A stretch of 64,000 nt of DNA, taken from positions 32,001-96,000 of the forward strand of contig NJBH01000003.1 of the NCBI GenBank assembly GCA_005223125.1. The letters are read 5' to 3'. This document shows, in pieces, positions 1 to 64,000 of the stretch; the first letter of the stretch is position 1; every line of letters starts with the position of its first letter. The stretch comes from Promethearchaeota archaeon Loki_b32. Lineage in GTDB: Archaea > Asgardarchaeota > Lokiarchaeia > Sigyniarchaeales > SOKP01. Under the pieces are notes generated by a model. The model did no database searches and was not told the DNA's origin. It saw only the letters and a program-made list of their open reading frames with translations. The position numbers and the translations under genes are program-made.

Positions 1-1187
1 TCTTTCCCTTCATAGGCATAATAATATATTTTTCTGTAATATTCGTCTGTAATTGATCTTGGAGTCATTACACTAGTAGCATCTTGAAAACAACAAGCAA
101 CTAGCATTTCTATATTATTTTCAAAATCAGTTTTTGAAACTCCTAAATCTTGTAATTTAGAAGGAAAGTCAACTTTCTTTTGAAGTTCTTTGATTTTATC
201 GACAGCTTTAAATGCTGCTTTTTTATCATCATCATCCCATTTAGCCCATCCTAGCTGTTTAGCAATCTTAGAATGTATTTCTAGAGTATCATCATCTTTA
301 TCAGGGTTATTTAGGCAAAATTGCGAGACATATGGAAGTAAAATTCCAACTGTTCTTCCATGATGGGTATGAAAAACCGCACCCCAACTATGCCCCATGC
401 CATGACCAATATGAACCTGAGAATTACTGAAAGCTAAACCAGCCATAGTCGCTGCTTGATGTAGATAATCCCTTGCTTCCATATTTTTCCCATCTTTGTA
501 AACAATTGGCAAATATTTAAAAATGAGTTCTATCGCTTTTAAACCCATTGCGTTTGAAAATTCATTCTTCCAATTTGAAACCATACCTTCGATAGCATGC
601 GATAATGCATCAAAAGCAGTATCAACCGTTAATTGTGGAGGCATTCCTTTTGGAAATATAGGATCTACAATAGCATACGTAGGAGTTATTCCCCGATGGG
701 CATAAATAAATTTTTTCCATATATCATCCTCTAACTGCGAAATAATTGTTCCGTTTGTTGCTTCTGACCCAGTTCCCGAAGTAGTTGGTATTGCAATAAA
801 TTTTGCCTTTTTCCCCGTCTCATATAAATCAGATCTAAATAGATGAATATCACCAATGTTCAATTCTGGAAATTCATATAGAACCCATGCTGTTTTAGCA
901 GTATCTATTACAGATCCTCCACCTAAAGCAATAATTATATCGGGAGAATAAACATTACACTGTTTTCTCGCCTTTAAAACACCTTCTTCTCTTGGATCTG
1001 GAACAACTTCATTAAAAACCTGAAAATCTTTGCCAAATTTTTCTAATTTTTCTGTTAATATTTTAAGATAGCCTAATTCTTCAATTAACTTATCAGTAAC
1101 TATATAACATTTATTTCCCTTAATATTTTCTATAAAACCTAAGCTATCTTCTCCATAAATTATATTTGGACTATAGAAATACCACAT
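1..1187 (-). CDS. Iron-containing alcohol dehydrogenase (3' end runs off window)
   Basis: Not in the ORF track. Manual translation from ATG 1187 gives MWYFYSPNIIYGEDSL...IIALGGGSVIDTAK...AIPTTSGTGSEAT...GFDALSHAIE...HIGHGMGH...HHG; the frame is open to the window edge. Confidence 0.9.
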   Translation of the reverse strand, partial: MWYFYSPNIIYGEDSLGFIENIKGNKCYIVTDKLIEELGYLKILTEKLEKFGKDFQVFNEVVPDPREEGVLKARKQCNVYSPDIIIALGGGSVIDTAKTAWVLYEFPELNIGDIHLFRSDLYETGKKAKFIAIPTTSGTGSEATNGTIISQLEDDIWKKFIYAHRGITPTYAIVDPIFPKGMPPQLTVDTAFDALSHAIEGMVSNWKNEFSNAMGLKAIELIFKYLPIVYKDGKNMEARDYLHQAATMAGLAFSNSQVHIGHGMGHSWGAVFHTHHGRTVGILLPYVSQFCLNNPDKDDDTLEIHSKIAKQLGWAKWDDDDKKAAFKAVDKIKELQKKVDFPSKLQDLGVSKTDFENNIEMLVACCFQDATSVMTPRSITDEYYRKIYYYAYEGK

Positions 1188-1302
1188 ATTTTTTCCCCTA
1201 TAAAATTAGTATAAATATTTTGAATATATTCCTTAAATATTAATAAAATTTAACTTTCTTTGAAAAATCCATTCTAACAAAAAAAATAAAATTAGAATTT
1301 TG

Positions 1303-1713
1303 TTATAAAAATTCAAATTCGAAGCGCCCAAGACTGTTCACAATTTCTAGTGCTGCTTTAGTATTACGCATTAACTTTGCCATATCACCTTCAAGTCTTA
1401 ATTTACCAGCCATTATAGCTCTTATTGGATCAATTTCTTTTTTCGTAACTGCTACAAAATTATCATAAGGTCCAGCCATGGTGGATTCTGTTTCTATTTC
1501 TTCACCTTCTGGTACCAATCTAGTTCCTGTACATTCTCCATGATGTAATCCTATAAATACTCTAACTTCATGATCTAACTTACCACTAGGTTCGATAACA
1601 AGAAGCATATCCCCTTCCCAAGTAAGTGCTGATGGTTTATAATCTGGATTTTCATTTATAGCTTTGCCAAAAGCTTCAACCCATTCTTCTGATAAAATTT
1701 TCATTCTTATCAC
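1303..1713 (-). CDS. SCP2 sterol/lipid-binding domain protein
   Basis: C-terminal 'IDPIRAIMAGKLRLEGDMAKLM' is the SCP2 signature. Confidence 0.85.
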   Translation of the reverse strand: MIRMKILSEEWVEAFGKAINENPDYKPSALTWEGDMLLVIEPSGKLDHEVRVFIGLHHGECTGTRLVPEGEEIETESTMAGPYDNFVAVTKKEIDPIRAIMAGKLRLEGDMAKLMRNTKAALEIVNSLGRFEFEFL

Positions 1714-1802
1714 TTCAGTTTTTTCAATTTAAATTTATTTTCTTCATAATTTGTTAGTATATTAATTGTTAAAATTGAATTTAAGATTTCAATTTTTTTA
1801 AT

Positions 1803-3002
1803 TTAGATTAAAGTTAAATCAATATGAATATCAGTTATGGGGTAAGACACACAGGGGTGAATATAACCATAATCTTGATCAATTTCTCTCATTGTCACTT
1901 CTGGGGGCATGAATATTTTGCCACTCACAAGTTTAGTTCTACACAAAGCACATGCTCCTGAGCGGCACCCATTATTAATAATTATGCCTAAATCTTTTTC
2001 TCTTTCAAGACTATTTAATATTGGTTCAACACATGATGCTTCAAATGTCTCTTTAACTTTTCTTCCCTGATTTAAAAACTCTATAGTAATATTCACAGTG
2101 TTTGAAGTATTAATATCTTTTGGCCAACCTATTACTTCTGTAACATCATCAGGGACCCCATAAGATTCGTAAATCATGTGATGTCTAGGGACACCCAACT
2201 CTTTCATTTGTCCTTCTATAAATGAATACATTGCACGATTTCCAACTATATAAAAGAATTTATTTTCAATTGATTTTATCTCATCTAAAATCTTATCTTT
2301 TGTAATAAAGCCGGAAGCACCATCCCAACTTGGTCCTGGTTCTGAAAGAATGTATTTAACTCTAACATTAGAACGTCTTGTTTGTATATCCTCAAGTTCG
2401 TCTTTAAATAACATATTATCTTCAGATAAACATCCAAATATTAACCAGACATTCAATTTTAAGTTCTGTTCAGAAATATCTCTCAACATTGAAATGAAAG
2501 GTGTTATACCAGAACCACCAGCAATAAAAACTAAATCGGTCCCATGAAAAACACGATTATAATACAATTCTCCTAATGGTTCTGTTGCTTCTAATATATC
2601 ACCAACTTTTATTGCATCAAGTAAATAAATGCTAACAAATCCTCCCTCTTTTCTTTTTACTCCTAATTCATAATAAGCAAGCTGATTTGGAGATGAAACA
2701 AGTGAAAAAGGTCGAGATGTTCTAACACCACTAATTTCTACAGTAAGACCAATATACTGGCCGGCTCTGAATGGAGCAAGAGGCTTATTAGGTCTTGCTG
2801 AGACGAACCGATACAGTTTAGTATCCTTAGAGAGTTCTTGTATATCTGTGACTTGCAATAATTGTTTTTCGGGATGAATACGATCACAGAGATTTTCCAA
2901 TCCATCATAATACCAAGGAATTGGCTCAACTTCATCTCGCCATTTTTTTAATTTCTCAAGTTTTTGATACTTCTTAACATCATTCATTATCTCTTTTTCC
3001 AC
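1803..3002 (-). CDS. FAD/NAD(P)H-dependent reductase with C-terminal 2Fe-2S ferredoxin (PaaE/KshB-like architecture)
   Basis: RPFSLVS FAD motif, FIAGGSGITPF NAD motif, CRSGACALC...C 2Fe-2S motif. Confidence 0.88.
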   Translation of the reverse strand: MEKEIMNDVKKYQKLEKLKKWRDEVEPIPWYYDGLENLCDRIHPEKQLLQVTDIQELSKDTKLYRFVSARPNKPLAPFRAGQYIGLTVEISGVRTSRPFSLVSSPNQLAYYELGVKRKEGGFVSIYLLDAIKVGDILEATEPLGELYYNRVFHGTDLVFIAGGSGITPFISMLRDISEQNLKLNVWLIFGCLSEDNMLFKDELEDIQTRRSNVRVKYILSEPGPSWDGASGFITKDKILDEIKSIENKFFYIVGNRAMYSFIEGQMKELGVPRHHMIYESYGVPDDVTEVIGWPKDINTSNTVNITIEFLNQGRKVKETFEASCVEPILNSLEREKDLGIIINNGCRSGACALCRTKLVSGKIFMPPEVTMREIDQDYGYIHPCVSYPITDIHIDLTLI

Positions 3003-3005
3003 TAC

Positions 3006-4559
3006 TTACCACCTCCCTTCTTTGTTATCTCTTATATACATACCAGCAGCAATCCTTCCACTCAAAATACTTGATGAGAATCCACCACCAATATTTGTCC
3101 AAGCACCGCACTGATATAACCCAGGAATTGAACCACGGCTTTTTAACCTAAGTGTTGGACCATTCATAAGATCCTGAGTATATCCATAGATAGCTCCTTC
3201 TAAATTCTTTGAATATCGATAATATGTAAGAGGAGTTGCGGCTTCAACTACTTCTATATAATCACGAATCTCTGGACAAATTGTTTTTTCTACTAATTCA
3301 ACCATTTTATCGGTAATATAATCCTTGACTTTAAAATACTGGTCAGGGGATATTGATTGCCATAATTTGCCCATTTGTAATGTAGTAAGAACAAGTTGGG
3401 ATGTTCCTGGAGGAGTAATATCATCATAAATATGATTATAACAAGCTGCTACCATATATTTAGGTGGTTCTAATTTAGTAAATGTTTCATAGGCTTTATT
3501 TAAATCATCTGTCTCATTTATAAACATTTCATGAACATTCAATCCTAATTCTTTGTATGAAGCATTCAGACCTATATAAACTGAAAATGCAGATGGACCT
3601 ATTTCTGGAGCATAAATTTGCTTTTTATAACTATCTGGGACTACATCATTGGGAAGCATCTTCATTGTTGTACAAATCGGATTGACATTTGAAATTACTG
3701 TTTTACATTCATATATATCACCATTAAGAAGTTCAACACCACAAACTCTTCCATTTTGAACTAGTATTCGGTTAACTAAAGCATTAAACCTAATTTTACC
3801 ACCTAATTCTTCAAAAGCCTTCACAATAGCAGTTGTAAAAGCATGTGATCTTCCAATTGGAAAGGCAGCACCCCATTTTAAATACGTAATTAACATAGCA
3901 ACAAATGCATATGCATTTAATCGAGATGGAGGCAGACCCAAGTATCCCCATAATTGTGCGATAATTGCCATCAAACGTTTATCAGTAAAGAATTTATCAA
4001 ATACTTCTTGTAATGTAAGACCAGAAACCCGTACAAGCCATGGATGTTCTTTAAGTACTTCTGCGGGCGAATACTGACCTCTTCTTCTTACCATAAATTC
4101 AATACCCTCCAACACTTTTTGACACATATCTAAAAATTCTTCGATTCCCTTTTTCTCAGAAGGAAATAATTCAATGAGCTTCTCAATGTATTCTTCTAAA
4201 CCGATAGGTAGAGTAACATCATATCCATCTAAAAATACACTTCTATAAAACTCTGGAATTTGTTTGAATTGGATTTTGTCAGGAATTACTCCTATTCTCT
4301 CCAAAAATCGGTATAAGCCACCTTTATTGGCTTCTGTACCAATATCACTTAGTTCATGTAAGGCGCCCTCAAATTCAAACCTACCTCTTACAAAAGAAGT
4401 TGCAAAACCACCCGGGACATTATGTTTTTCCAGTAATAATACTTTCTTCCCTACAAGGGCAAGTTGACATGCAGCACCGAGTCCTCCGAGACCAGCTCCA
4501 ATAATAATAACGGGATAACTGTCTACTACTCTAGTTTTATCATAAATACTATCATTCAT
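3006..4559 (-). CDS. Phytoene desaturase/retinol saturase-family FAD oxidoreductase
   Basis: IIGAGLGGL Rossmann motif, LEKHNVPGG, FEGALHE, ATPLTYYRY...GAIYG, GLYQCGAWT. Confidence 0.85.
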   Translation of the reverse strand: MNDSIYDKTRVVDSYPVIIIGAGLGGLGAACQLALVGKKVLLLEKHNVPGGFATSFVRGRFEFEGALHELSDIGTEANKGGLYRFLERIGVIPDKIQFKQIPEFYRSVFLDGYDVTLPIGLEEYIEKLIELFPSEKKGIEEFLDMCQKVLEGIEFMVRRRGQYSPAEVLKEHPWLVRVSGLTLQEVFDKFFTDKRLMAIIAQLWGYLGLPPSRLNAYAFVAMLITYLKWGAAFPIGRSHAFTTAIVKAFEELGGKIRFNALVNRILVQNGRVCGVELLNGDIYECKTVISNVNPICTTMKMLPNDVVPDSYKKQIYAPEIGPSAFSVYIGLNASYKELGLNVHEMFINETDDLNKAYETFTKLEPPKYMVAACYNHIYDDITPPGTSQLVLTTLQMGKLWQSISPDQYFKVKDYITDKMVELVEKTICPEIRDYIEVVEAATPLTYYRYSKNLEGAIYGYTQDLMNGPTLRLKSRGSIPGLYQCGAWTNIGGGFSSSILSGRIAAGMYIRDNKEGRW

Positions 4560-4704
4560 AAAAAATAATTCTATCAGATAACATTTAAAATTATAGATTT
4601 TAATCTAAATAATTTAATTTTTAATAGATAAGAAAATAGAAGAGGAACATTTGTATATTAATGAAAAATAGATATTCAATATAGATTTTGTTAGTAGGGT
4701 TTAA

Positions 4705-5520
4705 TCAACGACCAACAAAGACTGGATCTCGTTTTTCTTTGAGAGCTTTCATAGATTCATTAAAATCTTTTGAGGTAAAGGCTTTTCTTAATGCTCTATT
4801 TTCTAAATCTAAAGTTCTATCTAAGATCTCCCGAAAATAAGCATGCATAGTTTTTTTCATCAGCTTCAAAGATAGGCTTGGACCTTTTGGTGGGATTAAT
4901 TTTAAAGCTTGTTCTCTAGAATAAGGGATTAATTCATCTGGTGGCAAAACTTTATTTACAAGTCCAAGTTCATAAGCTTTTTGAGCAGTTATTTTATCAC
5001 CAAAATAACAAATTTCCTTTGCTTTTTGAAAACCGACTAGTAATGGTAAAAGAAATGTGCAAGAAAATTCTGGAATTATGGCTCTTTTTGAGAAGAAAAA
5101 TCCTAACCAAGCATTTTTTGACATATATATTAAATCGGCACCAGCCAAGGGCATTGTAATACCACCTCCAATGGCCATTCCATTAATAGCGGCTATGACT
5201 GGTTTATTAAAATCCCAAAATTTCATACACACTTTTTTTTGTGCGATATCCATAAGATCAATTTCTGGATATTTTCTCATTTCTTCCATCATTTCTGGTT
5301 TAAAATAACCACCAGATGTAAAAGCGTTTCCCTTGGGATCTCCAGTTATTATTAGTACTTTAGCATTTCTATCGTTTTCCATATCTTCTAAAACAGTATA
5401 GATTTCTAAGAAAGTAATATAAGTCACAGCATTCCTTCCTTCAGGTCTAGAAATTGTGGCAGTACATATCCCATTATCTTCCTTCTCATAAATAATATCT
5501 TCAAAATCTTCTATTATCAT
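4705..5520 (-). CDS. Enoyl-CoA hydratase/isomerase (crotonase)
   Basis: KPVIAAINGMAIGGG, IIPE, AYELGLVNKV. Confidence 0.88.
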   Translation of the reverse strand: MIIEDFEDIIYEKEDNGICTATISRPEGRNAVTYITFLEIYTVLEDMENDRNAKVLIITGDPKGNAFTSGGYFKPEMMEEMRKYPEIDLMDIAQKKVCMKFWDFNKPVIAAINGMAIGGGITMPLAGADLIYMSKNAWLGFFFSKRAIIPEFSCTFLLPLLVGFQKAKEICYFGDKITAQKAYELGLVNKVLPPDELIPYSREQALKLIPPKGPSLSLKLMKKTMHAYFREILDRTLDLENRALRKAFTSKDFNESMKALKEKRDPVFVGR

Positions 5521-5638
5521 AATTAGATTTAAATTAAATTTTTAATATTGAATACTTTTCAAATTTATGATTATTTATACTTAAGTTTATAGCAAATTTA
5601 AAGAAAATATGTAAAAAAAAGTTTAATTATTTAGTTCT

Positions 5639-7348
5639 TTATTTTTTTTCTTCTTCGCGAAGTGCTTTTTTCAATACTTTACCAACCATAGTTAATGGTA
5701 GTTCTTCTCGGAAGTCCCAGATCTTGGGAACTTCATATTTTGAGAGATTTTCTTCAGCATATTTTTTAATACTATCTTTAACTTCACCAGCTGCTTCAAC
5801 TCCTTCTTTGAGTTGAATAACTGCTTTAACTATTTCAGCTCCAGGTCTATCAGGATTAGGAACCCCTATTATTGCAAGTATTTGAATATCAGGATGCTTT
5901 GTCATTACTTCTTCAACATGAACACTATATACCTTAAAGCCGCTAACTATCAGCATATCTTTGGTACGATCTACAATCTTTAAATAGCCATCTTCATCGA
6001 AAACACCAACATCGCCCGTATGAACATAACCATCTTTATCAAATGTGGCTGCTGTAGCTTCAGGTTTATTATGATATTGCTTAACAACTGAGGGACCTTT
6101 TATCAAGATTTCACCGGGTTGTCCAATCTCTTTTATATCTGCTCCAGATTCTGTATCTATTAGTTTAATATCTGTATCTGGCCATGGCAATCCAACAGTT
6201 CCAATTTTTTTCTCTCCATACATTGGATTAGCGCATATTACAACAGCAGTTTCAGTCATTCCATAAACCTCGACAAATTTATTCTCTGTATGAAATTGTT
6301 TTTCAAATTCTCTTATTGCTTCTGGAGGAAAGGGTGCAGCACCACTTACATATAATGAAATATTATCTAATACTTCTGGTGGGATTTTTTTTGACATTGG
6401 ATTATTCTGAACCATTAAAAACAGAGTTGGTACATTTCCAAAACTTGAAGGTTTCTTATCAATGATCTCCTTTATTATATGGTCAGTATCTCTTGGATTT
6501 GCTATTAATATTTGTGCTCCTCCTAAATAATTCAAAAAAAGTCCTATAAGGAATCCCGCAACGTGAAAGAAAGGAAATGCTGAAAGAAGTATTTCTTTAC
6601 CTTTCTCTCTATTGACCCAGACATCAAATTGATGAATATTTGCCATCAAATTGGAATGAACGATGTCTACTCCTTTAGGAAGTCCTGTAGTTCCTCCTGT
6701 ATATTGTATCAAGGCCAAATCTTTTTTCGGATCAATATCAACCTTTTTCAAATCAATTTCCGTTTCTAATGCCACTAGAAATGGGACTACAGTTTTTCCA
6801 GGCCAAGGTATAATTTTACCCTTTGGAATCTTTTTTATTAATTTTCCCATAAATACTTTAAATCCCCCGAAACCCATAAATTCTGAAATATTTGTTGGGA
6901 CTATAACTTTCAAATCATTTAAGCGATCATAAATCTTTGAAATGACTTTTTCATGAAGTATATCCATAGTAATTAAAAATTTTGCACCTGAATCCTTCAT
7001 TTGATAAGCCATTTCTTCGGGGCTTAACAGTGGTGAACATCCTGTAACAGTACCGCCAGCTATATATGTTCCATAAACAGCAAAGAGGTATTGAGGAGAA
7101 TTCGCAAGACAAATTGCAACTACATCACCCTTATTTAGACCATTTTTCTGTAAGAATGTAGCAAATTTCTGAGAATATTTTAATATCTCTTTGAAAAGAA
7201 ATGTGCGGTCCATGAAATAAAAACCTACATTATCTGCATATTTGGTCATGTTTTGGGTTAAAATCGTTCCAAGATCTTCTGTTGGATATGTTAAAGTTGC
7301 TGGAACATGTTTATCATATGATTTAAGCCATATTTTTTCATTACTCAT
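5639..7348 (-). CDS. Long-chain fatty acid--CoA ligase
   Basis: YTGGTTGLPKG, YGMTE, HTGD, DRTKDM, GKVLK adenylation motifs. Confidence 0.9.
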   Translation of the reverse strand: MSNEKIWLKSYDKHVPATLTYPTEDLGTILTQNMTKYADNVGFYFMDRTFLFKEILKYSQKFATFLQKNGLNKGDVVAICLANSPQYLFAVYGTYIAGGTVTGCSPLLSPEEMAYQMKDSGAKFLITMDILHEKVISKIYDRLNDLKVIVPTNISEFMGFGGFKVFMGKLIKKIPKGKIIPWPGKTVVPFLVALETEIDLKKVDIDPKKDLALIQYTGGTTGLPKGVDIVHSNLMANIHQFDVWVNREKGKEILLSAFPFFHVAGFLIGLFLNYLGGAQILIANPRDTDHIIKEIIDKKPSSFGNVPTLFLMVQNNPMSKKIPPEVLDNISLYVSGAAPFPPEAIREFEKQFHTENKFVEVYGMTETAVVICANPMYGEKKIGTVGLPWPDTDIKLIDTESGADIKEIGQPGEILIKGPSVVKQYHNKPEATAATFDKDGYVHTGDVGVFDEDGYLKIVDRTKDMLIVSGFKVYSVHVEEVMTKHPDIQILAIIGVPNPDRPGAEIVKAVIQLKEGVEAAGEVKDSIKKYAEENLSKYEVPKIWDFREELPLTMVGKVLKKALREEEKK

Positions 7349-7584
7349 TTGTTAACTCCTCTATATTAACACTTTTTTGAAATTTTATTATTATATTATT
7401 ATAATTAATTATTTACTATCTTTGTAAAAGCTTATAAAAATTGACATTTTTTTTCTGAAGATTAATGGTTTATATCTCCATTAAAATACAACAATGGACA
7501 GTGTATATTATTGTTGAACTTGCATTGTTATTTACGAAAATTTGGTTAAATTTATAAAAAAGATAAGAAAAAAAAAAAGAAATG

Positions 7585-8865
7585 TTAGAGCAATTTAAAT
7601 AATTGTCTTAGTGTTAGACTCATGATATATTGCTGAATTTGTCTTGTACCTCCGCCAATTTCCTGAATTCTGGTTATGCCTAGTAAATCTTGCATTAATG
7701 TATTATCACACACACCAGCACCTCCCATAAGATTAGCACACTCATAAGCTGTTCTTTGAGCCAACTTAGCACTTATTGATTTCAGTTGGGCTGCTGTGGC
7801 CATTAAAGTTAAACTAAATTGTTTAGGGAGGGATCCAAATTGTTCCACTTTTTTATCTACCATTTGACATACGTTTAAAGTAGATAAAGTAAGATTCATA
7901 GTTTCTGCCCATAAATCTGCTAAAGGAAATCCAACCCCTTGAAATTTTAAAATCTCTTGATCAAATTGCTTTCTCATGTTAGCATAAATAACAGCATGAG
8001 TTATAGCATTCCAAGCTTCTGCCGCGTTTAGTATCACAATCCCTAATCGTTCCAAATTCAATCCTTCAAAAAGATATTCCCTTCCTTGACCTGGTTTACC
8101 TAAAACATACTCTGGAGGTACTTTTAAATTTGTGAAAGTTTCTTTACCAAGATGAATTCTTGGAGTCCATGGAATATTGATTCTTTCTGCTTTCCATCCA
8201 TCCCAAGATGTATCAACTAAAAATTGTCCCATAGTATTGCCACTATTCTTTTCAGTAACGGCATAAATTATTGCCCAATCTGCTTTAGGTCCATTTGTTT
8301 GGTAAATTTTTTCTCCGTTAAGAATATAACTTCCATCTTCTTGTTGATCACAAGTTGTTAACATATGAACTGCATCAGAACCTCTTTCAGGTTCGGTGAT
8401 ACAAATACATCCATTTTTCTGCCCTGTTACTAATTCTTTTAGCGCTTTTAAGCGAATATCAACATCTTCATGATGCACCAATAGAGGATTTATTGCTAAA
8501 ACATTAGCACCCATTCCCATTGTAAGTTGAGGGTCAAAAAAATCAGTAGCTAATGTTCTCATAAATTCAGCTGTTAATCCATACGGCTCAAAATTCATAT
8601 CAAGAACATCAAAATTATTTATTCGTGTAACTAAACCTTCTTTACCAATTTCAGGAATCCACTCATAAAAATCTTCATTATGAGTGATATTATTCCTCTT
8701 TTCAAAACCGATATAGAACTTTTGAGCTTTCTTAAGAAAATCTAAATGCTCCTTTTCCAAAAAAGACATCAAATTGTAATTCAAGAATTTATAACGATTC
8801 TTTAAAGAAAGCTTCTCAAGTATTTCATCATTAATACATTGAACTTCTCCTTTTTTGATAACCAT
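7585..8865 (-). CDS. Acyl-CoA dehydrogenase
   Basis: ITEPERGSD, LNGEKIYQTNG, RKQFDQEI..FQGV, MGGAG, IGGGTRQIQ. Confidence 0.9.
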   Translation of the reverse strand: MVIKKGEVQCINDEILEKLSLKNRYKFLNYNLMSFLEKEHLDFLKKAQKFYIGFEKRNNITHNEDFYEWIPEIGKEGLVTRINNFDVLDMNFEPYGLTAEFMRTLATDFFDPQLTMGMGANVLAINPLLVHHEDVDIRLKALKELVTGQKNGCICITEPERGSDAVHMLTTCDQQEDGSYILNGEKIYQTNGPKADWAIIYAVTEKNSGNTMGQFLVDTSWDGWKAERINIPWTPRIHLGKETFTNLKVPPEYVLGKPGQGREYLFEGLNLERLGIVILNAAEAWNAITHAVIYANMRKQFDQEILKFQGVGFPLADLWAETMNLTLSTLNVCQMVDKKVEQFGSLPKQFSLTLMATAAQLKSISAKLAQRTAYECANLMGGAGVCDNTLMQDLLGITRIQEIGGGTRQIQQYIMSLTLRQLFKLL

Positions 8866-9046
8866 TTAACTCAACTCTAAAAATTTAAATTAATTTTTTT
8901 AGTAGTAATATTGCCCATATCTCTTAAAATTATTTAAAATGTCTGTAAAAATTAAAGAAAGGGAATCAGAGGTTTTTAAAATTATAAATACTACTAATCA
9001 CAATATTAATCATTATAAAAATTACAATCAAAAAAAATTTAAAATA

Positions 9047-9508
9047 ATGACTGAAAAAATAGTTGTTGCAAATAAAGGGTTAGTAAGAGCAGAATTTGCT
9101 TTTTGGGTTGGCCGATACATGGACAAGTTTTTTGATGCTTTTGAAAATAAGAAAATACTTGGAAATAAATGTCCTAAATGTGGAGATGTTTTTGTTCCAC
9201 CAAGAAAAATATGTGGAAAATGTAATATTATGATCCCTTTTGATCAAAATTGGGTAGATTTGCCAGATACTGGTACTTTAAAGAATTATACTATAACATA
9301 TTACAAAATAAATGATAGAGCCAGTCGAAAGGTTAAGAAACCTCAAATTATTGGGATGGTACAAATTGATGGGAGTAATACAGCAATAATTTACCGTCTA
9401 TTAGATATTGAACCAGAAGAAGTGAAGATAGAAATGAAAGTTAAAGTTGTATGGGAAGATAAAACTAAAGGCGACCCTTCAGATATTAAGGGTTTCGTAA
9501 AAATCTGA
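9047..9508 (+). CDS. DUF35 (Zn-ribbon + OB-fold) acyl-CoA-binding partner of thiolase-fold proteins
   Basis: CPKC..VFVPPRKICGKC followed by an OB fold; ATG 9047 preferred over 8939. Confidence 0.85.
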   Translation: MTEKIVVANKGLVRAEFAFWVGRYMDKFFDAFENKKILGNKCPKCGDVFVPPRKICGKCNIMIPFDQNWVDLPDTGTLKNYTITYYKINDRASRKVKKPQIIGMVQIDGSNTAIIYRLLDIEPEEVKIEMKVKVVWEDKTKGDPSDIKGFVKI

Positions 9509-9523
9509 GAGGTGATAAAATAG

Positions 9524-10666
9524 GTGCAAAAAGTAGGAATTGTAGGATTCTACCAAGTAAAATTACTTTCTGATGCAAATTATGGTCGTTATGAAATGAT
9601 CTTTGAAGCGGTAAGAGGAGCTCTTGATAAAGCAGGATTAAAGAAAAAGGATATAACAACGGTAATTTCATGTACAAATGATTATTATGATGGGAGAACT
9701 ATTTCTAATGCTTTTGCTGTTGAAGCAGGTGGTGCATACTTAGCAGATGAGTCAAAAGTAGAGATGGATGGTGCACACGCATTACTTTATGGGATGATGA
9801 GAATTTTATCTGGGAATCATAAATTAGCAGTGATTTGGGCAGGGAGTATGGCTTCATGTTTTCCATATCATTCAGCTAGATTATTTGAGACTGATCCAAT
9901 ATGGGAAAGACCTAGTGCTTATGTTAATGATATAACAGCAGCTGGGTTTCAGATGAGAGCTTATATGGAGAAATATGGGGTTAGTGTTGAAGAAATGGCC
10001 AAAGTAGTGGTCAAAAATAGAAGAAATGCATCCAAAAATTTATTAGCTTTAGAAGAAGCTCAAAATCCTAATTTAACAGTTAAAGATGTTTTAGACTCTG
10101 AAATTTATGCTGATCCGGTGACTGAACTTATGGTGGCTCAACCTTGTGATGGTATTGCAGCAATACTTTTAGCTCCAGAGAAACAAGCTTTAAAAATTAC
10201 TGATAAACCAGTATGGATTACTGGAGTAGGATATAATCAAGATGCTTATTATCTTGGCGATAAAGATTTATCAGAATCTAAATCAATGAGACTAGCAGCT
10301 AAAATGGCATACGAAGCTGCTGGAATTACAGATCCAATAAAAGAAATTAATGTTGCTGAAATATTTGAAGCATATGCTCATGAAGAATTAATCTTAAAGG
10401 AAGCTCTAGGATTTGCTGAAAAAGGAAAAGGAGCATTTTTGAATTCTGAAATTGATGGAGAGCTTCCAATTAATCCTTCTGGGGGTGCACTCGGAGGTAA
10501 TCCACCTTGTGGAACAGGATTAATTAGAATTATTGAAGCTACGAAACAAATTACAGGTGAAGCAAATGGATATCAAGTAGAAGGTGTTAAAAAAGCTCTA
10601 GCAACAGGGCAGATTGGTATGTGTGCCCAAAATAATATAGTATATATATTGGAGGGGGGGAATTAA
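9524..10666 (+). CDS. Thiolase-fold Ltp4-like protein (no catalytic Cys)
   Basis: DYYDGRTIS...ESKVEMDGAHAL resembles mycobacterial Ltp4 as I recall it; INPSGG present. Confidence 0.75.
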   Translation: MQKVGIVGFYQVKLLSDANYGRYEMIFEAVRGALDKAGLKKKDITTVISCTNDYYDGRTISNAFAVEAGGAYLADESKVEMDGAHALLYGMMRILSGNHKLAVIWAGSMASCFPYHSARLFETDPIWERPSAYVNDITAAGFQMRAYMEKYGVSVEEMAKVVVKNRRNASKNLLALEEAQNPNLTVKDVLDSEIYADPVTELMVAQPCDGIAAILLAPEKQALKITDKPVWITGVGYNQDAYYLGDKDLSESKSMRLAAKMAYEAAGITDPIKEINVAEIFEAYAHEELILKEALGFAEKGKGAFLNSEIDGELPINPSGGALGGNPPCGTGLIRIIEATKQITGEANGYQVEGVKKALATGQIGMCAQNNIVYILEGGN

Positions 10667-10667
10667 A

Positions 10668-11915
10668 ATGGGAAGACAAGTTTGTATCGCTAGCGCTGGA
10701 TTCAGCGAACATGCTTCAAAAAGATCTGATGTGAATATGCCAGAATTAGTCAGTGAAGCAATTGAAGATTGTTTAAAAAAAGTTCCAAGTGTCAGTGTAA
10801 ATGACATCGATGCTTTTGTTAATGGGAATATGCCTGCCTTTGAAGGTTCTAATATACCAGAATTATGGATGACTGATTGGATGGGAGCACGAAACAAACC
10901 ATTAATGAGAATTACAACTGGTGGAACAACGGGAGGATCAGTCGCTATTGGTGGATATTATACTGTAACAGCAGAATTACCAGGGATCGACACAGTTTTG
11001 GCAATAGCATTTGAACAACAATCCCAAGGGGACACTAGCACGGGCTTAGCTTCTGTTGCATATGGGGAAATATCAGTTCTAAACACTTTAGGCATTTCTT
11101 ATGAACAATTAACCCAATTATTATCTGCTGGCGCCGCAATTGGAGTTGCTTCTTACCAAGCTACTAATTATATGCGTAGAAGTAAAATTACGGAAGAAGA
11201 CTTAGCTAGAGTTGTTGTACAAAATAGACATAATGCTGCTAATACTTGGTGGGCTCATTTGAAAATGCCCGATCTAACAATCGCAGATGTATTAGAAACA
11301 CCATATATTTCATATCCTTTAAGATATGGTATGGTTTGTCCTGCGTCGGATGGAGCATGCGCCATGTTATTTACTACTGAAGAAAAAGCAAAAGATCTAT
11401 GCGATATACCTGTTTATGTAAATGGAGTAGGTAGTGTAGCTAATGAATCAGGAGTGCTAGGATATAATGGTAGTGGTGCTGGTCAATTAGATACTTCTGA
11501 ACAATTAGGAGCAATGAAATCTGCAGAACTTGCTTTTGGGCAGGCAGGCATTTCATTTCCAAGGAAAGAAATTGACTATGCTGAGGTTTATTCGCCTTTT
11601 CCAAACCAAGAACTAATGTGGATTGAAAGGTTAGGGTTGTTTGAGGAAAATACAGCTTCAGAAATGTATGAAACGGGTGTTACAGCTCTTAATGGAGAGT
11701 TACCAATAAATTGTTCTGGTGGAGTTAATTCAACTAACGCGATTGGAGCTTCAGCCATGGAAAGACCTGCAGTAGCAGCACTTCAGATTATGGGTAAAGC
11801 TAGTAATCAAGTACCAAAAACGGTACACACCGCTATTGGTCATGGATGGGGAGGTATTATAAATTTAATTACGATGATGGTGATGTCAAATAAACCTACA
11901 AGGAAAATTAAGTAA
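10668..11915 (+). CDS. Thiolase-fold Ltp3-like protein (putative retro-aldolase subunit)
   Basis: FEG..IPELWMTDWMGARNKPLMRITTGGTTGGS, AEVYSPF, SGGVNSTNAIGAS resemble Ltp3. Confidence 0.75.
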   Translation: MGRQVCIASAGFSEHASKRSDVNMPELVSEAIEDCLKKVPSVSVNDIDAFVNGNMPAFEGSNIPELWMTDWMGARNKPLMRITTGGTTGGSVAIGGYYTVTAELPGIDTVLAIAFEQQSQGDTSTGLASVAYGEISVLNTLGISYEQLTQLLSAGAAIGVASYQATNYMRRSKITEEDLARVVVQNRHNAANTWWAHLKMPDLTIADVLETPYISYPLRYGMVCPASDGACAMLFTTEEKAKDLCDIPVYVNGVGSVANESGVLGYNGSGAGQLDTSEQLGAMKSAELAFGQAGISFPRKEIDYAEVYSPFPNQELMWIERLGLFEENTASEMYETGVTALNGELPINCSGGVNSTNAIGASAMERPAVAALQIMGKASNQVPKTVHTAIGHGWGGIINLITMMVMSNKPTRKIK

Positions 11916-11932
11916 ATGGAGGTATTAAAAAA

Positions 11933-12463
11933 ATGTCGAAAAGAACTCAAAGAAAATCAATGGGTTATATTAAAAAAGATTATATAAGAACTCGAACAAT
12001 GCCAGGCAGCTGGTATCTTTCCAGTTATAGGTTTAAATTCAATATAACTCACTTTAAACCTTTTCAGGACAAATTAAAAGAGAGAAAATTAGTAGGTTTA
12101 CAGTGTTCGAGCTGTAATCGAGTTTTCTTTCCACCTAGACTTATCTGTGGTAAATGTTTTGTAAAACCAGATCGATGGGTGGATTTACGTGAAACAGGGA
12201 GAGTTGCTACATTTACTATAACATACTTGAAGGATCTGGAAACTGGAGAAGTATCAGAAAGACCCGTTGTATTAGTTCAACAAGATGGATCTGATACTAC
12301 ATATACTGCTCAATTAAGCCCTGATGTGGATTATAAGGATACATATATAGGAATGCCAGTTAAGGTCCACTGGGCCGAAGAACCTACAGGGGGCTTAATG
12401 GATATTCAATTTTATGATTTAGTTGAAGATAATTCAAAAGATTTAGAATTACGTAAAGATTAA
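11933..12463 (+). CDS. DUF35 (Zn-ribbon + OB-fold) protein
   Basis: CSSCNRVFFPPRLICGKC; IGMPVKVHW. Confidence 0.85.
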   Translation: MSKRTQRKSMGYIKKDYIRTRTMPGSWYLSSYRFKFNITHFKPFQDKLKERKLVGLQCSSCNRVFFPPRLICGKCFVKPDRWVDLRETGRVATFTITYLKDLETGEVSERPVVLVQQDGSDTTYTAQLSPDVDYKDTYIGMPVKVHWAEEPTGGLMDIQFYDLVEDNSKDLELRKD

Positions 12464-12518
12464 TTATTTTTTTTTTATTTTTTATAATTTACTCTTAGTA
12501 ATATTGAATATATCATTT

Positions 12519-13583
12519 TCAAGCACTTAGATAATTAGTTAATACATTGCTAATTTTTTCAATAGAATACTGTATATCATCTTCAAATATTCCATAATGA
12601 GTTACAAATCTAATTTTTTCTTTACTGATATTGAAAGCTAAAATCCCATCTTTTCCAAGCGTATTTACTATTTTAAATATACGTACATTTTTCTTAAGTT
12701 CAACAATTACAATATTTGTTTCTGGTTTATGTACATTTATAGGTAAATCATAAGATTCAATTCCTTCAGCAAGTAGTTTTGCGTTTTTATGATCTTCTTC
12801 GAGTCGGTCAATCCATTTTTGCTCAAGCGCTATTAATCCAAAAGATGCAATTATTCCAGCTTGACGCATGCCTCCACCAAGCATTTTTCGATATCTCCTA
12901 GCATTTGTGATAAATTCTTTTGATCCAGCAACAATTGATCCAACTGGACAAGATAATCCTTTAGATAGACAAAACATGACACTATCAATATGTCTGGTGA
13001 ATTCTGTAATCGGAACTTTAAGGCTTACTGCTGCATTAAATATTCTTGCTCCATCTAAATGTAATTTTAAATCATTCTTGTCTGAAAACTCCTTCATATC
13101 TTTAATTACTTCCGGTCGAATAATTACTCCTCCGTGATAATTGTGAGTATTTTCTACAGAAAAGAGAGTTGTAGGTGGTTCATGTATATCCTCTCTATCA
13201 CGAATTAGTTTTTGGAGTTGATCAAATGAAGGAACACCTTTATTCGAAGGATAAGTCCTAATCATTAATCCTCCAATACGAGCAGCACTACCTACCTCAT
13301 TTTTGTATATATGACTTAATTCTTCTAATAGAATCTCATCACCAGGATTAGTTTGTGAGAGTAATGAAACTAAATTTCCTTGTGTCCCAGAAGTAACAAA
13401 TAATGCTGCTTCTTTACCAATAACTTCAGCTGCTCTTTTTTCCAGTTTATTTACGGTGGGATCTTCTCCTTCAACATCATCTCCAATTTTGGAATCATCA
13501 AGTGATCTGAGCATCTCCCACATTTCTTCAGATGGCTTGGTAACAGTATCAGAACGAAAATCTACAATTTTCAATTTAATCAA
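12519..13583 (-). CDS. ltaE: Low-specificity L-threonine aldolase (intact copy)
   Basis: DFRSDTVT, SGTQGN, ENTHN, HLDGARIFNA, CLSKGLSCPVGS (PLP Lys), GGGMRQAG. Confidence 0.92.
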   Translation of the reverse strand: MIKLKIVDFRSDTVTKPSEEMWEMLRSLDDSKIGDDVEGEDPTVNKLEKRAAEVIGKEAALFVTSGTQGNLVSLLSQTNPGDEILLEELSHIYKNEVGSAARIGGLMIRTYPSNKGVPSFDQLQKLIRDREDIHEPPTTLFSVENTHNYHGGVIIRPEVIKDMKEFSDKNDLKLHLDGARIFNAAVSLKVPITEFTRHIDSVMFCLSKGLSCPVGSIVAGSKEFITNARRYRKMLGGGMRQAGIIASFGLIALEQKWIDRLEEDHKNAKLLAEGIESYDLPINVHKPETNIVIVELKKNVRIFKIVNTLGKDGILAFNISKEKIRFVTHYGIFEDDIQYSIEKISNVLTNYLSA

Positions 13584-13845
13584 GACTTTATTTATTATAA
13601 GTTAAATCTCTATAATGTATCATAAAAATAAAAGAGTATGATAATAAGTGATATGATCAATAATTTGAAATTTCATTTTAGGACGCAAAACAGAAGTTCA
13701 AATTCAAAATTTCAATACCATAATCTTTTAATCGAAGAATCTCATTTAATCTAAAAAATTTGTCATCAAAGATTGAGATATCAAATTAATAGACGTAATT
13801 AAAAAAATAAAAAAAAATTTTAAATTTTATTTAAAGTTAAGTAAA

Positions 13846-14595
13846 TTACAAACCTGGAATTCCTGTTCGTTTGTGAACGATATCTAATCCTTTGGAAATA
13901 ATCGCAATTGTGACTAGAAAGATAATAGCGACAAGGATGTAGGTAGTTAGCGATATAGCCGTAACTGACACGATAGATTTCGCCTGAGCAAATAGTTCGG
14001 TGGCTCCAACTAAAGAAACAACGACAGTATATTTAGGAAGGTATGCTGCTTCATTAGACCACGAAGGAATGACACGGCGTAGTGTTTGTGGTAATACAAC
14101 ATGGCGAATACCAGCTAGACGAGACATGCCCAATGATTGGGCAGCCATTAACTGCCCAGTCCCTACCGACATAAAAGATCCACAGAAGTATTCAGCTTGA
14201 TAGGCTGCACTATTTAGACCTAGTGTGATTAGGGCGACTAAAGTTCGGTGATTTAGGAGGATGATAGTGATATCCTTATCTAGTATTTTGAAGCTAGTAT
14301 CTAATCCCTAGCTTCCCACTGGGATATTTAGGCTAACGTGAAGAAAATAAATGAATAATAATTACGCGAGCAAAGGTGTACCACGCATAAACTCAATATA
14401 CACGATAGCAATTCGTGAGAGAATCCAACCACCATACTGACGGAGAGTAGCTAGGATAAGACCAAGAAAAAAGCCCATCATAAGCGCCCATGCATACAAC
14501 CACATCGTCAATAAAAAACCTGAGAAGATATGATCACAGTATTCTAGGACAGTAAGAAGTTCGGCTATGGGATTAGTAGTACCTTGAAATATCAT
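13846..14595 (-). pseudogene. Polar amino-acid ABC permease pseudogene
   Basis: Collinear with the intact paralog 22893..23642. In-frame TAA at 14362-14364 (Gln in the paralog) and TAG at 14308-14310 (Trp position); the frame is otherwise preserved. Confidence 0.85.
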
Positions 14596-15322
14596 TTACT
14601 TTCCTCCTCATATGATTGCTTTAAAAGCTCTTCATGGCTTCCATATAATATCTGAAGCTGTTTGAGAAATTTTTTTACTCGATCAGACTTAGGCGAGGTG
14701 AAGAAATGTTTAGGAGTTCCCTGTTCTAAGATAACTCCATCACCGAGAAAAATCATTTCTGATGCAACAGCTCTCGCGAAACCCATTTCGTGAGTGACAA
14801 CTATCATTGTAGTACCTGCTTTAGCAATATCCAACATCACTTGGAGTACTTCGCCAATCAGTTCAGGATCTAAAGCAGAAGTAGGCTCGTCAAACAAGAT
14901 TACATCTGGCTCCATGGCCAAAGCACGTGCAATACCTACACGTTGTTGTTGTCCACCAGATAGTTCTGCAGGATAGTGATCAGCCCATTGCTCCATTTTA
15001 ACTTGTTGCAATGCCTCTAGTGCCTTTGCGCGAGCTTCTTCCTTTAAAAGACCTTTCACCCGGCGAAGCCCTATACTAACATTATCTATCGCTTTGAGAT
15101 GAGAAAATAGATTAAAAGTTTGGAATACCATGCCGATCCTTGCTCGTATCGTATTAAGATTTATTCCAGATGCCATAAAATTCTGTCCACGAAGATATAC
15201 TTCACCCTTATCTGGTGGGCTTAGCATATTGATGCAACGAAGTAGTGTACTTTTACCAGAACCACTTGGCCCAAATATTACCTTGACTTCTCGCTCTGCT
15301 ACTTCGAGTGAAACACCCTTAA
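14592..15322 (-). pseudogene. Polar amino-acid ABC ATPase, 5'-truncated
   Basis: Frame extends upstream of the ORF-track start through GPSGSGKST. Homology to 23639..24430 stops at about 15322, and there is no in-frame start before an upstream TGA. Confidence 0.8.
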
Positions 15323-15897
15323 TAAATCCGGAGCAATTCCAAGATAAAGATTTAATGGTATTTCCCTGTTTAGTGTCACATTCAAAATTTTCTCAGAGGG
15401 GAATTGGGAAACAATTAATTGAAGCAGCAGAGAAAGAAACTTTCAATCAAAAGCGAAAGGGAATTGCAACGATTGGTTATTTTTGGGATTTTTGGTTTAT
15501 GCCTGCAAAGTATTTTTTAAACCTTGGTTTTAAAGTCATGGTAAGGAGGGGTGAAGAAACAATATTATAGAAACAGTTTGATCAAACTGCAGAACCACCT
15601 ACATTTAGGGAAGAAAACTATAAATTTAAACCCATTAAAGGAAAAGTGGTAATAGATCTATTTTGGAGTACTTTCTGTTTAACCAGTGATGTTGAAGCCC
15701 AAAGAGTTCGAGAAATAGTCTCAGAATATGGAGGTACTGTGATTTCAAATGAATATTCTGCTGATAATCAATCAATTTTACAACAATATGGTATTTCTCG
15801 AAGAATCTATGTGAATGGTAAAATAGTTGAAGTGAGTCCAGAAATAGAAAAAGAAGAGCTTAGACAAGAAATTGAAAATGCTAAAATAAAGATTTAG
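15322..15897 (+). pseudogene. GNAT acetyltransferase with thioredoxin-like C-terminus (YoaP-like), 5'-truncated, internal amber stop
   Basis: QRGIGKQLI acetyl-CoA motif. TAG at 15568-15570 is followed in frame by KQFDQTAEPP...VVIDLFW, joining ORF 15646..15897. Confidence 0.75.
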
Positions 15898-17030
15898 CTT
15901 TGCGAATTTTTTAACTCCATAATTAATTCATGTATGCGACTAAGTGCTTGGGTAAGGTAATCTTGCGGCAGTCCAAAACCAATCCGAAGGAACTTGTCCA
16001 TACCGAAAAAATCCCCTGGTATAATGAGTACATTCTTTTCCTTTCGCAAACGCTCTGCAAATTCAGTAGAATTGATATCTAAGTGATAACGTAAGAAAAG
16101 GATTGCAGCTGCTTGTGGAGGTATAAAACTGAATGTATTTTTGTGGTTATCCATCCATGATTGTAAAACCAGATATCCATTACGAATGAACTTACGAGTA
16201 CGCTTGATAATGCGCGGTCTTACTTTAGGGGACAAGGCGATCGCAGCGAGTTTGTTTGATAACATCGTGGCACTGATTGTAGTATACTCGTGTCGTGCCC
16301 AAATATTATCTATAGTATCAATAGGACCGAGTACCCAGCCAATACGAAGTCCAGGTAAACCATATGCTTTACTCATACTACCCACCGCTAGTACTTTGTC
16401 GTATCGTCCATAAAATGAAGGAGTTTGATCGTTTATCAAACGTTCAGTACCATTATAGACTTCATCGGCCAAAATCCATGCACCAACTCGTTCTGCTGCA
16501 TTAACAATAGCATCCATTTCATTCTCAGTAAGGATATAACCAGTAGGGTTATTAGGATTACATACGGCGATGAGTTTGGTATTTTTTGTCACTTTTTCTT
16601 GTAATTCATCTAAGTCAGGTGCCCAACCATTTTCCTCGAGTAGATGGAGTGTTCTTAACCTAAAATTATTGTTCTTGGCAATACCCCAAATTTGCATGTA
16701 ATTTGGTAGCATCATGACGATTTCATCACCAGCAGCAAGTAAAGTACGGATAGCATTATAATTGGCTTCAATTGCCCCTACCGTAACCAAAACATTGTCC
16801 GCCGTAGCACCATCATATAACACAGCAATATTTTCCCTTAGTTCGGGGATGCCATTAACATGTGGATAATTCAGATCAGTAGCAAGAAGATGATTGATAT
16901 AATCTGGATCATCTGAAAGTAATTCGCTGAGCGACATTGGATGAACACTACTTTCGGTCAGGTTGAACTCAACATCCTGCTCAAACTTGGACATCCAGCG
17001 TTCTTTAGCAAAGGGTTGAAATTTTTGCAT
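15894..17030 (-). CDS. Class I/II PLP aminotransferase
   Basis: NPNNPTG, ADEVY, SMSKAYGLPGLRIGW. Confidence 0.9.
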   Translation of the reverse strand: MQKFQPFAKERWMSKFEQDVEFNLTESSVHPMSLSELLSDDPDYINHLLATDLNYPHVNGIPELRENIAVLYDGATADNVLVTVGAIEANYNAIRTLLAAGDEIVMMLPNYMQIWGIAKNNNFRLRTLHLLEENGWAPDLDELQEKVTKNTKLIAVCNPNNPTGYILTENEMDAIVNAAERVGAWILADEVYNGTERLINDQTPSFYGRYDKVLAVGSMSKAYGLPGLRIGWVLGPIDTIDNIWARHEYTTISATMLSNKLAAIALSPKVRPRIIKRTRKFIRNGYLVLQSWMDNHKNTFSFIPPQAAAILFLRYHLDINSTEFAERLRKEKNVLIIPGDFFGMDKFLRIGFGLPQDYLTQALSRIHELIMELKNSQS

Positions 17031-17288
17031 TTTATTGTTTTACTATTTGGAATTAATTTAAAAGAGTATTAAATCTATTTTAAATCTTCTTTGATCTATT
17101 ATTTTTCTTAATCAATTGTACAATTATTCTATTTGATAAATCGAAGTATGTCTCTAGGTTACCTTAAATCAAAATTTCAATTAAGAATTTCAATATTATT
17201 CTAATATATCTATATATAGATTTTCGATCAATTCTTTAAAATCTTGAATTTAATGTTTAACAGAAGTTTTGTTTCCATCAGAAAAATA

Positions 17289-19075
17289 GATTAATTCCTA
17301 AATCTTGTGTATATATAAATGATTTTTTCTTAATTAATAAAATTGCGCACTTCACCTCCAAGCTGTAATTGCATGCGATTTACTATGTGATCGAGCCCCT
17401 GTCGATTCAAACTTGCTTTAAAAGGCGCTTTCACGCGTTTATTGAGCCATTCCATGTTTGCACGACAGGCTTTTCCTAATTCGGGATATTCGAGAAAAAC
17501 TTTAGCAAACGCTATTATTTCAGATTTATATTTTTTGAGCGTTGTTATAGCAGTGTTTAATTTATCGGAGTAATTCTTTTTTTGAGTTAAGGCGTCTATT
17601 TGCCGACCATCTATAACCTTATAGGGTTCTCGATAAATTTCTCCTATCATTAACGTCATTTCGCGATATTCCCGGAGAATCGGATGTTGCTTTAAGAATT
17701 CTTCTATAATCGCTTCTACTTTAGGAGACACCTTTTCGGGCTGTTTAAAAAGAAGAAATTGCTTTTTACTGAATTCTCGTGCCTCTTCTTTCAGCGGTTT
17801 TCTAAAACTAACACAGAGTGTCTTCAATTTTTTCAAGAGCTCTCCTTGGACACGATTGCGTCCTTTAATGGTAAACTTCCGTTTTGGGAATTTAGAGCGC
17901 AAAACATCGCAAAACTCCTTTACTCTTTCGCCGTGTTCTTTTAAAAGCTTTTTAAGCTCCACGTCAAAAACGATAAAAAAAGAGTGAGGATCCCATAGGG
18001 TTAAAAGAAAAAGTAGCTTCTTTATGACATCGCTACATGTTTTTGCTCCGGAATGGGAAGGGGTAATACTTTTTAAAGGAGGAATGCTTTCAAGGGTAAG
18101 GAGATCTGCGTGCTTACGCATCTCTTGGAGTCCATTAAGATAAGAACGAAGCTCTAAAAATTCATTTATTTCATTACGATAATGTTTAGCCCTGTAATAC
18201 TTGAAATCTCGTCTTATCCCGTTATTGAGTTCTCGCATGACGTGAAAGCCGTCAATTTGAACGGTAGATTCAGGAAAAATCGCCTTGATTGATGCGATTA
18301 ATGCGGGACTAAAATCGCACGTGATAATATAAGGGTTAATGGGTGCTTTTTTTCTTACGGCGAGTAAAGAACGGCAGCCATTCTCGAAATCTTCTACTCC
18401 CACCAGGTCAGTAAGTATATTCCGTCTGACAACTTGACTGCTGATGACAATTGCACATCGTTTTTTTTTCCTAAAAGCTTATTTCCTAAACTAAAACCCG
18501 TTCCATCGATCATTAGTGCTTTATACACTTCTAATGCCTTCTCAGGCTCGGCTTTAAATTCACTTTTCATGAAGTCTTCAGTTAAAGCATTGATCCATGA
18601 GTAAATCGTCTTAGGAAGCATCTGAACGCTAAAATATTTCGCAAGCTGAGCCGCAATTCTGTTTCCTGAGACATTATCTTGAAAATGGAGAGACAAGGCC
18701 GTTTGAATTATACTTCTTGAATATTCATATCCCTTAGGGTAATCGGGGTGTTGTGGCGTGTATTTATTCCTGCAATTCTCACATTCAAAGGTAGCTACAT
18801 GGAGTTCCACAAATAATTCTGTAATAATATTTCCAAGCTCGGATATTGTCCTTTTATGGCTTGTCCTTATTGCAATTTCACCACTTCCGCAAGATGGGCA
18901 CGCTTTTGGTGCATATTGGTGGGTAGAGATCTTCACGATTTCTTTTTTGACGCATCAACTAAAGTCCATAAATTCAAAAGCAGTAAATTTTGTTATAATA
19001 AGCTGTGATATCTATGTGATACCTTCAAACGAAAACTTTTTTTTTTTGCCCATACACAAAGTTTAGGAATTAATC
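17289..19075 (-). mobile_element. IS element (ISL3/IS256-Mutator-like DDE transposase) with 24-bp terminal inverted repeats
   Basis: 17289-17312 gattaattcctaaatcttgtgtat vs reverse complement of 19052-19075 gattaattcctaaactttgtgtat (22/24); encloses two transposase ORFs. Confidence 0.85.
17330..18936 (-). CDS. Transposase encoded in two overlapping frames (18936..18394 and, via -1 shift at A9 18469-18461, ..17330)
   Basis: N-terminal CPSC...CENC Zn finger, HTH and IDGT in ORF A; CDF, DGFH and NMEWLNKRVK (Glu) in ORF B. Confidence 0.8.
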
Positions 19076-19108
19076 AATTTTTTTGAATAATAGGGAAAAT
19101 ATCTGTTT

Positions 19109-20078
19109 TCATTCACTTAGAAACTTGTTTAATACATTACTAATTTTTTCAATAGAATATTGTATATCATCTTTATTTATTCCGTAATGAGTTACAAATC
19201 TGATTTTTTCTTTACTGATATTGAAAGCTAAAATCCCCTCTTTTCCAAGGGTATTTACTATTTTAAATATGCGTGTCTTTTTCTTAAGTTCAACAATTAC
19301 AATATTAGTTTCTGGTTTATGTACATTTATAGGTAAATCACTAGTTTCAATTCCTTCAGCAAGTAGCTTTACATTTTCATGATCTTCCTCAAGTCTGTTA
19401 ATCCATTTTTGTTCAAGTGCAATTAAACCAAAAGAAGCAATTATTCCAGCTTGACGCATACCTCCACCAAGCATTTTTCGATATCTCCTAGCATTCGTGA
19501 TAAATTCCTTGGATCCCGCAACAATTGAACCCACTGGACAAGAAAGTCCTTTAGATAGACAAAACATTACGCTATCAACATATTTAGTGAACTCTGTAAC
19601 AGGGATTTTTAGGCTTACTGCTGCATTAAATATCCTCGCTCCATCTAAATGTAATTTTAAATCATTCTTTTCTGAAAATCCCTTCATCTCCTTAATTATT
19701 TCTGGTTGGATAATCACTCCTCCATGATAATTATGAGTGTTTTCTACAGAAAAGAGAGTAGTTGGTGGCTCATGTATATCTTCTTTATCACAAATTAATT
19801 TTTGAAGTTGATCAAATGAAGGAACACCTTTATTCGAGGGATAAGTTCTAATCATTAATCCGCCAATACGTGCAGCACTACCTACCTCATTTTTGTAAAT
19901 ATGACTTAATTCTTCTAAGAGAATCTGCTTTTTCTTCTAACTCATTAACAGTAGGATCTTCTCCTTCAACATCATCTCCAATTTTTGAGTCATCCAAAGA
20001 CCTTAGCATTTCCCACATTTCAGGAGATGGTTTGGTTACGGTATCAGAACGAAATTCAACTACTCTCGAATTAATCAA
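19109..20078 (-). pseudogene. ltaE: L-threonine aldolase pseudogene (second ltaE copy)
   Basis: Aligns with 12519..13583 but lacks 95 bp (equivalent to 13337-13431), causing a frameshift near 19926; length 970 = 1065-95. Confidence 0.88.
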
Positions 20079-20155
20079 GACTTCATCAATAAAAGTTAAA
20101 ATTCTATAATGTTTCATTAAAATAAAAGAGTGTATTAAAAGCAATAAGATAATTA

Positions 20156-20995
20156 TTAAAATTTATAATAAACCTCATTTATAGATTTTCCTACAATTTC
20201 AATTTCATCCAAATCTGCTATACCAAGTTGTTTTTTTTCTCCATATTTTAAATATTTGACTTTATCCCACCCAAATCCTATGATTTCGCTCCCAACTCTA
20301 TCAACAGCCACAGGATCTTCTCCAGCTATAATTAAATCCATTTGGATAGGTTTGCCTCCTAGCTCCCATCCATCTGACTCAATAATTGCATCAATGATTT
20401 GAAATTTCATTTTAGGTCGTAACACAGAAACTAAATCAGTTATTTTTTTATGGATACTCGAGTGCATTATACTTTTTGGCATAATAGTACCCATCATATT
20501 TTTCATGCTTAATGTTGTTCTAGCCAAATTATGTGTTTTTAATGAGGGAACCGAAATAATACAACTAGCCTCCATAGCTGTCTTCACTATATTAACAGTT
20601 TTTAATGACAAAGGATTAGGAATTTCAATGTCATTTACAATTTCATCATTATTTAAATCCATAATTTTGATTCCATAATCCTTCAAACGAATAATTTCAT
20701 TTAATTTGAAAAATTCCTCAGCTATACCAAAAGATCCTCCATCACCAACTATTAATTTTTCAGGATCTATTTTAGCTTCTTGTATAAGATATATAACAAT
20801 TCCTTCTAACGTATCTGTTGAAGTTATGTTTCCAGTAGTAAAATGCTCGGAGGTTACCCAATTTGGATTTATTATAATTTTTTTTTCTGAATTAGTTATC
20901 AATTCCTTTAGAGGAATCATTTTAAGAATTCTTAAAACTACCGCTTGAATAGTTTCATGGGATTTTCTTTTAATTACATAAACTTTTGTTTTCAT
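20156..20995 (-). CDS. DUF362 domain-containing protein
   Basis: IINPNWV, VGDGGS, ISVPSLKTHNLARTTLSMKNMMG, DPVAVD. Start ATG 20995; the ORF-track start at 21100 lies inside an IS end. Confidence 0.8.
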   Translation of the reverse strand: MKTKVYVIKRKSHETIQAVVLRILKMIPLKELITNSEKKIIINPNWVTSEHFTTGNITSTDTLEGIVIYLIQEAKIDPEKLIVGDGGSFGIAEEFFKLNEIIRLKDYGIKIMDLNNDEIVNDIEIPNPLSLKTVNIVKTAMEASCIISVPSLKTHNLARTTLSMKNMMGTIMPKSIMHSSIHKKITDLVSVLRPKMKFQIIDAIIESDGWELGGKPIQMDLIIAGEDPVAVDRVGSEIIGFGWDKVKYLKYGEKKQLGIADLDEIEIVGKSINEVYYKF

Positions 20996-21078
20996 ATTTA
21001 AAGAATTTATCTCAAGTAAAAGGATTAAGATATTAAAATATTTAAAGTAATTAAAGAAATTAAAAAAAAACTTTAATG

Positions 21079-22841
21079 TCAAACAACACTCACCCGACAA
21101 AAATAAATAGGCTCCTTGAGCTTAATAGAAAGGTTTATCTTCGTTAAATCCTTATTTTATTTAATGCCAACAAAACCTTCTGAAATTAAAAAAGCTACAA
21201 TCCATACTTATTGGAAATCTAAAGAAGGATTGATTTGCCCCTTATGTTCTTCTCAATTACAACATGAATTTAATAATGGAGGCAGGAAGATTATTACTTT
21301 AAAGGGACCTGTATGGGTAATGACTAATTATTATAGCTGCATTAATCCTAAGTGTGAAATGCACGAGGCATTTCCAGTAGCATATCATTCTGCCATGCAA
21401 CGGAAGCGATTTTCCTTGGAAGTATGGGAAAAAGTGATACAACATCATTTCAAGCATCATCTTAATTATTCCACTATCGTTGAACTCATGTGGGACGATT
21501 GGGACGTGTCAATTTCGAGGAACACGGTGAGAAACATCTGCGAATTTTTTGAAATGGCAGGAAAGCAATACACGGACAAAAAAGTCCTAAAAGAGGTAGA
21601 ATCAAGCGGGAAAATTGTTTTATCGCTTGATGGTGCCCAACCAGTTAAGAGCGAGCCTTCTCTTTGGGTCTTTTCTGATCGCCTCACGGGAAACGTGCTC
21701 CTTGCAAGGAACTTAGAATCTGCTCCCGCATTCGCGTTATGTGCTATATTTCGAGAAATTGAAATGCTCTATGGCGTTCCCATCGTAGCCATCATTTCCG
21801 ACAAGCAAAAAAACATTGTGAATAGTGTCAAGCAATTCAAACCAGATATCCCACAGGTGTATTGCCAGTACCACTTCCTTAACCACGTTGCCGAGCCCAT
21901 TGCTTCGAAAGATTCGCATCTCAAGAAAATTCTTCGGAAATCTGTAAAACAACTCTCAATTGTCTATAATAGTAAATATACCGATTCAAACAAGTTATAC
22001 AAGTTGTTTCATCCCATTAGCGAGGAGCTGAAATGTGCCATCTCCACGCGTGGTGTTCGATTTGACGTGTTTCCGGGAATCGAAGCATATGCGAATTTAG
22101 AGTATGTTGTATCACGATTGGAACAATTCGGGGAAATAGAGTTCGCTCCGAAAGTTTTTCGCACACTGAACGCTCTTCTTGCAGCATTAAAGAATTTACT
22201 TAGAGAGAATCGTCATTTACGAGAGGAGATAACCTCCTTGATACCTGATTTTCAGCAGATTCGTAAGATTTTGGCCAAAAGGGAGAAAAAATCTTCTCAA
22301 ATCGAGAAAGAAGTGAAAAAATGGATGTACAAACTCCAGAGCCGCTTGAAAAGGAGAAAATTGGAGTCTAATCCTCAGAACATCAAGTGGCAACAACCTT
22401 CTTTCAAGTTAAGTTGCGAGGAAATATGGCAACAATGGATTAGGTTAGTAAATTCTTATAGTGAAGGATTATACAAGGCTTATGATGTCGAGGAATTAGA
22501 GTTTACCAATAACGCCAAAGAACAGCTGTTTCACCGCAGTAAGCACCATTTTAAAGCCCTATTGGGCCGTGAAAACGTTGCAAGAGCGTTTCTGAACCAC
22601 GGAGGACTGCATGTCCAGTTATTAGATATCGATTTTACGAAAAAAAAAGTTACAAGCGTGCTGTTAGCGTGCGAAACCCCACTTATTGAAGCCCACAGGA
22701 AAGAATTTAACGCACAATACGCAACAATAAGAAGAACGTGGAGAATTAGAGAAAAAGACACAGGAAACTTTACCCAATTCAAAATTAATTTGACTCAACT
22801 AGAGATGTCCTAATCTATTTTGTCGAGTGAGTGGGGTTTGA
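21079..22841 (+). mobile_element. IS element with single-ORF DDE transposase and 24-bp inverted repeats
   Basis: 21079-21102 tcaaacaacactcacccgacaaaa vs reverse complement of 22818-22841 tcaaaccccactcactcgacaaaa (21/24); no obvious target-site duplication. Confidence 0.85.
21164..22813 (+). CDS. Transposase (Mutator/IS256/ISL3-like DDE with CxxH)
   Basis: CPLC...CINPKC Zn finger, SLDGAQP, IISDKQ, YCQYH, TNNAKE. Confidence 0.82.
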   Translation: MPTKPSEIKKATIHTYWKSKEGLICPLCSSQLQHEFNNGGRKIITLKGPVWVMTNYYSCINPKCEMHEAFPVAYHSAMQRKRFSLEVWEKVIQHHFKHHLNYSTIVELMWDDWDVSISRNTVRNICEFFEMAGKQYTDKKVLKEVESSGKIVLSLDGAQPVKSEPSLWVFSDRLTGNVLLARNLESAPAFALCAIFREIEMLYGVPIVAIISDKQKNIVNSVKQFKPDIPQVYCQYHFLNHVAEPIASKDSHLKKILRKSVKQLSIVYNSKYTDSNKLYKLFHPISEELKCAISTRGVRFDVFPGIEAYANLEYVVSRLEQFGEIEFAPKVFRTLNALLAALKNLLRENRHLREEITSLIPDFQQIRKILAKREKKSSQIEKEVKKWMYKLQSRLKRRKLESNPQNIKWQQPSFKLSCEEIWQQWIRLVNSYSEGLYKAYDVEELEFTNNAKEQLFHRSKHHFKALLGRENVARAFLNHGGLHVQLLDIDFTKKKVTSVLLACETPLIEAHRKEFNAQYATIRRTWRIREKDTGNFTQFKINLTQLEMS

Positions 22842-22845
22842 AATT

Positions 22846-22864
22846 AAAAAAAAAAAAAAAAAAA
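22846..22864 (-). terminator. Oligo-T (T19) archaeal-type terminator downstream of ABC operon
   Basis: A19 run on the + strand, 28 bp past the stop of the minus-strand permease. Confidence 0.5.
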
Positions 22865-22892
22865 GTATAAATTTTATTTATACTTGGACAGA

Positions 22893-23642
22893 TTACAAAC
22901 CCGGAATTGCTGTTCGTTTATGGATGACATCTAGTACTTTGGAAACAGTTGAGATCAAGACTAGAAAGATGATAGCGATAATAATGAATGTAGCCTCCGG
23001 GATAAACTCCTTAAAAACGAGATAGTGAGCCTTGCCAAAAAGTTCTGGTACTCCAATATACCAGACAACTATAGTATATTTCGGAAGATAAGCGGCTTCG
23101 TTGGACCATGCAGGAATAACACGGCGTAAAGCCTGTGGCAACACGATATGGACTATACCCACCCGACGAGACATACCCAGCGATTGGGCAGCTACTAGTT
23201 GCTCAGTACCAACAGATGTAATAGCACCACGGAGGTATTCAGCTTGATAAGCCGCACTATTAAGACCTAAAGCGAGGATACCTACTAAAATTTCTGGATT
23301 TAATAAGATGAAAGTCATCTCCCTATCACTGATTCTAAAGTTAGTGTAGAAGGCCCACCTTTCAATGGGGATATTCAAGCTATAAGGGAGAAAGTATAGG
23401 AGTAATATCTGTGCTAGTAAAGGTGTACCCCGCACAATTTCGATGTACCCAGTAGCAATCCGTGAAATAATTGCCCCCCCATATTGGCGAAGAATGGCGA
23501 GGAAAAGGCCAAGAAAAAAGCCTATCATTAGTGCCCATACATATAACCAAATCATCATTATAAAACCTTCTAGGATTTCATCCCAGTATTCTAGTACGGC
23601 AAGTAAGTCCTGAATTTCCTGAGGGAGAGCTTGGAACATCAT
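22893..23642 (-). CDS. Polar amino-acid ABC transporter permease
   Basis: [27 protein letters not shown]...VLPQA. Confidence 0.9.
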
Positions 23643-24430
23643 TTGTCTTCTTCCTCTTTTGACAACTTCAGAAGTCCTTTATGGCTTCCGTATAAAATAT
23701 CAAGTTGTTTAAGAAAAGTCTTCACACGATCAGATTTTGGTGAGGCGAAGAAGTGTTGTGGAGTTCCACGTTCTATTATGACGCCATTACCGAGGAAGAG
23801 CATTTCTGATGCAACAGCTCCAGCGAATCCCATCTCGTGAGTTACTACTATCATTGTAGTACCAGTTTTAGCAAGCTCTAACATTACTTGAAGTACTTCT
23901 CCGATCAGTTCAGGATCCAAGGCAGAGGTAGGTTCGTCAAACAAGATAACATCAGGCTCCATTACCAATGCACGTGCAATACCTATACGCTGTTGTTGAC
24001 CACCGGATAGTTGTGCAGGATAATGATCAGCCCATTCCGCCATCTTTACTTGATTTAAAGCCTTTAATGCCTTCGAACGAGCTTCTTCCTTTGATACACC
24101 TTTTACTCGGCGAAGACCGATACTAACGTTATTTATTGCTCTGAGATGCGCAAAAAGATTAAAATGTTGGAATACCATACCGATATTTGCTCGCATTATG
24201 TTAAGATTGATTCCAGGCTCCATTAGATTCTGTTCCGAGAGATAGACCTCACCTTGGTCTGGTGGGTCCAGCATATTGATGCAACGAAGCAATGTGCTCT
24301 TACCAGAGCCACTTGGTCCGAAAATAACCTTCACCTCTTGTTCCATTAACTCAAATGAGACCCCCTTAAGAACCTCCAATTCTCCATACGATTTCCACAC
24401 ATCAACTATGCGTAGCACGGGTTTACCCAT
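23639..24430 (-). CDS. Polar amino-acid ABC transporter ATP-binding protein (GlnQ-like)
   Basis: [33 protein letters not shown]. Confidence 0.93.
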
Positions 24431-24432
24431 CT

Positions 24433-25161
24433 TTATCCACCTCCCATTCCCAACTCTTTAAGTTTCTTGGTTTGCCGTTCGCCAAATAATCTTGTTATAG
24501 GATAGGTGAGTAGAAAATATAGAATCGCCACAACGCCTATAGATACAGCCCACAACTCGACAAAATTTGATGATATCTGTAAAGCTGCGTTTGTCATCTC
24601 GACTATTCCAACCGTGAGGGCAAAAGATGAATCCTTGATGACTACCGCATATTCATTAGACCAGCTAGGAACAGCTAGCCGTAAGGCTTGAGGCAATAGA
24701 ATAGTTCGTAAAGCTTGGAAACGGCTCATCCCCAATGCACGAGCAGCTTCCTCCTGTCCTGGATTCACGGATAGAAGAGCGCCGCGAAAAATCTGAGATT
24801 GATAAGCTCCACTGCGAAGGGCAAGCGCCAAAAATACACCGAAAAGTGGTCTATATTGTGGCTCTATGCCAAAACATGTATCACCAATGCAAATCTCATA
24901 CAAATTAGTTAGATAAATAGCAAAGACGAATATCAGAACCAGAATTGGGATTCCACGAAAAAGTTTTTCATAGCCACTCGCTAACCAATTAAGTTCTTTG
25001 CCACCATAAACGCGCATAATTGCCAGTGATAAACCTATCACAAACCCACCTAATAGGCCTAGAACTGTGAGTATTAACGTTCTAGGCAATCCTTTCACAA
25101 AAATATAAAAACCAATTTCAGCAAGATTAGGAGGTTTCGGAATGCTGTTCACCCAAACCAT
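24433..25161 (-). CDS. Polar amino-acid ABC transporter permease
   Basis: [24 protein letters not shown]. Confidence 0.9.
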
Positions 25162-25949
25162 TTTTCGATGAGTAAATCCATTGATCCATCTCCAAATGCA
25201 TTAAGGATGACTTTATTGATTTCTTTCATCAGTTCGGGTTCTTCCCAACGGCACCAAAGTGCTGTAGGCTCAGCTGGTACTGTGAATATAGACTTAAATG
25301 CGTACGTTTTCGCATAGACGGTAAAAACTGGTTCATCTACAAACGCAGCATCAATAGTTCCAAGATCTAATGCGGCCATAAGCACGTCAGCTTTAGGGTA
25401 TACTAAAAGATTTACGCCTTCAGTCATGCCGAGATCTTTTAAGGTATCATGCTGTGTGGTACCCGATTGAACACCAACGGTGTAAGCTGTAATTTCCGTT
25501 AAACTAGTGATATTAATCGTTGAGACACTCTGGACGATGACAACCTCATTTACACGAATATAAGGCACGGAATGCGCGAGTTGTTCTGCACGAGTTGATG
25601 TAACCATCATTGCAGCCGCAATCATATCGATACTACCTGCTTTACAAGCACCAATCAGGAGATCAAAATCCATATCTGTCATTATAAGGGCAACACCGAG
25701 GTGCACAGCTATCATGGCTGACAGATCGATGTCAAAACCTTGCCACTCATCCGCAGTAACATTAAATATCTCAAAAGGGGGCCATGGTTCATCAGTTCCC
25801 ACCATAATATAGCCTTGATCCTGAATCTCCTCGAGTAATGTTTTCCTTTCTGTTGGTTCTGCGGTAAAAAGTGGAGGTATAAACCATCCCGCCAAGAATC
25901 CTCCCGCTAAGCAAACTATCATCCCTACTACTGCAATTTCTCTTTTCAT
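25149..25949 (-). CDS. Polar amino-acid ABC substrate-binding protein (family 3)
   Basis: N-terminal TM anchor, PPFE, GFDIDL, VGVQSGTT, EKWFG. Confidence 0.9.
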   Translation of the reverse strand: MKREIAVVGMIVCLAGGFLAGWFIPPLFTAEPTERKTLLEEIQDQGYIMVGTDEPWPPFEIFNVTADEWQGFDIDLSAMIAVHLGVALIMTDMDFDLLIGACKAGSIDMIAAAMMVTSTRAEQLAHSVPYIRVNEVVIVQSVSTINITSLTEITAYTVGVQSGTTQHDTLKDLGMTEGVNLLVYPKADVLMAALDLGTIDAAFVDEPVFTVYAKTYAFKSIFTVPAEPTALWCRWEEPELMKEINKVILNAFGDGSMDLLIEKWFG

Positions 25950-26420
25950 TTTATATTTACCTCTTATTATTTTTTTTTATTTTATATAATTTTTTTAATT
26001 GATATTTTTGGATAGATTCTGATGGTAAAATAATTCCTAGGTAAATATATAAAGATTTCGATATTTGAGTATAAAATACGAATTATCTTTAATATTAAAA
26101 TTTCTATTACTCACCAACAAGATTTATCATAAAAAATTAATTTATCAATAGCTAAAACAAAACCTAAATTATTCCACGCAATATGGAATTCTTGATCGGT
26201 GTTAAATGTGAAAGTTACTAAAAACGATTTAGAGAGATTCATTTAAAACCTTTGCGATGAAATTCTAATATCACAATGAAAATTTCTTCCACCAGAAAAT
26301 CATTGTCATTAGTAGAACAAATATAAAATTGTATTTAGTTAGAGAAATTAATTAATCATCCATATAAGGTTATTTAGAAATAAAAACAAAGTTCTTATTG
26401 ATTAGGAATTTTAATAATTC

Positions 26421-27593
26421 ATGGATCTCTCAAAAATCACAGAAATTTTTACAGAATCAGTTATACGTGAAATGACACGTATAGCACATCAATATCCTGG
26501 ATGTATTAATCTTGCTCAAGGTTTTCCAGACTTTCCTGCACCTGAACCAATAAAAGATGCTGCGATAAAAGCAATTAAAGAAGATATAAACCAATATTCA
26601 ATCACATGGGGTTCTGAATCTCTAAGGAATGCAATTGCTGATAAAGTTGCTCGTTATAATAAAATGGATTTTGTAGAGGCTGATAAGAATATTACAGTTA
26701 CTTGTGGTTCAACAGAAGCAATGATTTCTTCTATGAAAGCAATTATAAATCCTAAAGATGAAGTAATTATTTTTGAACCATTTTATGAAAATTATGGACC
26801 TGATTGCTTATTATCTGGAGCAATTCCTCGATATATTAAATTATATTCTCCAGAATGGACATTTGATTTTGATGAACTTGAAGTATCTTTCAATGAAAAA
26901 ACTAAAGCCATCATTTTAAATACACCTAATAACCCTACTGGAAAAGTTTTTACCGAAAAAGAATTGAAATTTATTGTTGATTTATGTTTGAACTATGATT
27001 GTATTGCGATGACAGATGAAATTTATGAACATATATTATATGATGACCATAAGCATATCTCTATTGCGTCTTTTCCAGAAATGGAAAATAATTCAATTAC
27101 AATTAACTCAATCTCAAAATCTTATTCACTTACTGGGTGGAGAGTTGGTTGGGCAATAGCTAGTGAGAGAATAACTGCTGAAATTAAAAAAGTTCATGAT
27201 TTTTTAACAGTGGGTGCTCCTGCTCCACTTCAAGAAGCTGCCGCATTTGCACTATCGCTTGGAGACGAGTATTATACACGGTTAAGAGATTTTTATCAAA
27301 AAGCTAGAGATAAACTTTATAATGCTTTAAAAAATACAGATCTGCAGCCAATTAAGCCAGGTGGCGCCTATTATATGATGACAAATTGCGAAGAATATAT
27401 GAAAAATTATGAGCTCAAAAATTCTATGGATTTAGCTATACACTTAGTGAAACGTTTAGGTATAGTAACTGTACCAGGATCTTCATTTTATGCTAATCCA
27501 GAGGATGGACAATTTCAAACTAGATTTTGTTTTTGTAAAAAAGACGAAACGCTTCAAGCAGCCTCTCAAAAGCTAGTTAAGATAAGAAGTTAA
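26421..27593 (+). CDS. Class I/II aminotransferase (YbdL/kynurenine aminotransferase-like)
   Basis: INLAQGFPDF, NTPNNPTGKVF, DEIYEH, SISKSYSLTGWRVGW, RFCFCK. Confidence 0.88.
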   Translation: MDLSKITEIFTESVIREMTRIAHQYPGCINLAQGFPDFPAPEPIKDAAIKAIKEDINQYSITWGSESLRNAIADKVARYNKMDFVEADKNITVTCGSTEAMISSMKAIINPKDEVIIFEPFYENYGPDCLLSGAIPRYIKLYSPEWTFDFDELEVSFNEKTKAIILNTPNNPTGKVFTEKELKFIVDLCLNYDCIAMTDEIYEHILYDDHKHISIASFPEMENNSITINSISKSYSLTGWRVGWAIASERITAEIKKVHDFLTVGAPAPLQEAAAFALSLGDEYYTRLRDFYQKARDKLYNALKNTDLQPIKPGGAYYMMTNCEEYMKNYELKNSMDLAIHLVKRLGIVTVPGSSFYANPEDGQFQTRFCFCKKDETLQAASQKLVKIRS

Positions 27594-27975
27594 GATATTT
27601 ATGAACAGATCATTCCTGATTCTTTCTATTAATTCATATTATTCGGGTTAATATATTAAATTATAGTTCAATCAAGATATTAGGCATTTTTTTCTAATAA
27701 TTTCAAATGATCCGTGAGTATTATGCGCTAAAAAGGTCTATCTTGTCCAGGAATTTTTCCTGTTGCTATCCAAGCTTGATCATCTTTCGGTATAAAAATA
27801 CATGAATAAACACAACTCACTACTTGACTATAAATAGATCTTTTAAAATTAAAGAAATGTTTACATGAGTTATTTAATTGAATCTTATCATTCATTCATT
27901 TCTTTATTAAAATTTTATCACTTCATAAAGTAAAAATAAATAGGTTGTAATAAAATTTTAAAAGAAAAAATTAAT

Positions 27976-28347
27976 TTATTTAGTTTTTAATACGATTGTA
28001 ATTGCTCTCGTTAGGCGGATAACATCCATAACTTTACCTTTTTCCACAGTTATCTGCTCTCGCGAAATCACATGGGTAAAATCTCCTTTTCCATCACATA
28101 CTTTAACGAGTGCATCAGAATCCCCAGACATTACGATGAATGCATCAGATTTAGTACCTTCAGATAAGAGAGCTTTACGATTCTTGATTTCTAAGAAGAA
28201 GGGGTCATCTTTATCTAGATTAAACTGAAAGGACATCTCCCAATCAACATCTTTTCCTGCAATATTCGTAACAAATACCGCTTGAGCTTTTGGAATTGTG
28301 TTTAATTTCTCCACGATTTTACTTAAATTTTCTTTTGCTTGTCCCAT
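27976..28347 (-). CDS. SCP2-like lipid-binding protein
   Basis: SCP2-like size and pattern (FQFNL..FFLEI...ITVEKG); cotranscribed with thiolase and DUF35. Confidence 0.65.
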   Translation of the reverse strand: MGQAKENLSKIVEKLNTIPKAQAVFVTNIAGKDVDWEMSFQFNLDKDDPFFLEIKNRKALLSEGTKSDAFIVMSGDSDALVKVCDGKGDFTHVISREQITVEKGKVMDVIRLTRAITIVLKTK

Positions 28348-28844
28348 TATGATTCTCCTCCTTCATATTCTGACTTTGATATCCAATTTTCATACTCATC
28401 TTCGGGAACAAAGAAAAAATCAGTCATTTTACCCACCCTATCCTTGTTAAAGACCGCCCTAACTTTTTTTCCCTTTTTTATTTTTGAAGGTACTAAATTC
28501 TCAGAAAAAATCCCTTGAAGTAATGCGGTTTCAGCACCATCAAGTTTTATAAACCCTATTCCATAAGGTATCGCTTTGATAAAGGCTGAAGTGGTATACC
28601 ACACTATTGTGCTAACCTCTATTGTTCCAGTTTGTTTGAGTTCCACCCAATTTGCTGGTGTATAGCAATCAGAGCAGTTAATTCTAGGAGGCATCCATAT
28701 CTTTCCACATTTAGTACATTTCGTACCTAATAACTTCTTGTTATTCATTAACTCTATAAAAAACTTTGATTGACCTCCCATTGTGTATTTATACGAAATA
28801 GCAATTTTATCTCGTATTTCATGAGATAGAAATTCTTCACTCAT
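28347..28844 (-). CDS. DUF35 (Zn-ribbon + OB-fold) protein
   Basis: CTKCGKIWMPPRINCSDC; IKLDGA. Confidence 0.85.
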   Translation of the reverse strand: MSEEFLSHEIRDKIAISYKYTMGGQSKFFIELMNNKKLLGTKCTKCGKIWMPPRINCSDCYTPANWVELKQTGTIEVSTIVWYTTSAFIKAIPYGIGFIKLDGAETALLQGIFSENLVPSKIKKGKKVRAVFNKDRVGKMTDFFFVPEDEYENWISKSEYEGGES

Positions 28845-30097
28845 GTTTGTTTCAACCCCTCCTCATTTGCCATTACAATAACTGCGGCATATGCTGCTCC
28901 CGGTCCTCCTATAGAATGCGAAATAGCTCGCCCCTTTTCAATTGTTACTTGATGTTTTCCTGCTTCTCCTCTTAATTGAAGAGCAGCCTCTCCCGTACTC
29001 ATTATCCCAGTTGCACCAACAGCATGTCCACAACCTATTAACCCCCCAGAAGGACAGCAGGGTAATTCCCCTTCAATCCAGGGTCCCTCTCCTGATTTTT
29101 CAAAAGTTTTTTCAATCCAAGAACCACCCTCTCCAAAAGGAACAAACCCAAGCTCCTCATAGGAAATAACTTCCTGTCCTGAGAATGCATCGTGTAATTC
29201 TGCTAAATCTATTAGGCTTTTTATTCTATTATAATCTAGTCCTGCCATTTTATAGGCAGCTTTTGCTGCATATATATTTGAATAAAGTCTTCCCATATCT
29301 TCTCTGTTTCCTATAAAACAATCAGTATTTGCTGCTGCTACCCCAGTAATCCAAACTGGCTTTTCAATCTTTAATTCTCTTACTTTTTCTTCACTTGCTA
29401 GAATCAACGCCGCAGACGCTTCTGAATATAAACAACAATCCAACATTTTGAATGGATAGCAGATTATTCTTGAATTCATGACATCCTCAACGGTTATTTT
29501 CATTGGAGATTGTGCTTTTGGATTATTCATAGCATTTCCATGATTTTTAACACTAACGTAAGCCATTTGTTCCTCCGTTGGATTTCCAAATTCTTCATAA
29601 TGCGCATTTACCATCGACACATAAGAACTCGCTGCCATCATGCCCATAGGGTATTCATATGTCATATCCGCGGAATATGCTATTGCATTTAAAACTTCAG
29701 GTGTAGTAACTCCAGTTTGTTCATCGTAACAGTCATTACATTTTTCAAGACCTATGCATAAACATAAATCTGACAATCCTGAAGCAACTTCTGCATATGC
29801 CATCCTTACTGTGTATCCTCCTGTAGCACCCCCTGTTGCAATACGCGTTCCAGGTTTGTTATTCATCCCAAGATAACTATTTGTAAAAATATCTGGCATA
29901 AATTGCCGTTCAAACAATTCGTTATAGATTCCATAAACGGTTGATTGAATGTTTTTATGAGATATATCAGCTCCATTTTTATTAGCATCTTCTAAGGCAA
30001 GTTTAGTTGCATCATAAGCAAGCTCAAAATAAGTTTTATCTAAATACCTTGCCTTAAAAGGAGTAATTCCAATTCCTATTATTGCTACTTTTTGCAT
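28841..30097 (-). CDS. SCP2-type thiolase-fold protein lacking N-terminal catalytic Cys
   Basis: ATGGATGG in place of ACASG; ELHDAF and GHAVGATG retained. Confidence 0.8.
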   Translation of the reverse strand: MQKVAIIGIGITPFKARYLDKTYFELAYDATKLALEDANKNGADISHKNIQSTVYGIYNELFERQFMPDIFTNSYLGMNNKPGTRIATGGATGGYTVRMAYAEVASGLSDLCLCIGLEKCNDCYDEQTGVTTPEVLNAIAYSADMTYEYPMGMMAASSYVSMVNAHYEEFGNPTEEQMAYVSVKNHGNAMNNPKAQSPMKITVEDVMNSRIICYPFKMLDCCLYSEASAALILASEEKVRELKIEKPVWITGVAAANTDCFIGNREDMGRLYSNIYAAKAAYKMAGLDYNRIKSLIDLAELHDAFSGQEVISYEELGFVPFGEGGSWIEKTFEKSGEGPWIEGELPCCPSGGLIGCGHAVGATGIMSTGEAALQLRGEAGKHQVTIEKGRAISHSIGGPGAAYAAVIVMANEEGLKQT

Positions 30098-30268
30098 ATT
30101 TTACCACTTTTGAAATTTTCTTTTTATTATTTTTAAGGAATAATTATTGATTCATTTTTATTTTAATTAATTATGAAAAAAGTATGAATTGATTCTAAAA
30201 AATTAAATAGGTTAAAAACCAAAATTAATTTAAATACACTTTTTGTGTAAAACTATTAGGGATGAAAT

Positions 30269-30955
30269 TTGCTTAATCGTATAGATCTCAATGGATTCAA
30301 AAAAGTTCAAAAGGAGTATAAAAAAGACCGCTCCAAATGTAAAAAAACATTAGAGGTTAAAGGAAGATGGAGATTAGATGTTGAATATGGTCCACAATTT
30401 GAGACTAAACTAAAAACAGAAAGAGCCGGGGAAATTACGGTACAAACTGATGAAACGATTATCCTTGGAGGAGGAGGAACTGCAGTACATCCTGTTCATT
30501 ATTGCATGGCAGGTTTTTGTGGATGTTTCTCTGCAGCTTTTGCTAAATGGGCTGCAATGGCAGGAATTGAGTTAAGAAAACTTGATATTAGAATAGTTGC
30601 AGATATTGACTTAACCACAGGATTTGGGATTGAGGATGGTATTGATGCCGTGGACAACTATAAACTTGAAATATTTGTTGAGAGTGACGCACCTATAGAA
30701 AAATTAAATGAGGTTCTAGAGGCTACTAAAAAAAGGTGTTTTTGCATGTATTGTATTACGACACCAATAGTTCCTAATATAGATATGATTGTAGAAATTC
30801 CAAAGGAAAAGATGGAAGAAGCTCTTTTTATTTGTCCTACATGCTTCAATAAAACATTGGTCTTTTTAGATGATAATACACAAAAGTGCAAGAATTGTGG
30901 TACTACTGGCTACTTTACTAAACAGCCCGAACCAGAAAAAGTATCTCAAAAATAA
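30269..30955 (+). CDS. OsmC-family protein with C-terminal Zn ribbon
   Basis: TDE...LGGGGTAVHPVHY..GFCGC, KRCFC, then CPTC...CKNC. Confidence 0.75.
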   Translation: MLNRIDLNGFKKVQKEYKKDRSKCKKTLEVKGRWRLDVEYGPQFETKLKTERAGEITVQTDETIILGGGGTAVHPVHYCMAGFCGCFSAAFAKWAAMAGIELRKLDIRIVADIDLTTGFGIEDGIDAVDNYKLEIFVESDAPIEKLNEVLEATKKRCFCMYCITTPIVPNIDMIVEIPKEKMEEALFICPTCFNKTLVFLDDNTQKCKNCGTTGYFTKQPEPEKVSQK

Positions 30956-31033
30956 AAATTATATGGAAAAAAATAATTGTATATAATAAAAACCATACAT
31001 AAAAGTAAAAAAGTAATTTTAAAATTTTAGAGG

Positions 31034-31252
31034 TTGAATTTAATGACAGAAGAATGGCCATATGTTTCTGATAAAGATCAATATGTAAAGACTTTAGAAA
31101 AGGATTTAAAGAAGATTAAAAGTCAATTATACCAGACTCTATTAAACGCAAATAAAACTGTAATCCAAAACCAAAAACTACAAGAGCAATTAAATCAATA
31201 TCAAATTGAAAACTCTAAATTAAAGACTCAGATTAAAGATTTAACTAAATAA
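31034..31252 (+). CDS. Small coiled-coil protein
   Basis: Heptad L/I pattern; gagg RBS-like sequence before the start. Confidence 0.55.
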   Translation: MNLMTEEWPYVSDKDQYVKTLEKDLKKIKSQLYQTLLNANKTVIQNQKLQEQLNQYQIENSKLKTQIKDLTK

Positions 31253-31336
31253 ATTAAAAAACGAATTATCAAAATTATAGAAGAAAAATTTGAAATTATT
31301 AGTATATTAAACTAAAATTGAAAAAGTGATGTAAGT

Positions 31337-32137
31337 TTGAGTATGGAAAAGGGTGAAATATTAGAGGAAAAAAAAGTAATAGAAAATTATGTTGAATCAA
31401 TTTACGTTTATGACAACGCTGGAGTTTGCTTGACAAGTTGCGGAATTAAACCTGAAAATTTGGATGAACATATCGTGTCTGGATTTTTCACAGCAATTAA
31501 GAAATTTGGTCAAAAATTAATTCCTGGAACTGTTGTTAAATCCTTAATAATGAGTGGTCATAAATTATTTTATAATAATTTCGAAAATATTACTTTTTGT
31601 ATTCAATGTTATGACGATCTGCCAAATCAAGTAATTGATTATATTCTAAACAGGATATCAAATCAATTTCTGGAAATTTATCAAGAACGTCTCCCAATAC
31701 GCGATGGAAATATAAGCATCTTCTCAGATTTTAGCACATATTTATCGCAGTTTATGGAACAACCGCTAATTGAAGGTTTATTAGAAGATTTTGGGTATAA
31801 AGTATTATCCGAAGGTGTGATTTTATTTGATGAAATCCGAGAAAAAATTCTTTTTGCAAAAGTTCCAGAAGAATATTCGTCAAGAAAACAAATAGCTATG
31901 AGCGGAATGTTAATTAATTTTGCTAAAAAACTATCAAATGAATATCAAGGTGGAGATGTAAACAGTATATTAATTTCTTCTGAGAATCGGTGGATTTGTA
32001 TCTCGAAAAGAGAATATATTTACATAATTGTTTTGTTTCCTAAAACAAAAAATATCGAACTTAATATAATTGTGGAAAAAACGGAAGAAATATTAGATAA
32101 TATTTTGAAAATGTTAAAAATTGAATTGATAAAATAA
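31337..32137 (+). CDS. Longin-like + roadblock/LC7-like two-domain protein
   Basis: N-terminal 'SIYVYDNAGVCL...IVSGFFTAIKKFG' longin pattern; C-terminal 'GVILFD...AMSGMLINFAKKLS...GDVNSILISSE' roadblock pattern. Confidence 0.7.
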   Translation: MSMEKGEILEEKKVIENYVESIYVYDNAGVCLTSCGIKPENLDEHIVSGFFTAIKKFGQKLIPGTVVKSLIMSGHKLFYNNFENITFCIQCYDDLPNQVIDYILNRISNQFLEIYQERLPIRDGNISIFSDFSTYLSQFMEQPLIEGLLEDFGYKVLSEGVILFDEIREKILFAKVPEEYSSRKQIAMSGMLINFAKKLSNEYQGGDVNSILISSENRWICISKREYIYIIVLFPKTKNIELNIIVEKTEEILDNILKMLKIELIK

Positions 32138-32221
32138 CAATTATAAATTTGAACTGTAATTAAATATTAAGAATAAAATTATAAAGATTTTTCATAAAAT
32201 TTGAAAGTCGAATGGATTTGA

Positions 32222-32779
32222 GTGAAACCAATGAATGATACTCATTTAAAATTTGTATTTAAAATAACTGTAATTGGTGATGGTGGAGTAGGAAAAACCT
32301 CTCTAATTAAAAAATATACCGAAGGTACTTTTGAGGAAGATTATATATCGACTGTGGGTGCCCAATTTTCTTTTTATGACGAAAAAATCAATGGAGATGA
32401 ATGTAAATTATATTTTTGGGATATTGCGGGGCAAAAAGAGTTTGAATTTTTACGTTCAGATTTTTATGAAGAGAGCAAAGCTGCTATTATTGTATGTTCC
32501 CTTGAAGAAAATAATCTTGGCAAAGAAAGTCTTAATCACTTAGTAGACTGGTATGAGGATCTTAATAACAACTGTGGTGATATTCCAGTCGTTATCTTTG
32601 CCAATAAAGTAGACTTAATTGATGAAGAAAATTTGGATGAAGGTTATGTTCAAAGCTTCATTAAAGAGAAGAATACTATTGGAGTTTATCGAACTTCTGC
32701 GAAAACTGGTCAAGGGGTAACCGATGCGTTCAGGAAAATAATAAGAGAACTTTATGAAAAATATAAAAGTAATATATAA
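32222..32779 (+). CDS. Rab-like small GTPase
   Basis: G1 GDGGVGKT, G2 STVG, G3 WDIAGQ, G4 NKVD, G5 SAKTG; no C-terminal prenylation Cys. Confidence 0.92.
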   Translation: MKPMNDTHLKFVFKITVIGDGGVGKTSLIKKYTEGTFEEDYISTVGAQFSFYDEKINGDECKLYFWDIAGQKEFEFLRSDFYEESKAAIIVCSLEENNLGKESLNHLVDWYEDLNNNCGDIPVVIFANKVDLIDEENLDEGYVQSFIKEKNTIGVYRTSAKTGQGVTDAFRKIIRELYEKYKSNI

Positions 32780-32817
32780 AGTACTTTTAACAAAATTTTA
32801 AATTAATTTGAAATTTA

Positions 32818-33156
32818 ATGGAGGAATTTGCACTTAAAATGCAAGCAGAAGGAATTATTGTTTTTGATTCTCTACAAGAAAAAATTATTTTTTCCGAAGT
32901 TCCTCCTCAATTTTCTTCACCTCGTCAAATGGCAATTGGAGGAATGTTAATAAATTTAATCAATAAATTTTCAAATGAATTTGAAGCAGGTGAAGTAAAT
33001 AGTATTGTTATTTCTTCAGAAAATAAAATGATCTCCATCTCAAAAAGAGAACATAAATATATAATCGTGTTATTTCCAATGACAAAAGTAATAGAGCATA
33101 ATATCATTTTAGAGAAAACTGAAGAAATATTTAATTCTGTATGGAATAATGAATGA
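32818..33156 (+). CDS. Roadblock/LC7-like protein (paralog of the C-domain of 31337..32137)
   Basis: Aligns without gaps to the C-terminal ~105 aa of the upstream longin fusion. Confidence 0.7.
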   Translation: MEEFALKMQAEGIIVFDSLQEKIIFSEVPPQFSSPRQMAIGGMLINLINKFSNEFEAGEVNSIVISSENKMISISKREHKYIIVLFPMTKVIEHNIILEKTEEIFNSVWNNE

Positions 33157-33171
33157 TGAAGAATTTAAGAG

Positions 33172-33687
33172 GTGAAAAAAGTGGGACTAAAACGTAAATT
33201 GATGGATAAAATGATGCCAAAAGAGTTTGGATTTATCTCTGGTTTATTTCATGTCGGTGTATTTACTCTTCAATCTAGTATTGATGAGACTTTAGGAAAA
33301 ATTGGATATAGTGATTATATATTTCCCGCAATAAAAGAGTCTATGGAGACTGCCGAAAAATTGGGCATTGAGCCAATCGTAGGAGAAGATATCGAAGATT
33401 TTGGAAAAAGATTTATAAAATTAATGAAAACTTCCTTATTAGTGAAAAATGCTTCACTTAAGAAAAGAGCTGACGGTTCTTATGTATTTTCCTTAAACAA
33501 TTGCTTCATGGCAAGATCAGCTCATACAGTTGCCGGAACAAAGGGTGTCTGTCCGATGGCTATGGTCATGGCAGCTATGGTTGAAAAATATACAAATAAG
33601 GAAGTAATGGTGGAATATTCTGATTTAACTCCTAAGGGGAGTGTTACAAATATCATCACTTCTACGACCGATAATGTAAAAAAATAA
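33172..33687 (+). CDS. V4R/Bet3(TRAPP)-like fold protein
   Basis: Helical N-terminus, then YVFSLNNCFMA...GVCPMAMVMAAMVE...VMVEYS; two-Cys V4R-type pattern. Confidence 0.55.
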   Translation: MKKVGLKRKLMDKMMPKEFGFISGLFHVGVFTLQSSIDETLGKIGYSDYIFPAIKESMETAEKLGIEPIVGEDIEDFGKRFIKLMKTSLLVKNASLKKRADGSYVFSLNNCFMARSAHTVAGTKGVCPMAMVMAAMVEKYTNKEVMVEYSDLTPKGSVTNIITSTTDNVKK

Positions 33688-33906
33688 TTATTAATAATGT
33701 TTTTATTATTCAAATTCAAACATCTTTTTTTAAGCTCAAAAAATGTCGTAAAAAAAAAGCTTAAATATAATTTCTATTATAAAGTTTTTGTAAGAATTCG
33801 TTGTTTATTGCTATTGAATTCAATTATTTAACTTCCGAATTTTTACTCCAATTAATTTAACTATTTAAGATTAGAAAGAGGTGTAATATTTATTTCTCAA
33901 GAGGAT

Positions 33907-34560
33907 ATGAAAGATCTAACTACAGATTTAGATGACAAAGTTGTAAGAGCCCTACAAAATAAGGTTGATTCATACGAAACAGAGATCAGTCAACTAAAAG
34001 ATATTCTAGAAAAAAAGGACGAAGAATTTGCAAATCTAGCAAAATCTAAAGATGATATGAGTTCCGAATTAGAGGAAACTCGAAGTAAGCTTTCAGACTT
34101 AGAAAGTAAAACGGGCGACCTTGACAAATTAAATAGTGAAGTATATGATCTAAAAAAAACAATTACTTTAGAAGAGAATGAATTAAATAAATTGAGGGCA
34201 GAAGTAGATGAATTCAAGCCTAGAGTAGCAGAATTAACTAAAAACAATGATGAATTAAAGAGGAATATTGCTGATAATGAATCTAAAGTTAAAGAATTAA
34301 CCGATGCTCTCGCAGAAAAAGAAAAAGCATTCGATGATCAAAAAAGCAGATTAGAAAAAGCCGAAACAGAATTATCAGCACTAAAACCAGCCGAACCATC
34401 TGAATATACAAGTGAAGAACGTTTAATTTGCCCAAAATGTGGCGCTAGAGGTAAAGATTTAAAAGTTGAAGAAGATAAATCTAAAATTTTAGGCTACGTA
34501 GGTCATTCACCAATGTATGGTAAAACTAATGTTTGTAAAAAGTGTGGAACAACTTTTTAG
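33907..34560 (+). CDS. Long coiled-coil protein with C-terminal Zn ribbon
   Basis: About 160-aa heptad region, then CPKC...CKKC. Confidence 0.75.
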   Translation: MKDLTTDLDDKVVRALQNKVDSYETEISQLKDILEKKDEEFANLAKSKDDMSSELEETRSKLSDLESKTGDLDKLNSEVYDLKKTITLEENELNKLRAEVDEFKPRVAELTKNNDELKRNIADNESKVKELTDALAEKEKAFDDQKSRLEKAETELSALKPAEPSEYTSEERLICPKCGARGKDLKVEEDKSKILGYVGHSPMYGKTNVCKKCGTTF

Positions 34561-34801
34561 GGAAGAAGAATAACCAAACCACAATTTTGGCAGAAATTTT
34601 TAATGATTTTTTTAATTTTTCTTTTTTCTTTTATATTTTTAAACTGAGTTAAAGAAATTAAACTCTTCATTTTGTTTAATACTGCTTTATACTACTAGAT
34701 AATCATCTCAGAAAAAGACTGAACAATTAATAAATTTAATTTAGGTTGCTTTTTTACTTCTAAAAAAGAAGATATATACAATCTTAATTTTAATTTTTAA
34801 A

Positions 34802-35836
34802 GTGAAATACAAATTGATTAAAACAAGAATAACTGAAAAATTTGGGATAAAATACCCGATTATTAGTGCTCCAATGGGACCATTTTATACGACAGAATTA
34901 GCTGTAGCTGTCTCTGAGGCAGGAGGCTTAGGTGTTGTAAGTCATGCAACATTAAGAGGGAAAAATTCAGTAAAGGATTTTAAAGAACAACTAGATTATG
35001 TTGTTGAACATACCGATAAACCATTTGGTATAAATGTACGCGTTGCTCGAATCCAGACAGACCATAGAGTTTTAATAAGAAAAATTCCACAGTGGCGAAA
35101 AGAAAACCCAAAGCTTAGAGAACAATTAATCTTTGGTTTAACTAGTGCTGGAGGGCCCCGTATCGTAGGAAAAATGTGGAAAGAAAAAGCTCCTGATATG
35201 TATCATTTCCATGTTGGTCCAGCAATGTGGCTAATAGATAAAATAGTGGAATCGGGGTGTGTTGGTATTGTCGCAACTGGAACTGAAGGCGGTGGTCATC
35301 AGAGTTATGAAGAGATAACTACATTAGTCTTAGTACAACAAGTTGCTCAAAAATACCCTGATAAATTACTAGTAGCGTGTGGAGGTTTTGCTAGTCCTGA
35401 AGGAGTTGCAGCTGGATTAGCTATGGGTGCTGATGCTGTTGCTATGGGAACACGATTTATAGCCTCTAATCAGAGCGAATTCCATCAAAATTATAAAGAT
35501 CTTATCGCTCCTGCTTCGGCTCGCGATACAATACTTACTACTGGAGGATTTGGACCTATTAGATTATTGAAGAATAAATACTGTCTTGAACACGGTCAAG
35601 TAGTGACTAAAGAAGAAAAAATATCACAAGAATTAGCTTACAATATGGAAGGATATTTGAAAGACCTTATTGCTTATGAAATAGTTTATACAAAAGGCGA
35701 CACGGTTAATGGAGCTGTCCCAGTCGGACAAACATGTGGATTGATCGATTCTATAATTGATGTTGATGATATTGTAAGTGGTTACTCAAAGAAAGCTGAA
35801 GAGTTATTAAAGAAACTATGCTCAAATATATCTTAA
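34802..35836 (+). CDS. Nitronate monooxygenase/FabK-like FMN enoyl reductase
   Basis: YPIISAPM, VSEAGGLG, GTEGGGH, GADAVAMGTRF, GQTCGLI. Confidence 0.85.
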   Translation: MKYKLIKTRITEKFGIKYPIISAPMGPFYTTELAVAVSEAGGLGVVSHATLRGKNSVKDFKEQLDYVVEHTDKPFGINVRVARIQTDHRVLIRKIPQWRKENPKLREQLIFGLTSAGGPRIVGKMWKEKAPDMYHFHVGPAMWLIDKIVESGCVGIVATGTEGGGHQSYEEITTLVLVQQVAQKYPDKLLVACGGFASPEGVAAGLAMGADAVAMGTRFIASNQSEFHQNYKDLIAPASARDTILTTGGFGPIRLLKNKYCLEHGQVVTKEEKISQELAYNMEGYLKDLIAYEIVYTKGDTVNGAVPVGQTCGLIDSIIDVDDIVSGYSKKAEELLKKLCSNIS

Positions 35837-35907
35837 AATTCTTTTTTTTTTCTCTTCTTAAATTTTTAATTATAATAGAAATAAAAAAATATTAGAAATT
35901 ATTATTA

Positions 35908-37701
35908 TTATTCTTTTCGTAATTCTCTTCTTAATATTTTACCAATTACTGATTTTGGTAACTCTGGGACAATCTCTACTACCCTTGGATATTTATATGG
36001 CGAAATATTTTCTTTACACCAAGCCATTAAATCTTCCTCAGTTACTTTCCCCTGATATTCTGGCTTTAGTGAGACAAAGGCTTTAATAGTTTGACCTGCT
36101 TCAGGATCAGGCACACCAATAACCCCAACTTCGTTCACAGCTTCATGTGTGTAAACGAGATCCTCTACCTCTCTAGGAAACACACCGTGTCCTTTATATT
36201 TAATCATATCACGCTTTCGATCTTTAATCCGAAGATACCCATCCTTATCTATACACCCTATATCTGCGGTATAATACCATGTTGTCCCTTTTGAATCCTT
36301 TCTTAATGCGAATTTAGTATCTTTTTCTCTTCCTAAGTATCCTAACATCAATTGAGGACCAGTACTACATATTTCACCTATATATTGAAATTCGTCTGGA
36401 CCACAATTTTTACAGCTCTCATTAGGACATTGAGGTAATTTTTTGGTACCTTCCTCGGCATCGACTATCTTAACAAAAGTATCGGATATCGGAAATCCAA
36501 CTGTGTTTGTTTTTTGGAGTTCTTTTCTAAAAGGATTTAGAGCCACAACTGGAGAGAATTCCGACATTCCATAACCTTCTACGAGACTTGCCCCCGTAAT
36601 TTCTTCGAATTCCTTTTTAACTTCTTCAGGTAAAGCACTAGCTGCTGATATGCATGCTATAAGGGAATCTAATTTCCCTTTATATTTTTTAGAGTCAGGA
36701 TCTTGATTAATTTTTATATATAGGGTAGGAACTCCTGGCATATAGGTAGCCTTTTCTTTACTTATATAGTTCAATATTTTAGATATTTTTTCTGGAGGTC
36801 GTGGCAATAAGATCATCTTCCATCCCTCTAATACCGAAACTGTCATTCCTATATTTCCAAAAGAATGAGCAAGAGGCACTACAAGCAACATTCCTCCTTT
36901 ACCCTTTAACTCGTTCATTTTTGGTAATTGGGTTGTAGCCCATATATCGGTCTGAAGCGCGTTGACAACCATAGAATAGTGAGAAGTCATTACTCCTTTA
37001 GGGACACCAGTAGTCCCGCCTGTATATATTAAGATAGAAATATCTTTTTCGAGATCGATTTCTACTTTTGGAACCTCTATTGGAAGTCCATTTTTTAAAA
37101 CTTCTTGAAATTTATGGAATATAATATCACCTATTTTTTCTGGCCATTCTTTCATTCTAGGAACTTTCCCAAGAGCAGTTCCTAGTTTAGCTTTTAATGG
37201 CGGTAAATATTCTGCAGTTCCTGTTAAGATGACACACTCAAGTGTAGACATTTTACTTAATTCTTTGCCAAGTAAATACTCTTCATATAAAAAATCTAGA
37301 ATTACTAGTATTTTAGCTTTTGAGTCGTTAACTTGATGGACAATTTCAACAAATCGGTTAACAGGAAGTATTGGATTAGACACAGCTCCAATTCGAACAG
37401 TAGCCCAATGAGCAATGACGTATTGGGGTACGTTTGGCAAGTCTATGCAGATTACATCTCCTTTTTTTACTCCTAATTTAGCCAAGCTTGTAGCGAATTG
37501 ATCAACAAGCATATCTAATTCTAAATATGTCATTCGAAATCCTTCAAAATAGATCGCTTGTGAATCCGGATACCTTATTGCAGTTCTACTTAAAAGTTCT
37601 CCCAGAGGAATTTTATCATAATCGACATGCCTTGGTACTTCTTTTGGCCAGTTTTTATTGATTCCATAAAATTCTATTAGTTCTTCATCACTCATTTTCA
37701 T
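35908..37701 (-). CDS. Long-chain fatty acid--CoA ligase
   Basis: YTGGTTGVPKG, GYGMSE, DRKRDMI, GKILRR. Confidence 0.9.
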   Translation of the reverse strand: MKMSDEELIEFYGINKNWPKEVPRHVDYDKIPLGELLSRTAIRYPDSQAIYFEGFRMTYLELDMLVDQFATSLAKLGVKKGDVICIDLPNVPQYVIAHWATVRIGAVSNPILPVNRFVEIVHQVNDSKAKILVILDFLYEEYLLGKELSKMSTLECVILTGTAEYLPPLKAKLGTALGKVPRMKEWPEKIGDIIFHKFQEVLKNGLPIEVPKVEIDLEKDISILIYTGGTTGVPKGVMTSHYSMVVNALQTDIWATTQLPKMNELKGKGGMLLVVPLAHSFGNIGMTVSVLEGWKMILLPRPPEKISKILNYISKEKATYMPGVPTLYIKINQDPDSKKYKGKLDSLIACISAASALPEEVKKEFEEITGASLVEGYGMSEFSPVVALNPFRKELQKTNTVGFPISDTFVKIVDAEEGTKKLPQCPNESCKNCGPDEFQYIGEICSTGPQLMLGYLGREKDTKFALRKDSKGTTWYYTADIGCIDKDGYLRIKDRKRDMIKYKGHGVFPREVEDLVYTHEAVNEVGVIGVPDPEAGQTIKAFVSLKPEYQGKVTEEDLMAWCKENISPYKYPRVVEIVPELPKSVIGKILRRELRKE

Positions 37702-37814
37702 TCATATTTGTTTATTAGATTTATGTAATATTATTCATTTTGATATTATTTAAAATTTTAAAAAAACAGTATGAAGAAACCTAATCTTAAAATTCTACAA
37801 AGAAGAAATAAAAG

Positions 37815-38252
37815 TTAAATTCGCATTTTGTATAAATTTTTATCTGGGATATAACTCATCATAATTAAATCATCTCTGATCTCCCAGCCTAAGTTTCGAT
37901 AAAATTCAATAACTTCTTTATTATACTTTTCAATAAATAAATGAACCTTATGTACTTTTAATTCAAGAAATTTATTCATTAATTCACCCATTATCATTTT
38001 ACCATATCCTTTCTTTTGATAATCTGGATCTACAGCAAGATGATGGACATATCCTCTTCTCCCATCAAATCCTCCTATAACTACACTGATGATTTTCTCA
38101 TATATTTTTCCAACTAAGAAAAGTTGAGGTGTTCGTCGAACGACCCTCTCAAGTTCTTCTTTAGTATCTGTGGATCCTACACTAATTCCAGATTTCCTCC
38201 AAAGTTCAACAACTTCTCCATAGAATTTCATTGAGAACTTTTTAATAATCAT
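37815..38252 (-). CDS. GNAT acetyltransferase (YpeA-like)
   Basis: GGFDGRRGYVHHLAVDPDYQKKGYG, FYRNLGW. Confidence 0.85.
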   Translation of the reverse strand: MIIKKFSMKFYGEVVELWRKSGISVGSTDTKEELERVVRRTPQLFLVGKIYEKIISVVIGGFDGRRGYVHHLAVDPDYQKKGYGKMIMGELMNKFLELKVHKVHLFIEKYNKEVIEFYRNLGWEIRDDLIMMSYIPDKNLYKMRI

Positions 38253-38272
38253 GGTAATGAGATAGTATGAAT

Positions 38273-40357
38273 TTACCTATTAATAGTTTCTAATGATAAA
38301 TTTTGAATTTTTTTTTTAATTTCAGTTTTTGAATTGATAATATTTCGAATATAATCCGAAATTTCCTTTCTTGCATTAATTTCAGAAGGAATAGGTAAAA
38401 CCACTTCCATAATTCGATTTCCTATAGTTGCTATTGTTCCTTGAACAAAAGTTATTGCTTGTATTTGTTTTTGAACAATATCCAAATTTAATAAGTATAA
38501 CAGGAGGTATGAGTCGATGTACTCATCGTTTTCTAAGGTTTTTATCTGAAAAATGTGACTCTGGATAATGATTTTAGTATCTAATTTAGTTATAAAGGCG
38601 GTCTTTCCTATTAAATTAGGACCACCATCCTTCACTAAAAGAATATCATTTTCTTCAATATTTTGTTTGGGTTTATACTGTTCATACACTTCTTGACTAG
38701 TTTTTTTATATGAGTCCAAATTTATTTCCCAATTGTTTAACTCACTAGTTCGAATAAATGGGATATCCCCTAATCCATATACATGTGAACCTATCTCATC
38801 CCCTCGTGGAAGATACCCTCCTTTATTAGTATAAATTATTTTCCGGTCTGTTAAATCTTTAACAGTTAAAAGTATGAAATTTTGATCACTTTCCAACTTC
38901 TTTAACGTTTTTTCTACACCAGTATAATAAATTGGGATGAATATTTTATTTTTAATCTGCTTGTATTTAATTTTGAAGATTTTTTGATCCTTTAAATAAT
39001 TAAATTCTCCAGCTTCCTTTATTCTTAGATGTAGATCGATTATTTCGTCATTTATTAATGGATTTCCAGTAGAATCTAATTTTCTGCTTCCATCTTTATT
39101 CAGTTTATATAAAACTTTTCCATCTTTATCATGACCTACATTTTCTACAATTGCAAAATCAATTATATAGTCTTCTGGAATATTTTTCAATTTTTGAAAG
39201 AATAAAATACTTGTTTTATTACATGTATAGGGTTGAAATGTATTCTGATCTAATGAAATTATGCCTAAAATTTTGCCGTTAGAGGTTAAAAAGTCCCAAA
39301 TATACCGATCTGTAGGATTTCCAAATATTCCTTCTGGTAAAACAATCCCTAATTTCCCTCCCTCTTTAAGTAACTGAACACATCTTTCGATAAATAAAAC
39401 TTGAGGTGCTTGTTGTTTTACTAATTTTTTTTGCATTTCCCATTTATTATCAATATTTTTCCAAACATGTCCTAATTGATAATTCTCTAAAATTACATTA
39501 TCATTAATAGGAATTTTAACTCCAAATGGAGGATTGGTAAATATATAATCAAAAGTATTATTTTTTATTAATCTCTTTGCTGGAGCTCTATAACTCTTTG
39601 GATCTAACGAATCCTCACAAAAAATATTAGCTTTTCCATTGCTTAATATTTCTAAATATAATTTACTAATTTTAGCTAAGAATAGATCTTTATCAATACC
39701 GAATAAGTTAGAGATTGATTTAATTCTTTGTTCTTTGGATTCTATTTTAGACCATAACATTTCTTTTGTTTCAAGCAGAAATCCACCATGACCACAGGCA
39801 GGATCCAAAATTTTTGAATCAATATTAGCCCCCAAATAATTTACCATGAATTTTACTATATTGTGTGGGGTAAAAAATTGTCCTCCTTCGTCTTTTAAGA
39901 TCTTGCTAACAAAGATTTCGAAAGCATCGCTAAAAATATCTTTCGATGATCGAAGAAGTGAAATATCCTGTAATTCTTTAACAACCAAATAAACAAGTTC
40001 TTTTGTCAATGTTATTTGCTCATTTTCGTCCATCACATCATTAAATTTCTTTCGGACTTTCTCATTGAAAAATAATTCAATTCTTTTAAGGAGATGTTTA
40101 TCAGATTCTCCAACTTTTATACAAAATTCTACTTCTTCTTCAAGTTTTTTAGAAATTTCATCAACCAATTTACATAACAAGAGATTAACAATCTGTTTAG
40201 AACGCGCCCTAGTATCTGTATCTGTATATTTTAATTTTCCATATAGATGCTGATTAATTGATGTAAAAACTTGTTTTAAGTTAGTTGCTTTCTTTAAATC
40301 CTTTTTCCTTATTATATCGGATTTTTCCTTTAAAAAATCAGTAATATTAACTGGCAT
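38273..40357 (-). CDS. N6-adenine DNA methyltransferase (HsdM-like) fused to C-terminal HsdS-like TRD
   Basis: GQFFTP, LDPACGHGGFL, TNPPFG; C-terminal IPFIRTSEL...ENDILLVKDG. Confidence 0.85.
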   Translation of the reverse strand: MPVNITDFLKEKSDIIRKKDLKKATNLKQVFTSINQHLYGKLKYTDTDTRARSKQIVNLLLCKLVDEISKKLEEEVEFCIKVGESDKHLLKRIELFFNEKVRKKFNDVMDENEQITLTKELVYLVVKELQDISLLRSSKDIFSDAFEIFVSKILKDEGGQFFTPHNIVKFMVNYLGANIDSKILDPACGHGGFLLETKEMLWSKIESKEQRIKSISNLFGIDKDLFLAKISKLYLEILSNGKANIFCEDSLDPKSYRAPAKRLIKNNTFDYIFTNPPFGVKIPINDNVILENYQLGHVWKNIDNKWEMQKKLVKQQAPQVLFIERCVQLLKEGGKLGIVLPEGIFGNPTDRYIWDFLTSNGKILGIISLDQNTFQPYTCNKTSILFFQKLKNIPEDYIIDFAIVENVGHDKDGKVLYKLNKDGSRKLDSTGNPLINDEIIDLHLRIKEAGEFNYLKDQKIFKIKYKQIKNKIFIPIYYTGVEKTLKKLESDQNFILLTVKDLTDRKIIYTNKGGYLPRGDEIGSHVYGLGDIPFIRTSELNNWEINLDSYKKTSQEVYEQYKPKQNIEENDILLVKDGGPNLIGKTAFITKLDTKIIIQSHIFQIKTLENDEYIDSYLLLYLLNLDIVQKQIQAITFVQGTIATIGNRIMEVVLPIPSEINARKEISDYIRNIINSKTEIKKKIQNLSLETINR

Positions 40358-40469
40358 TTATTATTAACTAAAAGATTTTATGCTTTCTATCAACTTTAAC
40401 TTCTCTATAATTCATGTATAATAAATCAATTTATTATTGTTTTTTATTAATTGAAAATTAAAGTAAATT

Positions 40470-41249
40470 ATGTCTTCGAATAATTCGCAATTTGGGGAAT
40501 ATATCGAGTTCACTATAAAAAAACGTTTTGGAATCATAACTCTTAATAGAGTTCATAGATCAAATGCATTCGACATTAAACAATTTGAAAATTTAAAAAA
40601 AGCTGTGGAATATTGCCAGAGCGATGAAAAGATTCGAGGTTTAATTTTAACACATAATGGAACTTCTTTTAGCACGGGTGTAGATTTAGGAGCTATTAAT
40701 GGAAGTCATCATGAAGCTGTAAAATATTTAGAAAAAACTGCAGCTACTATTTGCAAATTAATTTATAATGGAAAACCAGCTATTTGTGCCATTAATGGGA
40801 GAGCTATGGGGGAGGGTGTTGTTTTTTCAACATGTTGTGATTATCGAATTGCTACCAAAGAAACTTTTTTTCAAATGCCTGAAATCTTTTCTGGGATATT
40901 TACTGGTACCGGTTGTTTAGTGCTCTTTTCTAGAATAATTGGAATTTCTTGGACTAAAAAAATGTGCATGTTTGCTGAAAGGATTTATGCTCAAAAAGCT
41001 TTAGAAATTGGTTTAATAGATCAAATTGTAAATAATAAGGAAGATTTAATAAAAGTTGCCTTAGATAAAGCAAAATTTCTTTATACAAAAAACCAAACTG
41101 TATTAAATGCGATCAAATTATGCTGTAATCACTTGGCTGATAAGTCTTACAATGAAGCGTTTGAACTAGAAAAAATCGGATCAGGATGGTTTGAGTTTGA
41201 AGATAAAGAGAAATATCTTAAGGATTTTAGAGAAAAATTTAATTATTAG
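40470..41249 (+). CDS. Enoyl-CoA hydratase/isomerase family protein
   Basis: FSTGVDL, KPAICAINGRAMGEG, MPEI. Confidence 0.85.
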   Translation: MSSNNSQFGEYIEFTIKKRFGIITLNRVHRSNAFDIKQFENLKKAVEYCQSDEKIRGLILTHNGTSFSTGVDLGAINGSHHEAVKYLEKTAATICKLIYNGKPAICAINGRAMGEGVVFSTCCDYRIATKETFFQMPEIFSGIFTGTGCLVLFSRIIGISWTKKMCMFAERIYAQKALEIGLIDQIVNNKEDLIKVALDKAKFLYTKNQTVLNAIKLCCNHLADKSYNEAFELEKIGSGWFEFEDKEKYLKDFREKFNY

Positions 41250-41268
41250 ATATTAAAATTGAGTAAAA

Positions 41269-42045
41269 ATGTCATCAAAAAGTATAGAATTTGGAGAATT
41301 TATTGAATTTTCAATAAAAAAAAAGTTTGGAATTATAAAGTTGAATCGAGTTCATAGAGGAAATGCAATTACGACTGAAATGGCAAAAAATCTTAAAAAC
41401 GCTTTAGAATTTTGTCAAAATTCAGAAAAAATTAGAGGAATAATATTAACTGGAAATGGAAAATCCTTTACTACTGGAATGGATATTGATGAAATTGATG
41501 GAAATGATCATGCTGCTGTAAAAGAATATGAAAAAACAGCCGCATCTGTCCAAGAATTGTTCTATTATGGAAAACCAGTCATCTGTGCTATTAACGGTAA
41601 AGCAATGGGTGATGGGGTTGCGTATGCACTTTGTTCTGATTATCGGATAGCCGTTAAAGATTGTTTTTTTATGATGCCCGAGATAAACCTAGGAGTTTTT
41701 CCGGGAACTGGTATTATTGTTTTAATGACCAGAGTCATTGGAATCCCTTGGACAAAAAAAATACTTATGTTTGCCGAAAGAATTAGTGCTGAAAAAGCAT
41801 TGGAAATCGGCTTAATAGACCAAATAGTAGAAAATCAGGAAGATTTAATGAAATTGGCTTTGGATAAAGCAAAATTTCTGTTTACTAAAAATCAAACAGT
41901 TTTAAATGCGATTAAACTATGTAGCAATCATTTATCTGATAAATCTTATAATGAAGCTTATGAATTAGAGAAAATTGGCTCTGCGTGGTATGAATATGAA
42001 GATAAAGACGAATATATCAAGAAGTATAGAAAAAAATTCTATTAA
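41269..42045 (+). CDS. Enoyl-CoA hydratase/isomerase family protein (tandem paralog)
   Basis: FTTGMDI, KPVICAINGKAMGDG, MPEINLG. Confidence 0.85.
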   Translation: MSSKSIEFGEFIEFSIKKKFGIIKLNRVHRGNAITTEMAKNLKNALEFCQNSEKIRGIILTGNGKSFTTGMDIDEIDGNDHAAVKEYEKTAASVQELFYYGKPVICAINGKAMGDGVAYALCSDYRIAVKDCFFMMPEINLGVFPGTGIIVLMTRVIGIPWTKKILMFAERISAEKALEIGLIDQIVENQEDLMKLALDKAKFLFTKNQTVLNAIKLCSNHLSDKSYNEAYELEKIGSAWYEYEDKDEYIKKYRKKFY

Positions 42046-42111
42046 AATAACATTTTTTTATTCATCCATATTAATTTTATATACTCAATAATAATTTAAG
42101 TGAAATGAAAA

Positions 42112-43797
42112 ATGTCTTGGGAAGAATTTAATCAACATCCGCATACTATTTGTGGTGTAATCGAAAAATGGGCTAAAGAAAGACCAGATAAAACTGCTTT
42201 TATAATATACGACACAGAAAAAGAAGTTACTTATAAGGAATTCAAAGAAGCAATTACAGCAATGGCATTCAAACTTTATAACATGGGATTTAGAAAAGGA
42301 GATATAATAGCAACTTCTTTACCTTTCCTATATGAACATATTATATTAGGCTATGCTTGTGCTAAGTTAGGTATAATGTGGACTCCAATGGATTTAAGAT
42401 TAAAACCACCAGAAATTATGAAGAACTTAGATTTATTAAAAGCGAAGTGTAAGATGTATTGCCACCTTGGAAAAACTTCAGTTGCAAATTTTGGGATGAT
42501 TGGAGCAGCAGTAAAAAAGAATACTCCCTGGTTAGAATATGTTGTCCAATTTAGTACTCCAGATGATAAGTATAGAAGCGGAATACTTCCAGCATATCAA
42601 ATTGCTGAAGAGGCGAAAAATGAGATAATTGACGCTATGAAAAACCCTGAATCTATGAAAGGATTTATGGAAGAATGTGCCAAAGTAGGAGAAGATGATC
42701 CTATTATTATTATTTTAACAACAGGCTCTACAGGTTGGCCAAAGCCAGCTATGTTGACTAATAAAAGTATAACTTGTCAAAATTTGTGTTTAGCAAAAGG
42801 TTTCAATATAGAAGATGATGATAAAATGCTTGTAAACCTCCCTCCATCACATGTGGGTGGAACTACTGAGCAATTTATGACTCCTATATTTGGTGGTGCA
42901 ACTTGCGTAGTTTTACACGTTTTTGATCCCGTAAAAACATTAGATGCTATTCAAAAATATAAAGTAACCACATTTGGTCAAATTCCTGCTTTATTTGTAA
43001 TGGAATGGCGATTACCGAATTATAATGATTATGATCTAAGTTCATTAAAGTTTGCTCTATACGGAGGTCAAGCAGTAGACAGACCTTTCCTTGAAAAACT
43101 ATCATCTATGGCTCCGAAATTTGGTAGTGGTCTCGGATTAACTGAGTCCTCAGGATTTTGTACATACACACCATTAGATGGCACTGTTGATGATATTCTT
43201 GCGGGTCTTGGAACAGATTATCCGATCTATCCTATGAGTGTTAGGAAACAAATGAAAGAAGATGGATCTGCTGGCGATGAATTACCAGATGGAGAGATTG
43301 GTGAGATTTGCTTTCAAGGGCCACAAAATTTTCTAGGGTATTTCGGGAACGAAGAAGCTACACGAGCAACGTTATCTACCGATGGGGTTCTTTATACCGG
43401 TGATATGGGTTATAAAGATGAAAGTGGACTTCACCTTTCAGGTCGTAGAAAATACCTTATTAAACCTAAAGGATATCAAGTCTTTCCCCCTGAAGTAGAA
43501 GGTTTTATTGCTGATATACCACAAGTTGAGTTTGTTGGTGTAGTTGGTGCAAAACATGAAGTATTTACTGATGGTATTGTAGCATATATTAAAGTAAGAG
43601 AGGGTGAAAACTTAATAGAAGAAGAAGTATACGAACATTGCAAAAGTATGGCTGCTTATAAGAGACCATCTTTAGTTGTATTTTTAGATGAATTTCCATT
43701 AAATAGAGTTGCTAAGACAGATTATGTAGTTTTGAAGGAACGTGTAGATAATGATATCGAAGAAGCTCGAGTAAAAGGTGGATGGGATGCCAAATGA
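42112..43797 (+). CDS. Acyl-CoA synthetase (AMP-forming)
   Basis: TTGSTGWPK, GLTE, YTGDMG, GRRKYLI. Confidence 0.88.
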   Translation: MSWEEFNQHPHTICGVIEKWAKERPDKTAFIIYDTEKEVTYKEFKEAITAMAFKLYNMGFRKGDIIATSLPFLYEHIILGYACAKLGIMWTPMDLRLKPPEIMKNLDLLKAKCKMYCHLGKTSVANFGMIGAAVKKNTPWLEYVVQFSTPDDKYRSGILPAYQIAEEAKNEIIDAMKNPESMKGFMEECAKVGEDDPIIIILTTGSTGWPKPAMLTNKSITCQNLCLAKGFNIEDDDKMLVNLPPSHVGGTTEQFMTPIFGGATCVVLHVFDPVKTLDAIQKYKVTTFGQIPALFVMEWRLPNYNDYDLSSLKFALYGGQAVDRPFLEKLSSMAPKFGSGLGLTESSGFCTYTPLDGTVDDILAGLGTDYPIYPMSVRKQMKEDGSAGDELPDGEIGEICFQGPQNFLGYFGNEEATRATLSTDGVLYTGDMGYKDESGLHLSGRRKYLIKPKGYQVFPPEVEGFIADIPQVEFVGVVGAKHEVFTDGIVAYIKVREGENLIEEEVYEHCKSMAAYKRPSLVVFLDEFPLNRVAKTDYVVLKERVDNDIEEARVKGGWDAK

Positions 43798-43975
43798 ATA
43801 ATTTTTTTTTAATCTAATTATATTTACAATGGTAATTTGAAATTGCACAACATTAAAATCTAAACTTAGTTTATAAAACTTAGATTATCTATAGATGACT
43901 TACCATAGATAAACTACAATTAAGGAAAACAAAAGAATCTAACAATTAAATAGGAAAAATTAAAGGTGATAGGTT

Positions 43976-44257
43976 TTGCCTATAGGAGATGACTCGAAGG
44001 TTTATATCGGCAGAAAGAAAACAATGAATTATGTAATGGCTGCTATAGTTGTACTAAATGAAGAACCAGTTACTTTATTAGCTCGAGGCCGTTCCATTTC
44101 TCGAGCTGTAGATGTAGCAGAAATTCTAATGCACACATTCATCAAGGGTAGTAGCTACGGGGCTATAAATATAAGTACTGAGACCCTTACTAATACAGAT
44201 GGCACTAGTAGTAATGTCTCAGCTATTGAAATTGAAATCATTCCGCCAAAAAAGTAA
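43976..44257 (+). CDS. albA: DNA/RNA-binding protein Alba
   Basis: VYIGRKKTMNYV...LARGRSISRAVDVAE...VSAIEI. Confidence 0.9.
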   Translation: MPIGDDSKVYIGRKKTMNYVMAAIVVLNEEPVTLLARGRSISRAVDVAEILMHTFIKGSSYGAINISTETLTNTDGTSSNVSAIEIEIIPPKK

Positions 44258-44371
44258 TTAAGAAAATCTAAAATTCAGGAGAAAATCAGGAGACTTTCTC
44301 GTAACTTTTTTTTTATTTTATTTTTTAAACTATTTTAAAAAATCCTTGGTTTAAGAGAAAGCGTAAAATTG

Positions 44372-44671
44372 TTAAAGTGTACTTTTTAATAATTCTAATT
44401 TATTTTGGAAATTCTCAATTTCCGACTTTTTAAGATTATTTGTATTGATATTTCGAATAATACTTATGAAATTTTTAATTATAGGATGTTGGAGTACCAC
44501 ACACTTCTGATTCAAGGTATTTACATCTAAAATTAACGCGGAATCTAATTGCGCTCCCATTCCTAATACATCTTTAAAAATCAATTCATTATCGTCTGTA
44601 TATGATAAGATTAAAATATCTTCTGCTATCTGAGAACCATCGCTTTCATTTATTATTTTAAATTCACACAT
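44372..44671 (-). CDS. cooT: CooT-family nickel-binding protein
   Basis: MCEFK N-terminus (Cys2), EDI...KDVLG; divergent from cdhB/cdhC. Confidence 0.7.
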   Translation of the reverse strand: MCEFKIINESDGSQIAEDILILSYTDDNELIFKDVLGMGAQLDSALILDVNTLNQKCVVLQHPIIKNFISIIRNINTNNLKKSEIENFQNKLELLKSTL

Positions 44672-44835
44672 GATTACTTTTTCACTTCTGAAAAATTCAT
44701 AAATCAACCTATTTTAAGTTAAACTTAATCAAACTTTTACGTGAATTAAGTAACTTTTATTTTTAATTTCAGATTTTACTATATAAAATAATTAATTATT
44801 TTAAAAGTTCTAGTTAAAAATAAAAACAGAGGAAG

Positions 44836-45375
44836 TTGAGTGAAATGGCACGTCCATATCAAAAAGCTAATATCCCCGGCCCTGAAATGGGCACTTCTGT
44901 CTCAGATCCGATGGTGATGGCAAATTTACTTAAAACTCCTAAGAAGTGTGTTTTCGTTATTGGTGCTGAATCTTTAAATTGGGAGCTTGGTGGTAAAAAA
45001 GTTGCGGATTACTTCATAGAAATTACAAATAAAATTGATTGTCATGTAGTTTCTACAGGACATGCATACAGTTATTTGAAAGATAAGATAGCAGATCATA
45101 AATTATATGATATGTCTTTGATAAATATTACAAACCGTTTATCTGATAAAGATTGGGCAGGTTTAGATGGAGAAGGACAATATTCAATGGCAATATTTGG
45201 TGGACACATAGTTTTCTACGTTTCTCAAACATTATCACGGCTTAAAAACTTTACAAACTGGTTAAGAACAATTGATCTAGATAAATATGCTCATCCAAAC
45301 GCTAGATTTAGTTTACCAAATCTAAACGAGGAAGAATGGAAAACGTTTTTAGAAAATTTGATTGAAAAATTATAA
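44836..45375 (+). CDS. cdhB: CO dehydrogenase/acetyl-CoA synthase epsilon subunit
   Basis: PYQKANIPGP, DKDWAGLDGEGQY, YVSQTLSRLKNF, HPNARFSLPN. Confidence 0.88.
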   Translation: MSEMARPYQKANIPGPEMGTSVSDPMVMANLLKTPKKCVFVIGAESLNWELGGKKVADYFIEITNKIDCHVVSTGHAYSYLKDKIADHKLYDMSLINITNRLSDKDWAGLDGEGQYSMAIFGGHIVFYVSQTLSRLKNFTNWLRTIDLDKYAHPNARFSLPNLNEEEWKTFLENLIEKL

Positions 45376-45410
45376 AAATAAAGATTAAAAAATATGAGGA
45401 GATTTAATAT

Positions 45411-46844
45411 ATGAGTTTTTCTGACTTACCTTTTGAAGTGGGACCGGTTTACGAAGGCGAGCGAATACGTGGCAATCAAATGTATGTAGAGCTTGGCGGT
45501 CCAAAAATTGAAAAGCATTTTGAACTTACTAGGGTAAAAAAAGATAAAGAAATTGAGGATGGAAAGGTTACAATTATTGGACCTAATATAAAAGACATGG
45601 AAGAAGGAGGGCGCTATCCAATAGGAATCTTAGTGGAAGTCGCCGGACCTGAGCTGGAGGAGGACCTCGAGGCCGTGTTTGAGCGCAGAATTCATGAATT
45701 CTGTAACTTTGTAAATGGAATAATGCACTTGAACCAGAGGTATACGAACTGGATGAGGCTCTCGAAGAGTTTAATAGAGAAGGGCTTTAACGATCTTACT
45801 ATGCTTGGAACTGTTTTAATACGATTATATAAAGCGGAATTACCAATCATAAAAAAGGCACAAGTTACTTTAATAACTGACCCTGAAAAAATTGGAGAAA
45901 CTTATGATTTTGCTTTAGAAATATACAACAAGAGAGATGAAAGAGCCCGTAGTATCAACGATGAGGATGTAGACATGTTTTATGGCTGTGTCCTCTGCCA
46001 ATCATTTGCACCAACTCATGCCTGTTGTATTACACCAAATCGTATGAGTTTATGTGGATCGATCTCATGGTTTGATGCCAGAGCCGCTGCGCGTGTGGAC
46101 CCAAAGGGGCCACTGTTCGAAGTACCTATGGGCAAGTGTTTAAATGAATTAGCAGGTGAGTTTGAAGGAGTCAACGAAATGATAAAAAAGCGTTCACTTG
46201 GAGATATCGAAAGAATTTATCTCTACAGTGGAATGGAGTACCCTCACACTAGCTGTGGCTGCTTTGAAGCAATTGATTTCTTTATTCCCGAGACAGGTGC
46301 AGGTCATGGAATCATCGATCGAAACCACGATGGAGTTGCGATTAATGGTCTACCTTTTAGTGCAATGGCCAATCAGACGGGCGGAGGAAAACAAATGCCC
46401 GGTTTTAATGGTATAAGCATGCAATACATTATATCACCTAAATATCAAAAATATGATGGAATAAAATCAGGATTGGATTCTGGAATTCACACAATCGTAT
46501 GGATGGGTAAAACCGTTAAAGATCGAGTTTATGAATTTCTTCCAGAAGATCTAAGAGATAAAATTGCAACTGAAGAGGAAGTTGCAGATTTAAGTGATTT
46601 ACCAGCATGGTTAGAAAAAGTTGGTCATCCAATTATAGAAACTGAAGAATACAAGGCTGCGGTGAGTGGTGTTGAGGAAGAAGAATGGGAAGAAGAAGGA
46701 GCCATGGTTCCAATGGGAACTATTGGAATGACTATCCCGGGTGTCGGTGGAGCGGGTGGATTTAAAGTGATACTAAAGAATTGCAAGATCCACGCAGAGT
46801 CAATTATAATCAAAAAGATTGAGCCTAAACGGAAGAAGAAATAA
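45411..46844 (+). CDS. cdhC: Acetyl-CoA synthase beta subunit (A-cluster)
   Basis: YEGERIR, FYGCVLCQSFAPTH, LCG, HTSCGCFE; acidic C-terminal linker. Confidence 0.93.
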   Translation: MSFSDLPFEVGPVYEGERIRGNQMYVELGGPKIEKHFELTRVKKDKEIEDGKVTIIGPNIKDMEEGGRYPIGILVEVAGPELEEDLEAVFERRIHEFCNFVNGIMHLNQRYTNWMRLSKSLIEKGFNDLTMLGTVLIRLYKAELPIIKKAQVTLITDPEKIGETYDFALEIYNKRDERARSINDEDVDMFYGCVLCQSFAPTHACCITPNRMSLCGSISWFDARAAARVDPKGPLFEVPMGKCLNELAGEFEGVNEMIKKRSLGDIERIYLYSGMEYPHTSCGCFEAIDFFIPETGAGHGIIDRNHDGVAINGLPFSAMANQTGGGKQMPGFNGISMQYIISPKYQKYDGIKSGLDSGIHTIVWMGKTVKDRVYEFLPEDLRDKIATEEEVADLSDLPAWLEKVGHPIIETEEYKAAVSGVEEEEWEEEGAMVPMGTIGMTIPGVGGAGGFKVILKNCKIHAESIIIKKIEPKRKKK

Positions 46845-46956
46845 ACCTAATTATTTTTATTATTTTATTTTTATTATCTACAATTGCTTAATGACTTCTT
46901 TAATTGGTATTATCATAAGTATTTTTTTTAATTCTATTTTTTTTTTTATCCTGTAA

Positions 46957-47631
46957 TCATTTTCTTTTAATTTCATAAAAAATACTTGAATTATCAATTT
47001 CTACTATTGTTGTATCAATATGAAAATTAGAGGTTAGTGGTAAAAATTCTTCTGGTGTAATTGTTGTTGCTGTGAAACCATCTTTACATATGATGGTTCC
47101 ATTATAAGTTCTGTTATAATCAATTTCTCCAATTAAACCATATTTAGATTGTAATTGAAACCACTTTAGACGGTCATCCCAAAATTTTTCGGAATAACTT
47201 GAAAAAATAACGTATCCATCCTCTTTAGTGACCCTAATACTTTCTGATAATAACTTTAATTTGTCAACTTGAAAAGCAGATATTCCATTTTGAATACAGA
47301 TAACTAAATCAAACATACAGCTACGAAATACTAAATTTATTGCATCCATTGTTAACAATAAGCAATTTGGGCTGTGTTTAAGTATTTTCTTTGCTAAAAT
47401 CAAATTAGAATATACATTGTCGATTCCTATTACAATGGTAGCCTTAGTGGCGATTTGAGAGAGAAGACGTCCATATCCACATCCTAATTCTAAAACAACA
47501 TCTTTTGAGGTGATTTTTTGTAAGACATGATCTATTTCTGCTTTTAAATATTTTTGAATTCTCGGCGGAGCAATATCATAACATTTCTTCAATCTTAATG
47601 CAGATAATTTATCTTTGTAGTAATTTGTCAT
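46957..47631 (-). CDS. Class I SAM-dependent methyltransferase
   Basis: VLELGCGYGR, IGID, FDLVIC. Confidence 0.85.
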   Translation of the reverse strand: MTNYYKDKLSALRLKKCYDIAPPRIQKYLKAEIDHVLQKITSKDVVLELGCGYGRLLSQIATKATIVIGIDNVYSNLILAKKILKHSPNCLLLTMDAINLVFRSCMFDLVICIQNGISAFQVDKLKLLSESIRVTKEDGYVIFSSYSEKFWDDRLKWFQLQSKYGLIGEIDYNRTYNGTIICKDGFTATTITPEEFLPLTSNFHIDTTIVEIDNSSIFYEIKRK

Positions 47632-47933
47632 TCTTAGTCTAATTATGATTATTTGTCATATTAGATTTTACCATAAAAATTATTTCAACTTATAATCCTC
47701 AGTTGAATGAATATTATCTATTCTAATTATTTATTGGATTTTATCATCACCTTTGCATTTAATTTTAAAATAATGTAAACTGTCAGAATAGCGATCCTAG
47801 ATATTGGAAGGATAGAGTGATTTTTTTATTATTTTTTGATAAAAATGTAAAACTTTTTATTTCAAGAAATTAATTTACTTTTTGCCTTAGAATTCAATGT
47901 TATAAAATAAAATAATAATAGAGGTGGATTAAA

Positions 47934-48254
47934 TTGGTATATATCGTTACAAATAGTATCTTTCCGAGCCATAGAGCCCCAGAGGCTGGAAAAAAGTTCC
48001 TTGAACAGTTAAAAAAATATGCTGAAGATGAATCACTCGGAGAAACTCTTGTAAATGCAGCTGTAAAGACAACAACATGTGGAATAAGAGTTTTAAATGT
48101 AACAACAGTGAAAAAAGGGAAACTCGAAGAATCTCTAACTCGTGGTAATAAGATTTTAGCGATGTACAATGAAATTGAGGGATTTGAGTATACAATGGAG
48201 GTTTGGCAAGAACCAGCAGAAGCCTTAGCAACATTAGGATTGAAAATGCCTTAA
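47934..48254 (+). CDS. Hypothetical protein
   Basis: gaggtgg RBS before TTG; natural amino-acid composition. Confidence 0.65.
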   Translation: MVYIVTNSIFPSHRAPEAGKKFLEQLKKYAEDESLGETLVNAAVKTTTCGIRVLNVTTVKKGKLEESLTRGNKILAMYNEIEGFEYTMEVWQEPAEALATLGLKMP

Positions 48255-48439
48255 TAATTATACTCTTTTGTGTAAAAATTACGAATTTTTAAATTCATTT
48301 TTTTTCTTATTAAGGGCTAAAAATAAATCTTAAAAGAGATTCTTTAGGTTTTTTTTAGACAATAATTGTTTTAATTTTTTTGTTGTTTCAACTAAGCCTT
48401 TGAAAAAAAAGAAAGTGATATAAAGTCTTAAGAAATCTG

Positions 48440-48847
48440 TTATTCTTCCAATATTTCCTTTTTTCGCAGATATTCTTCTTCAGTGATTTCTCCTTTAGCA
48501 AATTGAATTTTTAAAATTTTCAATGGATCTTGATGGGCATCAGCAGTAGTTTCTTTCAAATCTTTATCCCCCTCAATAAGTCTAACCGATTCTTGTATAG
48601 TATTTTTAATTAAAGGTATCATTTGAAGATCCATTAATTTTTCAATGTAATCTCTCTGTTTTTCAACCAATTTACGCAACAGCTTCCCTGCGAATCCTTT
48701 GGGTGTAATGATTTCAAGACTTTTATCATAAGTTATATCAACACTAGAAGGATTTTCTATGAAACTTATATTCATTTGAATTTGACCGCCTTCTGAGGGA
48801 AAAAGTTGGAAGGTTGTTGAGAATTGTTCCCTAGGACCAACATCCAT
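48440..48847 (-). CDS. SHOCT domain protein (frame open upstream to about 48990)
   Basis: C-terminal LKIQFAKGEITEEEYLRKKEIL. Confidence 0.75.
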   Translation of the reverse strand: MDVGPREQFSTTFQLFPSEGGQIQMNISFIENPSSVDITYDKSLEIITPKGFAGKLLRKLVEKQRDYIEKLMDLQMIPLIKNTIQESVRLIEGDKDLKETTADAHQDPLKILKIQFAKGEITEEEYLRKKEILEE

Positions 48848-49228
48848 TATTTGATATTTGGTTCCTTTTATCCAGAAGTCTTTTTTTGTAAATGTATCTA
48901 CAAATTTATTAAAAAGTGCTTTTAGATTATGAGGTATTCCCTCAATTGTATAAATTATTTGAGCTACTTGATTAATATTATACTCCTCTTATAAAATTGT
49001 TAATATTATTGTAGTTTTTCTATTATTAAAATTTTTTCTGTAAATATATTTGTTAAAATATCTTGTTTCTTCGACGTAATTTTTTTTAACATTTGTGTTG
49101 TGCTATCGCGACGGAATAATTCAAGAAACATTAACATTTAAATATCAAAATTTTGTCGATTATTAGGAGTAATACTATAAAGAATATATTCTTTAATCGA
49201 TTTAGGATAAACAGTATCGTATATTAAA

Positions 49229-49693
49229 ATGCTGATTCGTGAAGCTGGTATATTATTTCAAGGTCTTCCCATAATTTTCAAAAGTTATCATAGAGCTAGT
49301 AAGGAAAAAATCAATCTAATTTGTACAAGTGGACTAATGAGTGGACTGCTAACCTTTGCCGAATGCTTAATGGAGCCAGTTGAATATTTTGAAAGCAGCA
49401 AATATACGATTATTTTTAAGAAAAGAAAGATAATAGATTACTTTTCAATTGAGCAAGAAGTTGTTGCTTTTCTTGTGATAGATAAAGACGAAAGACTTGA
49501 GAAGTATTTACATAAGACTGTTTTTCCATTATTAGAAAAACTTTTAAAGAAATTTACTTCTCAATTTAAGGGTTGTAATTTCACGAAAGCAAAACAATTT
49601 GAGAAATTTAAAAGGACACTTAATATATTATTTGGAACAGGTACATTAACCTTCGAAGAAAAGGTTGCTTCAATATTATTATCTCCAAAATAA
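49229..49693 (+). CDS. Hypothetical protein, possible longin-like fold
   Basis: beta-beta-alpha 'GLMSGLLTFA'-beta-beta-beta-alpha pattern. Confidence 0.5.
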   Translation: MLIREAGILFQGLPIIFKSYHRASKEKINLICTSGLMSGLLTFAECLMEPVEYFESSKYTIIFKKRKIIDYFSIEQEVVAFLVIDKDERLEKYLHKTVFPLLEKLLKKFTSQFKGCNFTKAKQFEKFKRTLNILFGTGTLTFEEKVASILLSPK

Positions 49694-50074
49694 TTCGGAG
49701 TAAAATCCTAGACATTAAAAAGTTTTTAAATCCAAACCAATCCGTAAATCTTCGATTTATTATTATTTGTATCAAAGTTCTTCTTATGGCTTTAGGATTT
49801 TTAAAAATATCAGTTAAAACATGAAGATTTTTATTATAATTAAACCAAAAAAAATAAAGATCACTCCACTATAAAAATAGTAAAAGTTGATTAAACCGAT
49901 ATCTAAATCTTTATTTTATTTTAATTGTATTTTTGATAATAAAACGTTTGACCTTTTTTGACATAATTATAAAATGAATTAAATACATTAATATCAAACC
50001 AAGAAAAGAAATTTCATTTTGAGGGGATTATAATAGAAAAATTTGATACAAATAACACTAAAAACTTTATTGAA

Positions 50075-50827
50075 TTGGAATCTAAAAGTTTAGAAAAATT
50101 ATTAAAAAATAATAATATTAATATAAGATTGAAGAAAAAACTGTCGAAAAAGCTGAAACATGTGTTAGTGATTGCTGATGGAATGAGAAGATATGCTTAT
50201 AAAAATAAAATCAATTTTGGTGAATCCTATTATTTAGCAACTAGAAAGATTGTTGAAATAAGTTTTTGGTTGCTAAAAAAATACGATATTGAGGAATTAA
50301 CGATATATGCATTAGCTTATAACAACACTTTGTACCGTAACTCATCAGAATTGAAACCGTTAAATCAAATTATTGATACAGCGGTTCAAGTTTGGATAAA
50401 CACTAAAGCTTTCATAGATTTGGTACAAATAAAATATTATGGTTTTATTAACGTTATGCCAAATTCAGTAAAGAACAATATTAGACTTCTTGAAAATTTA
50501 ACAAAAAATAATATAAAAAAATTAAATATATTATGGAATTATTCTGGACAACGAGAAATATTAAAAGCAATAAAAACTTTGAAATCTACCAAGATGGATT
50601 TGAATACATTAACACCTGAATCTTTTATGAATTTTTTAATGCTTAAATCATCTATAGATTTTATAATTAGAACTGGTGGTGATTTAAGAATCTCGGACGC
50701 TCCTCTATATCAAACTAGTTATGCTGAATTTTATTCGATTAAGAAATTATTCCCAGAAACAACTGAAAGGGAGATTATTAAAGCTCTTCAAGATTTTAAT
50801 TTACGAGAAAGGAGGTTTAGCCATTGA
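50075..50827 (+). CDS. Divergent cis-prenyltransferase (UppS-family) protein
   Basis: HVLVIADGMRRYA, NYSGQREI, DFIIRTGGDLRISD, YAEFY, RERRF. Confidence 0.8.
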   Translation: MESKSLEKLLKNNNINIRLKKKLSKKLKHVLVIADGMRRYAYKNKINFGESYYLATRKIVEISFWLLKKYDIEELTIYALAYNNTLYRNSSELKPLNQIIDTAVQVWINTKAFIDLVQIKYYGFINVMPNSVKNNIRLLENLTKNNIKKLNILWNYSGQREILKAIKTLKSTKMDLNTLTPESFMNFLMLKSSIDFIIRTGGDLRISDAPLYQTSYAEFYSIKKLFPETTEREIIKALQDFNLRERRFSH

Positions 50828-51456
50828 ATGTTGATACAATAAAAAAATTAGTATTAAAGAGGATTAGTGGAATTAGCTTCGCTGCTGATCACGACTTCAC
50901 CCATGCAGTGAGAGTAGTGAATTACGCGTTATTCATAGCAGATAAACTAAATGCTGATAAGGAAATTGTCACTACTGCAGGATATTTGCATGATATAGGA
51001 CGAATAGAGGATAAAGGTGAAGAGAAACATTCATTAAATAGTGTGGAACTTGCAACAGCCATTCTAAAAGATCTAAATTTAAATTCTCTTAAAGCTCAAG
51101 CGATTCTTGAAGTAATTAAAGTTCATTCCATTGAAGAAATAGGTAAATTAGAGCGTTTTTCAAAAGAAGCTTTGTGTATTTTTATTGCAGACAAAGTTGA
51201 TGGGCTCGGAGCAATTGGGATTTCTCGAATATTTTTAGAGGCTGGTAGAAAAGGAAGGGATATTAACAAGACTATTGAATATGTACATGAAAAATATTTC
51301 TCTAAAGAAGAGAAAATAATGAAAATTGCTAAGAGACTTAAATTAACTGAAGATCTAGTAGGACAAAAAATACTAGATCGGTTAAAATTTTCGAAAAAAT
51401 TTTTCAATCACTTAATTGAAGAATTAGAATTTTTTAATAAAACATTACATAATTAG
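50824..51456 (+). CDS. HD-domain phosphohydrolase
   Basis: HDFTHAVRV, LHDIGR, KHS, VHS, ADKVDGLGAIGISR; 4-bp overlap with the upstream gene. Confidence 0.88.
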   Translation: MNVDTIKKLVLKRISGISFAADHDFTHAVRVVNYALFIADKLNADKEIVTTAGYLHDIGRIEDKGEEKHSLNSVELATAILKDLNLNSLKAQAILEVIKVHSIEEIGKLERFSKEALCIFIADKVDGLGAIGISRIFLEAGRKGRDINKTIEYVHEKYFSKEEKIMKIAKRLKLTEDLVGQKILDRLKFSKKFFNHLIEELEFFNKTLHN

Positions 51457-51776
51457 AATATATTAAAAAGCAAAACTACCATTTCTCATAAGAAAATTAC
51501 AGATTCTTTCGAAATATATTCGCGGTAGAATCTTATTAATTAAAATTTAACGGATACTCATATCATATCAGCGTTTTCAAGATTGAGTATTCTTGAAAAA
51601 TAAACTTTACGAGTGAATCGGTATTAACTTGTGGGAACAGTTCTGATTAAAATTACTTTAAACCTTTATAGTCAAGATAATTAAATTTTTAAAAGTATTA
51701 GAAAAGATTATTTCTTTATCAGCTTACAATCTATTCCTATTTAAATTAAATAAAAAAAGAGAAGAATCTAAGAGTT

Positions 51777-52886
51777 CTAAGATTTAAATTGTTCTTTAAT
51801 TCTATTATAAAGTGGTTTTATACTGTCTAGACAATTTACATCTAATAAATTATTATGACCAAGCGGATAATACGCGAGTATAATTGAATCAAAAAGAGTC
51901 CAATTTATATTATTAAACCCAATATCGTATCCTAAAACTTTAAACCCTTTTTCTAAAGCAAGTTTCATTGATTGTACTCCATTGTGAGTGGTTGGAATTT
52001 TCCAGAGGATTATTCTCCAATTCTTATAGACCTTTAATAAGTTATTTATAGATTTTTCTTTAATATAACCATACAATTTTACGATCGCGCTATAATAATT
52101 TTTAGAGACACCATAAAGTTCATACCCTTTATTATTTTTCCATTTTTCAAAATATAAAGTATCGTCTTTCATTCTTTTACATTTACTTTTCATGTATTTA
52201 TAGAAAAATACTAAAACCTCATTATCTAATAAAACCACATTTTTATCCCTTTTTTTCCAGAGATTTCTAAAGATCATCGAAAAGATAATTGCCGTTTCCT
52301 CATGCTGTGGAGGACATGGACAATTATCATCAACTTCGAATTCTCTCTTATCTCCAAAATTAATATAAGCAGGGATTATACTATAAGGTACTGCTCCAGC
52401 ATTTTGAGCAACAGCTTGAATTTTAATCTGAGAACCTCGTACCTCTGAATCAAGTCTTAAAACATCTTTGAATTGAGGCATTTTTGTTACCGTTATAAGC
52501 CCACCTACAGCTATTTTTGTTGTAATTCCTAATCCTTGGAACTTTTTCCTTGTAATCAAACTACCCGCATGAGCAATATATCTCTCCTTTTCAACCAAAG
52601 CAGCACCAGTAATTTCTTTTATTTTATTTTCAATTAATTCACCAACAACCCAAAATTTATTTGGATCTGAGATTTCTTTTTTTAGAAGTGTATCGTCATA
52701 AACTATGGGATTAATGTATTCATAATTGTAAATTTCTTTGAACATCTTTGAGATGTTTTTAGCATCTTTAGGTGTTGCAAACCTTAATCCAAATTCTTGT
52801 CCATCTTTAGATAAAAATTTCTGAAAATAAACATCTTCTTCTTTGAGAATTAACTTTTCTTTAAATGTTGTTTCCATTCTAATCAC
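51777..52886 (-). CDS. GNAT-domain protein
   Basis: RFATPKDA...KFQGLGI acetyl-CoA motif. Confidence 0.65.
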   Translation of the reverse strand: MIRMETTFKEKLILKEEDVYFQKFLSKDGQEFGLRFATPKDAKNISKMFKEIYNYEYINPIVYDDTLLKKEISDPNKFWVVGELIENKIKEITGAALVEKERYIAHAGSLITRKKFQGLGITTKIAVGGLITVTKMPQFKDVLRLDSEVRGSQIKIQAVAQNAGAVPYSIIPAYINFGDKREFEVDDNCPCPPQHEETAIIFSMIFRNLWKKRDKNVVLLDNEVLVFFYKYMKSKCKRMKDDTLYFEKWKNNKGYELYGVSKNYYSAIVKLYGYIKEKSINNLLKVYKNWRIILWKIPTTHNGVQSMKLALEKGFKVLGYDIGFNNINWTLFDSIILAYYPLGHNNLLDVNCLDSIKPLYNRIKEQFKS

Positions 52887-53046
52887 CTAGCCTTGATCAT
52901 TTAATAAAACGCTAATTAATACTTCCTAAAAGGATTTATAAAATTTCCCCTTTTTCATGTGAAAAAAATGAAAAAAAAAGTCAAATAATCCCATATAACA
53001 AGGTATGAAAAATATCACATACTAATGATTTCAAGCAAAATTAGTA

Positions 53047-53763
53047 TTACGATTTTAATTTAGAGCCGATCCCATAATACATTAAAGAGACCCAAAGTAC
53101 TATTGAAAATCCTGCTATACTAATTATTGATCTATAACTAGCACTTACTAAAAGGTTATTTATCATCAACAAATACATTATTATAATCACTCCCAATGAA
53201 CCTATTAAATAATCAAGCCATTTTCTTTTTAGTGCTTTTGTTTCAAATCGAAAATAGATTTTAAAATTTGTGTAGATCAAAGGGATAATCGCAAAACCAG
53301 TTATAATTGAAACTACATAAAAAAAGAAAATTGGATGCCATATTGGATATCCTCTCGAATGAATTTCCACTAGATCAAATGGAAGTAGTAAAAGTATTAG
53401 CATCCCCAAGAAAAGCAAAGTACCATATAATACAATATACCTATTTTGCCTTTTTACCGAAAAAACAAGAGTTGATTCAAGTATTATCATATTTACAATA
53501 AAAACAAAAACTATTCCAAAAAATAAAAAGAAGAGAGTCAAAAAATGAAGAATTAAAATAACTGTATTATTTGTCATCACAGCATAAACCATATTTAGAA
53601 TATTGCCAATTGTTACACTTATGAAAAATCCGCTTAACATGAGAGTAAGGCGTTGTTTTTTTCTCTTTAAAATTTTGTAAGCCATTATCGAAAAATAAAT
53701 AGCAACAAACCCTTGAACTACATAAATTAATATTACTCTTGGAAGATCAAGCTTAAATAACGT
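53047..53763 (-). CDS. Multi-pass membrane protein (about 7 TM)
   Basis: Hydrophobic helices; frame extends from ATG 53685 to an ACG at 53763 downstream of a ggtga RBS. Confidence 0.65.
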   Translation of the reverse strand, partial: TLFKLDLPRVILIYVVQGFVAIYFSIMAYKILKRKKQRLTLMLSGFFISVTIGNILNMVYAVMTNNTVILILHFLTLFFLFFGIVFVFIVNMIILESTLVFSVKRQNRYIVLYGTLLFLGMLILLLLPFDLVEIHSRGYPIWHPIFFFYVVSIITGFAIIPLIYTNFKIYFRFETKALKRKWLDYLIGSLGVIIIMYLLMINNLLVSASYRSIISIAGFSIVLWVSLMYYGIGSKLKS

Positions 53764-53902
53764 GTTATTTTTTCACCAATGTTAGTATAATTAATTTTTA
53801 CTAAGTTAGAATATTTTTTTCTAAAATAAAATATTATCTTCTTTAGCTTTAAATTGAATTAATTAACCAAATATTAATTCGAAGAATCGCCACATTTTTT
53901 TT

Positions 53903-54481
53903 TTAAGAAGAACTTAAATTTTTCATTCTAAGAGGAATATCCCATTTTTTCATGAGTCTTACTACACTAGGGGGAACCAAGTGTTCCCAAGTTACTCCTG
54001 TTATCATAGCTTCACGAATATCACTTGAGCTAAGTCCTTTATTCTCGAGTGAGACTTCCCATAAAACATGAATCTTTAATCCTAATGATTCAAAAAATTT
54101 CTTTTTTTGCTTCCCCCAATCATCATAAATAGTTAAAAAGAAAATCTCATCGACTGGGACATAATACTTAATCAATTCTGGAACATTGATGGGGAAAGGT
54201 ACAATTGAGAATTCCAAAAAGTTTAAGCCTTGTTCTAGTAAAGCTGTTTCTACCATTACATAACGCTCATAATAAGATAATGGATTTGCTATTGGAGTAC
54301 TCCTATGAGGATTTGAATCATGGTGCTTCGTCAAAGAAGGATCAGGATTTGTGATTCCAACAATTAAATGTTTGCAGAGTTTCTTACCTGCCATGAGATA
54401 TTTAATGTGATCATTATGAAGTATTTGGAATCTCCCATGAATTACTCCCTTATTGTAAATAGGTTCTTCAGTAGGCATCAT
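53903..54481 (-). CDS. Nicotinamide/nicotinate-nucleotide adenylyltransferase (NadM-like)
   Basis: HGRFQILHNDH (HxGH variant), NPLSYYER, SSSDIR, WEHLVP. Confidence 0.8.
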   Translation of the reverse strand: MMPTEEPIYNKGVIHGRFQILHNDHIKYLMAGKKLCKHLIVGITNPDPSLTKHHDSNPHRSTPIANPLSYYERYVMVETALLEQGLNFLEFSIVPFPINVPELIKYYVPVDEIFFLTIYDDWGKQKKKFFESLGLKIHVLWEVSLENKGLSSSDIREAMITGVTWEHLVPPSVVRLMKKWDIPLRMKNLSSS

Positions 54482-54631
54482 AAAATAAATAAAATAAAGT
54501 AATTTCAAAAAAATAATAAACATAGACTTTTAAATCTTTTTGAAAGAAATTTCTATATTTTGTCTTTCTCTCGAATAAAAATGAACACTTGTGTATAAAA
54601 CTATATATAATTTAATCCCTTAATTAATTTT

Positions 54632-54847
54632 ATGTCAAAATGCCCTTTTTGTGAAGCCGATATTTTTTTAGAGGATTTTTTTCATACAACCGTTAAAGAA
54701 ACTAAAAAAGGAAAAATAAAAAAGAAAACTGGAGAATTTAAAGGAGAAACTATGCTTATAGGATATAGAAATTATGTAAAAATTTGGATATGTCCATCGT
54801 GTGATAAGATTCTAGGTTTTTCAGAATATAAGTGGGATGATACTTAA
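54632..54847 (+). CDS. Small Zn-finger protein
   Basis: CPFC...CPSCDKILG. Confidence 0.65.
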   Translation: MSKCPFCEADIFLEDFFHTTVKETKKGKIKKKTGEFKGETMLIGYRNYVKIWICPSCDKILGFSEYKWDDT

Positions 54848-54867
54848 TAAATATAGCAAAATATGAT

Positions 54868-55389
54868 TCATAAAACTATTCCGCAATACGGACAAATTGA
54901 TGCATCTGGATCGATCTGATTTCCACATTCTTGACAGAATTTATTCTGAGATTTAACCGGTAAATTCATTGATCTGATATCATCTTCCTTGCTAACCATT
55001 GATTCCACTAATTTTGCAGGAGATTGAGTAAAATGTGAATAAATCACACCTATTATTATAATTATAAGCATAACTGAAAAAATTATTATCGGAATGACCA
55101 TTGTGAAATGAAAAAATGGGAAATTAGACACGATTATAATCGAAAGTACTAAAAAAATAGCAATTGGAAGAATACATATTAAAGATCCTAATTGGGAAGA
55201 TCTGGATTTTACATTTCCAAGATTGTGATAGCAGGCTCTGCAATACACATGACTAGTAGAGTATTTATCTCCACCTCTACCATGAGTTATATTAAAATTT
55301 TTCTTGCATCTTAAGCAAATTGGCTTATAACATTTTTCACATTTTGTAGTAGCATCTACTTCTGGATGATTATAACATTTTAAACTCAT
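54868..55389 (-). CDS. B-box-like Zn finger / 2 TM / double Zn-ribbon membrane protein
   Basis: CYNH...CEKC.KPICLRC...CRAC; two TM helices; CQEC...CPYC. Confidence 0.7.
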   Translation of the reverse strand: MSLKCYNHPEVDATTKCEKCYKPICLRCKKNFNITHGRGGDKYSTSHVYCRACYHNLGNVKSRSSQLGSLICILPIAIFLVLSIIIVSNFPFFHFTMVIPIIIFSVMLIIIIIGVIYSHFTQSPAKLVESMVSKEDDIRSMNLPVKSQNKFCQECGNQIDPDASICPYCGIVL

Positions 55390-55580
55390 TGGATATGTAT
55401 TCTTTAATTAAAAAAATATATAAATCTTTTTACTAGAATAAGTAACTTTCGCCTAAGAATCTCATATTAACTATATTCAAATCCTTGTTCTTCACTATTT
55501 TTTTAGACCTTTATCACTTAAAAAGCTGGTTTTAATATAAGTATTACATTTGAAAGAAAAAATTTTGTATTCTAATCATT

Positions 55581-56771
55581 ATGAAAACTGATAATTGTTT
55601 TGAGTTAAAATTAAGTAATACAATAGGTTTAAAGGATACAACTCAAAATATCGTTAAATTTATCCATGCAAGTGATATTCATCTTGGAGCTGCTCAATAT
55701 AGAAATGAATATAGGGCTAATGATTTTATCCATGCTTTTCGGGAGATTTTAGAACTAGCACTCACGCATGGTGTCGATTTTGTGTTACTAGGAGGTGATG
55801 TATTTACTTCCTTAGAAATATTACCGGGTCAATTAACTAAAATCGTTAAAATCTTGAAAGATTTCAAAGAATTTACAATGGGATCTATTTTAATTATAGC
55901 AATAGAAGGTAATCATGATATTAGAAAATTTTCAAGAGGTATTAGATTCGAACGACGAGGTCAATCGTGGCTTAAACTTTTAAATAGCTTAGGATTGATA
56001 GTTTTACTTGATGCTGATTTAGAAGCGCCTTCTGAAGTAATATTCCCCCCTTATGATTTTGATACTAAAAAAGGTGGGAAAATACAAATCAAAAATGTGG
56101 TAATCTATGGTACTCGTTACCTTGGGGAAAAACCAATCTCTTTTCTTTCAAAAATAAGAAAGGCTATAGTAAAAAATAATGCTTTATATAATGTTCTTCT
56201 ACAGCATTTTGGAATCGAAGGACAGATGGAAAATGTTCCTGGAGTCAAATTAGAAGATATTCAACACCTACAACATCGGGTAAATTATTTAGCTTTAGGA
56301 CATTTTCATAAGCAATTTATCATTGGAGATTGGATATATAATCCAGGATCTTCAGAAGCAGTATGTTCAATGGATAATTCGTTTAAACGAGGTGTTTTTT
56401 TGATAGAAATTTCAAAAGAACTTCAAGAATTTGTAAAAAAAGCTAAAATATTTCGTTTAATAAATCGAAAATATATATGGGAAACAATTCAGTTAAATTT
56501 TGAATATAGAAATAAAAATAATCTTGAAAACTTTATAATAAATAAATTAAATTCTTCATTAAAATATCTAAATTGTAATATCAATCCATCTAATCCTCAA
56601 ATGCCTGTATTACTTTTACTTCTAAAAGGGAAAGAACCTTCTAAATTATGCAAGATTAATGAAAAAGAATTAAGAAGAAAAATATGTAATCTCTTTCCTG
56701 TGGTAGATGTTAGAATATATAATAAATTTGAAATAATCCTAAGGACGTTAGATAATTATATTTTGGCTTAA
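55581..56771 (+). CDS. Mre11/SbcD-family metallophosphoesterase nuclease
   Basis: HASDIHLG, GGDVF, EGNHD, ALGHFH, YNPGS. Confidence 0.85.
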   Translation: MKTDNCFELKLSNTIGLKDTTQNIVKFIHASDIHLGAAQYRNEYRANDFIHAFREILELALTHGVDFVLLGGDVFTSLEILPGQLTKIVKILKDFKEFTMGSILIIAIEGNHDIRKFSRGIRFERRGQSWLKLLNSLGLIVLLDADLEAPSEVIFPPYDFDTKKGGKIQIKNVVIYGTRYLGEKPISFLSKIRKAIVKNNALYNVLLQHFGIEGQMENVPGVKLEDIQHLQHRVNYLALGHFHKQFIIGDWIYNPGSSEAVCSMDNSFKRGVFLIEISKELQEFVKKAKIFRLINRKYIWETIQLNFEYRNKNNLENFIINKLNSSLKYLNCNINPSNPQMPVLLLLLKGKEPSKLCKINEKELRRKICNLFPVVDVRIYNKFEIILRTLDNYILA

Positions 56772-56841
56772 ATTCAACTGATTAACATAATTTTTTGTAT
56801 TAGTTTAAAGTTTATAAGGTACTTAAATAAAATTAGTTATT

Positions 56842-58452
56842 ATGAAGATTCGATCTTTTCTAAGAAATAATAAGTTTTTTACGATTATTACTATTATTTT
56901 CGTAGTATGGTTGGTATTCCTCACAATATTATCTATCATTGGACAAAGAACTGTAGTATTCTTTGATGTTCTTGGATGGGAGGATGTTTCATCAGAATTT
57001 TCAAGTAAATTACCATTGTTAAGATATTTTGTAGAGCCTTTTTACGTGCTTGCTTACGTTTTAGAGTATGAATTTACTTGGATGTTTCTTTTCTTGATCT
57101 TTTATCCAATTCTTAGAGGAATTTATTTATATTTAAAGAAAAAAGGTTTTTTTAGTTCAGAGAGATATACATTAATAACCTATCCAATTTCTGATATCCT
57201 TTATTTTATTTTTAAAGTTTTAACCCTCGCAATTTTGATAGTTGGAATATACATTCTTATAGGGTTTATTATACAAGGTTATTTCTTTGTAAGTAGATAT
57301 TTTATGGTACCAGTTCAAATAGCGGTTCATTCAGGCATGATTCTCATTTTCATAAAAATAAGTTTTACTGTGCTCAAATTGCTTCATCCAAAGCTAACAT
57401 TAAACTTATCTAAAAAATTTTTAAACAAAAAAATAAAAAGAAAACCAAAAAGACAAACCATAAAACGAGAAACTGTCTTTTTCATTGGAATGGGTGTGTT
57501 ATTACTCAGTACCAATGTTGTGCTTCTTTCTACACCTTTCCCTCCTCATAAAATAATCCCGACAGTACCACTTGAAGATAATGAATTTTTATTCGATTTT
57601 CATGTTCATACTACGTTTAGTGATGGTTGGCTTACTGTAGAAGAAAGGATTAACTGGTACATACAACAAGGGATAATGGGAGCAGCTTTTTCCGACCATG
57701 ACAATATAAGAGGGGCTAAGATGGCTCAAAGGTATGTAGAGGAACAAGGTTTAGATTTTGTTGTATTTATGGCAGAAGAATGGACAGATAACGCGGCAAA
57801 TCCAGATTTTCATATGAATTATTATGGTCTTGCTGAAGAAATTGTACCACCTATGTCAGATAATCCAATTACAAAAGTAATGAATGGTTCTGAGACGATC
57901 GAATATGTAAAAAGTAAAGGTGGTTATATAATTGTTAATCATTATAATTATGATCCTAATCCCAATGGTGGTTATGGCCTTCCATTTTCATTAGATCAAT
58001 TAAAAGATTGGGGTGTTGATGGTTTTGAGATTTCTAATGGGGGAAGTTATGGAAGTAAATATAAACAGATAAGGGATTATTGCCTAACTAATAATCTAAC
58101 ATGTATAGGAGGAAGCGACATCCATACTTGTGAGGATTTGAATACTTTTGTAAAATTGAAATTAGATGACCCTACAAATCTAACTATTGTAAATATATTT
58201 GAAACTTTAAAAGAAAATACACATAAAGTTATTGCAATTAATCTGTATCCAAAGGTTGTAGATTTTCCAGGTGATTTGAATGATTTTGGCTTTTATATTT
58301 TTGAGGCTTTTATCAATTATATATTAAATATAGGTTTATACCAAACTTTATCTTGGATAATTTGGTCATTTATGGTGTATACTTTACTATTTCTAATATA
58401 CCGAAAAATTAAAAACACTGATATAAGGTTTTTAAAAGACAAAATCATGTAA
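56842..58452 (+). CDS. Membrane-anchored PHP-domain phosphoesterase
   Basis: About 5 N-terminal TM helices; DFHVHTTFSDG, SDHDN, AEEW, VNH, GGSDIH; C-terminal TM. Confidence 0.8.
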   Translation: MKIRSFLRNNKFFTIITIIFVVWLVFLTILSIIGQRTVVFFDVLGWEDVSSEFSSKLPLLRYFVEPFYVLAYVLEYEFTWMFLFLIFYPILRGIYLYLKKKGFFSSERYTLITYPISDILYFIFKVLTLAILIVGIYILIGFIIQGYFFVSRYFMVPVQIAVHSGMILIFIKISFTVLKLLHPKLTLNLSKKFLNKKIKRKPKRQTIKRETVFFIGMGVLLLSTNVVLLSTPFPPHKIIPTVPLEDNEFLFDFHVHTTFSDGWLTVEERINWYIQQGIMGAAFSDHDNIRGAKMAQRYVEEQGLDFVVFMAEEWTDNAANPDFHMNYYGLAEEIVPPMSDNPITKVMNGSETIEYVKSKGGYIIVNHYNYDPNPNGGYGLPFSLDQLKDWGVDGFEISNGGSYGSKYKQIRDYCLTNNLTCIGGSDIHTCEDLNTFVKLKLDDPTNLTIVNIFETLKENTHKVIAINLYPKVVDFPGDLNDFGFYIFEAFINYILNIGLYQTLSWIIWSFMVYTLLFLIYRKIKNTDIRFLKDKIM

Positions 58453-58497
58453 GTAAATATTACCATTTACATCTTTTTTTTAAAAAAGGGAAAAAGA

Positions 58498-58914
58498 ATG
58501 AAGCTTGAAGAAGTATATGAATTTATGGAAAATCTTGAGATTGTAAGTATGGCTACAGTAGAAGGAAATCAGCCTCACGTAAGAATAATGGCGTTAATTA
58601 CTCATAATAATAATTATTGGTGCTGTACAATAGCATCACGTCCGAAAATGCAACAATTTAAAGCAAATGATAAGTTTGAATTCTGTAGTATTATTAGAAA
58701 AGATGAGAGTCTAGGTTCGATACGTGCATGTGGGAAAGCCAAAATTATTGAAGATTTTGAAGTAAAAGAAGAGCTTTCTAAAGTAATTCCATTTTTTAGT
58801 GGATACTGGGAGGATTACTCTGATCCTAAATTTGGATTAATTCTACTTGATATTGATAAAATCGAAGTACAAAGTCCTTATGACAAAAAGTTCTATACAT
58901 TTAAAATAAAATAA
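58498..58914 (+). CDS. Pyridoxamine 5'-phosphate oxidase-like FMN-binding protein
   Basis: MATVEGNQPHVRIM...KMQQFKAN. Confidence 0.8.
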   Translation: MKLEEVYEFMENLEIVSMATVEGNQPHVRIMALITHNNNYWCCTIASRPKMQQFKANDKFEFCSIIRKDESLGSIRACGKAKIIEDFEVKEELSKVIPFFSGYWEDYSDPKFGLILLDIDKIEVQSPYDKKFYTFKIK

Positions 58915-58935
58915 GAATATAATATCGAATAAAGT

Positions 58936-59409
58936 TTAGATATAGTATCCCGTATTGTCTTCCCCATATTTATCCTTATCGTCATCTTTGTCATCATCGT
59001 CTTTTCCTAGGAATTTTTTATAGAAATATTTCAACATTTTTTCGGGATCACCATCAAGATCTTTAAGATCTTTAAATTCGCGAGGATCGATCCTTATAAT
59101 ACCTCCTCTCTTCATTGGTACAATATTGTTGCGTAATTTCTTTTTCATTCTTTCTTGTTCTCTCGCGTTCTGAAGTAATTCTTTTTTCATTAAATCTTTA
59201 AATTCATTTACGACTAGTTTATCTAAATAACTCGGTTCAAATTCCATCAGAACTTCTATACCATAGAACTTATTAAGTCTTTTAATCGCTCTATCTTTTT
59301 TGAATTCCGGAATCTGACTTATACTCTCCAGATTCAACATTGATAAAATGTTCAGCCAATCGAGTTTTGTGGTCCAAGGGAAAATTTTATTGTCTTCTGC
59401 CATTTTCAC
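58936..59409 (-). CDS. Hypothetical protein with acidic C-terminal tail
   Basis: 157-aa ORF; DDDDKDDDKD tail. Confidence 0.65.
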   Translation of the reverse strand: MKMAEDNKIFPWTTKLDWLNILSMLNLESISQIPEFKKDRAIKRLNKFYGIEVLMEFEPSYLDKLVVNEFKDLMKKELLQNAREQERMKKKLRNNIVPMKRGGIIRIDPREFKDLKDLDGDPEKMLKYFYKKFLGKDDDDKDDDKDKYGEDNTGYYI

Positions 59410-59623
59410 TATAATTTTTTATATAATTGATAAAATGTATGTTTGAAATTAAACTTTTTTCAAAGACCTTTATGATGTTACCAACAAATGAGACTTATAA
59501 ATTTATTGATTTTATTCTATAATATTCAGAATAAAGCAATTTTCTTAGATATCTTACCAACTCAAGGATATTTTAAATATGGGTTATTTGTTAATAGGAT
59601 TAAAAAGTTTGTTTTTAGATTGA

Positions 59624-60460
59624 TTAATTTTGAATGAATTCTTTGATTTTCGAAGAGACAAATTCTGGGGCATCATGATTAATCCAATGAGAAGATTTAT
59701 CATGGCGTTCTATTCGTAAATCCTTAACATAATCAGATAATCCCTCCAATAATTGAGGCCTTAAAGCAATATCTTTCATTCCCCAAAGAACTAAAGTGGG
59801 AACCTCAATTATACCTTTCCATTCTTCAAAACCTCTATTAGCCCGATAATAGTTTACACCACCCACTATTGCCCCTGGTTGAGACCACGCTTCAAGATAT
59901 TTCTCCCTATCAGAATCACTAAAATTTTTGTTAAAGACCGATTCTCTTAATACTTTATAATCATTTTCAACAATGAACTTCTCACCATTAGGTTTATAAA
60001 ACTCAAAAATATAGAAACTCGCTTTTTGTTGATCCTTATCGGTTTTTAATTTTTGGGCGAAAATTTTATGATGTGGAGCATTTAATATAATTAACTTGTT
60101 TAATAATTCTGGATATTTTTCTGCAAATATCCAAGCTAAAACACCTCCCCAATCATGCCCCGCAAGGCAGAATTTTCCTAATCTTAACGCCTCACCTAAA
60201 CCTTTAATATCTTCTAATAAAATTTCTACTTTATAGTTTTCAACTCCTTCTGGTTTGTCAGACAAATTATACCCTCTCATATCAGGTATTACTAATTTAA
60301 AATCATCCTTTAGGAGGGGAATAACTTTTGACCAAGAATACCAGAAATCTGGAAAACCATGCAGTAAAATCAAAGGTTCTCCAGATCCAACAATAATAGT
60401 ATGGAGTTTTATCCCATTTGTTTCAATAAATACTTCTTCTATTTCATTTAGGATTACCAT
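59624..60460 (-). CDS. Alpha/beta hydrolase (epoxide hydrolase-like)
   Basis: LLHGFP, PDMRGYNLSDKP, GHDWGG, SHW. Confidence 0.9.
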   Translation of the reverse strand: MVILNEIEEVFIETNGIKLHTIIVGSGEPLILLHGFPDFWYSWSKVIPLLKDDFKLVIPDMRGYNLSDKPEGVENYKVEILLEDIKGLGEALRLGKFCLAGHDWGGVLAWIFAEKYPELLNKLIILNAPHHKIFAQKLKTDKDQQKASFYIFEFYKPNGEKFIVENDYKVLRESVFNKNFSDSDREKYLEAWSQPGAIVGGVNYYRANRGFEEWKGIIEVPTLVLWGMKDIALRPQLLEGLSDYVKDLRIERHDKSSHWINHDAPEFVSSKIKEFIQN

Positions 60461-60576
60461 AGTTGTAGGAATGTAAAAAGCTATTTAATATTTAATGAAA
60501 TAGGATTAACAAAAAGAAAAATACTTTAAAAATAGGATAAAAATCAGAAAATATACCAAAAAATTCGTTAATTTAT

Positions 60577-60789
60577 TTATTCGAAATAATTCATAAATGA
60601 TTTTGTAAAATCGTTTACAGATGAATTGTCAATTTCACCGAATTTATAGCGTCCACGTGGTAATTTGGCTTTTCCTGAAAGATATTTCTTTAAGGCAAGT
60701 TCATAATCATTAATAGCTAAACTGTTATGTTCTGCGAATTTGATTTCACCAAAATATTTTTCTATAAAATCTGGTTTCAATATACTCAT
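60577..60789 (-). CDS. Hypothetical small protein
   Basis: ggtga RBS upstream of ATG. Confidence 0.5.
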   Translation of the reverse strand: MSILKPDFIEKYFGEIKFAEHNSLAINDYELALKKYLSGKAKLPRGRYKFGEIDNSSVNDFTKSFMNYFE

Positions 60790-60933
60790 ATTAAGTAATC
60801 ACCATTATTGTGTTTTTTATTCAAATGTTTTTTTAATTAATTAAATAATTACTTTTATGAAGAGAAGAAAGTTTACTATATAAATTTTTTCCTACACTTG
60901 CAACGGTTAAAATTTCTTGGTTTTTACCGAATC

Positions 60934-60958
60934 TTCATTCACTGAATGAACGTTCATT
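60934..60958. promoter_or_regulatory. Overlapping palindromes, candidate TetR operator
   Basis: ttcattca-c-tgaatgaa (60934-60950) and aatgaacgttcatt (60945-60958), in the divergent intergenic region upstream of a TetR gene. Confidence 0.5.
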
Positions 60959-61282
60959 TGTTAAGTTCTTATCTTCATTATTCAACGAAATAATAAAGAT
61001 AGATATAAAAATAACACTTTCTCAAAAATTCCCATCATTTTCCCGTTTTTCATAATTTGTTTTTATTATTTTCCTTAAATTGTAATTACCTACTCACTCC
61101 TTATATATAGACATTATTTTTTACAGAAAGAAGATACCTGATTTCTAAGAAACTTGATAAATCTATAGGAATTTGAAAATTAAAAAGTAATAAATTTTAA
61201 CATAATTTCTTAACATGTAATAATATTTTTAATAAATTTTTTTATAATGTAAATTATTCAATATTTTTCGAGTTGACTATAG

Positions 61283-61897
61283 ATGTCTTTAAGGGCAAAA
61301 AAGTTTGAAATAATTAAGAAGGAAAAAAGAAATCTATTTATAATATCGGCTCTCTCTGTTTTTGAAGAAAAAGGGTTTAACAATACTCGTATAAAAGATA
61401 TTACAGAAAAGGCAGGAACCTCTGTGGGAAATTATTATAACTATTTTAAAAGTAAAGAAGAAGTATTCGAAGTTATAATTAGTGGATTAGCTGAACATAT
61501 GGTTGGTAAGTTTAAAAAATTATTTATATATTTCCAAGATAATAGATTACCCCCAATCTCTGCGGTTAAGAATCTTTTTCGAGGATATGCAAAAATGTTT
61601 AAAACAAAAAAGGAGACTTTTCTCATTTTTCTTGAGCAAATGGGCGGGATTAATATAAAATATAGAGCGAAAAGAAATGAGATTATTGATAGTTTTACAG
61701 ACGAAGTAGAAAAAATCATCTTAAAACTAGTAGAATTCGGAGCTCGTAGCCAAAATCCTAAGATATCCGCTAGAGTTTGGACATCTACGGTACTGGGCGT
61801 TTTTAATTGGTGGATTCGGAGTGATTTTGACCTTGAAGAAGAAGAACTTGTTAATAATTTGACAGAATTTCTTGTTAGGGGAACTATGACAAAATAA
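61283..61897 (+). CDS. TetR/AcrR-family transcriptional regulator
   Basis: ALSVFEEKGFNNTRIKDITEKAGTSVGNYYNYFKSKEE HTH. Confidence 0.92.
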   Translation: MSLRAKKFEIIKKEKRNLFIISALSVFEEKGFNNTRIKDITEKAGTSVGNYYNYFKSKEEVFEVIISGLAEHMVGKFKKLFIYFQDNRLPPISAVKNLFRGYAKMFKTKKETFLIFLEQMGGINIKYRAKRNEIIDSFTDEVEKIILKLVEFGARSQNPKISARVWTSTVLGVFNWWIRSDFDLEEEELVNNLTEFLVRGTMTK

Positions 61898-62024
61898 GTA
61901 CTTTTAGTTTTTCTTTCTTTTGGTAATAATATGAAAAAATTTTTACAACAGTTATAATTATAAGCAATATATTCAAATTATACTTGGAGAATCCATATTT
62001 TAAAATTATTAGGCTTGACATAAA

Positions 62025-62972
62025 ATGAATAGAGAAATTGATGATAGGAATTACTTGAATTTTCTTTTACAATTTTTAAATGTAGATGATTTGAAACAGA
62101 TTTGCCGAGATTTTGAGATAAAGGGATATTCAAAATTTAAGAAGTCTGAATTAATTGATTTTATCCTTGATTCGTTAGCAGAAGAAGAATTTAAAGAATT
62201 TTTACAAAAAAAAGAAATTGATATTATAACCGATGGAATTAATTTGGCATTGAAGAAAATAAATGGCGAAAATAGAGAAAGTGTAGCAGAAATTAAAATT
62301 GTAAATCCTGAAGATCATGAAATTGAGTTGCTCTTTAAAGGATTTAATTGGGAAGTACAATCATATTTATCAATCACTCCAAAAAATATTCACAATCCTG
62401 AACGTGATTGTGATTGCAGAATAGGGTCAAATATGGGTTTCTGCAGTCATTTTTGGGTTGGATTCATCTATTCATTAAAACAGGATTGGTTTAAACTTAA
62501 AGATTGGTCTCTAACAATTCTACCTAATAATTTTGAAGAAAAGATCAAGTCAATAAAACTCGTTGATGGTCAGTTAGGGGAAAAAGGAGAAAAAATAAAA
62601 GAATCTGCCGTTTTAATTGACGAATCATCGTCAGGGGCAAAACTCATGGGTCATTTAGACTCATCAATAACTGTATATGAGTGTGAAATAACAGAAATTG
62701 TTGAAAGAGAATCTGAATTTCAGGGAAATGTTACGAGATTTTTTATGGTTTCTCTTAAGGATGTTAAGTTTGGTCCAAAATTGAAAAAAGCAAGTGATTT
62801 TCGTGAAGAAGATACAGAAAATGTTGAAAACTTAAAAGTTAGAATTTCAGAAAAATTACAAAGCGAAAATAGCTTAAAAAAAGGAGATAAGGTTAGTTTT
62901 AATGGAAAGCTTGTAAAAGATAATTTTTGGGGTAATGTCGTTAAAAATGTTCGAAAAATTTCAAGAAAATAA
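62025..62972 (+). CDS. Rho-N/HeH + SWIM Zn finger + OB-fold-like protein
   Basis: VDDLKQICRDFEIKGYSKFKKSELI; CDC...FCSH; LKKGDKVSFNGKL. Confidence 0.65.
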   Translation: MNREIDDRNYLNFLLQFLNVDDLKQICRDFEIKGYSKFKKSELIDFILDSLAEEEFKEFLQKKEIDIITDGINLALKKINGENRESVAEIKIVNPEDHEIELLFKGFNWEVQSYLSITPKNIHNPERDCDCRIGSNMGFCSHFWVGFIYSLKQDWFKLKDWSLTILPNNFEEKIKSIKLVDGQLGEKGEKIKESAVLIDESSSGAKLMGHLDSSITVYECEITEIVERESEFQGNVTRFFMVSLKDVKFGPKLKKASDFREEDTENVENLKVRISEKLQSENSLKKGDKVSFNGKLVKDNFWGNVVKNVRKISRK

Positions 62973-62990
62973 ACTTTTTTGTCAAACAGC

Positions 62991-63842
62991 ATGTCTAATT
63001 CTATAAATGAAAAAATCTGTATTATAACAGGTGCTAATTCAGGAATCGGTAAAGCAACTGCCCTAGGATTAGCTAAATTAGGGGCAAAAGTTGTAATGCT
63101 TTGTCGTAATAAAACACGAGGTGAAGAAGCGCAGAATGAAATTATAACTAAAAGTGGAAATAAGTCAATTGATTTATTGTTAGCAGATCTTTCTTCACAA
63201 AGTTCCATTCGACAGTTTGTTTCAGAATTTGAAAAAAAGTATGATAAGTTGGATGTCTTAATAAATAACGCGGGTGTAAATCCCAGTAAACGATATGAGA
63301 CAATAGATGGTATAGAAAAAGCATTTGCTATTAATACATTAGCTCCATTTTTATTAACAAATTTACTACTTCCTATCCTTAAAAACAGTGTACCTGCTAG
63401 AATAATTAATGTAGCTTCAGCAGTGCAAAGCAAATCTATTAACTTTGAAAATCTTCAATTTAAAAAACATTTCAGATCGTGGAAAGCCTATTCTCAATCT
63501 AAAACTGCGCTCATTGTTAACACATACGAATTTGCGAGACGCTTAAATGGTACTGGAGTTACCAGTAATTGTCTTCATCCTGGAGCAGTGAAATCAAATA
63601 TTACTCGGGATTATAAAGGTATTATTAAATTTTTTATAAAACTTATCTTTTGTTTTGCAAAAAGCCCAAAAAAAGTGGCAGAAACGTCAGTATATCTAGC
63701 ATCATCACAAGATGTAGAAAAAATAAGCGGAAAATTTTTTATTGACAAAAAAGAAGAAAAATCAAAAGATATTACTTATAATACAGATATTGCTAAAAGA
63801 CTTTGGGATGTATGTGCCGATCTCACGAATATTAGTGTATAA
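62991..63842 (+). CDS. SDR oxidoreductase (retinol dehydrogenase-like)
   Basis: TGANSGIG, NNAG, YSQSK, LHPG. Confidence 0.9.
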   Translation: MSNSINEKICIITGANSGIGKATALGLAKLGAKVVMLCRNKTRGEEAQNEIITKSGNKSIDLLLADLSSQSSIRQFVSEFEKKYDKLDVLINNAGVNPSKRYETIDGIEKAFAINTLAPFLLTNLLLPILKNSVPARIINVASAVQSKSINFENLQFKKHFRSWKAYSQSKTALIVNTYEFARRLNGTGVTSNCLHPGAVKSNITRDYKGIIKFFIKLIFCFAKSPKKVAETSVYLASSQDVEKISGKFFIDKKEEKSKDITYNTDIAKRLWDVCADLTNISV

Positions 63843-63909
63843 GAAGTAGGTTTTATTAATAGTACTTGATTCTCATACTTAGCCTAGTTCTTTTAATTAG
63901 GAAATTAAA

Positions 63910-64000
63910 TTAGAGATATTGAGATTTGAGGGAATCAGTGAGATTCTGTAATTTTTCTGATATCTTTACTTCAGCGATATTGATTTTTTCCAGTTTTTTA
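63910..64000 (-). CDS. 3' end of an unidentified gene entering from outside the window
   Basis: Open frame KKLEKINIAEVKISEKLQNLTDSLKSQYL* ending at TAA 63912-63910. Confidence 0.35.
   Translation of the reverse strand, partial: KKLEKINIAEVKISEKLQNLTDSLKSQYL

Follow-up and report, generated by a model that had tools for sequence, protein, structure and literature searches.

A Lokiarchaeial operon as the junction of two older gene modules: an OsmC-linked Rab-like GTPase and a longin-roadblock/V4R-clan pair

In Asgard genomes, small GTPases and longin/roadblock proteins are present by the dozen, and matching these GTPases to their regulators is hard from genome layout (Tran et al. 2024, PMC10933270). 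The locus considered here, located in a 64,000-nucleotide window of a Lokiarchaeial contig, raises the question of whether genes that lie side by side supply such a match. A first-pass annotation had described four of them, g1 to g4, as a longin-roadblock/Rab-like GTPase/roadblock/V4R-Bet3-like cluster, a candidate self-contained proto-trafficking or signalling switch. The four genes are real and their arrangement is more than chance; the operon to which they belong is the junction of two older modules, referred to here as A and B, and not one self-contained unit.

The co-orientation of the four genes and their spacings of 84, 38 and 15 bp (g1-g2, g2-g3 and g3-g4) agree with the ORF coordinates. 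These gaps are measured from the first possible starts, and later true starts are likely for g2, g3 and g4 because orthologues and ribosome-binding motifs indicate them. The cluster is longer than was first recognized, since g1 to g4 are the last four genes of a six-gene operon headed by an OsmC-like gene and a small gene, g0, both of which had been overlooked. All six genes lie on the forward strand and are under purifying selection (dN/dS 0.06–0.16), and the gene order is not confined to this genome, recurring in another 6 GTDB genomes as well as on about 15 further contigs. A simple pattern scan, whose hits are no evidence of function, placed TATA-like boxes at 30162 and, upstream of the OsmC-like gene, at 30229–30236 (forward strand), and found none in the internal spacers; a run of seven T residues 3′ of g4 (33725–33731, forward strand) is, by its pattern, a possible archaeal terminator. 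A sigma-70 promoter scan, a method unsuited to archaea, gave results at chance level. RNA-library contigs, which cannot prove transcription or a single transcript, span OsmC-g0 and g3, and leave g1 and most of g4 uncovered.

As single sequences, g1, g3 and g4 matched no significant family in Pfam or NCBIfam. For g1 (31337–32137, 266 aa), the longin and roadblock folds proposed at first were borne out by structural matches of the predicted model (pLDDT 75). Its longin domain, at residues ∼18–150, matches longins including TRAPP C1/C4 at Z 11.6–14.3, with the VAMP7 longin best (14.3) and TRAPP 3cue_A at 12.8, and its roadblock domain, at residues ∼142–262, matches the MK-D1 roadblock 9jue (Z 12.6), Thor-RB (12.4), MglB (11.9) and LAMTOR (11.4). 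The best Foldseek matches of the model are BLOC-3, Mon1-Ccz1 and CPLANE, at E 2e-7. The alphaX-betaX linker is not seen in this model, whose linker region reaches a pLDDT of 63–64 only. Over 46 aligned rows, the longin domain lacks the GP motif before beta2 (G29 is followed by V, I or L) and has no column in which Arg reaches 50%, hence no conserved longin-GAP Arg finger.

The fold of g4 (33172–33687, 171 aa; likely start 33181, giving 168 aa) is largely confirmed by modelling (pLDDT 88) as that of the V4R/H-NOX/Bet3 clan, predicted to comprise a helical N-terminal layer and a four-stranded sheet, at the level of the clan only. Its 16 top-ranking structural matches fall in this clan without exception, as do all 50 rows of the Foldseek search, with Z at most 6.4 and no Foldseek match at E 0.001 or better. 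The earlier label of V4R-Bet3-like therefore stands for the clan and not for Bet3 over V4R, since the Z values are tied: 6.4 for V4R (2oso), 6.3 for H-NOX, 6.1 for BcsD, and 5.7 for both Thor-TRAPPC3 (7yh2) and Drosophila TRAPP. By sequence, g4 matched no solved structure, Bet3/TRAPPC3 included, at E below 0.16, and a search with its alignment returned no significant Pfam- or NCBIfam-type family. Its nearest relatives, both modelled (the Atlas clusters RdxA_C and MJ0207, TM 0.65) and by sequence, are prokaryotic stand-alone V4R-clan proteins. Four distant relatives, mostly on short contigs, have no annotated longin or GTPase neighbour and no common theme. The wide g4 alignment is poor in conserved stretches. 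The residues H27, C111, H118 and C127 are invariant in 46 of 46 sequences, and these two Cys and two His could be a putative set of four Zn ligands. Neither the length nor the sequence of the C-terminal tail is constant in the family, many members stopping at the last strand, and no extended tail is conserved. Most relatives of g4 are membrane-anchored via one or several helices; here it is soluble, and none of the four proteins g1 to g4 carries a membrane anchor.

The third protein, g2 (32222–32779, 185 aa; likely start 32231), is classed as an Asgard Rab-like small GTPase from its Ras-family G1–G5 motifs (GDGGVGKT, the G2 Thr, DIAGQ, NKVD and SAK) and from Rab being nearest by sequence. It matches PF00071 at E 2.7e-37 and Gtr1_RagA merely at 1.5e-5, and its best PDB sequence matches are Rab23 (1.4e-27), also Rab35 and Rab2, with Thor-Rab 7ezb at 5.5e-22. 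On the G motifs and the Rab-like class the first-pass annotation was right, as it was on the missing prenylation Cys: nine orthologues have neither a C-terminal tail nor a terminal Cys, and hence no prenylation site. The segments VGAQF and KLYFW, which it had also pointed out, are present, and along with EFEFLR, FYEES and IVCSLE they may be degenerate counterparts of the RabF1–F5 motifs. The same nine orthologues lack the MglA-type switch-I Arg, the best matches of g2 are Rab and Ran, and the protein is a single domain of 182–185 aa without the Rag-type fused C-terminal roadblock.

As for g3 (32818–33156, 112 aa; likely start 32839, giving 105 aa), its roadblock class follows from 58% identity to residues 149–256 of g1 over 108 aa. 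What had been missed is its origin: from this identity, g3 is a lineage-restricted duplicate of the C-terminal roadblock domain of g1 minus the first helix, a topology that would be lamtor-type. The g3 sequences form a single clade (support 100/99), and a start-capable codon with an upstream GGAGG is conserved in 11 of 11 loci. The gene is intact in about 20 loci, is reduced to a frameshifted remnant in locus L099, and is missing from most longin-roadblock/V4R pairs.

Synteny divides the operon in two. Module B, the pair of longin-roadblock g1 and V4R-clan g4, is pan-Asgard and is the deep core of the cluster. Members of the g4 family occur in 135 of the 400 Asgard genomes surveyed. Of 60 loci sampled, 55 have a longin gene within 300 bp of the g4-family gene, on the same strand in 51, against a background of 2.8–4.7%; the pairing spans four subtypes and both gene orders. 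A Ras-like gene occurs within about 5 kb of the pair in 12 of these 60 loci, which is the 20% background, in a sample that excluded 7 genomes with the g1-GTPase-g3-g4 order of the window and whose loci are related and not independent. A version of the pair is present in two complete genomes.

A model of the g1-g4 complex hints at binding. Two copies of g4 with one g1 scored 0.43 against 0.15 for the best control. Among reference pairs, 58 of 80 solved ones attained the mark, as did 2 of 110 mismatched ones; with a score of 0.60 or under, only 7 of the 80 solved pairs did so, but both mismatches. At least 82% of contacts agreed between runs, with a partner pLDDT of at least 77. In other subtypes the partners are 345–370 aa long, and agreement between their second and third parts (68%, E 5e-5) faintly suggests a longin followed by two roadblocks, but against the g1 roadblock these parts reach E no better than 0.004, and the Atlas scores stayed below 0.9. 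The multi-TM subtype has a V4R domain 22–25% identical to g4, and one such subtype adjoins ferredoxin-thioredoxin reductase; membrane residues His49/His91 are invariant. For the membrane domain of the multi-TM subtype, a cytochrome-b-like identity suggested by resemblance was set aside after a Pfam search returned nothing.

Module A is a Lokiarchaeia trio of an OsmC-like protein, the small coiled coil g0 and the Rab-like GTPase. The OsmC-like gene (30269–30955, 228 aa; dN/dS 0.06) is the first of the operon and encodes a peroxide-enzyme-like protein that is rich in Cys and ends in a region with a Cys4 (Zn-ribbon-like) motif; it matches PF02566 at 8.5e-14 and NF041052 OsmC_like_Se at 4.5e-20, the latter below cut-off. 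It is followed by g0 (31046–31252, 68 aa; open frame from 31034; dN/dS 0.11), whose orthologues are 58–90% identical and are invariably neighbours of OsmC in such loci. Where a full-length orthologue of the single-domain OsmC is present, in 18 genomes, g0 and the GTPase are retained without exception, and pair B adjoins them in only 10; in at least 6 of these 18 loci, one of them in a complete genome, no longin/V4R pair is nearby. The GTPase g2 sits inside a clade (support 99/96) that takes in all 21 OsmC-linked GTPases, and, of the genome's 95 Ras-like ORFs, it alone has a g4-family neighbour. The claim of a self-contained switch does not survive these observations, as the pair is mostly without a GTPase and the GTPase travels with OsmC and g0, often without the pair. 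An origin of OsmC-g0-GTPase by loss of g1, g3 and g4, with paraphyly of the GTPases, fits the tree, but monophyly of the GTPases beside the soluble pair was not rejected by the AU test (p 0.118), and for this reason no order of events is claimed.

The two modules meet repeatedly. With the soluble subtype they occur in three orders: the GTPase precedes OsmC in L057, follows g4 in L094 and L095, and lies between g1 and g3 in the present operon. In 5 genomes, module A stands divergently beside the multi-TM subtype. Because they meet in several orders and with two pair subtypes, cooperation of A and B is plausible. The reading that we favour, tentatively and at somewhat short of an even chance, is that the joined modules form a ligand- or redox-responsive GTPase platform and not a trafficking device. 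In such a platform, a g4 dimer with the putative Cys2/His2 metal site would respond to a small ligand or to the thiol/redox state, and would bind g1, whose longin domains, if paired, could offer a docking surface altering the nucleotide exchange of a small GTPase, in whichever direction the regulation may run. In this lineage g2 would be one client, g3 might pair with the roadblock domain of g1 as a dispensable accessory, and the output would most likely be stress or redox signalling rather than vesicle traffic. The redox context comprises OsmC, the invariant Cys and His of g4, the ferredoxin-thioredoxin reductase neighbour, His49/His91 and the double-OsmC paralogues, whose neighbour is a stand-alone longin in 9 of 12 loci; these neighbours could also be mere lineage synteny.

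The strongest alternative, which we hold to be a real possibility, is that the modules are functionally separate, the GTPase working with OsmC and g0, and g1–g4 serving as a receptor-adaptor for another GTPase or for none, their adjacency being due to joint regulation or to hitch-hiking on a transferred block. Such a separation would fit the background frequency of GTPases near pair B, the 18 OsmC genomes, the single clade of OsmC-linked GTPases, and an RNA-library contig of a relative that runs across OsmC-g0-GTPase without an intervening g1. Since g2 travels with OsmC, gene order alone fails to make it a client. The genome carries about 85–95 Ras-like genes, among them paralogues of g2 at 57–65%, and 48 longin genes, so that chance neighbours arise and another GTPase could be the client. 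In addition, this genome shares the block at 64–74% identity with a contig labelled Helarchaeota, whereas housekeeping genes on another such contig stand at 37–43%, so the common gene order may reflect block transfer. Against separation stand the adjacency of A and B in four arrangements with two very different B subtypes, the insertion of the GTPase in the middle of pair B, purifying selection on six genes in one apparent transcription unit, and the longin genes that often lie beside close g2 and OsmC paralogues as well.

The model first proposed, in which the longin (with a Bet3-like g4) is a GEF, the roadblocks are GAPs and g2 is the dedicated client of a self-contained TRAPP/Ragulator-like switch for primitive membrane traffic, is unlikely. 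In its favour, every fold class is present, tri-longin Rab GEFs are the best structural matches of g1, g1 plus g3 would give the longin/roadblock/lamtor-type order of Mon1 or Ccz1 (PMC8833172), the order is kept in about 20 loci, and the g1–g4 model outscores its controls. Yet it ignores OsmC and g0, the most constant partners of the GTPase; its g3 is a late duplicate, decayed in L099; its g4 has prokaryotic stand-alone nearest relatives and lacks the conserved tail on which TRAPP exchange depends; and the prenylation site, MglA-type Arg, longin-GAP GP motif and Arg finger, and membrane anchors are all wanting. Proto-trafficking is not upheld, and defining features of TRAPP, MglAB and longin GAPs are lacking. 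Rather improbable, too, is that the pan-Asgard pair is an ancient, often membrane-anchored GTPase regulator sharing an ancestor with the TRAPP core or tri-longin Rab GEFs, of which this operon keeps the cognate Rab-like client and an OsmC thiol-redox input; if true, this would be the first matched Asgard GEF-GTPase set. Least probable is that g3 is left over from a tandem duplication, in which g1-g4-GTPase was doubled and copies were then lost reciprocally, and that it persists chiefly because it maintains spacing or translational coupling, without a function in its own right. Duplicating the L095 order followed by loss would yield g1-GTPase-g3-g4, the first helix is missing, former LEE codons are the source of the ribosome-binding motif and the gene is frameshifted in L099, but a dN/dS of 0.16 over 11 loci and an old, single clade intact in about 20 loci argue otherwise.

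Returning to the favoured platform, the operon offers a small soluble candidate partner set and names testable partners for an archaeal GTPase; it does not show a primitive trafficking machine. The open-access literature that was searched held no description of this exact combination, in line with the first-pass annotation, and no paper on Asgard OsmC with a small GTPase or on Asgard tri-longin proteins. With regard to membership in TRAPP, Mon1-Ccz1, MglAB, Rag or longin-GAP systems, the hallmarks were lacking or ambiguous.

The TRAPP core is a Rab1 GEF in which the Bet5/Trs23 longin heterodimer is flanked by Bet3, Trs31 and Trs33, and the extended Bet3 C-terminus opens the nucleotide pocket during exchange. 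Similarly, a longin fold is here encoded beside a Bet3/V4R-clan protein and a Rab-like GTPase, and because the two are almost always neighbours across Asgard classes, the longin/V4R-clan pair is a concrete candidate for the longin-Bet3 contact of TRAPP. The differences are that one longin fused to a roadblock replaces the heterodimer, that g4 matches at clan level only and its tail is not conserved, that it has a putative Cys/His metal site where TRAPP has a palmitoylated Cys, and that the GTPase is unprenylated and usually missing from the pair. Longin/roadblock dimers serve as GTPase platforms (PMC3747258), and the tri-longin Rab GEFs (Mon1-Ccz1, Fuzzy-Inturned and BLOC-3) share with g1, as its top Foldseek matches, a longin followed by a roadblock in one chain, while the helix-less lamtor-type topology of g3 would equal LD3. 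Unlike them, the g1 chain has two domains, the third being the separate g3, shows neither the linker nor a second subunit, and is paired with a V4R-clan protein absent from those GEFs.

Among Asgard proteins, the same fold classes and an unprenylated Rab-like GTPase are known, as is a Heimdall longin-TRAPPC3 fusion, and MK-D1 GTPase genes are generally not in operons with these regulator genes (Tran et al. 2024, PMC10933270). A Loki roadblock-longin structure (PDB 8yqg) has the fold classes of g1, whereas Thor-TRAPPC3 has four Cys in place of the two Cys and two His of g4, and no sequence match to it. The Asgard operon of a LAMTOR-like roadblock, a Rab-like GTPase and DENN (Liu et al., bioRxiv 10.1101/2020.10.19.343400) also joins a Rab-like GTPase to roadblock/longin-type regulators; the present one differs in its V4R-clan and OsmC genes and in a GTPase link far narrower in distribution, and none of its six genes, all of them explained otherwise, matched DENN among the families listed in the searches. 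MglA-MglB and Ragulator-Rag likewise have a roadblock fold encoded beside a small GTPase, but g2 is Rab-like, without the intrinsic Arg of MglA or the fused roadblock of Rag, and no LAMTOR1-like tether was identified. Finally, the prokaryotic V4R-clan sensors (the MopR/PoxR sensor domains, H-NOX and MJ1460) share with g4 its fold and a Cys-based putative site, and the membrane-anchored forms of the g4 family resemble receptors. Unlike these sensors, g4 has no DNA-binding, ATPase or kinase output domain, and among the V4R-clan relatives sampled it is in the Asgard branch only that a genetic tie to longin proteins is found.

The four co-oriented genes singled out by the first-pass annotation, separated by 84, 38 and 15 bp, are present as described, and encode a longin-roadblock protein (g1, 31337-32137, +), a Rab-like GTPase (g2, 32222-32779, +), a roadblock protein (g3, 32818-33156, +) and a V4R-clan protein (g4, 33172-33687, +). 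Comparison with orthologues favours downstream starts for three of them, namely 32231 for g2, 32839 for g3 and 33181 for g4. The same gene run also takes in two 5' genes, one for an OsmC-like protein (30269-30955, +) and one for g0, a 68-aa coiled coil (31046-31252, +). A pattern scan, which identifies patterns only, placed TATA-like boxes before OsmC only and a T7 run 3' of g4, and dN/dS is 0.06-0.16 for each of the six genes over 11 loci. The operon is real and conserved, and is undescribed in the literature searched: among papers readable without subscription, none on it or on the conserved longin/V4R pair (g1 and g4) was found.

The surroundings offer some further observations. At loci L064, L067, L069-L071, L080, L081, L087 and L092, the g4 orthologues have ATA where the window has GTG at 33181, 6-7 nt 3' of a conserved GGTGA, which suggests initiation at ATA. 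The next gene 3' of g4, g5 (33907-34560, +), encodes a coiled-coil protein that carries a Cys4 motif at its C terminus; it directly follows the GTPase in five same-genus genomes, less one ended by a contig edge (L260, L261, L270, L271), and is not in that position in the sister genus. Divergent from OsmC are thiolase-like, DUF35-like and SCP2-like genes (27976-30097, -), whose stop and start codons touch or overlap, a set also kept upstream in L067.

Synteny divides the operon into two modules, OsmC-g0-GTPase (module A) and g1 with g4 (module B, or pair B). Members of the g4 family turn up in 135 of the 400 Asgard genomes and span 45 of the 85 genera; they have soluble, one-helix membrane, multi-helix membrane and 245-aa forms. 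At 60 further loci picked across these forms, a longin gene lies within 300 bp of the g4-family gene in 55, on the same strand in 51, against a background of 2.8-4.7%; since the loci are related, these counts are not independent trials, and the pairing holds over four subtypes and both gene orders. Chance neighbours must also be allowed for, because the assembly (4.13 Mb, 30% GC; closest labelled homologues Promethearchaeota/Lokiarchaeota, 80-86% identity) holds 85 Ras-family matches and 48 longin-like ORFs, a content that would make it a Loki-type Asgard archaeon. The operon brings to light a pan-Asgard longin/V4R pair, and g1-g4 alone are found in Jordarchaeales, one Helarchaeota bin and several further lineages. 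Two complete genomes, G021 (L164) and G016 (L165), carry a multi-helix V4R gene paired with a longin gene, the two being oriented convergently and divergently; in G021 OsmC-g0-GTPase (L254) lies about 1 Mb from this pair.

Module A is constant: OsmC has g0 and a g2-type GTPase beside it in every one of the 18 GTDB genomes where its single-domain orthologue (65% or more) is full-length, and the OsmC-linked GTPases group in a clade of their own (99/96), to which their unlinked paralogues do not belong. Proteins of 870-880 aa that combine longin-like, GTPase-like and nitrilase (CN_hydrolase) parts are often encoded after close g2 paralogues (L206-L221, L264-L268). Where module A meets the soluble pair B, the GTPase lies before OsmC (L057), after g4 (L094, L095) or between g1 and g3. 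The GTPase reading frame shifts about 107 codons in at one locus (L083:1114-1740), where g1, g3 and g4 are intact; this is either a pseudogene or an assembly error. A synteny survey, which the first-pass annotation had proposed, found the exact order of the window in 6 other genomes, all of one sister genus, and about 15 contigs, and, with the query used, in none of the 53 genomes that share the genus of the window. Block identity to one Helarchaeota-labelled contig is 64-74%, against 37-43% for housekeeping genes compared with another, and transfer as a block is therefore possible.

The predicted structure of g4 (pLDDT 88) matches the V4R/H-NOX/BcsD/Bet3 clan only. The earlier label of V4R-Bet3-like is justified as far as the V4R clan but not shown for Bet3, because the clan members are tied at Z 5.7-6.4, the closest Atlas clusters consist of stand-alone proteins from prokaryotes (RdxA_C and MJ0207-like, TM 0.65), and relatives of about 155 aa form a long tail in the full-library search. 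H27, C111, H118 and C127, invariant in 46 of 46 sequences, suggest a metal site. Redox hints, contextual in kind, recur: besides OsmC itself, a ferredoxin-thioredoxin reductase catalytic subunit gene (L047:2265-2645, PF02943, 5e-18; also L049-L056) lies convergently to one multi-helix V4R subtype; in that subtype the membrane domain (L152-L177), which has no Pfam match, has invariant His49 and His91 that could be haem ligands; and at 9 of 12 loci with tandem double-OsmC paralogues of about 455 aa (L240-L251), which are without g0 and GTPase, a gene for a stand-alone longin of 130 aa adjoins.

The longin and roadblock folds proposed for g1 hold up in its model (pLDDT 75): the longin domain scores Z 14.3 against VAMP7 and 12.8 against a TRAPP longin, the roadblock domain 12.6 against an MK-D1 roadblock, 12.4 against Thor-RB and 11.9 against MglB. 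Searched with Foldseek as a whole chain, g1 is matched best by BLOC-3, Mon1-Ccz1 and CPLANE. In complex prediction, a g4 dimer with g1 scored 0.43 against 0.15 for the best control, which is weak support; of 80 solved pairs 58 came up to the mark, as did 2 of 110 mismatched ones, but a passing score of 0.60 or under belonged to only 7 of the solved pairs and to both of the mismatched. At least 82% of contacts are shared between the runs, and partner pLDDT is 77 or more. Taken with the synteny prior, the model indicates that g1 probably binds g4.

Longin and roadblock dimers are platforms for small GTPases rather than catalysts (PMC3747258), and V4R-clan domains bind small ligands, often with a Zn site (PMC10933270). 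The most economical reading, which we hold tentatively and at somewhat under even chances, is that g4 would be a sensor coupled to g1 as the platform for a GTPase, g3 being an accessory, and that this pair would have been recruited to the OsmC-g0-GTPase unit in the window's lineage. Among the module-A genomes, soluble pair B lies inside the operon, as in the window, in 5 of 18, and a multi-helix pair adjoins divergently in another 5; 6, one of them complete, have no pair B within the flank fetched, and a contig edge cuts the locus in 2. A Ras-like gene occurs within the ~10-kb locus in 12 of the 60 g4-family loci, equal to the 20% background. That the two modules are functionally independent is a lesser, still substantial, possibility. 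Motif inspection of g2 found all G motifs and no terminal Cys, as described. The self-contained proto-trafficking switch of the first-pass annotation, with dedicated GEF-like and GAP-like parts, is weakened by the two-module structure and appears improbable.

The putative accessory g3 matches residues 149-256 of g1 at 58% identity and, from its likely start, is without the first roadblock helix, a topology named lamtor-type in Mon1-Ccz1 (PMC8833172). All g3 copies form a single clade (100/99) within the Loki/Hel soluble group. Tandem duplication and reciprocal loss would turn the GTPase-after-g4 order into GTPase-between-g1-and-g3, and so account for g3; that it is purely a relic, as the frameshifted remnant in L099 might be read, is very unlikely, the gene sharing the low dN/dS of the operon.

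None of the folds in the operon is new to Asgard archaea, from which a longin-TRAPPC3 fusion (PMC10933270) and a roadblock/Rab-like/DENN operon (Liu et al., bioRxiv 10.1101/2020.10.19.343400) are known too; with the present operon, the matching of an Asgard GTPase to regulators becomes testable. At 1.4-1.7 kb from multi-helix V4R loci, about 350-aa proteins (L160:6948-7997, L171:7177-8223) fuse an N-terminal segment with a GP motif (YFDxIIGP), resembling longin-GAP-type domains, to a divergent GTPase. The operon itself differs from the longin GAPs in having no GP motif or Arg finger, from TRAPP in that g4 is without the conserved Bet3 tail and is placed at clan level only, from tri-longin GEFs in the two domains of g1, from MglAB in that g2 is without the switch-I Arg, and from Rag-Ragulator in that g2 is without a fused roadblock, and is a member of none of these. 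In its working, it may be like a longin-platform regulator.

Follow-up and report, generated by a model that had tools for sequence, protein, structure and literature searches.

Among described enzymes, the UppS-type cis-prenyltransferases (cis-PTs; PF01255; E. coli 1jp3 and 1x06, C. jejuni 3ugs) and the plant cis-IDS zFPS (5hxo), NDPS1 (7vpc), CPT2 (8wu6) and LPPS (5hc6) offer the nearest solved comparisons for the first of the two gene products considered here. LPPS performs head-to-middle coupling and carries His at the site of E. coli Asn28, and the N88H substitution at this site raises irregular coupling in SlNPPS (PMC7839719, PMC9297866); the zFPS mutant H103Y (5hxo) gains lavandulyl diphosphate synthesis. 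The tuberculosinyl-adenosine transferase Rv3378c of M. tuberculosis uses a cis-PT-type fold to prenylate an acceptor other than IPP, and MM_0014, which lacks the RXG motif, carries out O-prenylation (PMC8131916). The second gene product has as its best solved relative B. subtilis YpgQ (5dqv), a diphosphatase acting on (d)NTPs (PMC8177086), which is grouped with E. coli YedJ; coupling to a prenyltransferase gene, as found here, has not been reported for YpgQ.

The locus lies in a 64,000-nucleotide stretch of the Lokiarchaeal genome Loki_b32, the whole of which we refer to as the window. Its features, in window positions, are:

49229..49693, forward strand: left flank, a conserved 154-aa gene outside the unit, identified by its congener orthologues
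49694..51776, no strand: lineage-specific insertion of about 2.1 kb carrying the gene pair; the flanking genes are adjacent in four congeners
49971..51457, no strand: segment that blastn shows inverted with respect to its two flanks in related contig L016
50075..50827, forward strand: accessory cis-PT gene, 250 aa counted from the first TTG; PF01255 match
50810..50815, forward strand: AGGAGG ribosome-binding site of the HD gene, read from the sequence, lying within the cis-PT gene at its 3' end
50824..51456, forward strand: YpgQ/YedJ-like HD phosphohydrolase gene, 210 aa; PF01966 match
51777..52886, reverse strand: right flank, a conserved 369-aa gene outside the unit, identified by its congener orthologues

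The two-gene unit that the original prediction had proposed was recovered with both reading frames on the forward strand, as was its 4-nt TTGA overlap, in which the cis-PT stop codon TGA (50825-50827) overlaps the HD start codon TTG (50824-50826). The gaps of over 300 bp said to bound it measure 381 bp (49694-50074) and 320 bp (51457-51776). It is also AT-rich, as had been claimed, with a GC content of 27%, but neighbouring genes have 25-29% and most of the window 26-43%; the pair therefore matches its local background and is not compositionally distinct. The AGGAGG site lies 8 nt upstream of the HD start, and the two genes are translationally coupled. The start of the cis-PT gene is uncertain: the L016 orthologue begins at an ATG 23 codons upstream, and the same codon is AAG in Loki_b32. 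No Rfam matches were found at the locus. Pfam scores, intact homologues and dN/dS (see below) show neither gene to be a mere chance open reading frame.

We found that the cis-PT matches PF01255 over profile positions 1-218 of 219 (131.1 bits, E = 5.8e-38, cut-off 27), and that it scores just below the cut-off of the uppS equivalog TIGR00055 in NCBIfam (106.7 against 109.55 bits). Its AF2 model is confident (pLDDT 89.5, pTM 0.88) and predicts a UPPS-type alpha/beta fold; Foldseek returns zFPS, NDPS1 and UPPS with TM of 0.8-0.9 and E of about 1e-18, and the fold shared with the UppS structures aligns at TM of about 0.8. The plant enzymes are the best solved matches at only 28-30% identity. Alignment with E. 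coli UppS and 168 other cis-PTs bears out the catalytic Asp and the RTGG.xRIS arginines of the original prediction as kept (Asp26, Arg194 and Arg200 in E. coli numbering), along with Arg30, Asn74, Arg77, Ser202, Glu213 and Arg242, so that the window enzyme and UppS have the same catalytic Asp26 and Arg30 and the same IPP site, including Asn74 and Arg77. The window cis-PT is proposed to be catalytically competent, and its retention of the catalytic residues led us to reject a role as an NgBR-like subunit without catalysis.

The motif changes listed in the original prediction were likewise confirmed against E. coli UppS: DGN to DGM, GH to SY, FSSEN to LAYNN (Ser71 to Ala, with Asn74 kept) and RFG to RFS; in addition, the SNFLLW motif of UppS reads SDAPLY. 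The allylic-site changes are thus real, and three of them fall at residues that are otherwise invariant or nearly so. Asn28, which is Asn in 157 of 167 other cis-PTs, is Met in the window enzyme; Ser71, Ser in 165 of the 167, is Ala; and the glycine of the RXG motif (Gly244), present in all 167, is Ser. All three are private to the window lineage in our residue census, as is a Trp at the position equivalent to A143, and a further Trp stands at the E96 equivalent. Without these three residues the enzyme could be weakly active or altered in activity, instead of carrying out ordinary condensation. The fourth change is less telling. Window Tyr51, which occupies the His43 site, lines up with the Tyr introduced in zFPS H103Y. 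It had been taken as a sign of likeness to Rv3378c, but a Tyr there occurs in 65 of 135 other cis-PTs outside the accessory clade described below, mostly archaeal and ordinary, including some that are the sole copy found in their Asgard genomes; it does not signal Rv3378c-like chemistry.

A canonical cis-PT, with 193.6 Pfam bits and the motifs DGNRRW, FGH, LSLEN and RRMGR, is encoded on another contig of the genome (C21). The window enzyme is therefore accessory, in line with the claim that it is not the housekeeping enzyme. It did not arise by duplication of the canonical gene within the lineage, as grouping with the Asgard canonical cis-PTs was rejected by the AU test (log-likelihood difference 98, P = 0.0018). 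Instead it groups with an uncharacterised accessory clade (P0032-P0094; SH-aLRT 99), with which it has in common Tyr at His43, an SYxN motif with a one-residue insertion, Trp at E96, the motif S-(D/G)-(C/A)-P-L-(Y/F) and FPE, although clade members are only 32-41% identical to it, with a long stem branch. Members of the clade occur as a second copy besides the canonical one in two genomes (G042 and G067), one (P0037) is MCK4327519.1 from a Diapherotrites/Iainarchaeota MAG, and two (P0060 and P0074) have His at the Asn28 site. The gene preceding each of the two placed members, in Iainarchaeota (DPANN) genomes, encodes a UbiA prenyltransferase instead of an HD protein, and this coupling suggests that the clade may supply a dedicated prenyl donor. 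A scan with the A3 HMM at E <= 1e-64 returned nothing in 301 Micrarchaeota-phylum and 401 Nanoarchaeota-phylum genomes; as this threshold catches only about half of the clade, the empty scan is weak evidence of rarity.

The HD protein matches PF01966 (60.9 bits, E = 1.8e-16, cut-off 22) and falls far under the cut-off of NCBIfam PRK10119 (46.8 against 286 bits). YpgQ is its best solved relative by phmmer (E = 4e-13) and holds Foldseek ranks 1-5 for its model (TM 0.66-0.76), with about 21-23% identity over the structural alignment. Residues H27, H56, D57 and D123 align with the YpgQ ligands H29, H58, D59 and D124 (PMC8177086) and are invariant in our HD family alignment (A4), so that fold and H...HD...D metal ligands are those of the YpgQ/YedJ group. 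From its sequence and model we thus assign the protein as a YpgQ/YedJ-type HD phosphohydrolase with all metal ligands present.

Orthologues of the two flanking genes adjoin each other convergently, 33-79 bp apart, in four congeners (L040-L043). Those of the 154-aa gene are 71-74% identical to it; the 369-aa gene is matched in 22 of 24 congeners, with full-length orthologues in 20 genomes that are 57-72% identical. Neither gene has a match in Pfam or NCBIfam. Judged from these flanks, a single Lokiarchaeal lineage acquired the pair recently, by insertion. Searches of 40 relatives, all of which keep the canonical cis-PT gene, did not find it, and beyond the window only two closely related metagenome contigs carry it, L015 (98% identity) and L016 (86% identity), in both of which the two genes are intact and have the same overlap. 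In L016 it is inverted: positions 3101-4585 of that contig are collinear with 49971-51457 of the window while both flanks match in reverse orientation, and the 369-aa gene lies directly upstream of the pair and co-directional with it. Inverted repeats distinguishable from AT-rich noise were not found at the inversion breakpoints, and the non-coding ends of the insertion and its flanking DNA have no second copy in the genome. Relative to L016, dN/dS is 0.20 for the cis-PT gene and 0.14 for the HD gene (flanking genes, 0.18 and 0.09); purifying selection acts on both genes. A second variable insertion (46845-49228) adjoins the first, and the genes around the pair include CODH/ACS and other metabolic and housekeeping genes.

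A cis-PT gene paired with an HD gene was absent from 80 other cis-PT loci, the 40 relatives and viral contigs, and searches for a fused cis-PT/HD protein and for viral relatives of the pair found none. Control cis-PTs from DPANN, CPR and Clostridia, mostly canonical (A3 motif scan), have no HD or UbiA homologue within 5 kb. We found no paper joining 'cis-prenyltransferase' with 'HD domain'. Recurrence of the pairing in other genomes, a check that the original prediction had suggested, is seen in the narrow window lineage only, and comparative genomics cannot confirm a functional link between the two genes.

We tentatively favour, as a reading that falls somewhat short of probable, a small accessory isoprenoid module in which the pair makes a Z-prenyl diphosphate, probably short, and then dephosphorylates it. 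The cis-PT would condense an allylic diphosphate with IPP to give the Z-prenyl diphosphate or, less likely, couple two allylic units irregularly; the chain would be short to medium, unlike the C55-type carrier lipid made by the canonical paralogue. The co-translated HD enzyme, as a metal-dependent diphosphate/phosphate hydrolase of YpgQ type, would take the diphosphate or one phosphate off this product, leaving a prenyl phosphate or free prenol, and the output of the pair is probably a minor isoprenoid alcohol or phosphate. What the sequences show is how the genes are built and coupled, that the cis-PT is accessory, that the pair was inserted and is under purifying selection, and that catalytic and metal-binding residues are retained; that the two enzymes are linked through a substrate, how long the chain is and whether the chemistry is in any way irregular is inferred. 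A short-to-medium chain is probable from two tunnel positions and an analogy: bulky residues at the A92/E96 positions have been argued to shorten cis-PT products (PMC6696123), and the top solved matches of the cis-PT by sequence and structure are, by a small margin, short-chain plant enzymes. Removal of phosphate from the cis-PT product is a plausible candidate role for the HD enzyme, as E. coli RdgB, a nucleotide pyrophosphohydrolase, hydrolyses lavandulyl diphosphate (bioRxiv 10.1101/2025.06.28.662091) and so provides a precedent for such an enzyme acting on a prenyl diphosphate. Conservation of the coupled pair as a unit in three assemblies counts for the link; a lipid substrate is disfavoured by the one HD-protein relative that has been characterised, whose substrates are (d)NTPs and not lipids. 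A bolder form of the proposal, which we consider rather unlikely, would have the two enzymes dedicated to making an unusual small isoprenoid in two steps in an Asgard archaeon (for example an irregular, non-head-to-tail, or all-Z short prenol or prenyl phosphate), with the Asn28, Ser71 and RXG changes retuning the coupling, the HD enzyme as the first dedicated prenyl-diphosphate hydrolase of its family, and the UbiA-paired clade as unrecognised specialised archaeal prenyl-donor synthases.

In an unlikely alternative the HD enzyme is functionally independent: a YpgQ-like nucleotide house-cleaning diphosphatase that travelled with the cis-PT gene and is co-transcribed with it, while the cis-PT product would be used by enzymes encoded elsewhere. 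In its favour, YpgQ, the nearest solved and characterised relative, hydrolyses (d)NTPs. Paralogous HD genes (28-38% identity) are common in relatives and none adjoins a cis-PT, and the pairing is confined to one lineage, both of which fit such independence. Against independence, the two genes arrived as one insertion, the inversion moved exactly both together, and the overlap and internal ribosome-binding site have been kept across about 15% DNA divergence.

Another reading, which we regard as distinctly unlikely, takes the cis-PT as a regular long-chain polyprenyl diphosphate synthase and the HD enzyme as a soluble polyprenyl-diphosphate phosphatase, together supplying a lineage-specific glycan with a second glycosyl-carrier lipid phosphate. 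Every IPP-binding and catalytic residue is indeed kept, helix alpha-3 is no shorter than its counterpart in E. coli UppS, and a cytidylyltransferase-like gene and membrane-protein genes lie nearby; these neighbours, however, occur likewise in congeners without the pair, and Trp at the E96- and A143-equivalent positions would narrow the tunnel. We know of no archaeal phosphatase assigned to polyprenyl diphosphate. UppP/BacA and PAP2, the carrier-lipid phosphatases that are known, are membrane proteins, whereas the model of the HD protein bears no sign of one.

We consider improbable the model of the original prediction, in which the cis-PT transfers a prenyl group to a phosphorylated non-IPP acceptor such as a nucleotide or glycerol phosphate, in the manner of Rv3378c or MM_0014, and the HD enzyme then removes the phosphate. 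It would accommodate the private changes at Asn28, Ser71 and the RXG glycine, the irregular coupling associated with His at the Asn28 site, O-prenylation by an enzyme without RXG, and the nucleotide binding of HD-protein relatives. The window enzyme, however, has Met at the Asn28 site, not the His of LPPS, and twelve other substitutions at this site in SlNPPS (Met not included) gave no irregular activity. The likeness to Rv3378c is not supported by sequence: Rv3378c (3wqk) scores E = 0.69 and 12.6 bits against our subfamily profile A2, which fails to separate accessory from canonical cis-PTs in Asgard genomes, compared with 5e-63 for a true UPPS, and MM_0014 is distant (E = 1e-5). The neighbours scanned include neither a terpene cyclase, such as the class II diterpene cyclase partner expected of an Rv3378c-type system, nor a nucleotide-metabolism partner. 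The window enzyme retains Arg194, Arg200, Ser202, Glu213 and Arg242, which bind the IPP diphosphate, and gives no indication of an acceptor other than IPP.

That the unit occupies a variable hotspot as a selfish passenger or as a cassette for defence against viruses is very improbable: the insertion is recent, known in both orientations and beside a second variable one, HD domains are known in defence nucleases and a nearby SAM methyltransferase matches a PADLOC model via a generic domain, but the defence metabolite once suggested receives no signal from PADLOC, the cis-PT has no PADLOC or PHROGs match, Cas3-HD is matched no more than marginally by the HD protein (E = 6e-4, no passing stretch), viral relatives are absent, the borders lack repeats, integrase and transposase, and the neighbours are CODH/ACS and other housekeeping genes.

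Restricted as it is to one narrow lineage and with no tie to defence or core biology, the two-step module is a moderate lead, not a discovery. Its three private substitutions form a natural test of the roles of Asn28, Ser71 and the RXG glycine. If the proposal is true, it would provide a first function for the uncharacterised accessory cis-PT clade and an HD-family hydrolase that acts on a prenyl diphosphate, such dephosphorylating enzymes being poorly known outside bacteria. Should the module work in this way, it would also extend the chemistry of Asgard archaea, whose lipids and terpenoids are known largely by inference from genome sequences, by a specialised isoprenoid product.

The two genes of the unit overlap, the stop codon TGA of the cis-prenyltransferase (cis-PT) gene (50825-50827) being shared in part with the start codon TTG of the HD phosphohydrolase gene (50824-50826). 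The features of the locus, in window positions, are as follows.

46957-47631, minus strand: SAM methyltransferase gene, within a second insertion (46845-49228)
48440-48847, minus strand: gene for a SHOCT-domain protein, within the same second insertion
49229-49693, plus strand: 154-aa gene, left flank, conserved across the genus
50075-50827, plus strand: cis-PT gene, a 250-codon open frame counted from the first TTG
50810-50815: AGGAGG, 8 nt upstream of the HD start TTG
50824-51456, plus strand: HD gene, a 210-codon open frame
51777-52886, minus strand: 369-aa gene, right flank, conserved across the genus, with no Pfam or NCBIfam match

The cis-PT matches the entire cis-prenyltransferase profile PF01255 (131 bits, E 5.8e-38), and the HD protein matches PF01966 (60.9 bits). 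The pair is flanked by non-coding gaps of 381 bp and 320 bp, in which no Rfam element was found. The original prediction had described an isolated, very AT-rich unit with a TTGA overlap; the layout holds, but the GC content of the pair (27%) is no different from that of the adjoining DNA, and AT-richness is thus no sign of foreignness here. The true start of the cis-PT is uncertain: its orthologue on the metagenome contig L016 has its start at an ATG lying 23 codons before the window's TTG (window 49973-50074, L016:3134-3202), where the frame is also open in the window with AAG as the matching codon, and one public NCBI record gives a 219-aa form starting 31 codons further in.

Two PF01255 genes are present in the Loki_b32 genome (4.13 Mb, 95.5% complete). 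The second, on contig C21, encodes a protein with a score of 193.6 bits and all the classical motifs (DGNRRW, FGH, LSLEN, RRMGR); the canonical uppS that the original prediction had said to look for is present elsewhere in the genome, and the window cis-PT is a second, accessory copy. Used as a query in 24 congeners and 16 same-order genomes, it matched the canonical copy alone (26-33% identity), and a broader, though less exhaustive, HMM sweep over 400 Asgard genomes turned up no counterpart; in the few genomes of that sweep with two cis-PT copies, both are of canonical type. For the HD protein, relatives hold only paralogues at 28-38% identity. Several congeners carry such a paralogue on the contig of the canonical cis-PT, at a distance of 13-17 kb and not adjacent to it (G007:C1, G022:C5, G016:C37, G014:C228 and G023:C1), which looks like conserved synteny and not an operon. 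Both canonical copies in G286, a genome of the same family (C173:18168-18836 and C121:190-858), have one in-frame TGA each, which could reflect a pseudogene, an assembly duplicate or a recoded codon.

In four congeners the 154-aa and 369-aa genes lie tail to tail with 33-79 bp between them; in the window they are separated by 2083 bp, and the pair is an insertion between them. It recurs with the identical 4-nt overlap in two metagenome contigs, L015 (98% protein identity) and L016 (SMTZ1_10008273; 86%). On the latter, a segment (L016:3101-4585, equivalent to window 49971-51457) consisting of exactly the two genes and roughly 100 bp upstream of them has the opposite orientation with respect to both flanks, and the spacer adjoining the 154-aa gene, common to the window and L016, lies outside the inverted part. 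The simplest reading is a single insertion followed by inversion of the two genes alone. No meaningful inverted repeats, integrase or transposase were found at the borders and inversion breakpoints, and the border DNA is not repeated elsewhere in the genome. The cis-PT gene has a dN/dS of 0.20 between the window and L016, and the HD gene one of 0.14 (flanks, 0.18 and 0.09), which indicates that both genes are maintained by selection.

Immediately upstream lie CODH/ACS subunits. The second insertion, also lineage-specific and containing small overlapping ORFs besides the two genes listed, separates cdhC (45411-46844) from the 154-aa gene; these are about 300 bp apart in congeners, and L016 has an MFS transporter, a PIG-L/ceramidase-like protein and an Fe-ADH-like gene at the site instead; 46845-49228 is a variable hotspot. 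The 369-aa protein occurs in 22 of 24 congeners, with full-length orthologues (57-72% identical) in 20; its gene is tandemly duplicated in some genomes (G003:C9, G034:C32, G039:C228), and on L016 it lies directly upstream of the pair in the same direction.

An exhaustive phmmer search with the window cis-PT yielded 5237 homologues. Among the matches listed, the query's own entry aside, the best representatives are 29-49% identical to it. The top matches form a group with several features in common: Tyr at the position of E. coli UppS His43, an L-S-Y-x-N motif in which one residue is inserted ahead of K/R, S-(D/G)-(C/A)-P-L-(Y/F) replacing SNFLLW, FPE replacing WPDF, and Trp at the Glu96-equivalent in helix alpha-3. 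Motif deviations once read as unusual, including the Tyr, are therefore common to this group. A clade of 34 sequences including the window cis-PT was recovered apart from the Asgard canonical enzymes by FastTree (SH-like 96) and IQ-TREE (SH-aLRT 99). The stem of the window lineage is long, which makes long-branch effects on its placement possible; the shared motifs argue for that placement independently of the tree. A grouping of the window cis-PT with the Asgard canonical set was rejected by the AU test (log-likelihood difference 98, p 0.0018).

Genomes could be assigned to only two members of the clade. These genomes are Iainarchaeota (DPANN) MAGs, and in each the gene is a second copy beside a canonical cis-PT and follows, with translational coupling, the gene for a UbiA-family, DGGGP-synthase-like prenyltransferase (L139:7031-8469 in G042, L140:3719-5166 in G067). 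No UbiA partner was found at 80 canonical cis-PT loci. Given the second-copy status and the coupling, the clade looks like a set of accessory enzymes supplying a prenyl donor to varied partner enzymes. The UbiA/cis-PT pair, possibly a module dedicated to lipids or prenylation in DPANN archaea, has a trans-polyprenyl synthase two genes away in G067. Elsewhere, an Aenigmarchaeota MAG (G045:C2:96948-98376) has two tandem cis-PT genes 77 bp apart (232.7 and 183.6 bits) that may form a heteromeric enzyme.

A residue census over 169 cis-PTs found Tyr at the His43 site in 31/32 clade members and 65/135 others, among them enzymes that are the sole cis-PT found in one Asgard family; it is not diagnostic. 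Private to the window lineage are Asn28 to Met (N in 157/167 others), Ser71 to Ala (S in 165/167), the Gly of the C-terminal RXG to Ser (G in 167/167) and Ala143 to Trp. Asp26, Arg30, Asn74, Arg77, Arg194, Arg200, Ser202, Glu213 and Arg242 are retained. Taken as a whole, these residues point to an enzyme that is probably active, its IPP site being intact, and that probably has a narrowed tunnel and an altered S1 site; bulky residues at the A92/E96 positions have been argued to shorten products (PMC6696123). The Asn28 site corresponds to His78 of lavandulyl diphosphate synthase, key to head-to-middle coupling (PMC7839719), and in tomato NPPS the substitution N88H at the equivalent position increases irregular coupling; twelve other residues, Met not among them, gave no irregular activity (PMC9297866). 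At the His43 site, zFPS H103Y yields lavandulyl diphosphate (PMC9297866). The Ser/Thr and Asn pair has been linked to proton elimination, and RXG is missing from the versatile MM_0014 (PMC8131916). Irregular chemistry is possible for the window enzyme, with no specific known signature indicating it. The AF2 model of the cis-PT is confident (pLDDT 89.5); among solved structures it lies nearest to short-chain plant cis-PTs, with UPPS and DPPS close behind.

The best solved relatives of the HD protein are B. subtilis YpgQ and structural-genomics homologues including YedJ (sequence E 4e-13, fold TM 0.66-0.76). In YpgQ, a Mn-dependent (d)NTP diphosphatase, the ligands are H29, H58, D59 and D124 (PMC8177086), and H27, H56, D57 and D123 of the HD protein align with them. 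The family of the HD protein also conserves H23, D24, R30, H69, H101 and D126, and the protein is thus predicted to be a competent metal-dependent phosphohydrolase. We tentatively read the accessory module as one in which the cis-PT would make a cis-prenyl diphosphate, probably short-chain, that the coupled HD hydrolase would then dephosphorylate. RdgB, a dNTP pyrophosphohydrolase, hydrolyses lavandulyl diphosphate in E. coli (bioRxiv 10.1101/2025.06.28.662091), a precedent for a nucleotide-type diphosphatase working on a short prenyl diphosphate. That the HD enzyme is instead independent and nucleotide-directed, as YpgQ is, we consider unlikely. Slightly less probable again is a second carrier-lipid pathway. 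Prenyl transfer to a phosphorylated acceptor other than IPP, proposed in the original prediction by analogy with Rv3378c, is improbable, as Rv3378c has no detectable relation to the window cis-PT (E 0.69, versus 5e-63 for a UPPS) and the Tyr that suggested the likeness is frequent outside the clade. A defence or selfish cassette is very improbable: the cis-PT has no PADLOC or PHROGs match, the HD protein has only marginal generic HD matches there, and viral contigs hold no relatives of the pair.

A search for a cis-PT/HD fusion protein found none, and a literature search found no paper pairing a cis-PT with an HD domain. The metagenomic protein P0172 (344 aa) naturally combines an acylphosphatase domain (PF00708) with a full cis-PT domain in one fused chain, another instance in which a cis-PT is linked to a domain of phospho-hydrolase type. 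Overall, the observation of a coupled cis-PT/HD unit is upheld and its initial interpretation is supported in part. The enzymes of the pair belong to known kinds, and the pair is confined to one narrow Lokiarchaeal lineage.
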